A DNA stretch of 64,000 nt, taken from Ilumatobacter sp. (GTDB taxonomy: Bacteria; Actinomycetota; Acidimicrobiia; Acidimicrobiales; Ilumatobacteraceae). Shown piece after piece: positions 1-64,000 of this stretch. Location: NCBI RefSeq assembly GCF_046290335.1, contig NZ_JBKAGH010000009.1, forward strand, positions 65,869 through 129,868. Direction: 5' to 3'. Position numbers and translations under genes: made by a program. Every line of letters starts with the position of its first letter. The first letter of the stretch is position 1. Under the pieces are notes generated by a model. It was not told the origin of the DNA, ran no database searches, and was given only the letters and a program-made list of their open reading frames with translations.

Positions 1-603
1 GAGGGACTCGAGGAGGGGGGCGAAGGAGTGGACGGGGGCGCTGCGGAGCGTTGAGTCCTTGGCGAGGTCGTCCCAGCGACGGAGGTCGGCGGCCGCGGCC
101 GCACCGTCGAGGGAGCGAAACGCCTCGACTTCGTCAGGATCCATCGGGCCGCCCTGCACGACGAGGCTTGCCACCGATGCCGGCGACAGCGTCGAGTGAT
201 ACGCGTCGTCGACCGCACACAGGTACCGCTTCGCGTCGACGTGGAGGCGGATGGGCTCGGTCACGGCCTTCGGGAACCATGACGACAAGAAACGCGCCGC
301 CACGTCCTCGTGATGCAGATCCCGTTCGAGAAAGTCCGGGCGATCGTCGTGCTCGTCGAGCAGCAGATGGCCGAGGTCGTGTAGTAACGCCGCCGCGACG
401 AGTTCGTCGGACGCACCGGCAGCTCGTGCCAGTTCAGCGGTCTGCACTGCATGCTCGTTCTGCGTGACGGCCTCGTCGTAGTGTTCGCCGCCCTTGGCCT
501 CGAACACGGCGATGATCCGGTCGACGAGGTCGTCGACCTCGGTGATCTGTCGCCAAGGGGTCGCGACCGCGTCGCGAGCGGTCTCGCGGACAGGATCGCT
601 CAC
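1..603 (-). CDS. phnZ: HD-domain phosphonate dioxygenase PhnZ-like; 3' end runs off the window, absent from the ORF track
   Basis: Hand translation from GTG at 603 (GTGA overlap with the upstream stop) gives 201 open codons: EHYDEAVTQNEHAVQ...LLHDLGHL...HHED...LHVDAKRYL...RRWDDLAK, matching the PhnZ di-iron ligand pattern. Confidence 0.88.
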   Translation of the reverse strand, partial: MSDPVRETARDAVATPWRQITEVDDLVDRIIAVFEAKGGEHYDEAVTQNEHAVQTAELARAAGASDELVAAALLHDLGHLLLDEHDDRPDFLERDLHHEDVAARFLSSWFPKAVTEPIRLHVDAKRYLCAVDDAYHSTLSPASVASLVVQGGPMDPDEVEAFRSLDGAAAAADLRRWDDLAKDSTLRSAPVHSFAPLLESL

Positions 604-1424
604 GAGAGCGCTCCGATCTCGCGGAGTTGTTCGACGGTCGGTTCGATCCCGTCGAACCCACCCACCGTGCTCACCCGAGTCGATGGCGCACCGGTCTCGG
701 CGAAATACCGGAGCTTGTCGGCGTAGTACTGCTCACGCAGGTCGCCCTCGCGTGCGGCGTTGTAGGTACAGAACAGCGCCCGGCGCGTCGTCGACGTGAG
801 ATTCGGGCCACTGCGATGCGGAGCGAGCGAATGGAACCACAGCAGATCTCCGGCTCGCATCGGCAGCGCCAGCCAATCGAGACCCACCGCCACGTTCGGA
901 TCGACGCAACCGTCACCGTCGTCGGGCAGCAGCTCGTCGTGCAGACCGGCGACGGCTTCGAGGCAACCGTTGTCGAGCGTGGCATCGTCGATCGCCACCA
1001 TGCACGTGAGATGCATGTCGACGAACTTGTACGCCGGCGCATCCTGGTGGGCGATGAAACCCGCCCCACCCGACAGCTTGTAGTTGATCTTCTCCTTGTA
1101 GAGCACGATCGGTTCGCCGAGCAGACGCCCGCCCATCTCGACGAGCGTGCCCTGCGCGATCAAGTCCCGGAAGCCGCCGTGATCCAGCAGGTTCTCGGAA
1201 CGTGCGATCTGCGGGCCGGCGTCGCCGACCTCGTAGTGCTGCAGCAGACCGCCGTCGCCGTACGGCCGAGTCGCGACGTCGTCGACCCACGACCGCAGCT
1301 CGGCGAGTCGATCGGCGTCGAACACGCCAGGGACATGAAGAAATCCGTCGCGCCGCCACGCGTCGACGTCGAGTTCAACGGCTGGTGCCTGACCCTGGGT
1401 GTTGGGGGTGGTCGAGATGCTCAT
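600..1424 (-). CDS. phnY: PhyH-family Fe(II)/2-oxoglutarate dioxygenase, PhnY*-like phosphonate hydroxylase
   Basis: Start at MSISTT (ATGA overlap with phnM stop). Motifs LYKEKINYKLSGGAGFIAHQDAPAY (HxD), NGCL, distal HRSGPN and RRALFCTYN. Directly upstream of phnZ. Confidence 0.82.
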   Translation of the reverse strand: MSISTTPNTQGQAPAVELDVDAWRRDGFLHVPGVFDADRLAELRSWVDDVATRPYGDGGLLQHYEVGDAGPQIARSENLLDHGGFRDLIAQGTLVEMGGRLLGEPIVLYKEKINYKLSGGAGFIAHQDAPAYKFVDMHLTCMVAIDDATLDNGCLEAVAGLHDELLPDDGDGCVDPNVAVGLDWLALPMRAGDLLWFHSLAPHRSGPNLTSTTRRALFCTYNAAREGDLREQYYADKLRYFAETGAPSTRVSTVGGFDGIEPTVEQLREIGALS

Positions 1425-2692
1425 GAGATGAATCCTTCTGCGAGCGTGTTCGAGGACAGTGTGCCTGCCAGCGGTCGATCGGCGACACCGGCTTGGCTGA
1501 CGACGAGACGGACCGTCGGAATCGATCCGTGGAACTCGACGACGGCGATGTCGCCGCGATAGCCGGCTTCCAGACGGCCTCGATCGGTGAGGCCGACCGT
1601 GTCGGCGGGCCCGAACGTGACGAGGCCGACGGCCGTGGCCAGATCGCAGACACCGCGATCCACCAACGCTGCAACGGCACCGAACAACGTCGACGGCAGA
1701 TAATCGGAGGCGAGGACGTCGCACAGGCCGAGCCCCACCAGTTCACGCGCGCTCACGTTGCCCGAATGGCTCTCGCCGCGCAACGCGTTCGGCCCACCGC
1801 ACACGATCGGCAATCCGTGCTCGCGCGATGCTCGTGCGGCCACGACAGTAGTCGGGAACTCCGAAATGGTGACGCCGCTCTCGAGCGCCTCGTCGATCTC
1901 GTCCACCTCTGCGGGGTCGTGGCACATCAGCCGGATCTTCGACGCCAGTGCCTGCTCGGCCAGCCAGGGAACGGCCCGGTCGCGCTGACCGAGTTGGGCT
2001 TCGCGTGCCTCGAGAATGTCGTCGATGTAGGACTCCGAATCCTCATCCGACAGGCCCTTCACGTCGGCGACGTAGCGCTCGTACCAGCGACGATCGGCGT
2101 ACTGGCCGCGTCCCGGCGTGTGGTCCTCGTACGAGACGAGTGGCGACTCGGCGTGCAGTCCGTGCGAGCGATCGAGGTCGCCGGCACTTCCGGGTATCAG
2201 GTCGGCGAGGCGGTCCTGTAGGCCGGCCAGACCGTCGGCGTCGCGCACGTCGAGTCGATGCAGGATCCGGTGGTCGACGATGGCGCGCCCCGACCGGGCG
2301 ATGCCGTCGATTGCGGCGCACATGGCCTGCGCCTGCTCGACGGAGCGTTCGTACTTGGCTCCGTTCTCGAAGCCGATGCCGTGGTACACGGTGGTGACCC
2401 CGGCGCCGCGGACTCGACCTTCGAACGAGCGCAGCGCGAACTCGATCGGAAGCTCGACGCCGGGCCGTGGTCGCAACTCCTTCTCGAGGCCGTCGGAATG
2501 GAGGTCGATCGCTCCGGGCACGGTGACCGCGCCGCGGGCGTCGATGGCATCACTCGGCCGAGCGGCTCCGGTCGAGACCTCGACGATGAAGCCGCCTCTG
2601 ACGACCACGGTCGCGTCGTGGAGCACTCGATCGGGCAGCACCGCTGTCGTGTTGACGATGGTGAAGTCGGTGGGGGTGGGGACGGTGTTCAT
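1421..2692 (-). CDS. phnM: Alpha-D-ribose 1-methylphosphonate 5-triphosphate diphosphatase
   Basis: Amidohydrolase fold with PGAIDLHSD, SYEDHTPGRGQY, CHD, SEFPT, GGPNALRGESHSGN, LASDY; position in the phn operon. Confidence 0.93.
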   Translation of the reverse strand: MNTVPTPTDFTIVNTTAVLPDRVLHDATVVVRGGFIVEVSTGAARPSDAIDARGAVTVPGAIDLHSDGLEKELRPRPGVELPIEFALRSFEGRVRGAGVTTVYHGIGFENGAKYERSVEQAQAMCAAIDGIARSGRAIVDHRILHRLDVRDADGLAGLQDRLADLIPGSAGDLDRSHGLHAESPLVSYEDHTPGRGQYADRRWYERYVADVKGLSDEDSESYIDDILEAREAQLGQRDRAVPWLAEQALASKIRLMCHDPAEVDEIDEALESGVTISEFPTTVVAARASREHGLPIVCGGPNALRGESHSGNVSARELVGLGLCDVLASDYLPSTLFGAVAALVDRGVCDLATAVGLVTFGPADTVGLTDRGRLEAGYRGDIAVVEFHGSIPTVRLVVSQAGVADRPLAGTLSSNTLAEGFIS

Positions 2693-3474
2693 CAGCGGGC
2701 GACTCCGGTCAGTTCGGGAAGGACGAGGGATGGGGGTCCGGTGCGGACGATGCGACCGGCGTCCATGAGCGCGACGGCCGAGGCGAGACGCGACATCGCG
2801 TCGAGGTCGTGGAACACCGACAGCACGGCGACACCGAGATCGGTCAAGTCGGCGATCAAGGCGAGTGCAGCGTCGCGATTCGTCGGATCGAGCGCCGACA
2901 CCGGTTCGTCGAGCAGCAGCAGCCGAGGTGGCGACACGGTGCCCGCAGCGAGATTGACCCGCTGCTTCTCCCCGCCCGACAGCACGCTCGCGTACACATC
3001 CCAGAGGGACTCGTCGAGTTGCAACCGCGACAGTGCGTCGGCGGCAGCGTCTCGAGCGTCGGCTCGGTCGATGCCACGGAACACCGCTGCGCGCATCACG
3101 ATCTCGATCGGCGAGCGCCGAGGCTCCGGATGCAGGAACTGCGACACGTACCCCAACTCACGGCCCCGCAGCAGCGCCATCTCGCGATCCGGCAACGCTG
3201 CGATGTCGACGATCTCACCCATGCCGAGTCGCAGCTCGACCGATCCCGCAGACGGGAGGTAGGTGCGATAGATGCACTTCAGCAACGACGACTTGCCGGC
3301 CCCGCTCGAACCAGCGAGCGCCACGTGCTCGCCCGGGTGGACGTCGAGATCGACGCCACGCAAGCCCTCGACGACGCGGCCGTCGACGTTGTGCATCACG
3401 AACTGCTTCTCGAGCCCGGTGACACGCAGCACCGGTAACGGTAACGATGCGCCGTCGGAGAGATGCACGCTCAT
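2692..3474 (-). CDS. phnL: C-P lyase ABC-type ATPase PhnL
   Basis: Start MSVHLS at 3474 (ATGA overlap). Walker A GSSGAGKS, CIYRTY, YVSQFL, LSGGEKQRVNLA, LLLDEP. Confidence 0.92.
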   Translation of the reverse strand: MSVHLSDGASLPLPVLRVTGLEKQFVMHNVDGRVVEGLRGVDLDVHPGEHVALAGSSGAGKSSLLKCIYRTYLPSAGSVELRLGMGEIVDIAALPDREMALLRGRELGYVSQFLHPEPRRSPIEIVMRAAVFRGIDRADARDAAADALSRLQLDESLWDVYASVLSGGEKQRVNLAAGTVSPPRLLLLDEPVSALDPTNRDAALALIADLTDLGVAVLSVFHDLDAMSRLASAVALMDAGRIVRTGPPSLVLPELTGVAR

Positions 3475-4316
3475 GCTCGTGCCGCCGCGACCAGACGCTG
3501 GCTGTACGGGTGGATCGGATCTTCGAAGAGTTGGTCGGTCAGACCACGCTCCACGACCCGTCCGTGGTGCATGACGAGACACCTCGTCGTCAACATGTCG
3601 ATCACTCCGAAGTCGTGGGAGACGACCACCGCAGCCAAGCCGAGGTCGTCGAGCAGGTTGCGGATCAGGTCGAGTACGCCGGCGGCAACCGACGCGTCGA
3701 GGCCGGTCGTCGGCTCGTCGAGCAGCACGAGCACCGGATTGTTCGCCAACGCTTTCGCCAACTGGACGCGCTGACGCATCCCGCCGGAGAACTCGCGCAC
3801 GAGATCGTCCATACGGGTGATCGGCACCTCCGTCTTGTCGAGGAGGGCCGCTGCCCGCGCTCGGATGTCGCCGAAGTGTCGCCATCCGGCAGCGGTGAGT
3901 GGCTCGGCGATGTTGCCGCCGGCCGTGATCCGCATGTCGAGTCCTTCGGCCGGGTCCTGGTAGACGATCGACAGGTCGTCGATGCGCAAGGCTCGGCGCT
4001 CGGCGGGCGACAGTCGGAACAAATCGGTCATCCGGCCGTCGTGGCGGCGCAACATCGCGGTGCCGCTGGTCGGCTCCAGGTCACCGGCGATGCAGCGCAT
4101 CACCGTCGACTTGCCCGAACCGGATTCGCCGATCAGCCCGATCGCCTCGCCGGGTGCGACGTCGAACGACACGTCCCAGGCGGCAACGATCGTGCCCGTC
4201 GGGCCGTGCTTGGCCGTGCCGTGTTCGGGCCCGGTCTGCTCGATCGCCTCGGGTGACAGACGTCCGAAGACCCTGCCCAGCCCCTCGACGCGCAGCACGT
4301 CGTCGGACCCGCTCAT
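3471..4316 (-). CDS. phnK: C-P lyase ABC-type ATPase PhnK
   Basis: Start MSGSDD at 4316 (ATGA overlap). GESGSGKS, YQDPAEGL, FSGGMRQR, LDEPTTGLD, C-terminal DPIHPYSQRLV. Confidence 0.92.
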   Translation of the reverse strand: MSGSDDVLRVEGLGRVFGRLSPEAIEQTGPEHGTAKHGPTGTIVAAWDVSFDVAPGEAIGLIGESGSGKSTVMRCIAGDLEPTSGTAMLRRHDGRMTDLFRLSPAERRALRIDDLSIVYQDPAEGLDMRITAGGNIAEPLTAAGWRHFGDIRARAAALLDKTEVPITRMDDLVREFSGGMRQRVQLAKALANNPVLVLLDEPTTGLDASVAAGVLDLIRNLLDDLGLAAVVVSHDFGVIDMLTTRCLVMHHGRVVERGLTDQLFEDPIHPYSQRLVAAARA

Positions 4317-5290
4317 CGCGCCACCCCGTTCTGATCGTCGTGCCCGTTCTGATCGTCGTGCCCGTTCGGCTCGACGTGTTCGTCGGTTCTCGGCGTGGCG
4401 TCCACTCGCTGCCGTCGACACCACGAGGTGTCGCTGCACACCCACCGGTCGCCGCTCGCACCGGGTATGGCAACGAGGTACGACTCGGTCGTTCCACATC
4501 GTTCACACGCCGCGCCGTCGGTGCGCTCGACCTCGAAGGGGACGTCGTCGAACGTCATCGGCACCACGTCGGTGTCGGGCGGGATCGCGTAGATCCGCTT
4601 CTCCCGACCGGCGCCGAACAGCGACAGGAATGGTGCGTGATGCAGGCGGGGGATGTCCCAGCGAGGGATCGGCGTGGTGGCGACGACATAGCGACCACCC
4701 ACCAGGCACGGATACCCGGTGGTCTGGGTGATCACGCCGTTGCGGACCTTGTCCTCGTACAGGCTCACCCACATCTTCGAGTAGTCGGCCTCGGCGTGCA
4801 TCCGGGCGAGTTCGCGCATGTCCCGCTCGACGCCGCGCAACGGCTCGGGCACCGGCACCTGCAAGATGAGGACCTGCCCGTCGCCCAACTCGTCTTCCGG
4901 GATGCGGTGCCGAGTCTGGATCAGCGTCGCTTCCTCCGGCTCGGAGGTCTCGGTCGCGCCGGTCGCGCCCATGACGAGGCGTCGCAGGTTGACCGCGTTC
5001 ACGCCCTCGTCATCGCCCTGGTCGATGACCTTGACGCAGTCGTCGGCGCCCGCGAGCGCCAGCGTGATCTGCAACCCGCCGGACCCCCAGCCGCGAGCGA
5101 CCGGCATCTCCCGCGATCCGAACGGCACCTGATACCCGGGGACGGCGACGGCGGTGAGCACCGCTCGACGGATCTCGCGTTTGGCGTCGTCGTCGAGCAC
5201 GGTCTGCCCGCGAGCCGGGCCGACGAGATCGGCGACCCGGGTCGGCGTCTCGGCGACGGTCGGTGCGTCGTCGGGTGCGATCAGCGTCAT
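4313..5290 (-). CDS. phnJ: Alpha-D-ribose 1-methylphosphonate 5-phosphate C-P lyase (radical SAM)
   Basis: Start MTLIAP at 5290 (ATGA overlap). PGYQVPFGSREMP, RGWGSGG, QTRHRIPE, FGAGREKRIYAIPP, Cys cluster CERC-x19-C-x5-C. Confidence 0.95.
   Translation of the reverse strand: MTLIAPDDAPTVAETPTRVADLVGPARGQTVLDDDAKREIRRAVLTAVAVPGYQVPFGSREMPVARGWGSGGLQITLALAGADDCVKVIDQGDDEGVNAVNLRRLVMGATGATETSEPEEATLIQTRHRIPEDELGDGQVLILQVPVPEPLRGVERDMRELARMHAEADYSKMWVSLYEDKVRNGVITQTTGYPCLVGGRYVVATTPIPRWDIPRLHHAPFLSLFGAGREKRIYAIPPDTDVVPMTFDDVPFEVERTDGAACERCGTTESYLVAIPGASGDRWVCSDTSWCRRQRVDATPRTDEHVEPNGHDDQNGHDDQNGVAR
4325..4367. repeat. 18-bp tandem repeat (about 2.4 copies) in the phnJ 3' end, encoding NGHDDQ units
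   Basis: cccgttctgatcgtcgtg twice, then cccgttc. Confidence 0.85.
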
Positions 5291-6468
5291 GCCGACACCT
5301 GCGCTTCCTGTGAGCGTGCGTGCGGTGAGACGTCGTCCTGCACGAGTGGGCGACGGTCGAGCGGGCCGCGAGCCGCGTCGCGGACCGCCATCTTTCGTTC
5401 GACCATCGAACGGAACGTCACGTAGTGCGGCAGCTTGAGATGCTCCAGGAACCCCGTCGCGTCGAGGCCGTCGGTGGTCAAGAGGAGCGACTGCTCGAGT
5501 TGGCTCCGGCCGGCGTCCCGGTGACATGCGATGTCGAGATTGGCCATTGCGATCGCCTTCTTCTCGTTGTGGCCGAGACACATGCCGTAGCCGACGTCGA
5601 AGCGGGCACGATCCTCGTCGGCCCCGTCGAGGTCCTCGATCGCCTCCACCTCGGTCACGCGTACCGATCCGATCGCGACCGGCTGGCCGGTCATCGGGTG
5701 CTCGACGCGCACCGGGAGACGGCCGTGGCGCACCTCACCGAGCGTGATCTCGTGGAGGTAGCCGTCGGGTCCGAGGATGTTGCGGTACCAGAGGTTGACC
5801 AGCGCCCCCGTCTCCGCTCGTGCCATCACGGCGAGTCGCGCCGAGCGCGGCGCCGGCGGGCGCACGGCCCGTCGGGTGATGTCGAACGGCTCTGGATCGT
5901 CGGTGCGGCGGCGGTCGACGACGAGTTCGAGGTCACGCAGCAGGTCGAGCAGCCGTGAGGGGCGACGATCGATCGCCGCGTCGACGGTGTCCGTGCTGTC
6001 GACGGTGTCGGTGACGGGGCGATGCGGGGCCGACGCGTCGCGCGTCGAGGGTTCGACCATCTGCACCGGAGGATCGAGATCGAGGAGCCGCCCGCTGTAG
6101 TCGGACGTGCGCCCCAACAGTTGTGGGCCGGGCGGTTGTTGATAGGCCGGCACGACACGACGCAGCACCTCGAGTTCGTCGGCATCAGCGACATCGGAGT
6201 ACTCGAATCGCGGCATCGTCGAGCGATGGGCCCGCAGCAGATGCGCCGCCTCGATGGTGTCGCCTTCGGCTTGACGGAGCGCCGCGGCGGCCAGCTCAGG
6301 GTCCCACAACCCGCCTTCGCCCATCACCCGATCGACGGCGGCGCCGAGCCGCTGCGTGATCTGGTCGTCGCTGAGCGGGGTCGAACTCGCCGACTCCCGC
6401 TCGCGCCGGATCAGCGACTCGGCAGCGACGATCGCGTCGCGGCCGCCACGCGCTGCTACGTAGCCCAT
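5287..6468 (-). CDS. phnI: C-P lyase complex subunit PhnI
   Basis: Start MGYVAARGG at 6468. VMGEGGLW, RRVVPAY, LARAETG-like MARAETG, GHNEKKAIAMA, GFLEHLKLPHYVTF. Confidence 0.93.
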   Translation of the reverse strand: MGYVAARGGRDAIVAAESLIRRERESASSTPLSDDQITQRLGAAVDRVMGEGGLWDPELAAAALRQAEGDTIEAAHLLRAHRSTMPRFEYSDVADADELEVLRRVVPAYQQPPGPQLLGRTSDYSGRLLDLDPPVQMVEPSTRDASAPHRPVTDTVDSTDTVDAAIDRRPSRLLDLLRDLELVVDRRRTDDPEPFDITRRAVRPPAPRSARLAVMARAETGALVNLWYRNILGPDGYLHEITLGEVRHGRLPVRVEHPMTGQPVAIGSVRVTEVEAIEDLDGADEDRARFDVGYGMCLGHNEKKAIAMANLDIACHRDAGRSQLEQSLLLTTDGLDATGFLEHLKLPHYVTFRSMVERKMAVRDAARGPLDRRPLVQDDVSPHARSQEAQVSA

Positions 6469-7148
6469 CAGCGTGCTCCTTGGGCGAGACCGATCGAACA
6501 ACTCCGCGGGATGGCGACGACCGTGCCGTCCGGCGCCACGACCCACGCGTCGACGCCAGCAGGAAACGAGCCGTTGAGCGCCGACACGAACTCGAGCACC
6601 GTGCGATCGAGCCCCGCGAGCCCCACGATGCGTCCGTCCGAGGCCCCGGGCCCCGTCACTCGCACGTACAGCACCGGATCGTCAGGTCGGAGCTCGTCGT
6701 CGGAGGCCGCGACGTGGATGTCGTCGCACGCAACGAACAACTTGGCCCCACGCTCGGGCTCGTGGTGGTTGCCGACACGCAACGCGAGCAGGTCACCGGA
6801 GGTGGTGCCCGCTCCGGCGAGCACCAGGTCGGCGGCGGCGACGTCGCTGGTCAGCCGAGCGCCTGTCGAGCGGGCGATTCGACGACCCAGTCCGAGCGCG
6901 TCGTGTTCGTCCGTCATCCGGTCGACACCGACGACCGCGACGGTGACGTCGATGTCGGCGAGCGAGAGCAGGGGAAGCGCGACCATCGGCAGATCGCCCG
7001 TTCGAAGATCGCCCACTCGAATGTCGTCGCCGTTGTCGAGATCGAGCGAGAACGGCCGGCCCGGGTGGGACACCGCGTCGAGCAACGTCCGGAAGACGGA
7101 GAGGGAGGACTCGGGCGTGAGCCGCGGCGCAGGGAACGCAGAGGTCAT
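6468..7148 (-). CDS. phnH: C-P lyase subunit PhnH
   Basis: FRTLLDAVSHPG, EPERGAKL, VTGPG, FPAGVD, AIPRS; lies between phnG and phnI. Confidence 0.88.
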   Translation of the reverse strand: MTSAFPAPRLTPESSLSVFRTLLDAVSHPGRPFSLDLDNGDDIRVGDLRTGDLPMVALPLLSLADIDVTVAVVGVDRMTDEHDALGLGRRIARSTGARLTSDVAAADLVLAGAGTTSGDLLALRVGNHHEPERGAKLFVACDDIHVAASDDELRPDDPVLYVRVTGPGASDGRIVGLAGLDRTVLEFVSALNGSFPAGVDAWVVAPDGTVVAIPRSCSIGLAQGAR

Positions 7149-7149
7149 C

Positions 7150-7590
7150 TCAGTCCAGTTCCTCGAACGTCACGCGGGTCGGAGCGAGTGCAGCCCACTC
7201 TGCGTGCGCCTCGTCGGCGAGTCGCGCCTCCACCCGGTCGCACAGGTCGGCCACGGCCTCGCTGCCGCCGTCGAGTTCGGCAGCAGCGTCGCACAGGGCA
7301 GCGGCGACCGCTGCACCTCGGTCGCAGCCGAGCCGCATCGACCATCCCGCCGAACCGAGCCACATCACCTCGGCGCGGCTCACGACCACCTCGCCCACAT
7401 GGAACCGATCGCGACACACCGGTTCGCGCACTTGCAGCATGACGAGCCCGGTCTCGGGTGGGGAGGTGACGGTCGGAGCGCCGAGTCGTCCGAGCAGGTC
7501 GTCGGCGACCTGCTCCAGCTCGGTGGCCGCCGCGAGCGACAACAACTCGGCACGACGCTCTCTGGTTCGGGCGAGGGACACTTCGTTCAT
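7150..7590 (-). CDS. phnG: C-P lyase subunit PhnG
   Basis: PETGLVMLQVRE, FHVGEVVV, C-terminal PTRVTF; first gene of the operon. Confidence 0.9.
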   Translation of the reverse strand: MNEVSLARTRERRAELLSLAAATELEQVADDLLGRLGAPTVTSPPETGLVMLQVREPVCRDRFHVGEVVVSRAEVMWLGSAGWSMRLGCDRGAAVAAALCDAAAELDGGSEAVADLCDRVEARLADEAHAEWAALAPTRVTFEELD

Positions 7591-7613
7591 GCACCGAGCG
7601 TGCCAGCGCCAGG

Positions 7614-7625
7614 TTGTCTAGACAA
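7614..7625. promoter_or_regulatory. Perfect palindrome TTGTCTAGACAA, putative GntR/HutC-subfamily (PhnF-type) operator
   Basis: 12-bp palindrome just upstream of the phnG start; fits the HutC-subfamily GT-N-TA-N-AC core. Confidence 0.65.
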
Positions 7626-7629
7626 GTAA

Positions 7630-7673
7630 TCCAGGTGAAGTCTCGGCGACGAGTGCCTGAACTCTCGGCGATG
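7630..7673 (-). promoter_or_regulatory. PHO-box-like array of 11-bp direct repeat units upstream of phnG
   Basis: Minus-strand units CATCGCCGAGA / GTTCAGGCACT / CGTCGCCGAGA / CTTCACCTGGA; a 14-bp repeat recurs at 22-bp spacing. Resembles the streptomycete GTTCACC unit. Confidence 0.5.
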
Positions 7674-7694
7674 CGCCGTAGCGTTGCATCTTCG

Positions 7695-8708
7695 ATGACC
7701 GCACCACCCCTGTCGCCCACACCGGCCAGCGAACCTGCCCACACCACCACGACCGGACCTGCGGGCGCGCCCGTCGGTGCGTCGTTGAGCGTCTGGGCGT
7801 ACGTCGCCTTCACCGGGGTGGTCTTCGGCGTCGGCGGATTGCTCGCCAAAGGCTTGATCGATGACGGCGTCGACGCGTTCACCGTCACCTGGTTTCCGTT
7901 CCTGGTCAGCGGTCTGATCGGCATGGCCGCGGCGCTGGTGCGCAAGCAACTGACCGCCGCCGCAGCCGGGCCCGCCATCGTGCTCGGCATCACGGCATCG
8001 GCCGGCCCTGCGCTGCTGTTCAACATCGGCTTCGAAGACCTCCCGGCCGGCATCGTCACGCTGCTCATCTCACTCGGCCCCGTCTTCACGGCCGTCGTCG
8101 CGCACTTCGTGTTCGCCGACGAACGCTTCAACGTCGTGAAGGCGAGCGGCCTCGCGCTCGCCATCGTCGGTGTCGGCGTACTCGCCACCGGGTCGATCGA
8201 CGGTGGCGGCTCGCCGACGAGACTCGCGATCGTGCTGATCGGCGCGCTGATCGCCGGCACTGCCGCCGTGCTCGCCCGCCGTCTGGTGATGCAGCACGGC
8301 GCTGCAGCCCTGATCGGGCCCCAGATGCTCACCGCCGGCGTGGTCGCGCTCGCACTCTCCCCGGTACTCGGCCGCGAGCTCGCACCCGAGGGCGGCTACG
8401 AGACGTGGCACGTGCTCGCGATGGCCGGCTTCGGCGTGTCGACGTACCTCGGGTTCCGCTCGATGCTCATCGCCAACCAGGTCGGCACGACCGGCCAGGT
8501 GTCGGTGATCGGCTACTGCGTGCCCGTGTTCGGCGTGATCGGCGGCATCTTCGTGTTCGGCGACGATCTCACGCTGAGCCTCGTGCTCGGCGGGCTACTG
8601 ATCCTGGTGTCGGTCTGGGTGATCGCCGTCGGCAGCCGCCCGCGACTCCTCCCGGTCGCTGCTCCGCTGCCGACCGCACCGACCGATCAGACACTCACGC
8701 CGCCGTAG
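7695..8708 (+). CDS. DMT/EamA-family transporter (about 10 TM)
   Basis: Two hydrophobic repeats; LGPVFTAVVAHFVFADERF and VPVFGVIGGIFVFGDDL are EamA-type. Start chosen at MTAPPL. Confidence 0.85.
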   Translation: MTAPPLSPTPASEPAHTTTTGPAGAPVGASLSVWAYVAFTGVVFGVGGLLAKGLIDDGVDAFTVTWFPFLVSGLIGMAAALVRKQLTAAAAGPAIVLGITASAGPALLFNIGFEDLPAGIVTLLISLGPVFTAVVAHFVFADERFNVVKASGLALAIVGVGVLATGSIDGGGSPTRLAIVLIGALIAGTAAVLARRLVMQHGAAALIGPQMLTAGVVALALSPVLGRELAPEGGYETWHVLAMAGFGVSTYLGFRSMLIANQVGTTGQVSVIGYCVPVFGVIGGIFVFGDDLTLSLVLGGLLILVSVWVIAVGSRPRLLPVAAPLPTAPTDQTLTPP

Positions 8709-10306
8709 GCGACCCCGGTGAGGTGATGCATCTCTCGGTCGAAGGTCGTCAGGTCGTCGATCGAGAACTCGCCGAGCGCCCGATGCCCGCAGGCCCGCGC
8801 CAGTACCTGCATCAGCTCGGTCGACGCACCGAAGAATCGCTCGAGTCGATCGGCCGCGTCGCGGACCGGTAGTCGGGCGCGCAGCACCGGGTTCTGCGTC
8901 GCGATCCCGACCGGACAGTTGTTGGAGTTGCACGCCCGCATACCGATGCAGCCGATCGACTGCATCGCTGCGTTCGACACGGCCACCGCATCCGCGCCGA
9001 GTGCGAGTGCCTTCGCGAAGTCCCACGGCGTTCGGAGCCCTCCGGTGATGACGAGCGTGACGTCGGTGCGGCCGAGCGCATCGAGGTGGCGCCGGGCTCG
9101 TGCGAGCGCCGGGATCGTCGGCACGCTGATGTTGTCGCGGAAGATGACGGGTGCGGCACCGGTCCCGCCACCGCGGCCGTCGAGGATCACGTAGTCGACG
9201 CCGATCTCGAGCGCGGCGTCGATGTCGGCCTCGATGTGTTGCGCGCTGAGCTTCGCCCCGATCGGGATGCCCCCGGTCGCCGCCCGCACCTCGTCGGCGA
9301 CCCGACGGAAGTCGTCGGCGGTGACGAGGTCGGGGAACGTCGCCGGGCTGACCGCGTCCTGACCGGGGTCGAGGCCGCGGACCTCAGCGATCTTGCCGAT
9401 CACCTTCGAGCCGGGCAGATGGCCTCCGGTGCCGGTCTTCGCGCCCTGCCCGAACTTGAAGTGGAACGCCTGCACGTCGGTGACCTTCGAGATGTCCCAG
9501 CCGAAACGACCCGATGCCAGTTCGTAGAAGTACCGATCGTTGGCCGCCTGCTCCTCGGGCAACATGCCGCCCTCGCCGCTACAGATCCCGGTGCCAGCCT
9601 GTTGCGCGCCCATCGCCAGCGCGACCTTCGCTTCTTCCGACAGCGCACCGAAACTCATGTCGGACACGAAGATCGGCAGGTCGAGTTCGAGCGGTCGGGC
9701 GGCGTTCGGACCGATCACGGTGGTCGTCGACACCGGCTCGTCGTCGAGCAGCGGACGCCGTGCGACCTGGGCCGTGACGAACTGGATGTCGTCCCATGTC
9801 GGGAGTCGGTCGCGCGGGACCCCCATCGACGCGACGGTCCCGTGGTGCCCGAGCACCGACAATCCTTCGGCGGCCAGGCGACGGATCAGCCCGACGTGTG
9901 GCTCCTCCGGAGCGCCGTGCACGTCCTGGTAGGCACCTTGGTAGGCGTCACGGTCGTACGGTTGGGGATGCTCGCGCTCCCACGCCGCGATCTCGTCGGC
10001 GTCGACCAGGAGACGGTCGTCCTCGACCCAACTGGTGAACTTCTCCAGTCGTTCGGAGTTGTCGTAGGCACTGATGCCGGACTCGATGCCGTAGTCCCAT
10101 CCGTGGAGACCGCAGATCAGGTTGTCGCCGTCGAGATGGCCATCCGCCATGAGCGCTCCGCGATGGAGGCACCGACCGGAGAGAACGGAATGTTCGGCGT
10201 GGTCGTCGCCGTAGCGGATCACGACCAGATCGACGTTGCCGACGAGAGCTGGTCGTGGTGCTCGGCTCGGAATCTCGCTCCATGTTGCGATCGCAAGGGG
10301 TTGCAT
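8687..10306 (-). CDS. Rieske [2Fe-2S] domain fused to an FMN-binding glutamate-synthase-like domain
   Basis: N-terminal RCLHRG...CGLHGW. Later SDMSFGALS, SGEGG, KFGQGAKTGTGGHLPG, DGRGGGTGAAP and [3Fe-4S] motif C-x5-C-x4-C (CIGMRACNSNNC). Confidence 0.88.
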   Translation of the reverse strand: MQPLAIATWSEIPSRAPRPALVGNVDLVVIRYGDDHAEHSVLSGRCLHRGALMADGHLDGDNLICGLHGWDYGIESGISAYDNSERLEKFTSWVEDDRLLVDADEIAAWEREHPQPYDRDAYQGAYQDVHGAPEEPHVGLIRRLAAEGLSVLGHHGTVASMGVPRDRLPTWDDIQFVTAQVARRPLLDDEPVSTTTVIGPNAARPLELDLPIFVSDMSFGALSEEAKVALAMGAQQAGTGICSGEGGMLPEEQAANDRYFYELASGRFGWDISKVTDVQAFHFKFGQGAKTGTGGHLPGSKVIGKIAEVRGLDPGQDAVSPATFPDLVTADDFRRVADEVRAATGGIPIGAKLSAQHIEADIDAALEIGVDYVILDGRGGGTGAAPVIFRDNISVPTIPALARARRHLDALGRTDVTLVITGGLRTPWDFAKALALGADAVAVSNAAMQSIGCIGMRACNSNNCPVGIATQNPVLRARLPVRDAADRLERFFGASTELMQVLARACGHRALGEFSIDDLTTFDREMHHLTGVAYGGVSV

Positions 10307-10362
10307 TCCCCCTGCCTAGTCGATCGGCGGAGCCGTTCTGGACCCTCGCGGTGAACGGGCCG

Positions 10363-10845
10363 TCAGTCGTCGAGTGGATCGGGGGTGCCGGCGCGTCCGC
10401 TCTGCACCCACGCGCCGGTCATCGGCTCCGCGATCTCTTCGATCTTCGACCAGTCGTGGCGCAGCGTGCGGTGTTCGATGCGCCACTGCCCGTCGCGCTC
10501 GGTCGCCCGGTCGATGTAGCGCCCTGCGAACGTGAGCAGCCGGTCACCACCGTCGCTCGTCTGCACGTGGGAGGCGAGCACGTAGGTCTCGACGCGGGCG
10601 CCACCGTCGGTCTCCTCGATCCGGGTATTGCTGATGCGATGCTGCGTGGCCGTGAACTTCGCTCCCAGCGAGGCCAACGCGTGCTCGACGAACGTCTCGA
10701 TCGACATCACCGTCGGCGCGTACCCCTCGAGCTGCGCGCCGGGGTGAAACGCTGCGCTGACGGCCCCCGCGTCGAGACGATCGATGCCCCGGCAATAGGA
10801 GAGCAGTGCGTCGTGGATCTGCTGGCGGCTGCTGACGTCGAACAT
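10363..10845 (-). CDS. SnoaL/NTF2-like family protein
   Basis: IHDALLSYCRGIDRLD, TQHRISN, GRYID, WRIEHR. Confidence 0.8.
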   Translation of the reverse strand: MFDVSSRQQIHDALLSYCRGIDRLDAGAVSAAFHPGAQLEGYAPTVMSIETFVEHALASLGAKFTATQHRISNTRIEETDGGARVETYVLASHVQTSDGGDRLLTFAGRYIDRATERDGQWRIEHRTLRHDWSKIEEIAEPMTGAWVQSGRAGTPDPLDD

Positions 10846-11002
10846 GAACGAGACCTCCTCGTGACGGCTGGGGCGCGCCCGACCGTAGGGGCAGGCAGCA
10901 GGCCGGCACGAAGCGGCCGCGCCGCCACGACGCCGAGATGTTCTCGGCCTCCGATCCTGGCGACCGCGAGCCGGTGAACCGGAGCCGAGATCAGCGCAGG
11001 GC

Positions 11003-11494
11003 TCAGTCGGGTCGGGTGTGCTGGGCGTAGTGCTCGAGCAGCCGTGGGCCGTCGAGGCTCGCGACGTAGCGCAGCGGGTCGAGCCCTGCTTCGATGACGA
11101 ACGTCGTGAGTTGCTGGGTGATCACCGCGACCAACTCCTCCGGATCCCACGGCTTGGCGAAGTACCAGTCGAGTCCGGCATGGTTGATCGCACGGATCGT
11201 GTCGTCGTGGCCCGCCTGCCCGGTGATGAGGATCGACCGCGTCGCCTGCAACGTCGGCTGGTCATGGATCCACACCAGCAGGTCGACCCCACTCTCACCC
11301 GGGAGTCGATGGTCGGCCAACACGAGCCCCACCCGATCACCGCCTGCGGCCGCTTCGTCCATCGCCGCCCGCGCATCGTCGGCGGTGTCGGCCTCGTCGA
11401 CTCGGACTGCGCCGGCGAGTGGCGCGAGGTCACGCACGATCGCTGCTCGCACTTCGGGCTCGTCCTCCACCACCACGATCACCAGTTCACCCAT
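11003..11494 (-). CDS. Stand-alone response regulator (receiver domain with short C-terminal tail)
   Basis: VVVEDE, LADHRLPG, LITGQA, FAKPW. RBS caggag precedes ATG 11494. No DNA-binding domain. Confidence 0.88.
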   Translation of the reverse strand: MGELVIVVVEDEPEVRAAIVRDLAPLAGAVRVDEADTADDARAAMDEAAAGGDRVGLVLADHRLPGESGVDLLVWIHDQPTLQATRSILITGQAGHDDTIRAINHAGLDWYFAKPWDPEELVAVITQQLTTFVIEAGLDPLRYVASLDGPRLLEHYAQHTRPD

Positions 11495-13454
11495 TGTCTG
11501 CTCCTGTCGGTAGTTGGACCACGAAACGTGTCTGGCCATCCGCGCTGTCGACGGTGATCGACCCGCCGTGGTCGCCGACGATCTGTCGGCTGATCGACAG
11601 ACCGAGGCCGAGTCCGAACTGCACGCGTCCCCCCTTGGTCGTGAAGCGCGGTGCGAAGATCCGTTCTCGGAGCTCGGCGGGCACGCCCGGGCCGTTGTCG
11701 ATGATCCGCACGACGACGGATCGCGCCACGCCAGGCTCGCCGGCGGCTCCCCCTTCGCCCGCCTCGACCTCGACCGTGATCTGAGCATCGGCGTGCCCGT
11801 CGAGCGCGTCGAGCGCATTGGCGGCGAGGTTGGTCCAGACCTGCTGGAGTTCGCCGGGCCGAGCGACGATGAGCGGCGTCGGCGAGTAGCGGCGAACCAA
11901 CTCGACGTTGCCCATCCGATGGGTCAGCAATCGGATGGCATCGTCGATGCTGGCAGCGACATCGACGTCGTCGACGATCGGACCGCGACCGTCAACACCT
12001 CGCGAATACGAGCGAAGGCTCTCGACCAGCGTCTGGATCCGACCAGCTGCGGACTGGACCGTCTGCAGCGATCGTCCCAGACGCGCCCCGGCGATCAGCC
12101 GTTCCAACGACTCGGGCCCCTCCGACGCCGCCACCGTCGCCGTCGCCTCGGCAACCGAGCGAACGCCCAGCTCGACGAGCTGGTCGGCGAGGACCCGGTC
12201 ACCGATGGCATCGGTGAGCAGCCGGCGCAGCTCGCGACGCTGCGTCGTCGTGAGCTCCGGCGCGGCGAGGTGTCGCTCGATGCGCTCGCGGACCTCGACG
12301 TCGGTGACCACCGCCGAGATGTCGTCGGCGACATGTTCGACCGCTCTCGCCAACGCTGACGTCGGGTTGTTCAACTCGTGTGCCATTCCCGCAGCGATCT
12401 CACCGAGCGCCGCGAACCGCGCCGATGCAACGAGTTGGGCACGCGCCTGCGACAGTGCCGCCAGGCTCTCGTCGAGCTCCATCTGGAGTTCGTCGGAGCG
12501 ACGAAGACGGCGAGCCAACGACCCGACGAGGACCCGAGTGAGCAAGCTCGCCAACTCGGGTTCGTCATCCAATGCTTCCGCAAGTTGGTCGAGCGTGATG
12601 GGTATGGCCCTGACCTCGGTGATCGCCCGACACGTGAGCATCGCTCGACGGCGGCTGGCCAGCGACAGCAACCCGATGATCGCGCCGGTCGACTTCTCGT
12701 GGAGGATCTGCTCGCCGGTGTCGGTGCGTGTGCTGAGGCGGACGATGCCGTCGAGGAGAACGTAGATGCCGCCGACGTCGTCGCCGGCTTCGATCATCAC
12801 CGAACCGGGCGCCACCCGAATGCGTGGCGGATGCCCGAGGCTTCGATCGAGGAGTTCGACCATCCGACGTTCGATCTCGGCGTCGTCGATGGAGTGGTCG
12901 AGGAGAAGCGGCGTGGAGGACGGACGGCGCCTCACCGCCGCTCGCTGCAACGCCACCTTCGAGCGGGCGGCGCTGCGCACGTCCGCGTCGAGGAGTGCGT
13001 CGAACGCTCCGAGCCGGTCGGGTGCGTGCTCGATCAGGAACGCGGCGAGGTTGGCGGCCAACTGTGCCCGCAGACCCGAGGTCGTCCAGGGGCGGGTCAG
13101 CATCCCGTGAATCGCTCCGCGCTGCAGCGCGCGGTCGACCCCGTGCAGCGACGCCTTCGAGCTGACGACCACGTTGCGTGTCCGGTCGAGGCCGCGAGCT
13201 TCGTGCACCTCGACGACCGTGGCACTCGGGTCGACACCGGCGTCGACGTCGACGAACGCCACGGCGACCAGCCCGCCGCTGCGCTCGATCGCGCCCGCTC
13301 GCTCCTCTGCGCTCGACACGTCGGCGACGACCTCGACGACGGCGGACCCGGCCAACAGCCGATCGAGGTCCGCGGCAAGGATCTCTCCGTCCGCGCCGTC
13401 ATCGTCGACCACCAGGATCATGATGGGCCCGAACGCGAGCGGCGCGAGGCTCAC
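11487..13454 (-). CDS. Cytoplasmic sensor histidine kinase: receiver-like, cNMP-like, HisKA and HATPase domains
   Basis: GTG start overlaps the SLC13 stop. ILVVDDD...TRPW; cNMP-like region MIEAGDDVGGIYVLLDG; AHELNNP; N box VWTNLAANA; DNGPG; FTTK; GLGL. Confidence 0.88.
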   Translation of the reverse strand: MSLAPLAFGPIMILVVDDDGADGEILAADLDRLLAGSAVVEVVADVSSAEERAGAIERSGGLVAVAFVDVDAGVDPSATVVEVHEARGLDRTRNVVVSSKASLHGVDRALQRGAIHGMLTRPWTTSGLRAQLAANLAAFLIEHAPDRLGAFDALLDADVRSAARSKVALQRAAVRRRPSSTPLLLDHSIDDAEIERRMVELLDRSLGHPPRIRVAPGSVMIEAGDDVGGIYVLLDGIVRLSTRTDTGEQILHEKSTGAIIGLLSLASRRRAMLTCRAITEVRAIPITLDQLAEALDDEPELASLLTRVLVGSLARRLRRSDELQMELDESLAALSQARAQLVASARFAALGEIAAGMAHELNNPTSALARAVEHVADDISAVVTDVEVRERIERHLAAPELTTTQRRELRRLLTDAIGDRVLADQLVELGVRSVAEATATVAASEGPESLERLIAGARLGRSLQTVQSAAGRIQTLVESLRSYSRGVDGRGPIVDDVDVAASIDDAIRLLTHRMGNVELVRRYSPTPLIVARPGELQQVWTNLAANALDALDGHADAQITVEVEAGEGGAAGEPGVARSVVVRIIDNGPGVPAELRERIFAPRFTTKGGRVQFGLGLGLSISRQIVGDHGGSITVDSADGQTRFVVQLPTGADNG

Positions 13455-14911
13455 AGCAACCCCACCGTCTCCCAGACCGTCGGCATCACGAACACGATGA
13501 GTGCGAGGCCGAGCGCTCCGACGGTGAGACCGACGACGGCGAGGTCCTTCGCCTCGATCGCCCCGGACGCGTAGGCGACGGCGTTCGGCGGGGTGCTGAC
13601 CGGCAAGGCCATCGCCAGCGAGCACGCGACCGCGATCAGGAGACCAGCGAGCAGCGGGTCGAGATCGACCGCGTCGGAGAACGCCAGGCTGATCCCCACC
13701 GGCACGAGCAGGTTGGCCGTCGCCGAGTTCGAGATGACCGTACTGAACACCAGTGCGAGGCCGGCCATGGCGAACATCAACAGCAACGTCGGCATCGAAC
13801 CCCAGTCGAGTCGGTCGACGAACCAGACGTCGAGTCCCGTGCTCGACACGCCGTTGCCGAGTGCGATGCCACCGCCCACGAGCCACAGGATGTGCCAGTT
13901 CAGGCGACGGAGATCGTCGACGGTGAACACGTTGGTGGCGAGCAGCACGACCACCGGAGCGAAGCCGACGATCGCCGAGGGCACGCCGTGGATCGGCTCG
14001 GTCATCCAGCCGAGCACCGTCAGTCCGAACGCCACGTAGAGGATCCGGGCGGGGAGGGTTCGGTCGAACGCTCCACCGAGACGGATGGTCACCGCCGGTG
14101 CCGACGACGGATACCGGCGTACGAGCAACCGCCACGCGACCACCAACAGCAGCACGGCCACCGGCACACCGAATGCCATCCATCGAACGAAGTCGACCTC
14201 GATGCCCTGGTCGTCGAGGCGGCCGAGCGCGATCGCATTGGGCGGCGAGCCCACCGGTGTACCCAGCCCACCGATGTTCGCCGCGACCGGAACGGACAAG
14301 ACGAGCGCGATGCGGAACCGATCGGCGTGGTCCAGGCTCGCTGCCACCGGCAACACCACGGCCATCATCGCCGCGGTGGTCGCCGTGTTCGAGACGAACA
14401 TCGAGAGCAGCGCGGTGATCAACATCAAACCGCCGAGGAGGGCGGCAGGCTTCGTTCCGAACGGGCGCAGCATCAGGCCCGCGAGGTTCCGATCGAGGCC
14501 GTACTTGGCCGCCGCATCGGCGAGGACGAACCCGCCGAGGAACAACATCAGCACCGGGCTCGCCAAGGTCGCGTAGATGCTCTCGTAGGTCGGCGCGTCG
14601 AAATCGGCAGGCAACGAGAGCAACGCCTCGTCGGAGATCATCAACACCTGAGCGAAGATCACGAAGATCGAGGTGGCCGACAGGGGAATCGCCTCGGAGA
14701 TCCAGAGCGCCACCGCCGCGCCGAAGATGGCGAGCATCCGGCTCGCCGGCGTGGTCAAGTCGCCGGCGTCACCGATCGCCAAGACGACCGCGAACCAAGT
14801 GACGGCTGCGGCCACGCCGATCGTCGAGCGCTGTCGCCACCAGCCTGATCTTGGGCCCGGGCTCGATCCTGGTCTCGCCCCCTCGCGAGCAGAGGGGGAC
14901 GCTGTTGCCAT
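13451..14911 (-). CDS. SLC13/DASS family anion:Na+ symporter
   Basis: LSMFVSNTATTA, GGLGTPVGSPPNAIA, ISNSATA, LPVSTPPNAVAY. Confidence 0.9.
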   Translation of the reverse strand: MATASPSAREGARPGSSPGPRSGWWRQRSTIGVAAAVTWFAVVLAIGDAGDLTTPASRMLAIFGAAVALWISEAIPLSATSIFVIFAQVLMISDEALLSLPADFDAPTYESIYATLASPVLMLFLGGFVLADAAAKYGLDRNLAGLMLRPFGTKPAALLGGLMLITALLSMFVSNTATTAAMMAVVLPVAASLDHADRFRIALVLSVPVAANIGGLGTPVGSPPNAIALGRLDDQGIEVDFVRWMAFGVPVAVLLLVVAWRLLVRRYPSSAPAVTIRLGGAFDRTLPARILYVAFGLTVLGWMTEPIHGVPSAIVGFAPVVVLLATNVFTVDDLRRLNWHILWLVGGGIALGNGVSSTGLDVWFVDRLDWGSMPTLLLMFAMAGLALVFSTVISNSATANLLVPVGISLAFSDAVDLDPLLAGLLIAVACSLAMALPVSTPPNAVAYASGAIEAKDLAVVGLTVGALGLALIVFVMPTVWETVGLL

Positions 14912-14999
14912 GGGTTCGACGCTAGTCCTGGCGGTCGTTGCCCCGCCCGGGTCATCGGACCCTGATCACCCGACGCGGAAGTTGGGTACTGTGGTGGAG

Positions 15000-16115
15000 G
15001 TGACGCAGCCCATCCGACGCATCGCGTTGTCGACCGGTGGCGGCGATGCCCCCGGCCTCAACGCTGTCATCCGAGCCGCCACGATGGCCGCGATCAATCG
15101 CGGTTGGGAGGTGATCGGCATCCGCGATGGGTTCAACGGACTCTTGCACCCTGAGCAGTATCCGAACGGCGGGCTCCTCCGTCTCGACCGCGAGTCCGTG
15201 CGCGGGATCGTCCACACCGGCGGCACGATCCTCGGTACCACCAACCGGGGCAGCCCGATCGCGTACCCGGTCGAGCAGCCCGACGGCAGCTGGGTCGAGG
15301 TCGATCGCAGCCTCGAACTCATCGAGTTGTTCGACGCGAACGGCATCGACGCGCTGATCACGATCGGTGGTGACGGCTCCCTCGCCATCGCCAACCACCT
15401 GCATCAGGCCGGTCTTCGCGTGGTCGGTGTGCCGAAGACGATCGACAACGACCTGGAGCGGACCGCGTCGACCTTCGGATTCGACACCGCGGTCGGGTTC
15501 GCGTCAGAGTGCATCGACCGGCTGTTCTCGACGGCGACCTCGCACGGTCGGGTGATCGTCGTCGAGGTGATGGGCCGCTACGCCGGCTGGATCGCGTTGC
15601 ATGCCGGGCTCTCCGCCGGCGCCCACGCGATCCTGATCCCGGAGATCCCGTACTCGATCGAGGCCGTGGCCGACGTGGTTCGCCGCCGCGACGAGCGGGG
15701 CGCTCGGTTCTCGATCGTCGTGGTCGCCGAAGGCGCGGTACCGGCCGATGGTGACGTGTCGGTCATCGGCAAGTCGGTCGGCCAAGCGGAACGGCTGGGC
15801 GGAGTCGGCGCAAAGGTGACCGCGGAGCTCGAAGCCTTGACCGGCAAGGAGTCGCGCCTCGTCGTGCTCGGTCACCTCCTCCGTGGCGGTTCGCCGAGCG
15901 CGTTCGACCGGATCCTCGGTCAGCGATTCGGCGCTGCCGCCGTACGCGCCCTCGACGAGGGCGAGAACGGCATCATGATCGCGCTCAACGAGCCGTCGAT
16001 GGACTACGTACCGTTGCGGGAGATCGCCAAGCGGCAGCGGCACGTGCCACTGAACTGCGACACGATCCTGACCGCCCGCGAGATCGGCGTGTCGTTCGGC
16101 GACCCTGTGGCCTGA
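15000..16115 (+). CDS. pfkA: 6-phosphofructokinase, probably ATP-dependent
   Basis: GTG after a ggagg RBS. TGGGDAPGLN, GGTILGTTN, IGGDGS, PKTIDND, EVMGRYAG, LGHLLRGG. Confidence 0.92.
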   Translation: MTQPIRRIALSTGGGDAPGLNAVIRAATMAAINRGWEVIGIRDGFNGLLHPEQYPNGGLLRLDRESVRGIVHTGGTILGTTNRGSPIAYPVEQPDGSWVEVDRSLELIELFDANGIDALITIGGDGSLAIANHLHQAGLRVVGVPKTIDNDLERTASTFGFDTAVGFASECIDRLFSTATSHGRVIVVEVMGRYAGWIALHAGLSAGAHAILIPEIPYSIEAVADVVRRRDERGARFSIVVVAEGAVPADGDVSVIGKSVGQAERLGGVGAKVTAELEALTGKESRLVVLGHLLRGGSPSAFDRILGQRFGAAAVRALDEGENGIMIALNEPSMDYVPLREIAKRQRHVPLNCDTILTAREIGVSFGDPVA

Positions 16116-16116
16116 T

Positions 16117-16168
16117 CCGCGACCTGTCACCGCGACCCGTTACCACGACCTGTTGCCACGACCTGTTG
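16117..16168. repeat. Four 13-bp tandem units between convergent genes
   Basis: ccgcgacctgtca / ccgcgacccgtta / ccacgacctgttg / ccacgacctgttg. Confidence 0.85.
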
Positions 16169-16200
16169 CCACGGGATCGAGGCGCGGTCCGCCGCCCTGA

Positions 16201-17139
16201 TCAGGTGCCGGCGAGCGCCGCGACCACCGGCGCGAACGATGCAAGCGCGTCGGACTGCACCGTCACGTACGAGCCCTGCCAGCGTTCGCGCTGCTCGGCG
16301 AGTTCGTCGGCGATCTGTTCGGCGGAGCCGACCAGCGTGTGCGGGCTGGCCAGCAGCGTCTCGGGCGCCATCCCCATCCCAGCAGCGACCTTCGCGGCGA
16401 CGGCGTCACGGTCGTCGGTCACGATCGTGACGAACTTCAAGATGCTGATCTCGAGGTCGTCGAAGCGGTCGCCGGCGGCGGCGCGTACCCAGCCCAACTT
16501 CTCCTCGGTCGCCTCGGCCGACATCGAGGCAACCGCCTCCGGGCCGACCTTGCCCTCGCCGACGTTCGGGTTCACCCCGACGATGTCCGCGAGGCGGGCC
16601 GCGGTCGACAGCACCCGCTTGCCGCCGCCGCCGACGATGATCGGTGGACCGCCCGCCTGCACCGGCTTGGGCAGGCCGTTCATCTCGCTGATGGTGTAGT
16701 GCTCGCCGTCGAACGAGAACGCGTCATCACCCCACAGCCCCCGCAGCACCTCGATCGACTCGATCATCCGGTCGATGCGCACACCGGCTCGGTCGTGGGC
16801 GACGCCGGTCCAGGCGTAGTCCTCGGTCATCCAGCCGGCACCGACGCCGACCTCGAGACGACCGTCGCTCAACAGATCGAGCGTCGCTGTCTCCTTGGCG
16901 AGCACCGCCGGATGCCGGAAGTCGTTGGCGAAGACGAGCGTGCCGACGCGTAGCGACGTGGTGGCAGCTGCTGCCATCGACAGTGCTGGGACGGGCGCGA
17001 GTTGATCGCCGAAGTGGTCGGGCATCAGCAGCGCCGAGTAGCCGAGGTCCTCGGCTTGCTTGGCGGTGTCGATCCACTCGGACGAGGAGCGGGCGCGGGC
17101 GGCCATCACTCCGAAACGGAACGGTCGTGGGTGCGTCAT
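16201..17139 (-). CDS. LLM-class, probably F420-dependent, oxidoreductase
   Basis: FRFGV, MPDHF, FRHPAVLAKETATLDLLSDGRLEVGVGAGW, PIIVGGGG. Confidence 0.88.
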   Translation of the reverse strand: MTHPRPFRFGVMAARARSSSEWIDTAKQAEDLGYSALLMPDHFGDQLAPVPALSMAAAATTSLRVGTLVFANDFRHPAVLAKETATLDLLSDGRLEVGVGAGWMTEDYAWTGVAHDRAGVRIDRMIESIEVLRGLWGDDAFSFDGEHYTISEMNGLPKPVQAGGPPIIVGGGGKRVLSTAARLADIVGVNPNVGEGKVGPEAVASMSAEATEEKLGWVRAAAGDRFDDLEISILKFVTIVTDDRDAVAAKVAAGMGMAPETLLASPHTLVGSAEQIADELAEQRERWQGSYVTVQSDALASFAPVVAALAGT

Positions 17140-17167
17140 GCGGCGAGCCTGGCACACCGACCGCCGG

Positions 17168-18838
17168 TCATTCGAGTGGGCGCGACGTGTCGACCCAGAC
17201 GCTCACGTCGACCGGCACGACACCGCCCTCGCCGAGCGGTGCCGAGGACAACAACACGAGTCCCTTCGGACACGGCACCTCGTCCGGCCCGAAGTTGGTG
17301 ACGCACACCACGCTCCCCCGCTCGAACTCGATCACCCCTCCACCACCTGGGGTCAGGCCCCAGGTGGTGTCGATTGCCGCAAGAGCCAGCCGTTCGCGGC
17401 GGATCGCGAGCGCCGCGCGATAGAGCTCGAGCGTCGAGCCGGCCACGCCGGACTGAGCGCCGACCGACATCGCACCGAACCACGCCGGCTGCGGCAGCCA
17501 CGGCGCAGCGTCACCGAATCCGAACGACGGTCCGTCCGGCCTCCACGGGATCGGCACACGGCAGCCGTCGCGGCCGCGCAACGTGTGACCCGAACGTTCC
17601 CAGATCGGGTCGTCCAGCACCTCGTCGGGCAGATCCGTCACCTCGGGGAGACCGAGTTCTTCGCCCTGGTACAGGTACACCGAACCCGGCAGCGCCAGCA
17701 TCAACAACGCCGCAGCGCGAGCGCGACGCAGCCCGGCGTCGGCATCGAGTTCCGCCGACGAGTCGCCGATCGCCAAGCCGACCTCAGCCTCGGTGTTCGA
17801 CTGTGCGAACCGGGTGGCATGGCGCACGACGTCGTGATTCGACAACACCCAGGTCGGCAGCGAACCGGTCTCGCGGTACACCTCGATCGCCCGCTCGATG
17901 ACCTCTCGACGCTCCGGCGCAGCCCACGGGGCCAGCAGGAAGTCGAAGTTGAACGACTGGTGGTACTGGTCGGGTTCCAGGTACATCGACAGCCGCTCGG
18001 GGCTCACCCAGGCTTCGGCGACCAGCACCTTGTCGTCGTCGTAGGAATCCGCGACGGCGCGCCACTCGCGGATGATGTCGTGGACGTCGTCGCGGTCCCA
18101 GTACGGATGGCTGCCGTCTTCGGTGAGCGCGAACGGAGGCACATCAGGGTCGACGTCGGGGAACGCAGAGTCCTTCGTGAGCGCGTGGGCGACGTCGACG
18201 CGGAACCCGTCGATGCCGCGATCGAACCAGAACCGGAAGATGTCGAGGAACTCCGAACGCACCTCCGGATGCGACCAGTCGAGGTCGGGTTGGCTGACGT
18301 CGAACAGATGGAGGTACCACTCACCGCCGTCGCTTCGTTCCCACGCCGATCCACCGAAGACCGCTCGCCAGTTCGTCGGTGGCTCCGCGCCATCGGCACC
18401 ACGACCGGGTCGGAACACGTAACGCGAGCGAGCCGGATCGCCGGGTGCCGCCGCCAACGCCTCCACGAACCACTCGTGCTCGATCGACGTGTGGTTCGGC
18501 ACGAGGTCGGCGACGACCCGCAACCCGAGCGCGTGTGCCTCCGCGATCAGCGCGTCGGCGTCGGCGAGCGATCCGTAGCGGGGGTCGATCGACCGATAAT
18601 CGGCGACGTCGTACCCGCCGTCGTGAAGCGGCGAGCGATACCACGGGTTGATCCAGATGGCATCGACACCGAGATCGCGAAGGTAGGGCAGACGCGAACG
18701 GAGTCCCGCCAGGTCACCCGTGCCGTCGCCGTCGCCGTCGGCGAACGATCGGATGTACACCTGATAGGTGACGGCCGAGCGCCACCACGCCGCCCTCGCG
18801 TCCACCGTGTCCGTCTCGCTCCGCTGCTGCATCGTCAT
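17168..18838 (-). CDS. GH13 alpha-glucosidase / alpha-amylase family hydrolase
   Basis: WWRSAVTYQVYIRSFAD, DLVPNHTS, GFRVDVAH, VAEAW, LSNHD, YQGEELGL, GRDGCRVPIPW. Confidence 0.92.
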   Translation of the reverse strand: MTMQQRSETDTVDARAAWWRSAVTYQVYIRSFADGDGDGTGDLAGLRSRLPYLRDLGVDAIWINPWYRSPLHDGGYDVADYRSIDPRYGSLADADALIAEAHALGLRVVADLVPNHTSIEHEWFVEALAAAPGDPARSRYVFRPGRGADGAEPPTNWRAVFGGSAWERSDGGEWYLHLFDVSQPDLDWSHPEVRSEFLDIFRFWFDRGIDGFRVDVAHALTKDSAFPDVDPDVPPFALTEDGSHPYWDRDDVHDIIREWRAVADSYDDDKVLVAEAWVSPERLSMYLEPDQYHQSFNFDFLLAPWAAPERREVIERAIEVYRETGSLPTWVLSNHDVVRHATRFAQSNTEAEVGLAIGDSSAELDADAGLRRARAAALLMLALPGSVYLYQGEELGLPEVTDLPDEVLDDPIWERSGHTLRGRDGCRVPIPWRPDGPSFGFGDAAPWLPQPAWFGAMSVGAQSGVAGSTLELYRAALAIRRERLALAAIDTTWGLTPGGGGVIEFERGSVVCVTNFGPDEVPCPKGLVLLSSAPLGEGGVVPVDVSVWVDTSRPLE

Positions 18839-18984
18839 GTCTCACTAGCTATCACCTCACAGGGGAATCGTGCGACCATCGGAATCGTGCGACCATCGGC
18901 GAGAGCACCGCACGTCGGAACCGCCGACGCTCGTCCTCTATGCTGAGTGACTGGAGCGACCAGCCTCGCTCAGCCGCCGCAACG

Positions 18985-20313
18985 ATGTCCGACGTCCTTC
19001 CCCAGATCATCCTCGTGGTGGTGCTCGTCTTCGTCAACGCAGCCTTCGCCGGTACCGAACTCGCCTTGGTGTCGCTGCGTGAAGGGCAGCTCCAACGTCT
19101 CGAAGCCCGATCGGCGACCGGCGCCCTCCTCGCTCGCCTGGCCCGCCAACCCAACCAGTTCCTGGCGACCATTCAGATCGGCATCACGCTCGCGGGCTTC
19201 CTCGCCTCAGCGGCAGCTGCCGTCTCGCTCGCCGAACCGCTCGAGGAGCCTCTCGACTTCCTTGGTGGCGCAGCCCGTCCGGCCTCGATCATCGTGGTGA
19301 CGCTGATCCTGTCGTACCTGACCCTGGTGTTCGGCGAACTGGCACCGAAACGGGTTGCCATGCAGCGCGCCGAGAAGTGGGGCATGGTCATGGCCCGCCC
19401 GCTCGCGGTGCTGTCGACGATCACCCGCCCCGTGGTGTGGCTGTTGTCGAAGTCGACCGACGTCGCCGTGAAGCTGATGGGAGGCGACCCGCACCGCCAG
19501 CGAGAAGAGGTCACCGAAGAGGAACTGCGCGACATGGTCGCAGCGCAAGACAGCTTCACGCCGGAGCAGCGACAGATCATCGACGGCGCCTTCCAGATCG
19601 TCGAGCGCACGCTCAGCGAGGTGCTGATCCCGCGCAGCGACGTGTTCGTCCTCGACTCGACCTGGACGTGCGAACGGGCGCTGACCGCGCTCGCCGAGTC
19701 GGGACACACGCGGGCGCCGGTCGCACCGAACCGCAATCTCGACGAGGTGCTCGGCTTCGTCCACCTCCGCCAGTTGCTCGACTGCGGCGACCGCCTCGTC
19801 ACCGAGACCCCGATGACGACCGCCGCGTTCCCCGACGCCGCACGAGTGCTCACGGCCATGCGCGAACTCCAACTCCAACGACTCCAGATCGCACTCGTGA
19901 TCAACGAGCACGGCGGCGCGGCCGGCATCGTCACCGTCGAGGACCTGATCGAGGAGCTGGTCGGCGAGATCTACGACGAGACCGATCCCGACCACGTCAC
20001 GGTCCGGCACGAAGCCGACGGCACGCTCGTGCTGCCGGGCCGCTATCCGATCCACGACCTCCCCGACATCGGGGTCGAACTGCCGTCGGGCAACTACGCG
20101 ACGGTCGCCGGCTTGATCCTCGACCGGCTGGGCCACATCCCGAAGGTCGGCGACCTCGTGCCCGTCGACGGATGGATCCTCGAGGTCCGCGCGATGAACG
20201 GTCACTCGATCGCCGACGTCGCCGTGGTTCGCAGCGCGTCCGAGGAGACCGACGACACCGACGCCGCCGGCGCGACCTCAGTCGGCGCGAACGGCGTCGA
20301 TGATGATCTGTGA
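18985..20313 (+). CDS. Hemolysin/CNNM family protein (DUF21, CBS pair, CorC/HlyC)
   Basis: FAGTELALVSLR, TIQIGIT, FGELAPKRVA, VINEHGGAAGIVTVEDLIEELVGEIYDE, YATVAG. Confidence 0.9.
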   Translation: MSDVLPQIILVVVLVFVNAAFAGTELALVSLREGQLQRLEARSATGALLARLARQPNQFLATIQIGITLAGFLASAAAAVSLAEPLEEPLDFLGGAARPASIIVVTLILSYLTLVFGELAPKRVAMQRAEKWGMVMARPLAVLSTITRPVVWLLSKSTDVAVKLMGGDPHRQREEVTEEELRDMVAAQDSFTPEQRQIIDGAFQIVERTLSEVLIPRSDVFVLDSTWTCERALTALAESGHTRAPVAPNRNLDEVLGFVHLRQLLDCGDRLVTETPMTTAAFPDAARVLTAMRELQLQRLQIALVINEHGGAAGIVTVEDLIEELVGEIYDETDPDHVTVRHEADGTLVLPGRYPIHDLPDIGVELPSGNYATVAGLILDRLGHIPKVGDLVPVDGWILEVRAMNGHSIADVAVVRSASEETDDTDAAGATSVGANGVDDDL

Positions 20314-21198
20314 CAGCTGCGGCGCGGCGTCTTCCTGAAAGAAGTGGTGCGCTCCCGCGACGGTGACGTGCGGACTGCGGGCAGCCCCCGGCACGACCTT
20401 GCGGAACGGGGCGTCACCTCCGGCCGTGACCGGGTCGCCGTCGCTGAAGCAGGTGATGAACGGCTTGTCCCACGCTGCGAAGACCTCCCAGGCAGCGAGA
20501 TTCGCCGGTACCGCCGGATCGTCGGCTGATGTCGGCACCAACGACGGGAAGATGCGCGCCCCCTCCTTGTACGTCTCGTCGGGGAACGGCGCGTCGTAGG
20601 CCGACACCTCGGCATCGCTGAGCACCGTGTTCGTGGCTCCCTGGAGGATCTGGCCGATCGGGAACACCGGCGACTCCTGACTGAACTTCTGCCACGCGAG
20701 GAAGGCGTCGCTCGGCGTGCCCTGGCCGTTCGGCAGACCGGTGTTGCCGATCACGACGCGAGCGAATCGATCCGGGTGCTCGGCGACGAGGCGCAGCCCG
20801 ACGAGTCCGCCCCAGTCCTGTCCGAAGAAGGTGGCGTCGCGCAGGTCGAGGTGATCGACGATCACTTCCTGCATCCAGGCGACGTGGCGGGCATAGGTGT
20901 AGTCGCTCTTGCGTGTCGGCTTGTCGCTCTTGCCGAAGCCGACCAGATCGGGAGCGACGACACGCAGGCCCGCGTCGACCAGCACCGGGATCATCTTGCG
21001 ATAGAGGTAGCTCCACGACGGCTCGCCGTGCATGCACAACACGACGGGTCCGTCCGCGGGACCCTCGTCGAGGTAGTGGACGCGCAGCACGCCTCCGGGC
21101 TCCTCGTCGTCGCGGTCCGAGATCTCGACGTAGTTCGGCTCGAACGGATAGTCGACCAGATCGGCGAACCGTTCGTCAGGTGTGCGCAGTGCGTGCAT
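20278..21198 (-). CDS. Haloalkane dehalogenase (alpha/beta hydrolase)
   Basis: LRTPDERF, HYLDEG, HGEPSWSYLYRKMI, DLVGFGKSDKP, nucleophile motif QDWGG, AHHFFQED. Confidence 0.9.
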   Translation of the reverse strand: MHALRTPDERFADLVDYPFEPNYVEISDRDDEEPGGVLRVHYLDEGPADGPVVLCMHGEPSWSYLYRKMIPVLVDAGLRVVAPDLVGFGKSDKPTRKSDYTYARHVAWMQEVIVDHLDLRDATFFGQDWGGLVGLRLVAEHPDRFARVVIGNTGLPNGQGTPSDAFLAWQKFSQESPVFPIGQILQGATNTVLSDAEVSAYDAPFPDETYKEGARIFPSLVPTSADDPAVPANLAAWEVFAAWDKPFITCFSDGDPVTAGGDAPFRKVVPGAARSPHVTVAGAHHFFQEDAAPQLSQIIIDAVRAD

Positions 21199-21217
21199 GT
21201 CGTCTCCATGTGCTGGG

Positions 21218-21250
21218 CGTAACGGTTTGTGTCAGACACAAACCGTTACG
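21218..21250. repeat. Perfect odd-length palindrome (16-bp arms, central A)
   Basis: CGTAACGGTTTGTGTC-A-GACACAAACCGTTACG, intergenic. Confidence 0.85.
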
Positions 21251-21270
21251 GGCGTCGTGGCGGTGGTGGG

Positions 21271-22140
21271 TCATGGAATCTCGACGCGGTGGAGGTCGTC
21301 GCCGAGTTCGATCGCGCCGTCGAAGTGGGCGGCGGCCAGCGCTTTCCAGTCGGCGCCGTCGCCTCCGGTCGGGATCGGTGGGACGTAGTGAGTGAGGACG
21401 AGCGTGCTGAGGCCTGCACGGGCGGCGGTCGCGGCAGCCTCCTCCGGCGACGAGTGGTAGTCGAGCGTGTCCTGCATCCGCTGCAGCGCGATGTTCGCGA
21501 TGATGTCCTTGCGGATCACGGTATGCACGAGCGCGTCGGCGCCCACACAGAGTCGGTCGAGTCCGTCGCACGGCACCGTGTCGCCGGCAACCACCACGCT
21601 GGCGTCTCCGTGATCGAAGCGATACCCGATGCTGGGTTCGACCGGCTTGTGATCGGTCTGATCACACCGAATCGTCACCGCACCGCCTTGGCCGTCGGGC
21701 AGTTCGACCGCGCCGTCGACCACTTCGATCACATGCACGGGCGGCGCGTGATCGAGGTCGTCGTGATGCGCCATGCGATAGTCGATGTCGGGAGCGAGCG
21801 ATGCCAGCAGGTGCCCCACCACCGAGCGGGTGCCGACCGGTCCCACGATCGTCAAGGGTGTTTCCGTGAACGTCATGACCCAGCGCATCGTGATCACGTC
21901 GTTGAGGTCGGTGATGTGATCGCTGTGGAGATGGGTCAACAGCACCGCGTTCAGATTCGGAGCACCGAGCCCGCAAGCAGCAAGTCGCATCAACACGCCG
22001 CGGCCCGCATCGACGAGGTAGTGCTCGGCGTCCGCGCCGTCGCCGGTCGAGATCAGCGTCGCCGGGCCGGCTCGATCGGGACTGGGCACCGGTGAGCCGG
22101 TCCCGAGCAGCGTGATGGACAACCCTGTTGCGTCGCTCAC
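21271..22140 (-). CDS. Metallo-beta-lactamase fold hydrolase (RNase Z / AtsA-like sulfatase type)
   Basis: LLGTGSP, LVDAGRG, THLHSDH, VAGDTVP, YHSS, VLTHYVP. GTGA overlap with the arylsulfatase stop. Confidence 0.82.
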
Positions 22141-24413
22141 TGCCGGCTCATCTCGCTCGCGGCCTCGGCGTCGAGCGCTTCGGCATCCTGTCGGCTCAGG
22201 AGTTGGATGACCACCTCGTGCAGTTCACCGGCGAAGGGGAACGGCGCCGAGTACCGCGTCGACACCGGCGAGCCGTGGTCGTAGCCGATGCTCGGTCCGA
22301 CCGATGACATCATCCGCATGAACAGGTCGAGATCCGCGGAGCCAGCCGGCACACCGTCGACCGCGACCGACATCGAACCGGTCATCCCGGAGCGGCGACG
22401 CACCCGAACGGTGACGGTGCAGTCGCCGGGTGGAAGGTCGACGTCGGACTCGAGCACCGTGTGTTCGTCGAACGCGTTGTAGTCGACGACGAGCCGGTCG
22501 TGCTGGACGAACACCGACAGCCCCGAGTTCTCCGTCCCGGTCGCGAAGATCACGCCGTCGTCGCCGTGCGAACGGGTGACGCTCGCGGTCAGATCGAACG
22601 AGCGACCGGCGATCGCCGCCGACGCCTGTCCGGGCATCGGCGACATCGGTGGGCGATACACGTAGCGGCGGTCGGGCGGGTGCGGCGAGTTCGGACGGAA
22701 ACGAGCGCCGAACAGCTCGACCAGCCGGTCGTCGAGCGGGAGCACGCCATGTCGATCGGCCTCCTGCCACCACAGCTCGATCAGCTCGGCCAACTTCTCC
22801 GGGTGCGCGTCGGCGAGGTCGTTGCACTCCGACCAGTCGTCGCTCAACCGGTACAGCTCCCACGTCTCGGTGTCGTAGTCGGCACCCGGCTGGTGCTTGC
22901 ACACGGCCTTCCACGAGACGTCACCGTCGGTCGCGACCAACGCACGGCTACCCGCCATCTCGAAGTACTGCAGGGTGTTGGCCGCAGGCGCTGCTGCGTC
23001 GTCGAACACGGAGGCGAACGAGCGTCCCGTCACCGGCAGTTGTTCGACGCCTCGGTACGTCTCGGGCGGCGTGACGCCGACGAGGTCATAGATCGTCGGC
23101 ACGATGTCGGAGACGTTGACGAACTGGCGGCGCTGCGACCCGGCCTCGCCCTCGGGCACGAACCGCGGCGCCCGCACCACGAGCGGCACGTGGACGCCGC
23201 CTTCGTGCGTGTTCTGCTTGTACCACTTGAACGGCGTGTTGCCGCACTGCGCCCAGCCCCACGGATAGTTGGTGTGGCTGTGCGGCCCGCCGATGTCGTC
23301 GATCTTGTCGATCGCTTCGTCGGGGGTCTCGAAGATCCCGTTGAAGAACTTCATCTCGTGCATGACGCCGAACGGACCACCCTCCTGTGACGCTCCGTTG
23401 TCGGCGCAGACGATGAAGATCGTGTTGTCGAGCTGACCGAGATGGCGCAGCCCGGCGACGAGGCGGCCGATCTGAGCGTCGGTGTGGTCCAAGAACGCGG
23501 CAAACGCCTCCTGCAGTCGGGCGGCGAGGCGACGCTGATTCTCCGGGAGGTCGTCCCACGCGTCGACGCCGGGATTGCGCGGGGCGAGGCGCGTGCCCTC
23601 GGGGATCACGCCGAGTTCGAGTTGCCGCTCGAACCAGCGTTGGCGGATCACGTCCCATCCTTCGTCGAAACGGCCGCGGTACTTCTCCAGATACTCGGGC
23701 GGCGCCTGATGGGGTGCATGGGTCGCGCCGAAGGGGACGTAGGCGAAGAACGGCCGGTCAGGGCGTACGCCCTTGCTGTCGCTGACCATGGTCAACAACT
23801 GATCGACGAGGTCCTCGCTCACGTGGTATCCGCTATCGGGCCCACCGGGAGGCGTGATCGGATGGTTGTCGCACACCAGTTCCGGATGGAACTGGTCGGT
23901 CTCGCCTTCGAGAAATCCGTAGAAGCGGTCGAAGCCCCGCGCGAGCGGCCACTGATCGAACGGCCCGGCCGCGGAACACTGCTCCATCGGCGCGAGATGC
24001 CACTTGCCGACGCAGAAGGTGGCATAGCCCCGGTCGCGCAAGACTTCGGCGACGGTGGCGGCGTGGTTCGAGATGTGGCCGAGCTGGTTCGGAAATCCCG
24101 TTCGGAAGTTCGACACCGACCGCATCCCGACCGCGTGTTGTGAGCGCCCCGTGAGCAACGACGCACGGGTGGGTGAGCACAACGGTGTCACGTGGAAGTT
24201 CGTGAACTGGAGTCCGTCGGCGGCGAGCGCATCGACGTTGGGCGTGTCGATGTCGGAGCCGTAGCACCCGAACTGCGCGAAGCCGGTGTCGTCGAGCAGC
24301 ACGAGCACGACGTTGGGTGCGTCGTCGCCTGGATGAGGCGGCTCGTCGAACCACGCCTCCGACTCCGCGACCGTGCGGCCGATCGTTCCCTCGAAACGCG
24401 ATGGACGACTCAT
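22137..24413 (-). CDS. Arylsulfatase (formylglycine-dependent)
   Basis: LDDTGF, signature [33 protein letters not shown]. Confidence 0.92.
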
Positions 24414-24563
24414 CGCGAGCACCTTAAACGGTTCGACAATGAATTGCGAGTAGTAATCTCATAACCAGAGGGAGCGGCCCGGAGCCACCGCCGGGATGCG
24501 ATGATGACCAACGGTTCGAGATCGTCTCGAACGCCCTGTCGCCCACGGAAACGGAGCACCACC

Positions 24564-24785
24564 ATGTCGTCCCTCTTCGAGATCGACACCACCGCGTCGA
24601 TGACCCGCGAGCAAGCTGCTGCTCAGCTCCGCAAGATCGCGGACCAACTCGAACGCCACAACGAACTGGAGTTCACCCGCGAAGGTCTGCGCTACACCGT
24701 CGACGTCGCCGACCAGGTCACGGTCGAGATCGAACTCGAGATCGGCGCCGACGGCAACGAGTTGGAGATCGAGATCACGTGGTGA
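24564..24785 (+). CDS. Amphi-Trp domain-like small acidic protein
   Basis: 73 aa; MTREQAAAQLRKIADQL and C-terminal ELEIEITW; ggag RBS. Confidence 0.75.
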   Translation: MSSLFEIDTTASMTREQAAAQLRKIADQLERHNELEFTREGLRYTVDVADQVTVEIELEIGADGNELEIEITW

Positions 24786-24824
24786 GCTGACGCCACTCCG
24801 ACCGCACGTCAGACCGTCACGCAC

Positions 24825-24870
24825 CATCACCGCGCAGCATCACCCGGCGCGGCATCACCGCGCAGCATCA
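24825..24870. repeat. Imperfect 13-15 bp tandem repeats, intergenic
   Basis: catcaccgcgcag / catcacccggcgcgg / catcaccgcgcag / catca. Confidence 0.65.
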
Positions 24871-25009
24871 TCGGGCCAGGCCGCGTGCGACATCACCGCA
24901 CGAGACCACCGCGTCAGCTCACGATGCGGGACAGCGGCGCACCGCACCTCGGGATGGAACTCGTTGCTCGGTGGGGTGAGGGCGATCGTCGGCGCTCCAT
25001 ACTGAACCG

Positions 25010-26065
25010 GTGACTGGAACACCCGCCGAGACGCGTGCCGACACCACGGGGAGCCCGACCTACGACGCGCTCTGCGTGGTGAGTTTCGGCGGGCCGAACG
25101 GTCCCGACGACGTGATGCCGTTCCTGCGAAACGTCACGGCCGGCCGCAACGTCCCCGACGAACGGCTCGCGGTCGTGGCCGAGCAGTACGAACAGTTCGG
25201 CGGGCGCTCGCCGATCAACGAACAGAACCTCGCGCTCATCGACGCCCTGCGAACCGAGTTCGAGCAGCACGGCATCGAGCTGCCGATCTACTTCGGCAAC
25301 CGCAACTGGGAGCCGTACCTGAGCGACACCGTCGCGCAGATGGCCGACGACGGGGTGCAGCGAGCACTGGTGTTGGCGACCTCGGCGTTCTCGTCGTACA
25401 GCGGCTGTCGGCAGTATCGAGAAGATCTCCAACAGGCGAGCGCCACGGTCGGCGACCGAGCACCCGAGCTCCACAAGCTCCGGCTGTACTACAACCATCC
25501 GGGGTTCATCGACGCCGTCGAAGCACGGATCGCCGAGGTTCACCGGCCCGGGGCGCGCCTCGTGTTCACCGCGCATTCGATCCCGCTGTCGATGGCGCGG
25601 TGGTGTGACTACGAGTCCCAACTGAACGAGATGGCCGCGCTCCTCGCCGAGCGTGCCGGCGCCGAGTGGGACCTCGCGTTCCAGAGCCGCAGCGGGCCGC
25701 CGCAGGTCCCGTGGCTCGAACCCGACATCAACGACCATCTCGTCGCCCTCGCCGAATCCGGCGTCACCGACGTGACCCTCGTGCCGCTCGGCTTCATCAG
25801 CGATCACATGGAAGTGCAGTTCGACCTCGACCATCAGGCAGCGCAGACCGCTGCCGACGCCGGGATCGACCTGCGGCGCGCACCCACGGTCGGAACGCAT
25901 CCCACCTTCGTCAGCGGGTTGCGCCAGCTCGTCGAGGAGAAGATCGCCGACGGCCCGGTGCTGTGGGTCGGCGACGCCGGGCCGTGGCCCGACCCGTGCC
26001 CCGACGGCCACTGCCTCGCCCCACCCGGCACCGAGCCCACCGGCAGACCGGGTCGACCGACGTAA
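25010..26065 (+). CDS. hemH: Ferrochelatase (likely coproporphyrin-type in Actinobacteria)
   Basis: SFGGPNGPDDVMPFLRNV, GGRSPIN, GNRNWEP, FTAHSIP, FQSRSG, PWLEPD, GFISDHMEV. Confidence 0.92.
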   Translation: MTGTPAETRADTTGSPTYDALCVVSFGGPNGPDDVMPFLRNVTAGRNVPDERLAVVAEQYEQFGGRSPINEQNLALIDALRTEFEQHGIELPIYFGNRNWEPYLSDTVAQMADDGVQRALVLATSAFSSYSGCRQYREDLQQASATVGDRAPELHKLRLYYNHPGFIDAVEARIAEVHRPGARLVFTAHSIPLSMARWCDYESQLNEMAALLAERAGAEWDLAFQSRSGPPQVPWLEPDINDHLVALAESGVTDVTLVPLGFISDHMEVQFDLDHQAAQTAADAGIDLRRAPTVGTHPTFVSGLRQLVEEKIADGPVLWVGDAGPWPDPCPDGHCLAPPGTEPTGRPGRPT

Positions 26066-26132
26066 CCAACCGGCTACCAACCGGCTCGACCGCTGGTGCT
26101 CGAACCAGGTCAGGAGCGATCGCCCACCGCGC

Positions 26133-27350
26133 TCAGGGGGTGCGGGTGACGACCGTCGTGTCCTGGGCGACCATGTAGTCGTAGTGATAGCTCATGTACG
26201 ACGGGTTCCCGAAGTAGAACGTGAGGTCGAACACTTCCGGTCGGGCGATGTCGAGCGTGGCGAGATGCAGATCGTCCGGGATCGATTCACTGATCCACGT
26301 GCCGTCGTGGTCGCGTACTTCGTACACATCGTTCGCCCCGTCGAGGAAGTGGATGGTGTCGGGGTACGGGAAACCATGGTCCGGGTCCGTGCCGCCGTCA
26401 CAGATCTCGACACCATCGATCGACCCGAACTGCCGATGGCCGCTCGAGTAGGTCAGGACGAACGGGACCGGCTCGAACGTCCAAGCCTGAGCAGCAGCGT
26501 CATCGTTCCCGCTGAAGGAAAGGCACGAGCCCACGATCTCGGCCACGTCGGCGCCAACGGGGAGATCGACACCGAACCAGACACTGTCGCCGTTGCCGAC
26601 ACCGGTCGGAGCGTCGCCGAACAGAGCCGTCACCGTCGACTGGAACGTCAGTCCGACGAGTTGGACCGCCGGCGCCCCATCCGCCCCGTCGACGCCCGGT
26701 GCGCCGTCGGCACCGTCGACTCCGTCCTTCCCGTCGACTCCGTCCTTGCCATCGACGCCGTTGTCGCCGTCGGCTCCGTCCTTGCCGTCGGCTCCCGCTG
26801 GCCCGGCCGGACCGGTCTTGCCCACCGCTCCGGTGACCCCGGCTCCACTGAGCGTGTGGTAGCCGCCGATGTCGACGATGACGTGCGTCGGAACCGACGC
26901 GTGCAGTTCGAACGTGCCCTTGGCCGACAACTTCACCGTGGTGGTGTTGGCGATGGCCGATCGGGTGCCGTCGAAGTTCAACGACGACACCTTGCTCTGT
27001 TCGCCGTCGGGCCACGCCGACAGGAACCCTCGATCCGCGTGGCCGACGGCGGTCAACGTCAGCGTCACCGCGATGGCATCGGCAGGCACGTCGCAATCGC
27101 CACCCACCACCTCGATCGTCCGCGTTTCCGCGTCGGCGAACGCCCGATCCTCGTCACGAGTGTCGTGGAGTCGACAACCGTCGATCGGCGTGAAGGTGGA
27201 CGCGGTCGAGGCTCCTTCGGCCGAGGCGAAGAGCGCTCCACCCGCCCCCAACGACACCGCCAGCGCTGCGCCGACCGCTGCCCAACGCGAGCGACTCGGG
27301 ACAGGATGGGAGGCACGCTGGGTACGACCGGAACCGCGCTGACGAATCAT
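26133..27350 (-). CDS. Secreted protein with a central collagen-like Gly-X-Y stalk
   Basis: Signal-peptide-like N-terminus; domain TFTPIDGCRLHDTR...NFD...IANTTTV...HVIVDIGGY; 19 G-X-Y triplets; unrecognised acidic/aromatic C-terminal domain. Confidence 0.8.
   Translation of the reverse strand: MIRQRGSGRTQRASHPVPSRSRWAAVGAALAVSLGAGGALFASAEGASTASTFTPIDGCRLHDTRDEDRAFADAETRTIEVVGGDCDVPADAIAVTLTLTAVGHADRGFLSAWPDGEQSKVSSLNFDGTRSAIANTTTVKLSAKGTFELHASVPTHVIVDIGGYHTLSGAGVTGAVGKTGPAGPAGADGKDGADGDNGVDGKDGVDGKDGVDGADGAPGVDGADGAPAVQLVGLTFQSTVTALFGDAPTGVGNGDSVWFGVDLPVGADVAEIVGSCLSFSGNDDAAAQAWTFEPVPFVLTYSSGHRQFGSIDGVEICDGGTDPDHGFPYPDTIHFLDGANDVYEVRDHDGTWISESIPDDLHLATLDIARPEVFDLTFYFGNPSYMSYHYDYMVAQDTTVVTRTP
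26670..26840 (-). repeat. Collagen-like repeat (G-X-Y x19)
   Basis: GVTGAVGKTGPAGPAGADGKDGADGDNGVDGKDGVDGKDGVDGADGAPGVDGADGAP. Confidence 0.9.
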
Positions 27351-27506
27351 GCACCCCGACCGTGCCAAGCGTTCGGGCCCGCGCACGAAACCGACGAGAT
27401 TCACGTATCGGAATCATCAGCCATGGCGCTCATGAACCGTTCGGAGATACACCCGGCGGCCGATTCGTGCTGAACTGTCGTGGACAGCACGATCGAGGAG
27501 ACCACG

Positions 27507-28286
27507 ATGACCACGACCGCGAACACGACCAAGAATCCGACCGAGAACACGACGCAACTCGAGCGTCGAACGTACCCCGACACCGGCGCCAAGCCCGCGC
27601 CCGACCTGCATCCGCGCGGCGTGAACCACCTGGCGATCTCGACCGCCGACATGAAGACCCAACTCACGTTCTGGAGCGACGTGCTGGGCTGTCCGACCAA
27701 GGCGCTCTACTGGATGCACGGCGTCCCGAACACGTTCCACGGCTTCGTCGAGTTGGCTCCCGACAGCTACATCGCCTTCGTCCAGACGCCGGCCAACCCG
27801 ACGGAGCCGCAGTGGGGTATCAGCCACGCGGGCAACGCCGGCGACCCGGTGACGGCCGGCGCGATGCAGCATCTCGCGCTGCACGTCGACAGCCTCGACG
27901 AACTCCTCACGATGCGCGACCGCATTCGCCATCACGGCATCCAGGTGATGGGGCCGATCGACCACGGGTTCTGCCAGTCGATCTACTTCGGCGGCCCAGA
28001 GCACCTCGCGCTGGAAGTCACGACGGGCTCGGCGATCGATGCGTCCCAGTGGATCGACCCCGAGGTCCAAGGCCTGTGCGGCATCAGCAACGACGAACTC
28101 GCCCGGCTCATGCGACCGGACGAGTTCGAGCGTCCCGACGAGGCAGTCTCACAGCCGCCGTACGACCCGGATCTTCCGAACCTGCACTATCCGGAGGTGA
28201 TCCGCGACGCGCTCATGGGGATGCCCGACGCGGAGATGTGGTCGAAGGTCAGTTTCCCCGACCCGCCGGTAGCGCCGGCGGAGTGA
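27507..28286 (+). CDS. VOC/glyoxalase family protein
   Basis: GVNHLAIS, MQHLALHV, DHGFCQSIYF, LEVT; gaggag RBS. Confidence 0.82.
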   Translation: MTTTANTTKNPTENTTQLERRTYPDTGAKPAPDLHPRGVNHLAISTADMKTQLTFWSDVLGCPTKALYWMHGVPNTFHGFVELAPDSYIAFVQTPANPTEPQWGISHAGNAGDPVTAGAMQHLALHVDSLDELLTMRDRIRHHGIQVMGPIDHGFCQSIYFGGPEHLALEVTTGSAIDASQWIDPEVQGLCGISNDELARLMRPDEFERPDEAVSQPPYDPDLPNLHYPEVIRDALMGMPDAEMWSKVSFPDPPVAPAE

Positions 28287-28605
28287 CGACGCGACCGGCG
28301 CCGTTCCCGTCTCGATCATCTCGATCGAACCCATCCCCGCAGTCGCCTCCACGCTCCCGTCGAGAATCGACGATCGGCGCCACCGAGCACCACGGGTCAG
28401 CCCAGCCGTGTTCGACGATGTACCGACCCATGTCGTCGAGCCAGCGGTCGAGTCGGATGCGCATGGCCGAGATCATCGACGACGCGAGTGGCGTCGAGAT
28501 GGAGCCGAGCTTGCGTCGAGGTGGCGCGTCGGCGAACGCTGGATGAATCGCACCGTCGACGCTCCGAGGCGAGCACCGCACCGACGACCGACGATGATGA
28601 CGGGC

Positions 28606-29142
28606 ATGACGGAGGCCGACGGCGACGACACGAGCGAGTACACCGACAGCTACGAAGACGTCTCGATGTTCACGCTGTCAGACGAGCGCGAGCAGACGCT
28701 GCTCGACACGCAGACCGAGTGCACATTCATGTGGTCGACGCGCGATGGCGATCCGGTCGGCGTGATCATGAACTTCGTCTACCTCGACGGTGCGTTCTGG
28801 CTGACCTGTACTCGGCGACGCAAACGCGTCCCGGCGATCGAGGCCCGACCTCGCGTCGCCGTCGCCATCTCGAGTCGCGGCACGAACATCGGGATCAGCC
28901 AGGCGGTCACGTACAAGGGCACGGCCACCGTGTTGGACGACGAGACGACTCGCTCGTGGTTCTACCCCGTCCTCGCGGCAAAGGTGCGGCCGGCCAACCC
29001 TGAGGCACAGGCCGCCTTCGCTGCACATCTCGACTCACCGGGGCGCGTCGTCATTCGCATCGATCCCGACGCTCGCATCGGATTCGACTCCGAGGCGATG
29101 TTCGCCAACTCCCCCGCGGGTTCGACGACGAGCAACGTCTGA
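28606..29142 (+). CDS. Pyridoxamine 5'-phosphate oxidase-like split-barrel protein (possibly F420-binding)
   Basis: ECTFMWSTRDGDPVGV, RKRVPAIEARPRVAVAI, RVVIRIDP. Start uncertain among ATG 28594, 28597 and 28606. Confidence 0.72.
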   Translation: MTEADGDDTSEYTDSYEDVSMFTLSDEREQTLLDTQTECTFMWSTRDGDPVGVIMNFVYLDGAFWLTCTRRRKRVPAIEARPRVAVAISSRGTNIGISQAVTYKGTATVLDDETTRSWFYPVLAAKVRPANPEAQAAFAAHLDSPGRVVIRIDPDARIGFDSEAMFANSPAGSTTSNV

Positions 29143-29157
29143 GTTCGTCTGAACGAT

Positions 29158-29520
29158 TCAGGCCGTCTGCGGGATCACCCGGCGGACGCGCCGGATGGTG
29201 GTGGTCCGAGTCGACCTCGAAACCGCTCGCGAGCGGAGCGGCTTGGTCGGCTTGCCGCCACGAACGGCCAACTCGATGACAGCGCGGCGATCCCGCTTCG
29301 TGCGCAACTTGGCGAACACGAGCGGTTGCTTCGAGGCCGGGTTGACCACGACGACTGGGCCGCTGCAGATGCCGACGCAGGCCAGATCGACGACCGTGCA
29401 CTGGTCGTCGAGTTCGGAGCGGAGCTTGCCGAACTCCTTGCGTTTGCGGCAATCCTTGCCCGCACACAGCGCGACGGTGGTGACGCCAGATGCCGTGACA
29501 GACAGCTTCGACGCGCCCAT
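29158..29520 (-). CDS. Thioredoxin-like [2Fe-2S] ferredoxin domain protein with a basic C-terminal tail
   Basis: CAGKDC (C-x4-C) and CVGICSGP (C-x3-C-x-GP); starts 1 nt after the ferritin-like stop. Confidence 0.75.
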   Translation of the reverse strand: MGASKLSVTASGVTTVALCAGKDCRKRKEFGKLRSELDDQCTVVDLACVGICSGPVVVVNPASKQPLVFAKLRTKRDRRAVIELAVRGGKPTKPLRSRAVSRSTRTTTIRRVRRVIPQTA

Positions 29521-29521
29521 G

Positions 29522-29956
29522 TCAGCCGATGGTGTAGTCGCGGAGGAGCTTGTTCATCTCGATGACGTGCAGCTCTTCGGAGCCGATCTGCGTCCGGGCG
29601 TACTCTTCGAGGTAGACCGAGTTGCCTTCGGACAGCCCGAGCAACTGACGATAGAGGTCGAGTGCCCGGCGCTCATGCTCGATCGATTCCCGCAGGATCG
29701 TCTCGATCGCGTGGTCGTGGGATTCTTCGATCGGGCGAATTCCCTGCGTCGGGTGGCCGCCGAGTCCGGTCAGGATCTCCCCGGCCTGACGAGCGTGGAG
29801 CAACGACTCGTCGGCTTGGGCCTGCATGAACGCGACGAGCGGCAGGCGGTTCGGGCCGGTGATGACCAGCGAGTAGTGGGTGTAGCGAACGACGCCCGAG
29901 AGTTCGGCGAGCATGATCTCGTTGAGAACCGGGATGACGTGTTCGGTGTTGATCAT
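29522..29956 (-). CDS. Ferritin-like (bacterioferritin-related) protein
   Basis: Four-helix pattern ELSGVVRYTHY, ESLLHA, LGGHP, HERRALDLY, EELH. Confidence 0.85.
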   Translation of the reverse strand: MINTEHVIPVLNEIMLAELSGVVRYTHYSLVITGPNRLPLVAFMQAQADESLLHARQAGEILTGLGGHPTQGIRPIEESHDHAIETILRESIEHERRALDLYRQLLGLSEGNSVYLEEYARTQIGSEELHVIEMNKLLRDYTIG

Positions 29957-30000
29957 CGAATCGACCATCTGCGCATCCTACACCGCTCCCCGGCCGAACG

Positions 30001-30019
30001 TTAAGTCCGCCTAACCTTC
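30001..30019. promoter_or_regulatory. Putative IdeR/DtxR iron box
   Basis: Minus strand GAAGGTTAGGCGGACTTAA matches 15 of 19 positions of consensus TWAGGTWAGSCTWACCTWA, upstream of the ferritin-like gene. Confidence 0.65.
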
Positions 30020-30087
30020 GAACTCAACGGAGATTTGCAGTGCGTCCGACCCGAGCCGCCGCCGGCACCGCGGACACACTGGCCACC

Positions 30088-30909
30088 ATGACGATGCCGC
30101 CCGCAACGCCCAGCCAGCACACGCCCAGCGAGCATCTGGCACGCAGCACACCAGAGTTGTTCGACATGTCCGAGCACGTCGCGGTGATCACCGGCGGGGG
30201 TCGCGGCATCGGCGAAGGCATCGCCACCTCCTTCGCCGAGGCCGGTGCGGCGGTCGTCGTCGCCGCCCGACGCACCGAGGAGATCCAGCGGGTCGCAGCG
30301 TCCATCCGTGACGCCGGCGGTCGAGCGATCGCCGTGACCACCGACGTGACCGACGACGACGCACTCGAAGCGCTCGCTGTCGCTGCCGTGTCAGAATTCG
30401 GCCGCCTCTCCACCTGGGTCAACAACGCTGGTGGATCACCGATGCGGATGCCGCTGAGCGAGCTTCCCCGAGAGGAATGGGATCGAACGATCGCGCTCAA
30501 CCTGACCTCGGTCTACGTCGGCTCGATGACGGCAGCTCGCCACATCGACACCGGGTCGATCATCAACATCTCCTCCGGCGCCGGCACCGGCCCGGTGCCC
30601 GGCAGCGCGCACTATGGCGCGGCCAAGGCGGCGACGAACTCGCTCACCTGGACGCTGTCGGCCGAGCTCGCGCCGAAGATCCGGGTGAACGGCGTCGCGC
30701 CTGGCGCAATCCCGACCGAGGTGATGCTCACGGCGATCGGTCGTGACGAAAGCGAACTCGACGAGATCCTCGAGGACTGGAACATCCCCCTCGGTCGCCT
30801 CGGTACGCCCCAAGACATCGGAGCGGCGTGCGTGTACCTCGCGTCCGACGCGGCCAGTTGGGTGAGCGGCGAGATCCTGCGCGTCGGTGGCGGCGCGAAG
30901 CCACGCTGA
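30088..30909 (+). CDS. Classical SDR oxidoreductase
   Basis: TGGGRGIG, NNAG, NISS, YGAAK, RVNGVAPG. Confidence 0.9.
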   Translation: MTMPPATPSQHTPSEHLARSTPELFDMSEHVAVITGGGRGIGEGIATSFAEAGAAVVVAARRTEEIQRVAASIRDAGGRAIAVTTDVTDDDALEALAVAAVSEFGRLSTWVNNAGGSPMRMPLSELPREEWDRTIALNLTSVYVGSMTAARHIDTGSIINISSGAGTGPVPGSAHYGAAKAATNSLTWTLSAELAPKIRVNGVAPGAIPTEVMLTAIGRDESELDEILEDWNIPLGRLGTPQDIGAACVYLASDAASWVSGEILRVGGGAKPR

Positions 30910-30933
30910 TCCGCAGCCCTTGCCGGCGCAGCG

Positions 30934-33096
30934 TCAGGCGGTGGCCGACGCGGCGAGACGCCATCTCGTCGGCGACGAGCCCTCGACGAGTCGAACCCTC
31001 GAGCCGTCACCGAGCGCGTCTCGTGTCGAGCCGTCCACGATCACCCCGAACTCGTTGCGTTCGCTGCTGATCGCCAGCGCCTGCCGCACCGGTGCCCCCC
31101 AAGCAGCGAACGTCAGCGAGCCGCGTTGGAGCAGGCCTGTGCCGACCTCGCCGCTCGCCATCCCGACGACAACCCGCGCGCGCAGCTCCGCGTCACCGTG
31201 CACACCGTCACCGTGCACAGCGTCACCGTGCACAGCGTCGACCACCGCCTGCGCGAAGCCGATCGCCGCGTCCGCGCACGGCCCGTCGCTGCCGATCCCG
31301 ACGAGGAACAAGAATCGATCAGCAGCGCCGCGCACGAGTTCGACGCCGTGATCGGCCGCGACGGCCACGATCCGGCGCGCGGCGGCGACCAGGTCGTCGT
31401 CGCGGTCGTCGTCGCTCTCGACGACGACCTCCACGGCAACCACGGTCGCATCCTCGAGCACGTCACCCGAACCGGTGACCTCCCCGTCGGCACCGACGAC
31501 ACGCTTGGGGAGAAACGCTTCGAGGAGCTGGCGCTTCGCGTCGTACTCCTCGACCAGCGCCGCCTCTTGCGCGCCGAGCCGCCGAGCCATCTGAGCCAGC
31601 CGGCGGGAGAGATCGGCGAACTCGTCGTTCGTCGACGAATCGATCTGCGGATCCCGCTCCCCGTCGAGCACGGCGCGCGCCGCGGCGATCACGGGCGGAA
31701 TCGGGCGAGTCATGCGACGCGACAACCACCAGCCGATCGCTCCGGCGATCGGCAGGGTGAGCATCAGCACGAGCCCGAGCCGCCGAGCGTAGGCAGACAG
31801 CGGTGAGGCCACGTCGCTGTTGGGCACATCGACGACGACCGCCCAATCGACGCCGACAACGTCGATCGGCGTCGCGAAACTGAACGTCGACTCGCCGAGG
31901 TAGTTCGTCGCCGACCCCTCGAAATCGCGCCCATCCCGCGCCTCGCGCGCTGGCTCGGTGTCGACCTGTTGCACGCCGATAGGGGACCCGAACCCCTCGA
32001 TGAGCGTTCGGGTCACCGGGTCGTCGACCCGAGACAGATAGTCGTCGGGGTCCTCGATCCAGCGACGGCTCTCGCTGCGCAACAGCAGGTCGGCGCCCAC
32101 CACGTAGCTCTCGCCGCCGCCGAGACCGACGAGTTCCCACTGTTCGTCAGCGGTCGTCACCCGAGTCAGCGCGTCGACGTCGATCTCGACCACGAGCGCA
32201 CCGATCACCTCGGTCTCGAGCCGAACCGCTGCGGCGATGAACGCGACCGACCGGCCCGCCGCCGGGAGATAGCGTTCGAAATCGGCGATGACCGCGTCGC
32301 CGACACGCACGCGATCGAGACCATCGCGCAACGCCACCGCGAGGTTGGACGTTGCGAACGGCCCATCGGCGAACGAGGTCCCGACGTCGACGCGCTTGTT
32401 GACCGAATACACAACGTTGCCCTGTGCATCGACGAGCAGCAGGTCGCCGACGCCGACGGCGTCGGACAGCGAACGCAGGAACGGATGCTGGCGAGCGTGC
32501 ACCTCGGTGTACGCCGACCCGTCGCCGGGATCGACCACGGCGCGCCGCTCCACGCGGTCTACCCCGGCGAGCGTGTACACGCCCTGCAGGTACCGCTCCC
32601 GCGGATCGGTCGGCTCGAGCCGCTCCGGGTCGACTTTGTCGAGGCCCGCGACCGTGGCGACGTCGCCGGCGGTGAGCGGATCGATCACGTCCTGGGCATA
32701 GAACTCGCTGAGCGCCACGTCCGTCGGCTCGTCGAGCGTGTCGTCCATCGCCGCGAACGCATCGGCGAAGTCGTCGAGCGCGAAGGACACCGCCAGGTCC
32801 GACGCGAGCACCGACACCTCGGTCACCAGCGATTCCGCCCCCAGCTCGATCGCATACGCGCGAGCTCGACCGATGTCGACGAGTTGCTCCTTCGTACCAT
32901 CGTCGAGAAGATCGCGTGCAGCAACGAAGTTCAGACTGCCGATCAACAACACCGAGACCGCAGCCACGCCGACGAACACACCGGTGAGTTGACGACTCAG
33001 CCGCCGGGGCCGATGCCACCAACGCGTCCGCACCGTCGCGTCGGAGCGATCGCTGGTCGTGTCGGCTGGCTCGCTGGAGTCGATCAGTCCGGTCAC
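30934..33096 (-). CDS. Membrane protein: TM, Cache-like, TM, HAMP and highly degenerate class III cyclase-like domain (copy B)
   Basis: Two TM helices flank a large extracytoplasmic region; HAMP MTRPI...NDEFADL; cyclase remnants ATVVAVE, VRGAADRF, VGMASG, FAAWGAPV. Confidence 0.75.
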   Translation of the reverse strand: MTGLIDSSEPADTTSDRSDATVRTRWWHRPRRLSRQLTGVFVGVAAVSVLLIGSLNFVAARDLLDDGTKEQLVDIGRARAYAIELGAESLVTEVSVLASDLAVSFALDDFADAFAAMDDTLDEPTDVALSEFYAQDVIDPLTAGDVATVAGLDKVDPERLEPTDPRERYLQGVYTLAGVDRVERRAVVDPGDGSAYTEVHARQHPFLRSLSDAVGVGDLLLVDAQGNVVYSVNKRVDVGTSFADGPFATSNLAVALRDGLDRVRVGDAVIADFERYLPAAGRSVAFIAAAVRLETEVIGALVVEIDVDALTRVTTADEQWELVGLGGGESYVVGADLLLRSESRRWIEDPDDYLSRVDDPVTRTLIEGFGSPIGVQQVDTEPAREARDGRDFEGSATNYLGESTFSFATPIDVVGVDWAVVVDVPNSDVASPLSAYARRLGLVLMLTLPIAGAIGWWLSRRMTRPIPPVIAAARAVLDGERDPQIDSSTNDEFADLSRRLAQMARRLGAQEAALVEEYDAKRQLLEAFLPKRVVGADGEVTGSGDVLEDATVVAVEVVVESDDDRDDDLVAAARRIVAVAADHGVELVRGAADRFLFLVGIGSDGPCADAAIGFAQAVVDAVHGDAVHGDGVHGDAELRARVVVGMASGEVGTGLLQRGSLTFAAWGAPVRQALAISSERNEFGVIVDGSTRDALGDGSRVRLVEGSSPTRWRLAASATA
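31191..31235. repeat. Three 15-bp tandem units encoding VHGD(A/G) within cyclase copy B
   Basis: cgtcaccgtgcaca(c/g) x3. Confidence 0.85.
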
Positions 33097-34613
33097 GACG
33101 AGACCTCCCGATCGGTCGCACCAAGGCTGCTACCCCGGCCAGGTTCAGCGATGTGGCTGGTATCGGCCGCGAGGAGTCGCTCGAGTCGATGGCGCCGGAC
33201 CTCGGTGATCCGGTTGAGCGCTGCCGACAACGCCGCGCTGCGAGACACCACCTCACCGGCCACGTCGGCATCGACGATCACCACGTCGCAGTCGGTCATC
33301 GCCCGGATCACCAGATCACGGCCAGCGACACCCGAACCGTCGAGCAGGCCCATCACGTCTCCGCTGCGCAGGTCCGACACGGCGACATCCGGTCGATCCG
33401 GCCCGACCAACTGGAGCAATGCCGTCCCGTCGACCAACACCACCAGGTCGCGGCTGCCTGCCGACGCTCGCAACAGTTCCTCGCCGACGGCATAGCGCAG
33501 GGCGTGGCCCGCGTTCGCCAAGAGGTCGAGTTGGTCGTCGTCGAGCGACGCGAGCAATGGCGACGCGGCAAGCCGCGCTCGGAGTTCGGCCGTGGTCGGC
33601 GTGCTCGACGCGGCGGTCGTGACACCGTCGTAGATGAAGAGATCTTGAGCAGGGCTGGGGAGCCCGACACCGTGACGGTGCGACTGGTACCAGACCAATG
33701 AACCGAAATCGCTCGACACGCGCGGAGCGATCGCGTAGTCCTCGATCCACATGTCGACCTCGTAGGTCATCAACGGGTCGTCGACCTGCACGACCCGAAC
33801 CGCGGGCGGGGGATCGGCCACCACTCCGCGTGTTCCGCGGGCGGCGTCGAGCAGCATCGCCTTCGCCAGCGTCGGCGGATTGTGGAACGCGACCTGCACC
33901 GACACCACGACCCGATGGAGCGCATCGGGCGAGGAGTAGTTGACCACGCTCGCACCCGCCAGCTCGCTGTTGGGCACGATCACCGTGTCGCCGTCACGGG
34001 TCAGGATCCGGGAGGTCCGCCAGTTGATGTCGACGACCTTGCCTTCCACATCTCCCGCACGGATCCAGTCACCCGGCTGGAACGGTTGATCCGACAGCAG
34101 CAGCAAACCAGCAGCCAGGCCGCTGAGCGTGTCTTGCAATGCGAAGGAGATCACGAGCGAGGTGACGCCGAGCGCGGTGAGCGCGGCCGACAGGTCGACA
34201 CCCCACACATCGTCGACCAGCAACCACGCGGCGACGAGAATCGTGGCGATCTTCGGCAGGGCCAACACGAGCTGTGGCACGGCGCGACGTCCCGGGACAG
34301 CTGGCCGGGAACGCACGTCGGCCACGAGGCGACCGATGACGCCGTACACCGCGACGGCGATCGACAACACCAGTCCGGTGCCGGCCGCGCGCACGACGAA
34401 GTCACCACCGTCGAGTCCGAGCACCGGGACGAGCAGCGCCCAGATCGCGAAGAACGGGAGGGTCCAGTTGCGAAGCGTGACGACCGACGACCGAAGCGCG
34501 GACTCGCGCTGGCGGAGTCGCTCGTCGAGCTCGGCCACCACGATGATCGCCAGGGGGACCACCACGATCACGACCACTGCCCAGAGTGCGCTCGTGTCGC
34601 CGAACGACCTCAC
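33093..34613 (-). CDS. MscS-family channel with a C-terminal cNMP-binding-like domain
   Basis: SFALQDTLSGL, PFQPGDWI, GKVVDINWRTSRI, VPNSELA; C-terminal region DLVVLVDG...GDVMG...IRAMTD. GTGA overlaps at both ends. Confidence 0.88.
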   Translation of the reverse strand: MRSFGDTSALWAVVVIVVVPLAIIVVAELDERLRQRESALRSSVVTLRNWTLPFFAIWALLVPVLGLDGGDFVVRAAGTGLVLSIAVAVYGVIGRLVADVRSRPAVPGRRAVPQLVLALPKIATILVAAWLLVDDVWGVDLSAALTALGVTSLVISFALQDTLSGLAAGLLLLSDQPFQPGDWIRAGDVEGKVVDINWRTSRILTRDGDTVIVPNSELAGASVVNYSSPDALHRVVVSVQVAFHNPPTLAKAMLLDAARGTRGVVADPPPAVRVVQVDDPLMTYEVDMWIEDYAIAPRVSSDFGSLVWYQSHRHGVGLPSPAQDLFIYDGVTTAASSTPTTAELRARLAASPLLASLDDDQLDLLANAGHALRYAVGEELLRASAGSRDLVVLVDGTALLQLVGPDRPDVAVSDLRSGDVMGLLDGSGVAGRDLVIRAMTDCDVVIVDADVAGEVVSRSAALSAALNRITEVRRHRLERLLAADTSHIAEPGRGSSLGATDREVSS

Positions 34614-36790
34614 GTCAGCACCCCCGGCACCTCGCGGCGAACCGTCCACAGCGGCACGTCGTCACGCAGCGGGTCGAGCGTCACTGCGCCGTCGGGCAGT
34701 CTCGAACGCACGGCATCGGAGACGACGATCGTTCCCGCCGTGCCTCGTCGAGCGAGCGCATGCGCCACGGTGACCGTGTCGCCCCACACGTCGTAGAGCA
34801 GGTGGTTGGCCCCCGTGAGCCCTGCGGTGACCGGACCGGTGTGCACGCCGACGCCGAGGCGCACATCGACACCTTCGAGTTCTCCGAACCGCGCGACACG
34901 GTCGAGGAGTTCCTCGGCGAAGGCGACGGAGCGCGGTGCGTGGTCGATGTAGGGCCGGTCGTGGCCACAGGAGGCGTAGTAGGTGTCACCGATCAACTTG
35001 ATCCGGTCGAGTCCGTGACGGAGGGCGACGGCGTCCACCTCGTAGAGGAGTTCGTCGACCCTCGATCTGGCCGATCCCGTGTCATCGTCGACGACCTCGT
35101 CGAGGCCGTCGAACACGACCACGGCGATCGTGGCCTGTCGGACCTCCTCCGGTGCGTGCTCCTCGCCGAGGATCACGCGTTCGGCCTCCGCTGGCGGCAG
35201 CAGTTCCCGCAACACCCGCAGCCGTTCGGCAAGCGCCCGCTCGAGCTCTGACTGCTGCTCGGCCAGGGTCGCTGCCATCGTCTCGAAACCGATCGCCAGC
35301 TCCGCGAACTCGATCGGGCTCTGCGGCGGGATCTCGATGGGATCGCCGATCGAACCCGAAGATCCGAGCCGATCGCTGATCGAGCGAATCGGCCGCACGA
35401 CGGAATTGGCCCATGCGACGGCGGCGAACGCGAGCAGGACGACGAAGATCGCAGCGCCGACGGTGAGCAAGCGTCGAAAGTCGTCGAAGCCTCCCTCGGC
35501 CGCCTCGACCTCGATCTCGGACACGACCAGCCAGTCGAGTCCACCGAAGCTCAACGGCGCCGACGTCGACACCACGTCCACGCCGACGATCGACGCACGA
35601 CGGTCGACCGTGGCCGCTCCCCCTCGGCCGGCGTTGACGGTGTCGTCGCGAGCACGCAGGACGGTCGCGACGGTGCCGGTCGAGCCGATCGTCGAGCGTT
35701 CGTCGGCGGTGAGGCGCCCCAGGTCTTCGACGGCGTCGAGATATGCGGCTGGCGACTCCAGATACCCCCTGGGGTCGCTGCGCAGCGTGCCGTCGGGGCC
35801 AACGAGGTAGGTGTCTGCGCCTTCCGGGAAGCCAGCGGCTGGCCAGTTCTCACCCGCGGTGATGCGTTCCGTCAGGTCGCTTCCGCGGAACATCAGCACG
35901 AGCGCCCCCGCCGCGTCGCCCGTGGCGGGCTCGAAAACGGCGTGCGCCACCACGCCGACCGGCTCACCCAGAGCCGGCAGGTAGTCGGCCAGATCGCTCA
36001 CCTCGACGCCCTCGTCGGGCGCTTCGAGGACGGCGGACACGGTGACGTCGAGCACCGAGCCGCTGAACGGACCGGTAGCGAGATCAGTGCCGATCTCGGG
36101 GTGCTTCTCCACCGAGTAGACCACTCGGCCCGAGTCGTCGACGAGCAGGAGATCGAACAGCCCCAGTCGCGAAGCGACGTCGCGATAGACCGGATGCACT
36201 TCTCGATGCGACTCACTCCAGAGGCTGCCGTCGCCTGCGTCGTCGAGCGCTCGCGGCGCTGCGACGTTGTCGGGATCGCTGGCATACAGCAGCTGCACTC
36301 GCGCCGCCGCGTCATCGGCCGGCACGACGTCGCGCAACTCGACGTCGCGACCCAGTTGCCGCTGCGGTTCGACGAATCGTTCGAGATACGACACCGCGAG
36401 CCGCTCGCGCTCGGCAGCGCTCGGCGCGACATCACCGATCTCGTCGAGTGTCGAGCTGAGCCGCTCGATGACGACCCCCGCCTGCGGACTCGCCGCCAAC
36501 GCACTCGTCGTACGCGACAACGACCCGAAGTAGGAGGAGATGTCGACGTCACCCGACAGCCGAAGCGCAGCGATCTGATCGTTCGTCAGTTCCGTGTCGA
36601 GGTCGCTGCCTGCGTCGACGCCGACGACGGTCGCCACACCGAGCGAGCCGATGCCGACGAGGACGGCTGCCGCCGCGATCCGAGTCGCCATCGACACGCC
36701 ACGACGGGATCGGGCGCCCGGCGTACGGCGTTGCACGAACCGGCGACGAGGCTTGCGTGCCGACGACGCTGGGTGCACAGCGTCTGTCAC
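34610..36790 (-). CDS. Membrane protein: TM, Cache-like, TM, HAMP and class III cyclase-like domain (copy A)
   Basis: IKLIGDTYY, GVHTGPVTAG, YDVWGDTV; same architecture as copy B. Start chosen at GTG 36790. Confidence 0.85.
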   Translation of the reverse strand: MTDAVHPASSARKPRRRFVQRRTPGARSRRGVSMATRIAAAAVLVGIGSLGVATVVGVDAGSDLDTELTNDQIAALRLSGDVDISSYFGSLSRTTSALAASPQAGVVIERLSSTLDEIGDVAPSAAERERLAVSYLERFVEPQRQLGRDVELRDVVPADDAAARVQLLYASDPDNVAAPRALDDAGDGSLWSESHREVHPVYRDVASRLGLFDLLLVDDSGRVVYSVEKHPEIGTDLATGPFSGSVLDVTVSAVLEAPDEGVEVSDLADYLPALGEPVGVVAHAVFEPATGDAAGALVLMFRGSDLTERITAGENWPAAGFPEGADTYLVGPDGTLRSDPRGYLESPAAYLDAVEDLGRLTADERSTIGSTGTVATVLRARDDTVNAGRGGAATVDRRASIVGVDVVSTSAPLSFGGLDWLVVSEIEVEAAEGGFDDFRRLLTVGAAIFVVLLAFAAVAWANSVVRPIRSISDRLGSSGSIGDPIEIPPQSPIEFAELAIGFETMAATLAEQQSELERALAERLRVLRELLPPAEAERVILGEEHAPEEVRQATIAVVVFDGLDEVVDDDTGSARSRVDELLYEVDAVALRHGLDRIKLIGDTYYASCGHDRPYIDHAPRSVAFAEELLDRVARFGELEGVDVRLGVGVHTGPVTAGLTGANHLLYDVWGDTVTVAHALARRGTAGTIVVSDAVRSRLPDGAVTLDPLRDDVPLWTVRREVPGVLT

Positions 36791-36870
36791 CGCACCGCCT
36801 GTCGAGGCCCCCGTGGATTCACGAGACCGACGATAGTGCTGCCGGCGGTGCCAGCGCAGGCTCGCTCGCG

Positions 36871-38502
36871 TCAGGTCGCGACGAGTGGTCGCACCACGAC
36901 GCGGTTGCGGCCGAGGCGTTTCGCATCGAGCAGACGCGCATCGGCTTCGACGAGCAACTGGCGAACGTCCGACAACACGCCCACGGCGACGCCGCCGCTC
37001 ACCGTGAGCTCGAGGCCACTGGCGATGCTCTCCCAGTCGTGCGTGGCGATGGTGAGACGGACACGCTCGGCCGCCGACCACCCGAGCGACGCGACGTCGT
37101 CACCGACCTCAACGACGTCGAGGTCGCACATGACGACGACGAATTCTTCGCCGCCGACACGGGCGACCGCCGCCGCCGGCCCGACGCTCACGCGCAACAG
37201 CTCGGCGAACCGAGCGAGCACGTCGTCACCGACGTGATGCCCGAACGTGTCGTTGACGACCTTGAAGTGATCGATGTCGAACATCATCGCGACGCCGAGC
37301 CCCGGAGTCCGTTCGAGTTCGCTCAGTCGGCGGTCCAACCATCGGCGCGACTTCACGCCGGTCAGAGCATCTCGATCGATGTCGTCGGCGAGACGCTCGG
37401 CGATGTCCCGCAGCACCGAACTCGACCGTTCCAGCTCGGCTCGGCGGCGGATCTGGTCGCCGAGACGGCCGACCTGCTCGAGATGCCAGGCTCGCGACAA
37501 GCGCGCCAGCCGTAGCGCATCGGCGCTTGCACGATCGTGTTGACCGAGCGCGGCAAGCGCCCGCGACCGCTCCTCCAGTGCTCGCGCCAGGCAATGGTTG
37601 TCAGCACTCGCTTCGAGGCCCGGAATCGCCAGATCGAGCAGTTCGACCGTCGTCCCCGGAGCGTCCTGGCGCGCCGCGTGCATCGCCCGGACGAGCCGGT
37701 GCCAGGCGACGAGATCGGGTGCTGCGTCGCGATAGTGGCGTTCGGCAGCATCGAGCACCATTCGATCCATCGGCTCGTCGACCACCACCGCCGCTTCGCC
37801 TGCCAGCCCATCAGCCAGCATCGTGCGCGACACCTCGTCGACGCCGTCACGACGAAGCCACTCGATCGCGGCGGTGACGTCGTTCATGTAGCACGCTCGC
37901 CGAATCGGGTCCTTCGTGGCGTACGCCGCTTCTACGCTCATGTAGCCGAACGAATAGGCGACCGGATCGACGGGCACCCCTGCAAGATGTCGGGCCCCCT
38001 CGAACGCATGGCGGCCCGAGTCGACCGCGAGTTCGAACGCGCCGAGCCGCATGAAAAACCCCGACACCCCGAGCGCGGCTCGCACCGCGTCGACGTCGGC
38101 GATGGGTTCCGGGCCCTCCGAGAGGTCGGCGAGCATCACCAACGCATCGACGACGTGGTCGACCGCTGCCGCCGACTCGCCGATCTGGTCGAGGAACACC
38201 GCCGCCATCGACGACGCGAATGCCGCGACAGAGATCTCGCCTGCTGCGACCAGGTACGGCACGGCCTCGCGAGCCGAGGCAGCCTGGAGCGATGCGTCGC
38301 CGCGCCCCTGCAACGCCACGCAGCGGGCGACGAGTAACTTGCCGAGTTCCGCTGGATCGCTGACCGGAGAGGTGGCCGCGATGGCGGCGTCGATTCGAGT
38401 GACCACGTCGTCGTCGGGCGCGAGCGACATACGGCGTGCCGCCGCGGTCAGCTCCTCACTCGACTCGATCGTCATCTCGACCCGATCCTCATCTCGACTC
38501 AC
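36871..38502 (-). CDS. Diguanylate cyclase (GGEEF) with a helical/TPR-like N-terminus
   Basis: FDIDHFKVVNDTFGHHVGD, ARVGGEEF, TVSGGV, AKRLGRNR. Confidence 0.9.
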   Translation of the reverse strand: MSRDEDRVEMTIESSEELTAAARRMSLAPDDDVVTRIDAAIAATSPVSDPAELGKLLVARCVALQGRGDASLQAASAREAVPYLVAAGEISVAAFASSMAAVFLDQIGESAAAVDHVVDALVMLADLSEGPEPIADVDAVRAALGVSGFFMRLGAFELAVDSGRHAFEGARHLAGVPVDPVAYSFGYMSVEAAYATKDPIRRACYMNDVTAAIEWLRRDGVDEVSRTMLADGLAGEAAVVVDEPMDRMVLDAAERHYRDAAPDLVAWHRLVRAMHAARQDAPGTTVELLDLAIPGLEASADNHCLARALEERSRALAALGQHDRASADALRLARLSRAWHLEQVGRLGDQIRRRAELERSSSVLRDIAERLADDIDRDALTGVKSRRWLDRRLSELERTPGLGVAMMFDIDHFKVVNDTFGHHVGDDVLARFAELLRVSVGPAAAVARVGGEEFVVVMCDLDVVEVGDDVASLGWSAAERVRLTIATHDWESIASGLELTVSGGVAVGVLSDVRQLLVEADARLLDAKRLGRNRVVVRPLVAT

Positions 38503-38631
38503 ACCTCATGTATGAATGTCGGCCCGACGACACGTGGGCTTGACGGCCTCGTCCCGAGGCTGACGATTCCTTGATCGTCGCACCACCCTCCGCGGCCGGT
38601 TCGCGGACTGCGAGCGCCTAGCGTGCGACCC

Positions 38632-39489
38632 ATGGGATTCCGATTGGCCAACATCGACGGCCGAGCAGCACTACTCGACGACCGAGATCGGTACCACGAC
38701 CTCGAGTCACTCAGCGGCGGTGCGATCGGATCCGACCCGATGACCGCCCTGGCCGACGAAGCCGGGGTGCGCGCTGCCACCGAACGGCTCGCCGACGCCG
38801 AGCCGACCGGCGAGCTCGCCGACGTGGTACTCGGCGCACCCGTCCCGCGCCCGCGCAACGTGTTCGCCGTCGGGTTGAACTACTCCGACCACGCCGCCGA
38901 GTCGAACCTCACCCCTCCCGAGCAACCGTTGGTCTTCACGAAGTTCCCGTCGAGCATCTGCGGTCCGGCGACCGACATCGAACTGCGCAGCGAATTCGTC
39001 GACTACGAGGTCGAGGTGATCGTCGTGATCGGGCGGGGAGGCCACGACATCAGCGAGGCAGACGCGTGGTCGCACGTCATCGGCCTGACGATGGGCCAGG
39101 ACGTCTCCGATCGTCGCATGCAGTTCGCTTCGAGCCCGCCCCACTTCGACCTCGCGAAGTCGTTCGACACCTTCGGGCCGATGGGGCCATGGTTGCGGTC
39201 GCTCGACGGATTCGACGACCCCGACTCGCTCCGATTGACATGCTCCGTCAACGGCGACCTCCGCCAGGACGGCAACACCGGCGACCTCATCTTCGGCGTT
39301 CCGAAGCTGATCAGCTATCTCTCGCACATCACCACGCTGAGCGCCGGCGACATCATCTGGACCGGCACGCCGGCCGGTGTCGGCGCAGCGACAGGAGCGT
39401 TCCTGCGCGACGGCGACGTGGTCGAGACCTCGGTGACCGGGCTCGGCACCATGACCAACCGCTGTGTCCGAATCGGAGACCACGCGTGA
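38632..39489 (+). CDS. Fumarylacetoacetate hydrolase family protein
   Basis: AVGLNYSDHAAE, VFTKFPS, DYEVE, QDVSDR, AKSFDTF, TGTPAGVG. Confidence 0.9.
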   Translation: MGFRLANIDGRAALLDDRDRYHDLESLSGGAIGSDPMTALADEAGVRAATERLADAEPTGELADVVLGAPVPRPRNVFAVGLNYSDHAAESNLTPPEQPLVFTKFPSSICGPATDIELRSEFVDYEVEVIVVIGRGGHDISEADAWSHVIGLTMGQDVSDRRMQFASSPPHFDLAKSFDTFGPMGPWLRSLDGFDDPDSLRLTCSVNGDLRQDGNTGDLIFGVPKLISYLSHITTLSAGDIIWTGTPAGVGAATGAFLRDGDVVETSVTGLGTMTNRCVRIGDHA

Positions 39490-40586
39490 CCTCGTCGCAC
39501 CACGACTCGACCTCCACGACGCCGAGCCAGCCGACGAGCCCGCCGGTCGTGGTGTTCATGGTCGCGTTCCCCGCTCCTCCGGCGCTCGCCGAATCCCTCA
39601 CGGCGATCCATCCCGACGCCGAGTTGCTCTGGACGCCCTACACCGAATCCGAGGCGCTGCGATCCGCGCGGGGGCACCACGGCGGCCGGAACCCCGACGG
39701 ACTCGAGACGCCGGAGATCACCGACGAGATGCGCGCCCATTGGCAACGCGCCACGATCGCCGTCGCAATGGACCTGCCCGAAGGTCTCGACGAGTTGATG
39801 CCGAACCTCCAATGGGTGCAGAGCATCACGGCCGGCGTCGACAAGTACGACCTCGACGCATTCGATCGACAGGGTGTGCTGCTCACCAACGCCAGCGGTC
39901 TCGGTTCGGCCGGCATCGCCGAGTTCGTGATCGCCCGCCTGCTCCAGGAGTGGAAGAACCTCCGCACGTTCGACGCGCAGCAGCGCGAGCATCGCTGGGA
40001 GGGCATGTTCGGCACCGAGCTCACCGGACGCACCCTGGGGATCGCTGGTCTCGGCGCGATCGGCCGCGAGGTCGCTCGCCGTGCGCGAGCGTTCGACATG
40101 ACCGTGCTCGCGACGCGCGCCAGCGCGAAGCCCGGTGACACCGACGATGCCGTCGACGAACTGTTCCCGGCCGACGCTCTCGACGAGATGCTCGCTCGTT
40201 GCGACGCCGTCGTGTCGACGTTGCCGTCCAACCCGTCGACGATCGGGCTGTTCGACGCCGACCGGTTCGCCGCCATGCCAGCTGGCTCGCTGTTCTGCAA
40301 CGTCGGGCGAGGGGCCCACGTCGTCGAAGCCGACTTGATCGCCGCGCTCGAGTCCGGTCACCTTCGCGCTGCGGCCCTCGACGTCACCCACGTCGAACCG
40401 CTCCCCATGGACGATCCGCTGTGGGACGCTCCGAACATCTACATCTCGCCGCACTCGTCGGTCTCGCTCGACCGTTACGTCCAGAACCTCGAGGCGCTGT
40501 TCGTGGCGAACCTCGGCCACTTCTTCGCCGCCGAACCGCTCGTCAACGCCGTCGACACGGCCGACACGGCCGACACGAACTCATGA
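39486..40586 (+). CDS. D-2-hydroxyacid dehydrogenase
   Basis: GTGA overlap with the FAH gene. GLGAIG, NVGRG, LDVTHVEP, SPHSS (R/E/H catalytic set). Confidence 0.9.
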   Translation: MTSSHHDSTSTTPSQPTSPPVVVFMVAFPAPPALAESLTAIHPDAELLWTPYTESEALRSARGHHGGRNPDGLETPEITDEMRAHWQRATIAVAMDLPEGLDELMPNLQWVQSITAGVDKYDLDAFDRQGVLLTNASGLGSAGIAEFVIARLLQEWKNLRTFDAQQREHRWEGMFGTELTGRTLGIAGLGAIGREVARRARAFDMTVLATRASAKPGDTDDAVDELFPADALDEMLARCDAVVSTLPSNPSTIGLFDADRFAAMPAGSLFCNVGRGAHVVEADLIAALESGHLRAAALDVTHVEPLPMDDPLWDAPNIYISPHSSVSLDRYVQNLEALFVANLGHFFAAEPLVNAVDTADTADTNS

Positions 40587-40596
40587 ACGAACCGGC

Positions 40597-40995
40597 ATGA
40601 ATTTGTCCGACTGGCTCGACGACACCGATGCGCTGGCGGCACTCGACGCTGCGTATGCAGCGGCGTGGGCCTCGACCGACGCTGAGCTTCTCGCGCTGTG
40701 CCGAGACCGGATCGCGATGCTGCTGCGTCACGGGCCGACGGTCGAGGCGATGACCGACGACGATCGTCGCGAGCTCTCCCGCTGGGCCACCTCCGCCACG
40801 TTCACCGATCGCGAACGCGCCGCGCTCGACTTCACCGAGCAGTACGTGGTCGACGTCGCCGCGATGTCCGACGAGCAGGCCGGGCGGTTGCGTGAGCACC
40901 TCGGCGACGAAGAGCTCGTGAGTTTCGTCAACGCGATCCTCGTGCTCGAACAACGAATGACGCTCGAACTCGCCTTCGCCGGAGTGCTGCCGTGA
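40597..40995 (+). CDS. CMD/AhpD-like protein lacking the CxxC motif
   Basis: LCRDRIAMLL, FTDRERAALDFTEQY, LREHLGDEELV follow the CMD helical pattern; only one Cys. Confidence 0.75.
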   Translation: MNLSDWLDDTDALAALDAAYAAAWASTDAELLALCRDRIAMLLRHGPTVEAMTDDDRRELSRWATSATFTDRERAALDFTEQYVVDVAAMSDEQAGRLREHLGDEELVSFVNAILVLEQRMTLELAFAGVLP

Positions 40996-41519
40996 ACGCG
41001 TCGCCGCGCCCGGATGGAGCGTCTCGTTCGGCGCGCGTCGCCGCCGGAACACGAGCCGCACCCGCACTCGTCGGCGCGCTGATGGACTTCGCAGCCGCGG
41101 CCGTACGCAACGACCGTGTCGACCCCATCACCACCGAACTCGTTCGGCTGCGCTGCGCGACGGCGCACGACTGTCGTACTTGACTGTCGCTGCGCTCGGC
41201 AGTTGCCGAGCAACATGGTCTCGACGAAGACCTCGTCGCTCAACTCCACGCACCCGACCCGCAGCTCACCGATGCACACGTCGCAGCGATCGACTTCGCA
41301 ACTGCGATGATCGTCGACCCGGCCGGCATCACGGCGGAGCTCGGCGACCGGCTGCACCAACACTTCACCACGGGGCAGATCGTCGAACTCGCGCTCGACG
41401 TCATGAAGTGGAGCTACCAGAAGGTGACCGTCGCGCTCGGCACCGACCGCGAGATCGTTCCGGGCCAACTCACGCCACTGCGCTTCGACGACGACGGCAA
41501 CTGGATCCGCCCCACCTGA
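40992..41519 (+). CDS. CMD/AhpD-like probable selenoprotein (CxxU, Sec at residue 64 of 175); split into two ORFs in the track
   Basis: ORFs 40992..41183 and 41307..41519 are in the same frame with no other stop between them. Reads ELVRLRCATAHDCRT-[TGA]-LSLRS...AAIDFATAM...HFTTGQIVEL. A SECIS-like hairpin follows the TGA. Confidence 0.8.
41184..41220 (+). promoter_or_regulatory. Putative bacterial SECIS element
   Basis: 7-bp stem GCTCGGC (41194-41200) / GCCGAGC (41205-41211) with apical loop AGTT, 17 nt after the UGA; a weaker lower stem is possible. Confidence 0.7.
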
Positions 41520-41641
41520 CCCCCACCGATGAGCTTCATCCGCTCGCTACCGGATCATCCTCATCGCTTCGAGGTGCTCTGCCTCGGGGGTCACCAGAGC
41601 ATCGTCGTACGATCGCAGGAACACCTGGAAGAGGGATCGAC

Positions 41642-43867
41642 ATGACGAGCACCATCAACGAAGTCAGCATCGACGCACCGAGCGACAACGACGCGGCGAT
41701 CGAGGTGAAGCGATCGTTCTGCCGGATCTGCCACGCGGCCTGTCCGATCGACGTGCACCTCGACGGCAGCCAGGTCGTCAAGATCAGTGGCGTCGACGAC
41801 GATCCGCTGTTCAAGGGCTACACGTGCATCAAGGGTCGCCAGATTCCCGACCAGATCCACGATCCCGCCCGACTCCGCCATGCGCTCAAGCGCAGTCCGA
41901 ACGGCACGCTCGAGGAAGTCGCGAGCAGCGACGCTCTCGACGAGGTGGCCGCGAAGCTCCACGCGATCCTCGACGAACACGGCCCGCGTGCCATCGCCTC
42001 CTACACCGGCACCGGCGGCTACCAGAACGCACCGTCGCACCCCGTGGCGCAGGCGTTCCACCGGGCGGTCGGCTCCATCAGCTACTACACGTCGGTCACC
42101 ATCGACCAGCCGATGAAGGCCACTGCGCCGATGCGCATGGGCATGTGGGAAGCGGGCCCGCAGAACTTCAGCACCGCCGACGTCATGTTGGCGATCGGCT
42201 ACAACCCGATGGTGTCGAGCTTCGCTCCCTACGGCGGCCTCCAGGGCACCGACCCGTTCCAGACGCTGCGTCGCCGCAAAGCCGAGGGCCTCAAGGTGAT
42301 CGTCATCGACCCGCGCCGCACCGAACTCGCCAAACAGGCCGACATCCATCTCCAGGTGAAGCCCGGCGAAGACCCTGCGCTGCTCGCTGCGCTCCTCCAC
42401 GTGATCCTCACCGAGGACCTCCACGACGCGGCGTTCTGCGACCGCTGGGTCGAACCGGGCCATCTCGACGTGCTGCGGGCGACGGTCGAGCAGTTCACGC
42501 CCCACTACGCCGCCGAGCGGTGCGGCGTCGACGCCGACGACATCGTCGCGGCCGCCCGGCTGTTCGCCGCGGGCCCGACCGGGTCGAGCGGGTCCGGAAC
42601 CGGGCCGAGCATGTCGCCGCACGCCAGCTTGATGGAACACCTGTCGCTGTGTCTCAACGTCGTTTGCGGGCGCTACCTACGCGAAGGACAGCAGATGGAC
42701 TCGGGGGGTCTGTTGCCACCCGCCGCGCCGAAGCGAGCGCAGGTCATCGGCCCGTTCGGCAACCCGAAGGGCCCTCAGAGCCGATTTCGCGGGCTGCACG
42801 GCTACAACGGCGAAATGCCCTGCTCGACGCTGGCACAAGAGATCACCACGCCCGGCCCCGAACAGGTGCGAGCTCTGATCGTCAACGGTGGCAACCCCGT
42901 GGCTGCCTGGCCGGATCAGATCAAGTCCATCGCTGCGATGGAGTCACTCGAGTTGCTGGTCGTGATCGACCACCGCCTCACCCAGACCGCCGACTACGCC
43001 GACTACGTCTTCGCGCCGCGCTTGTCGCTCGAGCGTGCCGACGTTCCGCCGTTCATGGACCGCTGGTTCCGCGAGCCCTACGCCTGCTACACGCCCGCTG
43101 TCGTGACCGAGCCCGAGGGCGACCTGCTCAACGACTGGGAGGTCTACTGGGAGATCGCCGAACGACTCGGCGTCGACATCGAACTCCCGGGCGGGTCGAT
43201 TCCGCACCGTCACGCCGACGGGTCACGGCCGAGCGATGACGACGTCCTCGACCTCGTCTACGCGAAGTCTCGGGTGCCGTTGTCAGAGGTGCGCGCGAAG
43301 AACGGCACGGTCGTGCCCGAGTACGCGATCACCGTCTCGCCGGCAGATCCGGATGCATCGGGCCGGTTCCACGTCGCGCTCGACGACCACATGGAGGAGT
43401 TGCACGCCGTCCGTAGCGAGACGACCTCCGCCGAGGTGATGGCGGGGTTCGACCCGGCGGTCCACACCTTCCGACTGATCAGCCGGCGGTTGAAGTCGCA
43501 CCTCAACTCGCTCGGCCGCGAGCTGCCCGGGCTGGCTCGCAAGAACTCGACCAACTACGCGTACATGCATCCCGCCGACCTCGACGACCTCGGCATCGCC
43601 GACGACGACCTCGTACGGATCGCTTCCCCCCATGCCGAGTTGATCGGTGTCGTGAAGGGTGCTCCCGACGTGCGCCGCGGCGTCATCTCGATGGCGCACA
43701 GTTGGGGCTCGTCGAACGGCACCGACGAGAAGGTGCGCGACATCGGCGCACCGACCAATCGACTCATCGACGTCGACAACGGCTACTGCACGATCACCGG
43801 CCAAGCGGTCCAGAGCGCGATCCCCGTCAGCGTCGAACCCGTGAGCGAGGACGCACTCCTCCCCTGA
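41642..43867 (+). CDS. Cytoplasmic molybdopterin (DMSO reductase family) oxidoreductase with an N-terminal [4Fe-4S] site
   Basis: CRICHAAC...CIKG, GYNP, VIDPRRTELA, VNGGNP, TADYADYV, C-terminal RR...NS, MHPADL. No Tat signal. Confidence 0.9.
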   Translation: MTSTINEVSIDAPSDNDAAIEVKRSFCRICHAACPIDVHLDGSQVVKISGVDDDPLFKGYTCIKGRQIPDQIHDPARLRHALKRSPNGTLEEVASSDALDEVAAKLHAILDEHGPRAIASYTGTGGYQNAPSHPVAQAFHRAVGSISYYTSVTIDQPMKATAPMRMGMWEAGPQNFSTADVMLAIGYNPMVSSFAPYGGLQGTDPFQTLRRRKAEGLKVIVIDPRRTELAKQADIHLQVKPGEDPALLAALLHVILTEDLHDAAFCDRWVEPGHLDVLRATVEQFTPHYAAERCGVDADDIVAAARLFAAGPTGSSGSGTGPSMSPHASLMEHLSLCLNVVCGRYLREGQQMDSGGLLPPAAPKRAQVIGPFGNPKGPQSRFRGLHGYNGEMPCSTLAQEITTPGPEQVRALIVNGGNPVAAWPDQIKSIAAMESLELLVVIDHRLTQTADYADYVFAPRLSLERADVPPFMDRWFREPYACYTPAVVTEPEGDLLNDWEVYWEIAERLGVDIELPGGSIPHRHADGSRPSDDDVLDLVYAKSRVPLSEVRAKNGTVVPEYAITVSPADPDASGRFHVALDDHMEELHAVRSETTSAEVMAGFDPAVHTFRLISRRLKSHLNSLGRELPGLARKNSTNYAYMHPADLDDLGIADDDLVRIASPHAELIGVVKGAPDVRRGVISMAHSWGSSNGTDEKVRDIGAPTNRLIDVDNGYCTITGQAVQSAIPVSVEPVSEDALLP

Positions 43868-43873
43868 ACCACC

Positions 43874-43902
43874 CAGGTCATCGTGCCAGGCACCATGACC
43901 TG
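43874..43902. repeat. REP-like palindrome, family A, copy 1
   Basis: CAGGTCATCGTGCC-A-GGCACCATGACCTG (one mismatch). Confidence 0.85.
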
Positions 43903-43977
43903 CATCATGAGCTTCGGGTCGATGGGGCGTGGAATCCCGTCGCTCGCGTGGCCGCCGGGCGCAGTACGGTCGACCGT

Positions 43978-45156
43978 GTGAACGACCTCGACGACGTCGA
44001 TGCCGCCGTCGGTTGCGAGCTCGAGTTGCTGGACCCCGGGTGCCGCGCCGAACCCAATCGGGTGGCATCGCTGCTCGACGACGACTTCGTCGAGATCGGC
44101 AAGTCGGGGCGCGAGTACGGCCGCGACGACATCGTTGCGGCGCTCGCCGCCGAGCCGGGCCTCGACGGCGTCACCGTCGGTCCGATGAGCGGCCATCTGG
44201 TCACTGCCGGACTCGTCGTCGTGCGGTACACGACCCACCACGACGACGGTCCGGGTGCCGTCCACCGCACCGGATGGTGGCGGCAGACGACGGACGGATG
44301 GCGGTGCTGCTTTCATCAGGCGACCGTGGCAGCCGAGCTTGCCGGCGAGGCTGGCGCTGTGGCCAGAGGGGACCGGCCCGTCACCCAGACCGACGTCGAG
44401 GCGTCGCTGCGCACGGCCGGCGTGGCGACTGGATCGACGGTGATCGTGCACTGCTCACTGTCGGCGCTGGGATGGGTCGTCGGCAACGCGGTCGCAGTGG
44501 TTCGGGCACTGCGTTCGGTCGTGGGCGATGGTGGCACGATCGTCATGCCAGCGCAGACGGGCCTCAGCGACCCGTCACAGTGGCAGGCTCCGCCGGTGCC
44601 GAAGGATTGGTGGCCGACGATCCGAGCGCACTGGCCGGCGTTCGACCCGGTGATCACCCCGATGCGAGGGATGGGGGCCGTCGCCGACTGCTTCTCTCGA
44701 CTTCCCGGTGTGGTGCACAGTGGTCATCCGGCGCTCGGGTTCATCGCCCACGGACCACGCGCCCCCGAGTTGATGCACCCACACGACCTGGTCGACGGCC
44801 TCGGCGACCGATCGCCGCTGGCGAGACTCGAAGCGGCGGGGGCGGACATCGTGCTGATCGGCGTCGGCCATGGCAACAACACCGCACTCCATCTGGCCGA
44901 AGTCCGCGCCCTGGGCGCCGATGCACCGACGAGACGAGACGGTGTGCCGATGCTGGTGGACGGCCAGGACCGTTGGGTGGAGTTCTCCCACGTCGACGTC
45001 GACGAGCGTGACTTCGTGCTGCTCGGCGATGCCTACACCGCCGCTGGCGGGACCCAGACGCGGGCACCGCTCGGCGCGGCCGAGGTTCGTCGGCTGCCGA
45101 TGCCCGAGCTGATCGACTTCGCCACGAGATGGATCGCAGCGCACCGACCGCGCTGA
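43978..45156 (+). CDS. Fusion of an NTF2-like (DUF4440-type) domain and an AAC(3)/YokD-family N-acetyltransferase
   Basis: N-part ELELLDP...LLDDDFVEIGKSG...WRCCFHQAT; C-part VIVHCSLSALGWV, GTIVMP, GMGAVA, SGHP, NTALHLAE. One uninterrupted frame. Confidence 0.82.
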   Translation: MNDLDDVDAAVGCELELLDPGCRAEPNRVASLLDDDFVEIGKSGREYGRDDIVAALAAEPGLDGVTVGPMSGHLVTAGLVVVRYTTHHDDGPGAVHRTGWWRQTTDGWRCCFHQATVAAELAGEAGAVARGDRPVTQTDVEASLRTAGVATGSTVIVHCSLSALGWVVGNAVAVVRALRSVVGDGGTIVMPAQTGLSDPSQWQAPPVPKDWWPTIRAHWPAFDPVITPMRGMGAVADCFSRLPGVVHSGHPALGFIAHGPRAPELMHPHDLVDGLGDRSPLARLEAAGADIVLIGVGHGNNTALHLAEVRALGADAPTRRDGVPMLVDGQDRWVEFSHVDVDERDFVLLGDAYTAAGGTQTRAPLGAAEVRRLPMPELIDFATRWIAAHRPR

Positions 45157-45187
45157 AGGACGACGGCCCACACGATTCGGCGTAGCG

Positions 45188-46477
<1,290 letters not shown>

Positions 46478-46602
46478 CGAATCACCATATGCGTGCGACG
46501 AACCCAAGGCCACGCACGAGCCACGCACGAGCCGAACTCACGACCCCGCTGAACTCCTGCAGAGCCGACGGTCGGCTACGGATACTGTCGCTGCAGATTC
46601 CG

Positions 46603-47880
46603 ATGGACAGCGCCCCGCTCCCGACCGGCTCGCGCCCCGAACACCGTGTTCGCCGCCGCATCTACGGGCTCGGCTTCGTCGACGAATTCGGTCCGATCTA
46701 CGCGCTGTACACCATCCTGTTCGTCGACAACGGCATCACCACTGCGCAGATCTCCACCGTCTTCCTGCTGTGGTCGGTCGTCGCCATCGTGTTCGAGGTG
46801 CCGAGCGGTGCACTCGCCGATCTCGTCGATCGGCGAAAGCTCGTGGCGTTCGCGTTCGTGTTGCGAGGCATCGGCATCGCGGTGTGGCTGGTGGAGCCGA
46901 GCTATGCGGGCGTGATCATCGGCGCGCTGCTGTGGTCGATCCATTCGTCGCTGGCGAGCGGAGCCTGGGAAGCGTTGATCCACGACGAGTTGACCGCTGC
47001 CGACGACGAAGCCGGCTATCCGACGGTGATGGCCAGAACGCATCAGTTCTCCAACGCAGGCATCGCGCTGGGAACGCTCGTTGCGACAGCCGGGGTCGCA
47101 CTCGGCGCGACCATCGAGCATCTGGGTTGGCTCACGGTCGCGATCCACCTCGTGTCGATCACCCTGGTGCTCCGGCTCCCCGACGTCCGCTGGGTCAAAC
47201 ACACCGACGCACCAGCCGCGACCGACACGCGAGAGTCGATCGACGCGATCGACGCGATCGGCGCGATCGACGCGGTCGGCACGACGTCGCTGTCGAGTTG
47301 GGTCTCGACGCTGCGCGGCGGGCTCCGCCACGCGCGGCGCTCTCCGGTCGCCATGCGATTGATCATCCTGGGCGCGTTGCTCGAAGGGCTGTTCGTCATC
47401 GACGAGTACGTCCCGCTCTTGGCGGCCGACCGAGGGGCGGCGACGGGCATCATTCCGGTTTTCGTCCTGGTCGTCTTCGTCGGCCTGATGATCGGCGACG
47501 AGTACGCGGCGCGGCGCCCGGGGGTGTCCGCCCGGGCGACCGGCGTCGCGTTGATGATCGGCGCTGCGCTCATCGCCGTCGCCGTGATCGTCACGCCGCT
47601 GTGGCCGCTCTTGCTGATCGGGGTCGGCTATGCCACGTTGGAGGTGACGTGGATCATCGGCGACGCCCGTTTCCAACAGCAGCTCCCGCGACGCACGCGT
47701 GCCACGGTCACGAGCGTCCGCGCGTTCGGCTCAGGGATCGTGAGCGTCGCTGCGTTCGCGTTGTTGACCGTTACGTCGATCGACGACACGGCGCCCATCG
47801 CGGGGCTCGTCGTCATGGCCGGCGCGCTGTTCCTCGCTGGAGCACTCGCCACGCGCTGGATCCCGCGAAGCACACCGTGA
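46603..47880 (+). CDS. MFS transporter
   Basis: FEVPSGALADLVDRRK, SLASGAWEALIHDEL, RATVTS; about 12 TM; short IDA repeats in the central loop. Confidence 0.87.
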   Translation: MDSAPLPTGSRPEHRVRRRIYGLGFVDEFGPIYALYTILFVDNGITTAQISTVFLLWSVVAIVFEVPSGALADLVDRRKLVAFAFVLRGIGIAVWLVEPSYAGVIIGALLWSIHSSLASGAWEALIHDELTAADDEAGYPTVMARTHQFSNAGIALGTLVATAGVALGATIEHLGWLTVAIHLVSITLVLRLPDVRWVKHTDAPAATDTRESIDAIDAIGAIDAVGTTSLSSWVSTLRGGLRHARRSPVAMRLIILGALLEGLFVIDEYVPLLAADRGAATGIIPVFVLVVFVGLMIGDEYAARRPGVSARATGVALMIGAALIAVAVIVTPLWPLLLIGVGYATLEVTWIIGDARFQQQLPRRTRATVTSVRAFGSGIVSVAAFALLTVTSIDDTAPIAGLVVMAGALFLAGALATRWIPRSTP

Positions 47881-47885
47881 TCGCT

Positions 47886-47930
47886 CACACCCAAAGGTCA
47901 TCGTGCCTGGCACGATGACCTTTGGGTGTG
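47886..47930. repeat. REP-like palindrome, family A, copy 2 (22-bp perfect arms) between convergent genes; possible terminator
   Basis: CACACCCAAAGGTCATCGTGCC-T-GGCACGATGACCTTTGGGTGTG. Confidence 0.9.
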
Positions 47931-47938
47931 GGCGTGGG

Positions 47939-49174
47939 TCAGACGCGTTCGATGATGATGGCCGGGGCCATGCCACCGCCGGCGCACATCGTGATGAGGC
48001 CGACCTGCTTGTCGGTGCGCTCCAATTCGTCGAGCACCGTGCCGATGAGGATCGCTCCGGTCGCACCGATCGGATGCCCGAGCGCCATCGCTCCACCGTT
48101 GACGTTGACCTTGTCACGGTCGAGGTCGAGGTCGCGCTGGAACTTCTCCGACACCACGGCGAACGCCTCGTTGATCTCGAAGATGTCGATGTCGGCCAGC
48201 GTCATGCCCGCCCGCTCGAGGACCTTGCGAGCGGCCGGAACGGGAGCATTGAGCATCAGCGTCGGGTCGTCGCCCATGTTCGCGGTGGCGACGACTCGCG
48301 CCCGCGCCGAGAGGCCGTGCGCCTTCGCGTAGCTCTCGCTGGCGAACAAGATCGCGGCGGCTCCGTCGACGACGCCCGAGGAGTTGCCGGCGTGGTGGAC
48401 ATGCTGGATGTCGAGGTCGGGGTAGCGCTGGTTGATCAGCTCACGGAACGACTTCGGCACCGTGCCGTCTTCGGACGTGTGTCGGTAGTCGGCGATCGCC
48501 GGAAAGCTCGGCGGCAGCTTGGCGAGCGACTCCAGCGTCGTACCAGGACGCGGGAACTCCTCACGATCGAGAGCGATCGAACCGTCGAGGTTCAGCACGG
48601 GGACGAGTGACTTGTCGAAACGGCCCTCGCGGATGGCCACGTCGGCGCGTCGCTGCGACTCGACGGCCAGCGCGTCGAGGACCTCGCGCGGGATTCCCTC
48701 GAGCGTGGCGATCGCGTCGGCGCAGACGCCCTGGTGCGATTGCGGATGCAGCTCCTGCAGGTGCGCGTTGTTCGCACCCATCGGCAAGATGCCCTTCTTC
48801 GGCAGCGACATCATCTCGGTGCCGCCGGACACGACGAGATCTTCCATCCCCGCCATCACCGAATGCGCGGCGAAGTTCGCCGTGGTGATACCCGACCCGC
48901 AGAACCGGTCGAGGGTGGCGCCGCTGGCGGTGATGTCGTAGCCGGCATCCAGCGCCGCCATGCGGCCCAGGTCGCCGCCCTGCTCGCCGACCTGCGAGCT
49001 GGTTCCCCACACGACGTCGTCGACGTCGGCGGTGTCGAACCCGTTGCGTTCGACCAGTGCCTTGAGCACGGTCGCCGCGACGTGTTGCGGATGCAGGTGG
49101 GCGAGTGCCCCCTTGCCTTGCTTGCCGATACCGCGAGGCGTACGGCAGGCGTCGATGATCAATGCGTCAGACAT
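47939..49174 (-). CDS. Acetyl-CoA C-acyltransferase (thiolase)
   Basis: RFCGSG, NSSGVVDGAA, EINEAFA, GHPIGATG, CAGGG. Confidence 0.93.
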   Translation of the reverse strand: MSDALIIDACRTPRGIGKQGKGALAHLHPQHVAATVLKALVERNGFDTADVDDVVWGTSSQVGEQGGDLGRMAALDAGYDITASGATLDRFCGSGITTANFAAHSVMAGMEDLVVSGGTEMMSLPKKGILPMGANNAHLQELHPQSHQGVCADAIATLEGIPREVLDALAVESQRRADVAIREGRFDKSLVPVLNLDGSIALDREEFPRPGTTLESLAKLPPSFPAIADYRHTSEDGTVPKSFRELINQRYPDLDIQHVHHAGNSSGVVDGAAAILFASESYAKAHGLSARARVVATANMGDDPTLMLNAPVPAARKVLERAGMTLADIDIFEINEAFAVVSEKFQRDLDLDRDKVNVNGGAMALGHPIGATGAILIGTVLDELERTDKQVGLITMCAGGGMAPAIIIERV

Positions 49175-49249
49175 GGGCTCGACGTTACGTCTCGCGACGC
49201 CACCGCGAAGAAGGCGGCGACGCCGCAGCGCAGCGACGCGAGCGCGACG

Positions 49250-50704
49250 TCAGGGGTCGAGCACACCGGCGTAGCGAAACGCGGCGTCGATCACGGCGAA
49301 CAGGTCCCGACCCGATCCGGGTTCGTCGCCACTGACCGTGATCGCCCACGTGATCCCGTCGGGGCGGCGCACGGTCATCGCACTCGTGCTCTCGAGCGTT
49401 CCGGTGTGCCCGTACGACCCGGGGCCGAAGATCATCAGGCCCATGCCGTAGCCGCTCGTCGGTGGCACCGGCACGACGGTCGGCGGCGGGACGCTCGACG
49501 TCGCACCAGGCGACTCACCCGGTGATGTGGCAGGCGGCTCGGGGTCGACGGTGATCGTGGTCATCGCGCCGAGCGCAGCCGGGCCGAGCGGCTTCCACCC
49601 CGGCGTCGTGAGGTCCAGCGAGTCGATGATCACCGCCACGTCGGTCGACGAAGCGATCCACGAGCCCGCGCCGTCGAGCACCTCCATGTAGTTCCGTCCC
49701 GCATCGGAGTCGTGTTCGACGTCGCCGTCGCCGAGGTCGAACGTCCCGGCGAGTCGCATCCCGTCGAGCCCGAGCGGCGTCAGGAGCTCGCGGGCGACCA
49801 CGTCGACGTACCGCTCCCCGGTCACGTCCTCGATCAACTCGCCGAGCAGACAGAAGTTGACGTTGCTGTAGCGAAACGTCGTCCCCGGGAGCCGCTCGAG
49901 TCCTCGGCCGAGCGCCATCGCTCCGGCAGCCGGACACGACTCGACCTGACGTCGGAACATCAGGTCCTCGTACTGGCCGATGCCCGACCGGTGCGTGAGC
50001 AGTTGCCGCAGCGTGATCCGAGCGACATCGCTCGTCGCGGTGACGCCGACGCGTGCGGCAAGGCGTTCCCCGACCGGCGCGTCGAGATCGATCAAGCCCG
50101 CCTCGACCAGTTGCAGCATCGTGATCGCGGTGATCACCTTGCTGATGCTCGCGACCCGATACCGGTCGCCGATCGTCACCGGGTCCGACCCGTCCAGCAG
50201 ACGGTTACCCATGGCGACCTCGTGGACGATCTCGCCATCGCGCAGCACCGTCGCCGAGACGGCGCTCGACCCGCCCGCGAGCAACGTCTGCAGGTGCAGA
50301 TCGAACGCCGGCCAGCCCGACACCTGCGGCAGCACCACCGCACCGGCAGCGTTGCCCGCAGATGAGCCGGTCGAGAGACCGGTCGAGATCCCAGTCGACT
50401 CTGGGCGAGCGATCGTGTCGAGCACCGTCTCGGATGCGACGGTGCTGACCGGGCCGGCATCGTGCGTGACGACCGGTGAACTCGTGGGGGCTGCGTCGAC
50501 CGGCACGAACGCCGGAGCAGACGCGGCGACCGGCCCGGTCGGCGTCGCCGGGTCGGCCACGCCTGGCACGGCGACCACATCGGTGCCGCCACACGACCCG
50601 ACCACCAGCGACACCAGCGAGAGCAGTGCGGCACCCGTTCGCGTCGGCCTGCGCGCCGTCGACACCGGGACAGCCTTCGACGGCGAGTTCGAGCGAGCGG
50701 ACAT
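49250..50704 (-). CDS. Beta-lactamase / D-Ala-D-Ala peptidase family serine hydrolase, probable lipoprotein
   Basis: Lipobox-like VVGSC; P/T/S linker; ASISK, LLTHRSG, YSN, GHTG. Confidence 0.85.
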   Translation of the reverse strand: MSARSNSPSKAVPVSTARRPTRTGAALLSLVSLVVGSCGGTDVVAVPGVADPATPTGPVAASAPAFVPVDAAPTSSPVVTHDAGPVSTVASETVLDTIARPESTGISTGLSTGSSAGNAAGAVVLPQVSGWPAFDLHLQTLLAGGSSAVSATVLRDGEIVHEVAMGNRLLDGSDPVTIGDRYRVASISKVITAITMLQLVEAGLIDLDAPVGERLAARVGVTATSDVARITLRQLLTHRSGIGQYEDLMFRRQVESCPAAGAMALGRGLERLPGTTFRYSNVNFCLLGELIEDVTGERYVDVVARELLTPLGLDGMRLAGTFDLGDGDVEHDSDAGRNYMEVLDGAGSWIASSTDVAVIIDSLDLTTPGWKPLGPAALGAMTTITVDPEPPATSPGESPGATSSVPPPTVVPVPPTSGYGMGLMIFGPGSYGHTGTLESTSAMTVRRPDGITWAITVSGDEPGSGRDLFAVIDAAFRYAGVLDP

Positions 50705-50742
50705 CGTCGACCATCGTGGCAGCGACAGCTGCGCTCGCGGTG

Positions 50743-51897
50743 TCAGTCGCGAGCCGACGTCGAGGCCAGCAGCGCACCGAGCGTGACCAGGCCGAGCGCG
50801 GCGGCGCCGCCGAACGCCCAGCCGGGCGAGTCGGCGAGCAGCGGCACCCAGATCACCGGCCCGATCGCGTGGCCGAAGAACCGGAACGACAACACCGACG
50901 ACAGCGCACCACCCCGGTTGTCCGGTACCGCGATCGCCGCGAGGTGCTGCAGATTGACCGGCACGAACCCCACCAGCGCCGAGCCGACGACCCACGCTGC
51001 TGCCAGCCACCACGAGTTGCCGATGAGCCCGAGCGGCGCGGTCAGCACCGTGACGCTCAACGCCGACACCAGCGCGGCGCGGCGCGGACCCCAGACGTCG
51101 ATCAGGCGGCCCCAGGTCGGACTCAACGCCATGGTCGACAAGCCGGCGACGAGCAACACGATCCCCGTCGTCGACGAACTGACACCGAACTCGTCACGCA
51201 GGTGCACGCCGATCAGCACGCCGAGACCGATCGGCCCCGCTGCAGCCGAGAGTGCGGCGAGCCACAGCGCCGACATCCGTCGCGTGAGCAACGGGCGGAT
51301 CGGCGGCGCCGATGCGGCGGGCCGCGGCTCGCCGCTCGGCGGACGGAACGCGAGCGTGACCGCGACCGCACCGATCACGACGTAGGTGAGGCGCCAATTG
51401 ACGACGGCCGCCAGCCCGCTGATGAAGGGAGCCATCGCGCCGCCGGCCGCCTGGAACCCGGCGTACACGCCGACAGCGCGTCCGAGACGGGAGGGGGCGA
51501 TCACTTCCGACAAGCCCGCGATCAGCAACGGCGTGATGAACGCGTTGCACACCCCCTGCATGACGCGAGCGGCGATGAACAGGCCGAGGTTCGGTGCGAG
51601 GGCGCACAGCACCGACGCGATCGCATAGCCGATGAAGGTGATCCGAGTGACCCGACGACGGCCGTAGCGCTCGCCGATGGTGCCCGACACGAGCATCAGC
51701 GCCGCCATCGGCAGGAGGTAACCGCTCAGCGACCAGTTGACGGCGCTCGTCGACGCATCGAAGGTGTCGCGCAGCTCCGGATAGATCGAGATGACACTCA
51801 TGGTCCCGACCGGTCCGAGGAACCCGCCGAGCAGGAACGGCAACGTGGCCACGGTGATCACACGAGACGACTGCTCTCGTGCGACCGTGTCCGACAT
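50743..51897 (-). CDS. MFS transporter (drug:H+ antiporter-like)
   Basis: GTIGERYGRRRV, ARVMQG, WRLTY, GRLIDVWGPRR. Confidence 0.87.
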   Translation of the reverse strand: MSDTVAREQSSRVITVATLPFLLGGFLGPVGTMSVISIYPELRDTFDASTSAVNWSLSGYLLPMAALMLVSGTIGERYGRRRVTRITFIGYAIASVLCALAPNLGLFIAARVMQGVCNAFITPLLIAGLSEVIAPSRLGRAVGVYAGFQAAGGAMAPFISGLAAVVNWRLTYVVIGAVAVTLAFRPPSGEPRPAASAPPIRPLLTRRMSALWLAALSAAAGPIGLGVLIGVHLRDEFGVSSSTTGIVLLVAGLSTMALSPTWGRLIDVWGPRRAALVSALSVTVLTAPLGLIGNSWWLAAAWVVGSALVGFVPVNLQHLAAIAVPDNRGGALSSVLSFRFFGHAIGPVIWVPLLADSPGWAFGGAAALGLVTLGALLASTSARD

Positions 51898-51978
51898 CGG
51901 CTCATTCTTGCCGGTCGTGCCGGTGCGCAAGTCAGTCGGCCACCTCGGGGCGCCACCCACCCAGCGCCGGCGAGGCGG

Positions 51979-52689
51979 TCAGGGTCGATGCGTCGCTCGG
52001 TACGCGGACGGCGACGTGCCGACGACGCGCCGGAAATGTCGGCCGAAGGCGCTCTGGTCGTAGTAGCCACACGCGTGCGCGACGTCGGCGATCGGGTCCG
52101 ATGTGGTGACCAACAGCTGCAACGCTCGCTCCACACGGAACCGCATGATCAACTGCTTGGGTGTGAGACCCAGCACCCGCCGAGCCGTGCGTTCGAGTTG
52201 TGCGACGGTCATGTCGGCGGCCACGGCCAGATCACTGACGAGGAGTTGCTCCGCGTATCGCCGCCGTGCGACGTCGACGGCCGCCGCGAGCTGCGCGTGG
52301 GGCGCTGCGGCATCGACAGGCGTTCGCAAGTCGATCGACACACTGACGACTCCGACCGGCACCCCGTCGGTATCGGTCCAGCGAGACTTCGACGTCAAGA
52401 ACCACCCGAAGGATCGGTCGGGACGGGTGATCACCTCCAGCTCGTTGGTGAGCATGCGACCGGAGTGCAGTACCTCGTCGTCTTGGCGCTCGTACTGCTC
52501 GGCCAACTCGAACGGAAAGAGTTCGCGGGCGCGGCGCCCGACCACGTCGCCTGGGTGATCGACGCCGGCGCGATCGGCGAACGCCTGGTTGGCCGACAGG
52601 TACCGGCCATCGCTCGACTTGACGCAGAACATGACGTGTGGCGTGGTCGCGAGCACGTCGGTCACCGCCTCGAGCGAGCGATCCAGCAT
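51979..52689 (-). CDS. AraC-family regulator with an N-terminal PAS domain
   Basis: FCVKSSDGRYLSANQAF (PAS); C-terminal IADVAHACGYYDQSAFGRHFRRVVGTSP. Confidence 0.9.
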   Translation of the reverse strand: MLDRSLEAVTDVLATTPHVMFCVKSSDGRYLSANQAFADRAGVDHPGDVVGRRARELFPFELAEQYERQDDEVLHSGRMLTNELEVITRPDRSFGWFLTSKSRWTDTDGVPVGVVSVSIDLRTPVDAAAPHAQLAAAVDVARRRYAEQLLVSDLAVAADMTVAQLERTARRVLGLTPKQLIMRFRVERALQLLVTTSDPIADVAHACGYYDQSAFGRHFRRVVGTSPSAYRATHRP

Positions 52690-52702
52690 CGCACCATCAC
52701 AC

Positions 52703-52793
52703 CACATCGCGGTGCGACATCGCGGTGCGACATCGCCGTGCCACATCGCCGTGCCACATCGCGGTGCCACGTCGTGCTGCCGTATCGCGATGC
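52703..52793. repeat. 13-bp tandem array (5 near-perfect plus 2 degenerate units) in the divergent araC-putA spacer
   Basis: (c/g)acatcgc(g/c)gtgc x5, then cacgtcgtgctgc and cgtatcgcgatgc. Confidence 0.9.
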
Positions 52794-52898
52794 AACGACG
52801 GCTCCCGAGGCTGGCTCAGGCCGCACCGGTACGAATCCTCGTTCCGGTGCGGCGAATCGATACAAGACCCGGGCCGGGATCTCGATTTGCCTGGATAC

Positions 52899-55800
52899 AT
52901 GGAGACCGTACCGTCCGAGATCGATCGCGATCACGCCCCCATCTGGTCAGACCACGACCATGACACCGACGCGAAGCTCGCCGACCGCGCCGTCGCGCTC
53001 GCCCGCACACTGCTGGCCGACAGCCTCGAGGACATGTCTCGGTCCGAACGTCGACGACAGGCGCGGCTCGGAGCGCTCCTGGCCGACCCGTCCGGACGAG
53101 AGATGATCTTCGCGCTCACCGATCAGGTCGTGCGGATCGACTCGCCGACCGCTGCGGCGAAGACGTTCGCCGACGTCGTACGGCGTCACCCGACGACCGC
53201 GGTCGGGCGCGTCGACCAGCTCCTGCTTCGCGTCGGCGCACTCGTCGCACCACTGCTCCCGCGTCTCGTGATGCCACTCGTCGTCCGCCGGATCAAGCAC
53301 GAGACGCGCGGCATCGTGCTCCCCGCCCGCGACCCGGCCTTCGCCGACCACGTCGCACAGCGCAGCGAGGAAGGCGTACGGCTCAACGTCAACCCGCTCG
53401 GCGAAGCCATCCTCTCCGATCACGAAGCCGACGAGCGGATGCGGATCGTCTGCGAACGAATCGAGGGCGCCGACGTCGACTACGTGTCGGTGAAGGTCTC
53501 GGCGATCGTCGCCAACCTCGACGCGCTGGCCTTCGAACATTCGCTGGCTCGCATCGAAGACCGGCTGCGCCAGGTGTACCGACGGGCCGAGGCCGCGCAG
53601 CCGCGCACGTTCGTCAACCTCGACATGGAGGAGTATCGCGACCTCGAACTCACGCTCCAGGCGTTCATGCAAGTGCTGAGCGAGCCGGAGTTCCAGGCGA
53701 TCGATGCCGGCATCGTCCTGCAGGCGTACCTCCCCGACTCCCACCAGGCGCTCGAGCGACTCGGCGCGTGGGCGGCGACGCGCCACGAAGCAGGCGGGGG
53801 TTGCGTGAAGGTCCGCCTCGTCAAGGGAGCGAACCTGGCGATGGAGCGCGCCGAGGCCGAACTCCACGGCTGGACGGCCGCGCCCTATCCGACCAAGGCC
53901 GACGTCGATGCGAGCTACAAGGCGATCCTCGACTCGGCGTTGCGTCCCGAGTGGGCTGAGTCGCTGCGGATCGGTCTCGCGAGCCACAACTTGTTCGACG
54001 TCGCCTGGGCGTTGACCATCGGCGCCGAGCGCGACGCGCTCGACCAGCTCCAGTTCGAGATGCTCGAAGGCATGGCACCGGCCCAGGCCCGACAGGTCCA
54101 CGCTCACGCGGGCGACCTGTTGATGTACGCGCCGGTGGTCGACGACGACGACTTCGACGCCAGCATCGCGTATCTCACACGACGCCTCGACGAGAACACA
54201 CAACCGGAGAACTTCCTCCGATCACTCTTCACCCTGACGCCGCACTCCCCGCTGTTCGCCGAGGAGGCCGAACGCTTCAGGCGCAGCGTCGACGAGCGCC
54301 ACTCCGTCGCGACGCGTCGACGCCGCGCTCCGATCTCCCACGATCACCACGACGCCGATCGCGTCGACCCTGCGTCGACGGCGTCCCCGTCGGGGGCATT
54401 TCACAATGCCGCCGACAGCGACGTGACCGACACCGCTGTGCGCTCGGCGATCACGGCCGCCCTCGCCGATCCTCCCCAGCCGGTCGTCGACCGCGTCACC
54501 GCCGAGGCGCGCATCGACGAGATCGTCGCGACCGCAACCGAGTCGTTCGCGTCTGCCGACCACGATCGTGCGACGCGCCGACGCTGGCTGCTCGACGTTG
54601 CCGATCTGATGGAGCGCGAGCGCGCCGCGACGATCGGCCTCATGGCCCACGACGTCGCGAAGACCGCGCACGAGGCCGACCCCGAGGTGAGCGAAGCGAT
54701 CGACTTCTGCCGCTACGACGCCACCGCCGGAAGCGACGCGCTCGATCACGCCGAGGCGAACGGATCTATCGTGACCGGTCGCGGCGTGATCGTCGTCGTC
54801 GGACCCTGGAACTTCCCGTACGCGATCCCGACCGGCGGCGTGGCCGCGGCGATCGCGGCAGGCAACTCGGTGATCCTCAAGCCGGCACCGGAGTCGGTCG
54901 CGACCGGCGCGTGGATCGCCGAGCAGTTCTGGCGTGCCGGCGTGCCTCGCGACGTGCTGCAGCTGGTCGTGTGCGACGACGGCCCGGTGGGCACGCGACT
55001 CGTCACGCATCGCGACGTCGACACCGTCGTGTTGACCGGCTCGTACGACACCGCCTCGATGTTCCTCGATTGGCGGCCTGATCTCCGCCTACTCGCGGAG
55101 ACGAGCGGCAAGGACGCGCTCGTGATCACACCGGCGGCCGATCTCGATCAGGCGATCGCCGACCTCGTGCGCTCCGCATTCGGCCACGCTGGCCAGAAAT
55201 GCTCGGCCGCGAGTCTCGGCATCGTGGTGGGCGAGGTGTACGACAACCCGAGTTTCCAGCGACGGCTCCGTGACGCGGTGACCAGCTTGCGGCTCGGTCC
55301 GGCGACCGACCCGGCGACGATGATGGCACCGCTCGTCCAAGCGCCGACCGGGGCGCTCGAGCGAGCGCTGACGACACTCGAACCCGGCGAGACGTGGCTG
55401 GTCGAGCCCCGTTGTCTCGACGCCGACGGCCGAGCGTGGTCACCGGGGGTGCGTCTCGGGGTGAGCGAGGGGTCGTGGTTCCATCGCACGGAGTGCTTCG
55501 GGCCGGTGCTCGGGTTGATACGCGCCGACGACCTCGATCACGCGATTCGTCTGCAGAACGCCACGGCATTCGGGCTCACCGGCGGGATCCACTCGCTCGA
55601 CGACGCCGAGGTGGCGCAGTGGCTCGCCGCGGTCGAGGTCGGCAACGCCTACGTCAACCGCCACATCACCGGCGCGATCGTGCAGCGCCAGCCGTTCGGC
55701 GGATGGAAGCGGTCATCGGTCGGCGGCGGAGCGAAAGCGGGCGGGCCGGGCTACGTCGCGCAGTTCGCACGCGTCGCCAGCTCCGAGGCAGCGCTCACCG

Positions 55801-56243
55801 ATCTCGACGGTGTCCGCCGCGCCTATCGGACCGCGTGGGCCGACTGGTTCACGCAACAGCACGACCCGTCCGGCTTGGCGGTCGAGTCGAACGTGCTGCG
55901 CTACGTGCCGCTCGACCACGTCGCCGTCCGATGCGCAACGATCGACGCTGTCGCCATCGACGTGCTGAAGGCCGCAGCCGAGATCACCGGTGTCGACGTC
56001 GAGAGTTCGACACCTCAGGAGTCGAGCGACCTCGCATTCGCCGAGCACGTGATCGCGCGCGGCGTCGATCGGGTTCGACTCCTGACAGAGATGTCCGACG
56101 AAGCACGACGTCTCCTCCACCGTGCCGACATCGCCATCGACACGACACCGCCCGTTGCCGACGGCCGACTCGAGCTCCAGCACTGGGTCAAAGAACAGGC
56201 GATCAGCACGACGATGCACCGCCACGGCCGTCTGCTGCACTAG
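52899..56243 (+). CDS. putA: Bifunctional proline dehydrogenase / P5C dehydrogenase
   Basis: NLDMEE, VRLVKGAN, ASHNLFD, RRLDEN; ALDH part PWNFP, ETSGK, AGQKCSA, ECFGP, FGLTGG, QPFGGWK. Start chosen at ATG 52899. Confidence 0.93.
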   Translation: METVPSEIDRDHAPIWSDHDHDTDAKLADRAVALARTLLADSLEDMSRSERRRQARLGALLADPSGREMIFALTDQVVRIDSPTAAAKTFADVVRRHPTTAVGRVDQLLLRVGALVAPLLPRLVMPLVVRRIKHETRGIVLPARDPAFADHVAQRSEEGVRLNVNPLGEAILSDHEADERMRIVCERIEGADVDYVSVKVSAIVANLDALAFEHSLARIEDRLRQVYRRAEAAQPRTFVNLDMEEYRDLELTLQAFMQVLSEPEFQAIDAGIVLQAYLPDSHQALERLGAWAATRHEAGGGCVKVRLVKGANLAMERAEAELHGWTAAPYPTKADVDASYKAILDSALRPEWAESLRIGLASHNLFDVAWALTIGAERDALDQLQFEMLEGMAPAQARQVHAHAGDLLMYAPVVDDDDFDASIAYLTRRLDENTQPENFLRSLFTLTPHSPLFAEEAERFRRSVDERHSVATRRRRAPISHDHHDADRVDPASTASPSGAFHNAADSDVTDTAVRSAITAALADPPQPVVDRVTAEARIDEIVATATESFASADHDRATRRRWLLDVADLMERERAATIGLMAHDVAKTAHEADPEVSEAIDFCRYDATAGSDALDHAEANGSIVTGRGVIVVVGPWNFPYAIPTGGVAAAIAAGNSVILKPAPESVATGAWIAEQFWRAGVPRDVLQLVVCDDGPVGTRLVTHRDVDTVVLTGSYDTASMFLDWRPDLRLLAETSGKDALVITPAADLDQAIADLVRSAFGHAGQKCSAASLGIVVGEVYDNPSFQRRLRDAVTSLRLGPATDPATMMAPLVQAPTGALERALTTLEPGETWLVEPRCLDADGRAWSPGVRLGVSEGSWFHRTECFGPVLGLIRADDLDHAIRLQNATAFGLTGGIHSLDDAEVAQWLAAVEVGNAYVNRHITGAIVQRQPFGGWKRSSVGGGAKAGGPGYVAQFARVASSEAALTDLDGVRRAYRTAWADWFTQQHDPSGLAVESNVLRYVPLDHVAVRCATIDAVAIDVLKAAAEITGVDVESSTPQESSDLAFAEHVIARGVDRVRLLTEMSDEARRLLHRADIAIDTTPPVADGRLELQHWVKEQAISTTMHRHGRLLH

Positions 56244-56273
56244 CGACAGAGTGGGTCAGACCCACTCTGTCGC
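56243..56273. repeat. REP-like palindrome, family B, copy 1
   Basis: GCGACAGAGTGGGTC-A-GACCCACTCTGTCGC; begins on the last base of the putA stop codon. Confidence 0.9.
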
Positions 56274-56281
56274 AGGTGTCG

Positions 56282-56713
56282 TCAGCGCAACACCGAGCGC
56301 AACAGCAGACTCGACTCGGAGTTGATCACCCCATCGCAACTGCGGATGCGCAGCAGCACGTCGTCGAAGTCGCGCAGCGACGCGCACCGGATCTCGGCCA
56401 CCAGGTCCCAACCGCCGTTGGTCGTGTGGAGCGACTGCAATTCCGGCATGCCTCGCAGCTGCTTGATGACCTCGGTCGTGTTGCGGCCCTGCACTTCGAT
56501 CAGCGACACCGCGCGGACGTCGTCGTCGCCGTAGTCCTCACGCACGCGCACGGTGAACCCGAGGACTGCGCCAGACTCGATCAACCGATCGAGGCGGTTG
56601 TTGACCGTTGCACGGGTGACGCCGAGTCGTCGCGCGAGCGTCGTGACGGGCGCTCGCCCATCGGTGCGCAACAGCGCGATCAGTCGCCGGTCGGTGTCAT
56701 CGAGATCGAGCAC
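56282..56713 (-). CDS. Lrp/AsnC family transcriptional regulator
   Basis: LDDTDRRLIALLRTDGR, LGVTRATVNNRLDRL, TNGGWDL. GTG 56713 preferred as start; the track uses 56746. Confidence 0.9.
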   Translation of the reverse strand: MLDLDDTDRRLIALLRTDGRAPVTTLARRLGVTRATVNNRLDRLIESGAVLGFTVRVREDYGDDDVRAVSLIEVQGRNTTEVIKQLRGMPELQSLHTTNGGWDLVAEIRCASLRDFDDVLLRIRSCDGVINSESSLLLRSVLR

Positions 56714-56821
56714 GTTTTGATCATAGTGAGTGTATTGGGTGCACATCTTGCGCTATTTACGCTCACTTTTCTCCCGCTCTGACGATTGAGAGTGCACATC
56801 GATCAGCCGTAGCGTTGGGCC

Positions 56822-57877
56822 ATGGTCCGCTTCGTCAACGTTCATCACCTCGCTCGATGGGTCGCCGACACCGGCATCGAGGCTCTCCTCGTCGACCTCG
56901 TCACCGCGATGGAAGAGGACTTCCGCCGCTGGCCGGAGTTCGACAAGACCCCAAGGGTCGCCAGCCACTCCCGCCACGGTGTCATCGAGTTGATGCCGAC
57001 CAGCGACGGTGTCACGTACGGCTTCAAGTTCGTCAACGGCCACCCGATCAACTCCACCCGCGGGCTGCAGACCGTCACCGCGTTCGGCGCGCTCGCCGAC
57101 GTCGACACCGGCTACCCGCTGATGCTGTCGGAGATGACGTTGCTCACTGCGCTGCGCACGGCGGCGACGTCTGCCATGGCAGCCAAGGTGCTCGCCCCCG
57201 CCGGGGCGTCGACGATGGGCATGATCGGGACCGGCGCGCAGAGCGAGTTCCAGGCGTTGGCGTTCCGAGCGGTGCTCGGCATCGACACGCTGCGGATCTG
57301 GGACGTCGACCCCGCAGCGATGGACAAGTTCGAGCGCAACGCCACGTCGATGGGCTTCGACGTCACCGTGTGCACTGGGCCGGAGCAGGCGGTCGCTGGT
57401 GTCGACGTGATCACCACGTGCACCGCCGACAAGCGCAACGCGACGATCCTGACCGACGAGATGGTCCGAGCCGCCCGGACCGGCCCGAGCGGACTCCGCG
57501 GCTTGCACATCAACGCGATCGGCGGCGACTGCCCCGGCAAGACCGAACTCGAACTCGACCTCGTCAAGCGGGCGACCCTCTTCGTGGAGTACCCCGAGCA
57601 GTCGTTCATCGAAGGCGAGATCCAATTCCTGCCTCGCGACTGGCCGGTCACCGAGCTGTGGCAGGTCCTCACCGGTGATCGCCCTGGCCGCACGTCGACC
57701 GACGAACTCACCGTCTTCGACTCGGTCGGGTTCGCGATCGAGGACTTCTGCGCGCTGCGGTTCCTCAACGATCGACTCACCGGCACCGACTACTTCGACG
57801 AGATCGATCTGATCGCGGAGCCGGCCGATCCGAAGAACCTGTTCGCCCTGCTGCCCGTTCCCGTGGCGGGGGCCTGA
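56822..57877 (+). CDS. ocd: Ornithine cyclodeaminase
   Basis: GVIELMP, YGFKFVNGHP, TALRTAATS, IGTGAQSEFQ, GGDCPGKTE, FDSVGFAIEDF. Confidence 0.92.
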   Translation: MVRFVNVHHLARWVADTGIEALLVDLVTAMEEDFRRWPEFDKTPRVASHSRHGVIELMPTSDGVTYGFKFVNGHPINSTRGLQTVTAFGALADVDTGYPLMLSEMTLLTALRTAATSAMAAKVLAPAGASTMGMIGTGAQSEFQALAFRAVLGIDTLRIWDVDPAAMDKFERNATSMGFDVTVCTGPEQAVAGVDVITTCTADKRNATILTDEMVRAARTGPSGLRGLHINAIGGDCPGKTELELDLVKRATLFVEYPEQSFIEGEIQFLPRDWPVTELWQVLTGDRPGRTSTDELTVFDSVGFAIEDFCALRFLNDRLTGTDYFDEIDLIAEPADPKNLFALLPVPVAGA

Positions 57878-58815
57878 TGGCACTCGCGACCCGCACGAGC
57901 GTCCAGGCGCCGCGCGCGGTCGTGATGATCCGACCGCACCACTTCGAACCCAACGAACAGACACGCGTCGACAACGTCTTCCAGACCGACGCACCGATCG
58001 ACGCGGCGGCGATGACCGTGTCTCGCGACGCGTTCGACGAAGCAACTGCAGTGGCCGACGTCCTGCAGCGACACGGCATCGCGGTGCACCTGTTCGACGA
58101 CGACGGCCACGCCACGCCCGACAGCGTGTTCCCGAACAATTGGTTCTCGACGCACCACGGCGGCCACGTCGCCGTGTTCCCGATGTGCACGCCGAACCGG
58201 CGGCTCGAACGTCGCAGCGATGTCATCGAGATGCTCAAGCAGGCGTACCGGGTGCAGGACGTCATCGACTACTCAGGCTTGGAAGTCGACGGGCTCTTCC
58301 TCGAAGGCACCGGTGCGATGGTGCTCGATCATCTCGATCGAATCGCGTACGTGGCGCGTTCGCATCGAGCCGATCCGATCGTGCTCGAGCGGTTCTGCAC
58401 CAACTTCGGCTACGAACCGATGGCGTTCGACGCCGTCGATCCGGCCGGCATCGCGATCTATCACACGAACGTCTTGATGTGTGTCGCCACCTCGTTCGCG
58501 TTGGTCGGTCTCGACGCCATCGTCGACGCGACCCGACGCGACGAGATCGTGGAGCGACTCGCCGGATCGGGGCGCGACGTCATCGCGCTGCGGCACGATC
58601 AGGTCGCCGATTTCGCTGGCAACGCGTTCGAGCTCACCGGGTCGAGCGGGTCGGTGCTGGCGATGTCGACGCGGGCACGACGAGCGTTGACCACTGAGCA
58701 GATCGAACGCATCGAGGAGTGGTCGACGATCGTCGACGTGGACATTCCCACCATCGAACTCGCCGGCGGATCGGTGCGCTGCATGCTCGCCGGCATCCAC
58801 CTGCAACCGCGCTGA
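57877..58815 (+). CDS. ctlX: Citrulline utilization hydrolase CtlX-like (amidinotransferase fold)
   Basis: VMIRP, VFPNNWFSTH, LEGTGAMVLD, IYHTNV, IELAGGSVRCM; TGATG coupling to ocd. Confidence 0.85.
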   Translation: MALATRTSVQAPRAVVMIRPHHFEPNEQTRVDNVFQTDAPIDAAAMTVSRDAFDEATAVADVLQRHGIAVHLFDDDGHATPDSVFPNNWFSTHHGGHVAVFPMCTPNRRLERRSDVIEMLKQAYRVQDVIDYSGLEVDGLFLEGTGAMVLDHLDRIAYVARSHRADPIVLERFCTNFGYEPMAFDAVDPAGIAIYHTNVLMCVATSFALVGLDAIVDATRRDEIVERLAGSGRDVIALRHDQVADFAGNAFELTGSSGSVLAMSTRARRALTTEQIERIEEWSTIVDVDIPTIELAGGSVRCMLAGIHLQPR

Positions 58816-58851
58816 CCCGCCTCACTGGCCCGGCCGTCGACCCGACTCGAG

Positions 58852-58882
58852 GCGACAGAGTGGGTCTGACCCACTCTGTCGC
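58852..58882. repeat. REP-like palindrome, family B, copy 2
   Basis: GCGACAGAGTGGGTC-T-GACCCACTCTGTCGC. Confidence 0.9.
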
Positions 58883-58918
58883 TTCGCTCGTTTCGACCAG
58901 GCGACCAGCCGCATCATC

Positions 58919-58962
58919 GTTCGCCGACAGTTCACACTTCGGACGCTGCACGTTCATGGCGG
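58919..58962 (+). promoter_or_regulatory. PHO-box-like 11-bp direct repeats upstream of the phosphatase-like gene
   Basis: GTTCGCC (58919), GTTCACA (58930) and GTTCATG (58952) in 11-bp phase. Confidence 0.55.
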
Positions 58963-59003
58963 CGTCGCTTCCGCGACGACTCCGGCTGCTCCGATGAGCC
59001 GTT

Positions 59004-60797
59004 GTGAAACCACGCACCCTCATCATCACCGCCGCAGCGACGTCTGTCGGTCTGCTCGGCGCCAGCCCATTCCTTGGTTCGGCGCAAACCGACGTCGACG
59101 AAGGACTCACGGCGCTCGGCGTCTACGACAGCGGTGATGGCGAAGGAGGATCCGAGATCATCGCATTCGACGCCGTCACCAACCAGATGTTCACGACCAA
59201 CGGTGTCGACAACACGATCGATGTCGTGGACGTCTCCAACCCGGCGGCGCCCACGCTGGTGACGCAGCTCGACATCTCGTCGTATGGCGCCGGTATCCAG
59301 AGCGTGGCGGTCGGCGACGGGCTCGTCGCCGCAGCGGTCGCCAACGCCGACCCCGTGTTGCCGGGTGCCGTCGCCGTCTTCACCACCGCCGGCGCCTTCG
59401 ACCAGGTGTACACGGTGGGCGTGCTGCCCGACTCGATCGCCTTCACGCCTGACGGTCGCTACATCGTCGTCGCCAACGAGGCCGAGCCGGTGTGTGACGG
59501 AACGTCACTCGACGTCGACCCGGCCGGTTCCATCTCGATCATCGACACGCAGAACGACACCGTCGCAACCGCCGACTTCACCGATTTCGACGGCACGGAG
59601 GCGGCGATGCGCGCCGAGAACATCCGTATCTTCTTCCCCGGATCGACGGCCTCGCAGGACCTCGAGCCGGAGTACGTCGCGATCACGCCCGACGGCACCA
59701 CCGCACACGTCACGCTCCAGGAGAACAACGCGATCGCGGTCGTCGACATCGCCACCGCGACCGTGACCGACATCGTGCCGCTCGGCTACAAGGACCATTC
59801 GCTCGACGGCAACGGCCTCGACCCCTCGAACCGCGACAACGCCGAAGCGATCGCGACGTGGAACGTGCTCGGCATGTACCAGCCCGACGCCATCTCGGTG
59901 GTCGACATCGACGGCACCTTGTACACCGTCTCGGCCAACGAAGGCGACGCTCGTGACTACGACTGCTTCTCCGAAGAAGAGCGAGTCGGCGACTTCGGCG
60001 TCGCGCAGCCGCCGTATGCCGCAACCGACGGCGACGACGAGAACCTGGGCCGCCTCCGCACGACGAGTGCGTTCCCGACGACGTTCAACGGTGCCGGTGA
60101 GATCGAGCAGGTCTATTCCTATGGCGCTCGTTCGTTCACGATTCGGGCGCTCGACGGCACGGTCGTGTTCGACAGCGGCGACGACTTCGAGCAGCGTCTG
60201 CTCGGTACCGATTTCTTCAACCTCGACGAACTCGAGACCGACGAACGCAGCGACGACAAGGGCCCCGAGCCCGAGGCGCTCGCCGTCGGTGTGATCGAAG
60301 GGCGCACGTTCGCCTTCATCGGCCTCGAACGGTCGGGGGGCGTGATGATGTACGACATCAGCACGCCGAGCGCACCGGTGTTCATCGACTACCTCAACAC
60401 GGCGGAGACCACCGATCAGGCTCAGAACCTGGTGACCGGCGGTGGAGACGTGTCACCGGAAGGCATCGCGTTCATCAGCGCCGCCGACAGCCCGACCGGG
60501 GTGCCGCTTCTCGCGGTGTCGTTCGAGGTCAGCGGCACGTCTCGGCTGATGCGCGTCGACGTCGCGCCAGCTCCGGTCGACACGACGACCACCACCACGA
60601 CGATGCCAGATGCGACCACCACGATGCCGCCGGCGACTGCGACGCCGACCACCGCCGCCCCGGTCACCACAGCCAACCCGGTGACCGAGTTGCCTGCCAC
60701 CGGTTCGTCCAACTCGAACACGGCGTTGATTGCGCTGCTCCTGTTGTGCGGAGGTGGCGCGGTGCTCATCGCCGCACGCCGTCGCCCGCTCACCTGA
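59004..60797 (+). CDS. Choice-of-anchor I (alkaline-phosphatase-associated beta-propeller) protein with an LPXTG sorting signal
   Basis: Signal peptide; SEIIAFD, VGVLPDSIAFTPDG, ANEAEP, DLEPEY, YQPDAI, ANEGDAR, YGARSF, RSDDKGPEPE, GLERSGG; Thr/Pro linker; LPATG, TM and RRR tail. Confidence 0.88.
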   Translation: MKPRTLIITAAATSVGLLGASPFLGSAQTDVDEGLTALGVYDSGDGEGGSEIIAFDAVTNQMFTTNGVDNTIDVVDVSNPAAPTLVTQLDISSYGAGIQSVAVGDGLVAAAVANADPVLPGAVAVFTTAGAFDQVYTVGVLPDSIAFTPDGRYIVVANEAEPVCDGTSLDVDPAGSISIIDTQNDTVATADFTDFDGTEAAMRAENIRIFFPGSTASQDLEPEYVAITPDGTTAHVTLQENNAIAVVDIATATVTDIVPLGYKDHSLDGNGLDPSNRDNAEAIATWNVLGMYQPDAISVVDIDGTLYTVSANEGDARDYDCFSEEERVGDFGVAQPPYAATDGDDENLGRLRTTSAFPTTFNGAGEIEQVYSYGARSFTIRALDGTVVFDSGDDFEQRLLGTDFFNLDELETDERSDDKGPEPEALAVGVIEGRTFAFIGLERSGGVMMYDISTPSAPVFIDYLNTAETTDQAQNLVTGGGDVSPEGIAFISAADSPTGVPLLAVSFEVSGTSRLMRVDVAPAPVDTTTTTTTMPDATTTMPPATATPTTAAPVTTANPVTELPATGSSNSNTALIALLLLCGGGAVLIAARRRPLT

Positions 60798-60815
60798 GCT
60801 GACCACCGACTCGAA

Positions 60816-60846
60816 GCGACAGAGTGGGTCTGACCCACTCTGTCGC
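60816..60846. repeat. REP-like palindrome, family B, copy 3
   Basis: GCGACAGAGTGGGTC-T-GACCCACTCTGTCGC; shares the 5' flank CCGACTCGAR with copy 2. Confidence 0.9.
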
Positions 60847-60874
60847 TCCATTCGTCGCTTCGTAGAGTGGCGGC

Positions 60875-61663
60875 GTGATCGACAGCGACACGTCCCGCCG
60901 AATCGTGGTGCGTCCACCGAGCCCGAGACTCGCCGACGGAGAGATCAGCTACGTCGATCGTCAACCGGTCGACGTCGCTCTGGCCGAGCAGCAGTGGGCG
61001 CACTACGTCGACGCGTTCCGGACCGCCGGCTGGGACGTCATCGAGGTTCCCGCACTCGACGACCACCCCGATGGTGTGTTCATCGAAGACAACGTCGTCG
61101 TACATCGCGAGCTTGCGATCGTGTGTCGGCCGGGCGCCGAGTCGCGACGCGGCGAGATCGACGCGATCGGCGACCGCTTCAGCGAACTCGGCTACAGCGT
61201 GGCGTCGATCGAGGCGCCGGGCCACCTCGACGGCGGCGACGTGTTGAAGGTCGGTGGCACCGTGTACGTCGGGCGCAGCGCTCGATCCGACGCCGCCGGG
61301 ATCGAGCAGTTCCGTCGGCTGCTCGAAGCCGAAGGAGCGACGGTCGTCGAGGTCCCGGTCACCGCAGCGTTGCATCTCAAGTCGTGCCTGACCGCGCTCC
61401 CCGACGGAACGATCGTCGGCTACGCGCCGCTGGTCGACGAACCGGACGCGTTCGCTCGGTTGTACCTGGCGCCGGAGGAGTCGGGCGCGCACGTCGTCGA
61501 TCTCGGCGACGGCCGGATCCTCGTCGCGTCGAGTTGCCCGACATCAGCCGAGCACTATCGATCGCTCGGCTACGACGTCGTTGCCGTCGACATCAGCGAG
61601 TTCGAGAAACTCGAAGGCTGCGTGACCTGCCTCTCGATCCGCCTCCACGACGGCGTCGACTGA
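60875..61663 (+). CDS. ddah: N(G),N(G)-dimethylarginine dimethylaminohydrolase
   Basis: DGVFIED, SRRGE, HLDGGDV, LHLKS, EFEKLEGCVTCLS (Asp/His/Cys set). Confidence 0.88.
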   Translation: MIDSDTSRRIVVRPPSPRLADGEISYVDRQPVDVALAEQQWAHYVDAFRTAGWDVIEVPALDDHPDGVFIEDNVVVHRELAIVCRPGAESRRGEIDAIGDRFSELGYSVASIEAPGHLDGGDVLKVGGTVYVGRSARSDAAGIEQFRRLLEAEGATVVEVPVTAALHLKSCLTALPDGTIVGYAPLVDEPDAFARLYLAPEESGAHVVDLGDGRILVASSCPTSAEHYRSLGYDVVAVDISEFEKLEGCVTCLSIRLHDGVD

Positions 61664-61676
61664 CCCCGGGTACCCC

Positions 61677-61709
61677 CATAGGTCATCGTGCCTGGCACGA
61701 TGACCTGTG
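61677..61709. repeat. REP-like palindrome, family A, copy 3, between convergent genes
   Basis: CATAGGTCATCGTGCC-T-GGCACGATGACCTGTG. Confidence 0.88.
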
Positions 61710-61711
61710 CG

Positions 61712-63451
61712 TCAGCTGCGGACGAGGCGGCCTGGTCGCACTCCCGTGAACTCGTCGCGTTCGCGGGTGATCTGGCCGGCCACGATCGTCGCCGTGTAGC
61801 CCTCGGCCGCCTGCAGCAGCCGGGTCCCACCGGCTGGCAGGTCAGCCACCAGCCGAGGCTCGCGTAGCCGGAGGTTGTCGAAGTCGATCACGTTGATGTC
61901 GGCACGCTTGCCCACCGCGAGCACGCCACGGTCGGTGAACCCGAACAGTGCCGCGGTGTCGGCCGTCATCTTCTTGACGACGTGCTCGAGTGAAAGACGC
62001 GGCCCGCGGCTGCGATCACGTACCCAGTGCGTGAGCATCCACGTCGGCGTCGACGCGTCGCAGATGAAGTTGGCGTGTGCGCCGCCGTCGGCGAGTCCGA
62101 GCACGGCGGCCGGGTGCGTCAGCATCTCGTAGAGCGCATCACCGTTGCCGTGTGCGTAACCGAGGAACGGCATCATCATCAGTGCCTCGCCGTCGCGATC
62201 ACGCAGGCGCTCGTACAACTCCTCGATCGGCTCGACGCCGTTGGCCGTGGCTTGCGCCGCGATCGAACGGTCGGGCGTCGGCTCGTAGTCGACCGGATCG
62301 CCCAGCAGGTACTGGCGCTCGTAGGAGTTCACGACCTGGTACGCCATCGGTTGGGTCTCGCGGACGCTCTCCATCACCGCGGTCGACTCGGCGATGAGTC
62401 GGGCCTTGAGGTCGGGGTCACCCATCGCTGCCGCCTGCTCGGCGAACGAGAGATCGCGCAGCGATGCGAAGCTCGGCATGTCCTTGAAGCGATGCTTCGT
62501 CGAGAGCCCGATCAGGATGCCGAAGGGGCGACCGGCGACCTGCGGGATGACCTGGCGCCCGGCGTCTTGCGCCTGCTGCGACAGCTCCATCAGCTCCTTC
62601 CACTCGTCGGGTTCCACCATGTTCTGCAACATCAGCCACGTGACCGGCCGACCGATCTCGTCGGCCAGACGACAGATCCAGTCGACCTCCTTCTTCGGCG
62701 CCACGAGGTCCTCGCCGGCCAGACCTGCAGGCGCCACTTCGAACACGCCCTTGCCGGCGCGCTGCAGCGCCCGGCCGATCGTGAACAGCTCGTCTTCTGC
62801 GGCGAACGTGCCGGGCACTGGGTCACCGTTCATCGCCCGGTGACCGATCGTGCGGCTGGTCGAGAACCCCATCGCGCCCGCTTCGACGGCTTCCTGGACC
62901 AGGGCCGCCATCTGGGCGATGTCATCGGAACTCGCGGGTTCGTTGTCGGCCCCACGCTTGCCCATCACGTAGGTGCGCAGCGGGCCGTGGGCGATCATCG
63001 CTGCGACGTCGGCGGCGTACTCACCGCGGTCGAGTTCGTCGAGATACTCCGGAAAGCTCTCCCAGTTCCACGAGATGCCCTCGCTCAATGCGGCGCCGGG
63101 GATGTCTTCGACGCCTTCCATCAGCTCGATCAGGAACTCGTGCTCGTCGCGCTTGGCCGGAGCGAACCCGACACCACAGTTCCCCATCACCACCGTGGTG
63201 ACGCCGTGCGGGGTCGACGGCTCGAGCTCGCCGTCCCATGTGGCCTGACCGTCGTAGTGCGTGTGGATGTCGACGAAGCCGGGCGTGACGATCTGCCCCG
63301 CAGCGTCGATCTCGCGACGGCCCGGGCCGATGTCGGCGTCCGGCCCGATCCCGGTGATCGTCGAACCGTCGACCGAGATGCTCATGCCGTCGACCGGCGC
63401 AGCGCCGGTTCCGTCGACGATCCGGCCGTTGCGAATCACGAGATCATGCAT
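61712..63451 (-). CDS. N-acyl-D-amino-acid deacylase family amidohydrolase
   Basis: [48 protein letters not shown]. Confidence 0.9.
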
Positions 63452-63496
63452 CGACACATCCTCGCGCAGCGTCGGAGCTGCCCTACGAGTCAACGC

Positions 63497-63856
63497 TCAG
63501 TTCGCGGCGGCTTCGCGGGCCTGGCGGGCGGCGCGGAACGACAGAATCGACAGCACCAGGAAGACGGTGGCAACCGCAACGGTCGCCAGCTGGGCGAACA
63601 GGGCCCACCCTGTGCTGCCCCGTCCGATGGCCGATCCGAGGCTGCCCAGGATCGCGAGCAGTGCGAGCGCGGCGGCGGCGTGCATCAGGTGATGATTCAG
63701 ATCGGGCTTCGCTCGCCCGAGCGCACCGAGCACGACGAACACCACGCCGATGAAGGCCGGAATCAGCGCCGTGACGCTGCCGGAGTCGGACACGAGCGTG
63801 ACGAAGACGCCCACGACGATCAGGATCGCACCGGCGATCATCGAGTTCTGAGCCAT
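63497..63856 (-). CDS. Small four-TM membrane protein of unknown function
   Basis: Four hydrophobic segments; TALIPAFIG, HHLMH, SFRAARQAR. Confidence 0.7.
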   Translation of the reverse strand: MAQNSMIAGAILIVVGVFVTLVSDSGSVTALIPAFIGVVFVVLGALGRAKPDLNHHLMHAAAALALLAILGSLGSAIGRGSTGWALFAQLATVAVATVFLVLSILSFRAARQAREAAAN

Positions 63857-63943
63857 CCGGCAATTCTACGGCCGCCCCGAGCAACCCGAGCCTGGCGCCA
63901 GACGAATTCAGGATCGTCGTCGTCGCTGGTGAGGCGAATCGGA

Positions 63944-64000
63944 TCAGGTGCGGAACGGCGGGTCGAGGACGTCGCCGACCCGGTGGTTCAGCGCGCGGAT
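63944..64000 (-). CDS. 3' end of a gene entering from the right edge
   Basis: Reads IRALNHRVGDVLDPPFRT-stop; too short to identify. Confidence 0.4.
   Translation of the reverse strand: MRALNHRVGDVLDPPFRT

What the first reader, a model, noticed from the sequence alone, without database searches (positions are those of the whole stretch)
52899..61663. Complete methylarginine-to-glutamate route in one neighbourhood: DDAH, CtlX, Ocd, PutA
Seen: putA, lrp, ocd-ctlX (coupled) and ddah within about 9 kb, with all four enzyme genes on the plus strand. Known: DDAH converts methylarginines to citrulline plus (di)methylamine; CtlX-type proteins are proposed citrullinases; Ocd makes proline from ornithine; PutA makes glutamate. 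Inference: a pathway for scavenging methylated arginine from eukaryotic protein decay, without arginase or arginine deiminase genes in the window.
Basis: partly seen in the sequence, partly recalled or inferred. Interest (0 to 1): 0.62.

Follow-up and report, generated by a model that had tools for sequence, protein, structure and literature searches.

The report
Loose DDAH–citrullinase–Ocd–PutA gene neighbourhood

Summary
Observation confirmed. The window holds putA (52899-56243), lrp (56282-56746, minus), ocd (56822-57877) overlapping ctlX (57877-58815) by 1 nt, and a Streptomyces-type ddah (60875-61663). Family scores are above curated cut-offs and the active-site motifs are intact.

Nor did it mention three copies of a genome-wide 31-bp palindrome, one after each unit.

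lrp-ocd-ctlX is the published citrulline-utilisation cassette (Price 2022): lrp lies beside 62 and ocd beside 61 of 80 ctlX loci. ddah is a lone, vertically inherited gene in this family (44/151 genomes; no ocd, ctlX or putA near it in 20 loci from other genera).

Within the genus the two modules come and go independently: two genomes have both, one has ddah only, two have the cassette only. Of about 50 genomes with both genes, only 4 have them adjacent, and those represent 2 independent events.

Three results keep the idea alive:
- Two Mesorhizobium-family genomes carry tight ocd-ctlX-ddah operons with an amino-acid ABC transporter.
- The two genes co-occur more often than expected (pooled OR about 4, not corrected for phylogeny).
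- This genome has no arginase and no canonical arginine deiminase.

Interpretation partly supported. Interest is modest.

The parts
51979..52770 (-). PAS + AraC-type transcriptional regulator, divergent from putA. Likely the regulator of putA.
   Evidence: Pfam HTH_18 83.9 bits and PAS_4 62.9 bits. Found beside putA in genus-mates G137, G078 and G110.
52899..56243 (+). Bifunctional proline dehydrogenase / P5C dehydrogenase (PutA-like). The only copy in the genome.
   Evidence: Pro_dh 195.9 bits and Aldedh 302 bits. NCBIfam PutA models match but fall below cut-off (374.6 against 747). ATG at 52899. Single copy.
56243..56273 (.). 31-bp REP-like perfect palindrome between the convergent putA and lrp stops.
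   Evidence: The family has 105 copies genome-wide.
56282..56746 (-). Lrp/AsnC regulator, divergent from ocd-ctlX.
   Evidence: AsnC_trans_reg 57 bits and HTH_AsnC 51 bits. A homologue (41-80% identity) lies beside ctlX in 62 of 80 loci.
56739..56800 (+). Two exact GTGCACATC repeats (56739-56747 and 56792-56800) in the lrp-ocd control region. Putative Lrp operator. A TAGCGT -10-like hexamer lies 7 nt before the ocd ATG.
   Evidence: only 3 exact copies in 64 kb, two of them here, none upstream of ddah or putA. TGCACAT-like repeats are conserved in the same region of G137, G078, G110 and L009. The operator role is inferred.
56822..57877 (+). Ornithine cyclodeaminase (Ocd).
   Evidence: NF005762 equivalog 516.5 bits against cut-off 350. 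PF02423 382.7 bits.
57877..58815 (+). CtlX, putative citrullinase, translationally coupled to ocd (TGATG overlap).
   Evidence: NF046062 405.3 bits against cut-off 334. FPNN and HTN motifs and the GGSVRCM cysteine are present (against Price 2022). Overlap shown.
58852..58882 (.). Second copy of the 31-bp palindrome, 36 nt after the ctlX stop.
59004..60797 (+). Choice-of-anchor-I beta-propeller surface protein with an LPXTG anchor. Not part of the pathway.
   Evidence: NF038117 534.3 bits against cut-off 300, PF22494 357.6 bits, and Gram_pos_anchor/LPXTG. Present beside ctlX only in G000 and G110.
60816..60846 (.). Third copy of the palindrome, 18 nt after the surface-protein stop and 28 nt before the ddah GTG.
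60875..61663 (+). Streptomyces-type dimethylarginine dimethylaminohydrolase (DDAH). It is probably its own transcription unit: a TAGAGT -10-like hexamer lies 6 nt before the GTG.
   Evidence: NF045660 372.1 bits against cut-off 340. Alignment to P. aeruginosa DDAH structures (3rhy, 1h70; E 3e-38) conserves D60, E65, D66, R85, R132, H162 and C249, with Glu114 replaced by Asp. The promoter reading is inferred.
61712..63493 (-). Amidohydrolase_3 family protein, convergent with ddah. A syntenic flank, not assigned to the pathway.
   Evidence: PF07969 175.7 bits. It flanks the variable region in four of the five genus genomes (G000, G028, G078, G110) and was not found in the stretch fetched for G137.

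Best explanation
The stretch is a junction of three separately controlled catabolic units.

1. **putA with a divergent PAS/AraC regulator.** It converts proline to glutamate and is the only putA in the genome.
2. **The lrp-controlled, translationally coupled ocd-ctlX cassette.** This is a widespread module already described for citrulline/ornithine use: citrulline to ornithine by the putative citrullinase CtlX, then ornithine to proline by Ocd. Its distribution (one genus in this family) suggests an ancestor of this Ilumatobacter-type genus gained it.
3. **A stand-alone Streptomyces-type ddah.** It is inherited vertically in this family. It lies 2 kb downstream, behind an unrelated LPXTG surface-protein gene.

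The genome has no arginase and no canonical arginine deiminase. Citrulline released by DDAH from free methylarginines can therefore enter CtlX, Ocd and PutA to give glutamate plus ammonia. The same citrulline can equally be recycled to arginine by ArgG/ArgH.

The route is metabolically feasible and probably carries flux when methylarginines are available. It is an opportunistic meeting of modules in a variable chromosomal region, not a dedicated operon.

**Shown:** gene identities, motifs, gene order, phyletic patterns.
**Inferred:** enzyme substrates, transcription units, flux.
For: **Gene identities and motifs**
- Family scores and motifs.
- ocd-ctlX overlap.

**The cassette is conserved without ddah**
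- In 80 diverse ctlX loci, lrp is adjacent in 62, ocd in 61 and ddah in 1.
- The ctlX-ocd adjacency and the proposed citrullinase role are published.

**ddah stands alone in the family**
- DDAH occurs in 44 of 151 genomes (20 of 61 genera). CtlX occurs in 4 of 151, all in one genus.
- Twenty DDAH loci from 13 other genera have no ocd, ctlX, putA or lrp within 9.5 kb and no conserved neighbour.
- The DDAH tree places the three genus copies together inside the family radiation.
- The CtlX genus clade has 98% support among other Actinomycetota.

**Independent presence and absence in the genus**
- G000 and G137 have both modules, G028 has ddah only, G078 and G110 have the cassette only. All lie in the same thiolase-to-amidohydrolase region. 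The spacer genes differ between genomes.

**Separate units in the window**
- One palindrome follows each unit.
- The GTGCACATC repeats occur only at the lrp-ocd promoter.

**Whole-genome context**
- No arginase and no canonical arginine deiminase.
- argG is present at 473 bits.

**Hints of a real metabolic link**
- ocd-ctlX-ddah operons in G194 and G481.
- Pooled co-occurrence OR 4.1.
- Two independent adjacency events against 0.09-0.22 expected.
Against: - Read-through from ctlX through the surface-protein gene into ddah cannot be excluded. All three genes are on the same strand with short gaps, and the palindromes have no T-tail.
- In both genus genomes that carry both modules, the modules are neighbours. 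This could reflect selection and not shared ancestry.
- The co-occurrence statistics are not corrected for phylogeny or genome size.
- CtlX has never been assayed.
- A third enzyme of the same superfamily (guanidino-group-modifying, GME), at C7:72.1-73.1 kb, has ADI-like TRD/HLD motifs. It could be the real citrulline source.
Confidence: 0.55

Rival explanations
1. ddah, ctlX, ocd and putA form one dedicated, co-induced pathway. It scavenges methylarginines from decaying eukaryotic protein and takes them to glutamate.
For: - Same strand and short gaps.
- The genome's only copies of all four genes lie within 8.8 kb.
- No arginase and no canonical arginine deiminase in the genome.
- The linkage recurs in G137.
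- It recurs independently as tight operons in the Mesorhizobium family: lrp | ocd-ctlX-ddah-ABC transporter in G481, and ABC-arginase-ocd-ctlX-ddah in Mesorhizobium sp. B2-7-2.
- Pooled co-occurrence OR 4.1, CMH p = 2e-4.
Against: - An unrelated LPXTG gene and palindromes lie between ctlX and ddah.
- No shared operator motif.
- Independent gain and loss within the genus.
- ddah lies near ctlX in 1 of 80 ctlX loci, in 0 of 26 Microbacteriaceae-type genomes with both genes and in 0 of 20 DDAH loci from other genera of the family.
- No transporter lies near the cluster.
Confidence: 0.2
2. The DDAH-like enzyme acts on arginine or another guanidino compound, not on methylarginines. Mycobacterium tuberculosis Rv2323c is the model: it is annotated as a DDAH but is required for growth on arginine in a genome without arginase. 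The neighbourhood would then be an arginine-to-glutamate route.
For: - Hampel et al. 2015 (PMC4569260): Rv2323c is homologous to S. coelicolor DDAH and is needed for arginine use. M. tuberculosis has no arginase.
- The window's genome also lacks arginase and canonical arginine deiminase.
- In Mesorhizobium sp. B2-7-2 the ddah-like gene shares an operon with arginase and a Lys/Arg/Orn-type ABC transporter.
Against: - The window protein passes the Streptomyces-type DDAH equivalog cut-off but scores only 70 bits against the M. tuberculosis-type model, whose cut-off is 300.
- It has the DDAH signature (IED and HLK), not the two-aspartate ADI signature (TRD and HLD) used for unsubstituted guanidines. 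All P. aeruginosa DDAH binding residues are conserved.
- A separate ADI-like protein with TRD/HLD motifs exists elsewhere in the genome.
Confidence: 0.12
3. The adjacency is chance within a variable region and carries no meaningful flux. DDAH only detoxifies or salvages methylarginine. ArgG/ArgH recycle its citrulline to arginine. The cassette serves external citrulline, ornithine and proline.
For: - argG is present.
- DDAH occurs without CtlX in 42 of 44 DDAH-bearing family genomes and in 90 of 116 DDAH-bearing Microbacteriaceae-type genomes.
- In Microbacteriaceae ddah sits in a housekeeping purN/purH neighbourhood.
- The region is variable, with different spacer genes in G000 and G137.
Against: - Two independent adjacency events against 0.09-0.22 expected by chance, and positive co-occurrence in all three families tested.
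- Tight ocd-ctlX-ddah operons exist elsewhere.
- Once CtlX is expressed, nothing would keep DDAH-derived citrulline away from it.
Confidence: 0.13

Closest known systems
CtlX-Ocd citrulline utilisation cassette (Price et al. 2022, PLoS Genet, PMC9007349)
   Same: CtlX is above the NCBIfam equivalog cut-off and has the FPNN/HTN asparagine signature. It lies directly beside ocd (here overlapping it). The proposed chemistry is the same: citrulline to ornithine to proline.
   Different: - Here the cassette sits beside putA, as also in L009, a near-identical relative of genus-mate G078. True putA is adjacent in only 2 of 80 loci.
- A ddah lies 2 kb downstream.
- The divergent Lrp regulator (62 of 80 loci) was not mentioned in the passages of that paper read here.
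- CtlX activity is still not shown biochemically.
Pseudomonas aeruginosa DdaH (PA1195) with its regulator DdaR, for methylarginine metabolism (Lundgren et al. 2017, J Bacteriol). Known here only from its title, as cited in PMC8657755. The full text is not held.
   Same: A bacterial DDAH used to metabolise methylarginines. The window enzyme aligns with P. aeruginosa DDAH structures at E 3e-38, with the catalytic and binding residues conserved.
   Different: - The window enzyme is the Streptomyces type (NF045660), not the Pseudomonas type (NF045658: 173 bits against a cut-off of 450).
- No sigma-54 enhancer-binding regulator lies beside it.
- Its neighbour here is a citrulline-consuming cassette.
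Mycobacterium tuberculosis Rv2323c arginine-utilisation cluster (Hampel et al. 2015, PMC4569260)
   Same: An actinobacterial DDAH-family gene in a genome without arginase, tied to arginine, ornithine and proline metabolism.
   Different: - The M. tuberculosis-type model matches the window protein only weakly (70 bits against a cut-off of 300).
- From my own knowledge, not checked here: the M. tuberculosis gene lies in an arginine-induced cluster with rocD and rocE. The window gene stands alone beside ocd-ctlX.
Mesorhizobium-family ocd-ctlX-ddah operons found here (L078/G194, L160/G481)
   Same: The same three enzyme families and the same Lrp-type regulator (66% identical in G481).
   Different: - There the three genes are contiguous (10-30 nt gaps) and joined to a polar-amino-acid ABC transporter, with arginase as well in L078.
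- Their ddah-like proteins are only 32-33% identical to the window's and fall below both DDAH cut-offs (202 against 450; 138 against 340).
- The window's arrangement is interrupted and has no transporter.

Membership tests
CtlX (NF046062, citrulline utilisation hydrolase) | Whole-protein score above the curated equivalog cut-off | tested here: met
   405.3 bits against cut-off 334.
CtlX (NF046062, citrulline utilisation hydrolase) | Substrate-binding aspartates replaced by asparagines (FPNN and HTN), with the catalytic cysteine retained | tested here: met
   SVFPNNWF, IYHTNVLM and GGSVRCM are present. The criterion comes from Price 2022.
CtlX (NF046062, citrulline utilisation hydrolase) | Encoded beside ocd or aruFG | tested here: met
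   1-nt overlap with ocd. ocd is adjacent in 61 of 80 loci.
CtlX (NF046062, citrulline utilisation hydrolase) | Hydrolyses citrulline to ornithine | not testable with these tools
   The activity has not been shown biochemically for any family member. No later report was found.
DDAH (EC 3.5.3.18; NF045660 Streptomyces type) | Whole-protein score above the curated equivalog cut-off | tested here: met
   372.1 bits against cut-off 340, a narrow margin. Family-mates in other genera score 380-430 bits.
DDAH (EC 3.5.3.18; NF045660 Streptomyces type) | Cys-His-Glu/Asp catalytic triad and the substrate-binding residues of P. aeruginosa DDAH | tested here: met
   Alignment to 3rhy and 1h70 conserves C249, H162, D60, E65, D66, R85 and R132, with Glu114 replaced by Asp. 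An Asp at this triad position in mammalian DDAH1 is from my own knowledge.
DDAH (EC 3.5.3.18; NF045660 Streptomyces type) | Hydrolyses ADMA/NMMA but not arginine | not testable with these tools
   Only the HLK/IED signature (not HLD/TRD) points that way. The Rv2323c precedent calls for caution.
Ornithine cyclodeaminase (NF005762) | Score above the equivalog cut-off | tested here: met
   516.5 bits against cut-off 350.
PutA (bifunctional PRODH/P5CDH) | Proline dehydrogenase and aldehyde dehydrogenase domains in one polypeptide | tested here: met
   Pro_dh at residues 237-528 and Aldedh at 623-1045.
PutA (bifunctional PRODH/P5CDH) | Score above the NCBIfam PutA equivalog cut-off | tested here: not met
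   NF008869 scores 374.6 bits against cut-off 747. I therefore file it as PutA-like by domain architecture, not as a member of the enterobacterial equivalog.
Dedicated catabolic operon (one pathway, one regulon) | Gene linkage conserved across genomes that carry the genes | tested here: not met
   ddah and ctlX are adjacent in 4 of about 50 genomes that carry both, representing 2 independent events.
Dedicated catabolic operon (one pathway, one regulon) | Shared operator or promoter signals | tested here: not met
   The GTGCACATC repeats occur only in the lrp-ocd region, not upstream of ddah or putA.
Dedicated catabolic operon (one pathway, one regulon) | Co-transcription or co-induction | not testable with these tools

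The most novel reading that the evidence does not exclude
DDAH, CtlX and Ocd form a bacterial catabolic pathway for methylated (or otherwise N-substituted) arginine that I did not find described in the papers searched. A transporter takes up the substrate. DDAH releases citrulline, CtlX gives ornithine, Ocd gives proline and PutA gives glutamate. The pathway is encoded as a tight Lrp-controlled operon with an ABC transporter in some Rhizobiales, and as a looser cluster in this Ilumatobacter-type actinobacterium. If so, it would also give the still unproven citrullinase CtlX a defined physiological source of citrulline.
Probability: 0.3. Interest if true: 0.5.

Novelty: new variant of a known kind. 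Interest (0 to 1): 0.35.

Why it matters
Free methylarginines are released wherever eukaryotic protein decays. How bacteria use them beyond the DDAH step is barely studied.

A DDAH-CtlX-Ocd-PutA route would be an arginase-independent and ADI-independent way to draw nitrogen and carbon from them. It would also give the unassayed CtlX family a natural role.

The practical result here is narrower:
- The window's cluster is a weak example.
- The contiguous ocd-ctlX-ddah-ABC operons found in the Mesorhizobium family are much better test systems.
- The Pfam model DDAH_eukar scores CtlX far higher than the true DDAH, which can mislead automatic annotation.

Tried and rejected
1. **The 31-bp palindromes as a cluster-specific regulatory site.** Rejected. 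There are 105 copies genome-wide and none in the syntenic loci of genus-mates.
2. **Conserved neighbours of DDAH that might reveal its function.**
   - Own family: none found in 20 loci. My first crude GC3-based gene caller failed on several loci, so I replaced it with all-ORF clustering.
   - Microbacteriaceae: the conserved neighbours are purN, purH, DUF6350 and an ABC exporter. This is housekeeping synteny, not catabolism.
3. **A transporter near the cluster.** None found. No basic-amino-acid ABC genes lie near it on contig C9.
4. **Genes between ddah and ctlX in G137.** A BTAD-domain regulator and an unknown ORF, not a transporter.
5. **Canonical terminators or sigma-70 promoters at 56-62 kb.** None beyond chance.
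6. **Solved structures for CtlX by sequence.** None.
8. **Full text of Lundgren 2017 on DdaR/DdaH.** Not held.
9. **Literature linking DDAH with Ocd or CtlX.** Nothing relevant.
10. **Recent cross-phylum transfer of ctlX.** I considered this because ctlX is 60-67% identical to proteobacterial copies. The tree instead nests the genus clade among Actinomycetota. CtlX is simply slow-evolving.

Full report
**1. What is there**

Two results fit that label: the closest external ctlX locus is labelled Acidimicrobiales, and the taxonomic family contains many small-genome MAGs.

ORF listing plus Pfam and NCBIfam scans give this gene order:

| Coordinates | Strand | Gene | Evidence |
|---|---|---|---|
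| 51979-52770 | - | PAS/AraC regulator | HTH_18 83.9 bits, PAS_4 62.9 bits |
| 52899-56243 | + | PutA-like | Pro_dh plus Aldedh; ATG confirmed |
| 56282-56746 | - | Lrp/AsnC regulator | AsnC_trans_reg, HTH_AsnC |
| 56822-57877 | + | Ocd | NF005762 516.5 against 350 |
| 57877-58815 | + | CtlX | NF046062 405.3 against 334 |
| 59004-60797 | + | choice-of-anchor-I / LPXTG surface protein | NF038117 534.3 against 300 |
| 60875-61663 | + | DDAH, Streptomyces type | NF045660 372.1 against 340 |
| 61712-63493 | - | Amidohydrolase_3 protein | PF07969 175.7 bits |

- The ocd stop and the ctlX start overlap as TGATG.
- CtlX carries the FPNN and HTN signatures that Price et al. use to separate it from guanidine-acting relatives. 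It also keeps the C-terminal catalytic cysteine.
- DDAH aligns with the P. aeruginosa DDAH crystal-structure sequences at E 3e-38. Asp60, Glu65, Asp66, Arg85, Arg132, His162 and Cys249 are conserved, and Glu114 is replaced by Asp.

**2. Transcription-unit anatomy**

A perfect 31-bp palindrome, GCGACAGAGTGGGTC(A/T)GACCCACTCTGTCGC, lies directly after putA, after ctlX and after the surface-protein gene.
- An earlier first-reader note described it as confined to this cluster. It is not. The genome holds 105 copies, often in pairs, and it is absent from the syntenic loci of four genus-mates.
- It is a REP-like element, locally enriched here: 3 copies in 4.6 kb against 0.09 expected. It marks the gene boundaries.
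- No canonical terminators or sigma-70 promoters were found.

The lrp-ocd intergenic region holds two exact GTGCACATC repeats 53 nt apart.
- TGCACAT-like repeats recur at the same place in G137, G078, G110 and L009.
- Only three exact copies exist in the whole 64-kb window, and none lies upstream of ddah or putA.
- I read these repeats as the Lrp operator. This is an inference.

ddah has only 28 nt between the palindrome and its GTG. That stretch contains a TAGAGT hexamer 6 nt before the start. ocd shows a similar arrangement, with TAGCGT 7 nt before the ATG. This fits leaderless, independently started transcripts (inference).

**3. The cassette is known and widely conserved without ddah**

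Price et al. 2022 defined CtlX from fitness data, noted its adjacency to ocd or aruFG, and proposed that it hydrolyses citrulline to ornithine. They stated that biochemical proof is lacking.

A pattern scan of species-representative genomes returned more than 590 ctlX loci. I examined the best 80, each with 10-kb flanks where the contig allowed:

| Neighbour of ctlX | Loci out of 80 |
|---|---|
| Lrp homologue | 62 |
| ocd | 61 |
| true putA | 2 |
| ddah homologue | 1 |

One of the two putA cases is L009, an Acidimicrobiales MAG with the same putA-lrp-ocd-ctlX block at 67-80% identity.

**4. ddah is a lone, vertically inherited gene in this lineage**

- In 151 genomes of the window's family, DDAH occurs in 44 (20 of 61 genera). 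CtlX occurs in 4, all in the window's genus.
- Twenty DDAH loci from 13 other genera have no ocd, ctlX, putA or lrp within 9.5 kb. They also share no conserved neighbour.
- In a DDAH tree, the three genus copies group together (93/74 support) inside the family radiation.
- In a CtlX tree, the genus copies plus L009 form a 98%-supported clade among other Actinomycetota.
- Because CtlX is confined to one genus of the family, the cassette looks like the newcomer. It lies in a variable region between a thiolase/beta-lactamase-like pair and the amidohydrolase.

Module content of the five genus genomes in that region:

| Genome | Cassette (putA-lrp-ocd-ctlX) | ddah |
|---|---|---|
| G000 (window) | yes | yes |
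| G137 | yes | yes |
| G028 | no | yes |
| G078 | yes | no |
| G110 | yes | no |

The genes between ddah and ctlX differ: the surface protein in G000, a BTAD-domain regulator in G137.

**5. Linkage and co-occurrence elsewhere**

| Genome set | CtlX present | DDAH present | Both | Adjacent (within 10 kb) |
|---|---|---|---|---|
| Own family (151) | 4 | 44 | 2 | 2 |
| 50 ctlX-bearing genomes | 50 | 24 | 24 | 1 |
| Microbacteriaceae-type family (201) | 31 | 116 | 26 | 0 (closest pair 64 kb) |
| Mesorhizobium family (151) | 11 | 22 (ddah-like) | 4 | 2 |

- In Microbacteriaceae, ddah sits beside purN, purH and an ABC exporter.
- After removing overlaps between sets, about 50 genomes carry both genes. 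Four have them adjacent. These represent two independent events: this genus and the Mesorhizobium family.
- Chance predicts about 0.09-0.22 such events, giving P of 0.004-0.02 (a rough Poisson estimate).
- Presence of the two genes is positively associated in all three families (OR 2.5, 4.6, 3.9). The Mantel-Haenszel pooled OR is 4.1, with CMH p = 2e-4.
- These figures are not corrected for phylogeny or genome size.

**6. The better examples are in Rhizobiales**

- Mesorhizobium sp. B2-7-2 (L078) encodes a Lys/Arg/Orn-type ABC transporter, arginase, ocd, ctlX and a ddah-like gene in one same-strand run of genes.
- G481 (L160) has lrp divergent from ocd-ctlX-ddah, followed by a substrate-binding protein, two permeases and an ATPase.
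- G426 (L161) has lrp-ddah-ABC, with ctlX 2 Mb away.
- Seven of the 22 ddah-like genes in that family are tied to polar-amino-acid ABC genes: six abut them directly, and in L078 the transporter lies upstream of arginase in the same gene run.
- These proteins keep the catalytic residues but fall below both DDAH cut-offs. Their substrate is therefore open.
- They show that a DDAH-type enzyme feeding CtlX and Ocd is a selectable arrangement.

**7. Whole-genome context of the window**

- putA, ocd, ctlX and ddah are each single-copy.
- There is no canonical arginine deiminase. The only arginase-fold protein is agmatinase-like and below cut-offs.
- argG is present, so citrulline from DDAH can also be recycled to arginine.
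- A third member of the same enzyme superfamily (guanidino-group-modifying enzymes, GME) lies at C7:72.1-73.1 kb (333 aa). It carries ADI-like TRD and HLD motifs and a catalytic cysteine. It could supply citrulline or ornithine from arginine.
- No basic-amino-acid transporter lies near the cluster.

**8. Interpretation**

The most economical reading is a modular junction:
- putA with its PAS/AraC regulator;
- the Lrp-controlled ocd-ctlX cassette;
- a separate ddah.

Together they make the conversion of methylarginine to glutamate feasible in a genome with few other sources of citrulline. They are not inherited or, as far as sequence shows, regulated as one unit. I give this reading 0.55.

Rivals:
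- An arginine-acting DDAH-like enzyme on the model of M. tuberculosis Rv2323c (Hampel 2015): 0.12. The DDAH-type IED/HLK signature and the weak match to the M. tuberculosis-type model count against it.
- Pure coincidence with citrulline recycled through ArgG/ArgH: 0.13.

**9. Novelty and score**

- The ocd-ctlX cassette is published.
- Bacterial DDAH use of methylarginines is published for P. aeruginosa. I know that paper only from its title, as cited.
- No paper in the searched library links DDAH with CtlX or Ocd.

The window is thus a loosely linked new variant of known modules. The genuinely interesting material is the contiguous Rhizobiales operons. Interest 0.35.

Noticed in passing
window 56243-56273, 58852-58882, 60816-60846; genome-wide in G000: A REP-like 31-bp perfect palindrome, GCGACAGAGTGGGTC(A/T)GACCCACTCTGTCGC. 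The genome holds 105 copies at up to 4 mismatches, often in pairs about 55 nt apart. They cluster in some regions, for example 8 copies in C2:518.9-533.2 kb and 7 in C3:762.8-780.5 kb. It is absent from the syntenic loci of four genus-mates, so the family looks strain- or species-specific.
   Followed up: partly
G000:C7:72125-73126 (locus L002:1222-2223): A third member of the guanidino-group-modifying enzyme (GME) superfamily: a 333-aa protein with ADI-like TRD and HLD motifs and a catalytic cysteine. It scores below the cut-offs of every named NCBIfam family. The genome has no canonical arginine deiminase or arginase, so this is a candidate small arginine deiminase or dihydrolase.
   Followed up: partly
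L160 (G481:C2:518500-538400), L078 4627-11803, L161 (G426:C1:16500-36400): Mesorhizobium-family operons:
- lrp | ocd-ctlX-ddah-SBP-permease-permease-ATPase (G481)
- ABC transporter-arginase-ocd-ctlX-ddah (Mesorhizobium sp. B2-7-2)
- lrp-ddah-ABC transporter (G426)

These are much tighter versions of the proposed pathway and better systems for testing it.
   Followed up: partly
window 57877-58815 and 60875-61663: The Pfam model PF19420, 'DDAH_eukar', scores CtlX at 310.8 bits but the true DDAH at only 24.4 bits. Pfam-based annotation will therefore tend to label CtlX as a dimethylarginine dimethylaminohydrolase.
   Followed up: no
window 56739-56800; same region of L004, L006, L007, L009: Conserved GTGCACATC / TGCACAT repeats lie in the lrp-ocd intergenic region and are a putative Lrp operator. 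A TA(G/C)(C/G)GT hexamer lies 6-7 nt before the ocd ATG in G000, G137 and G110, which suggests leaderless transcripts. G078 and L009 have a longer 5' leader.
   Followed up: partly
window 59004-60797: A choice-of-anchor-I beta-propeller protein with an LPXTG sortase signal, in an organism other notes place in Acidimicrobiia. It is syntenic beside ctlX only in G000 and G110. Its function is unknown.
   Followed up: no
L148-L159 (Microbacteriaceae-type genomes): In 10 of 12 genomes sampled, the Streptomyces-type ddah lies in a conserved neighbourhood with purN, purH, a DUF6350 protein and a fused ABC exporter. This is housekeeping synteny with no arginine or ornithine genes.
   Followed up: partly
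L004 7891-11019 (G137): A gene for a BTAD-domain (SARP/AfsR-like) regulator of about 1040 aa occupies the space between ddah and ctlX in genus-mate G137. In the window that space holds the surface-protein gene.
   Followed up: no
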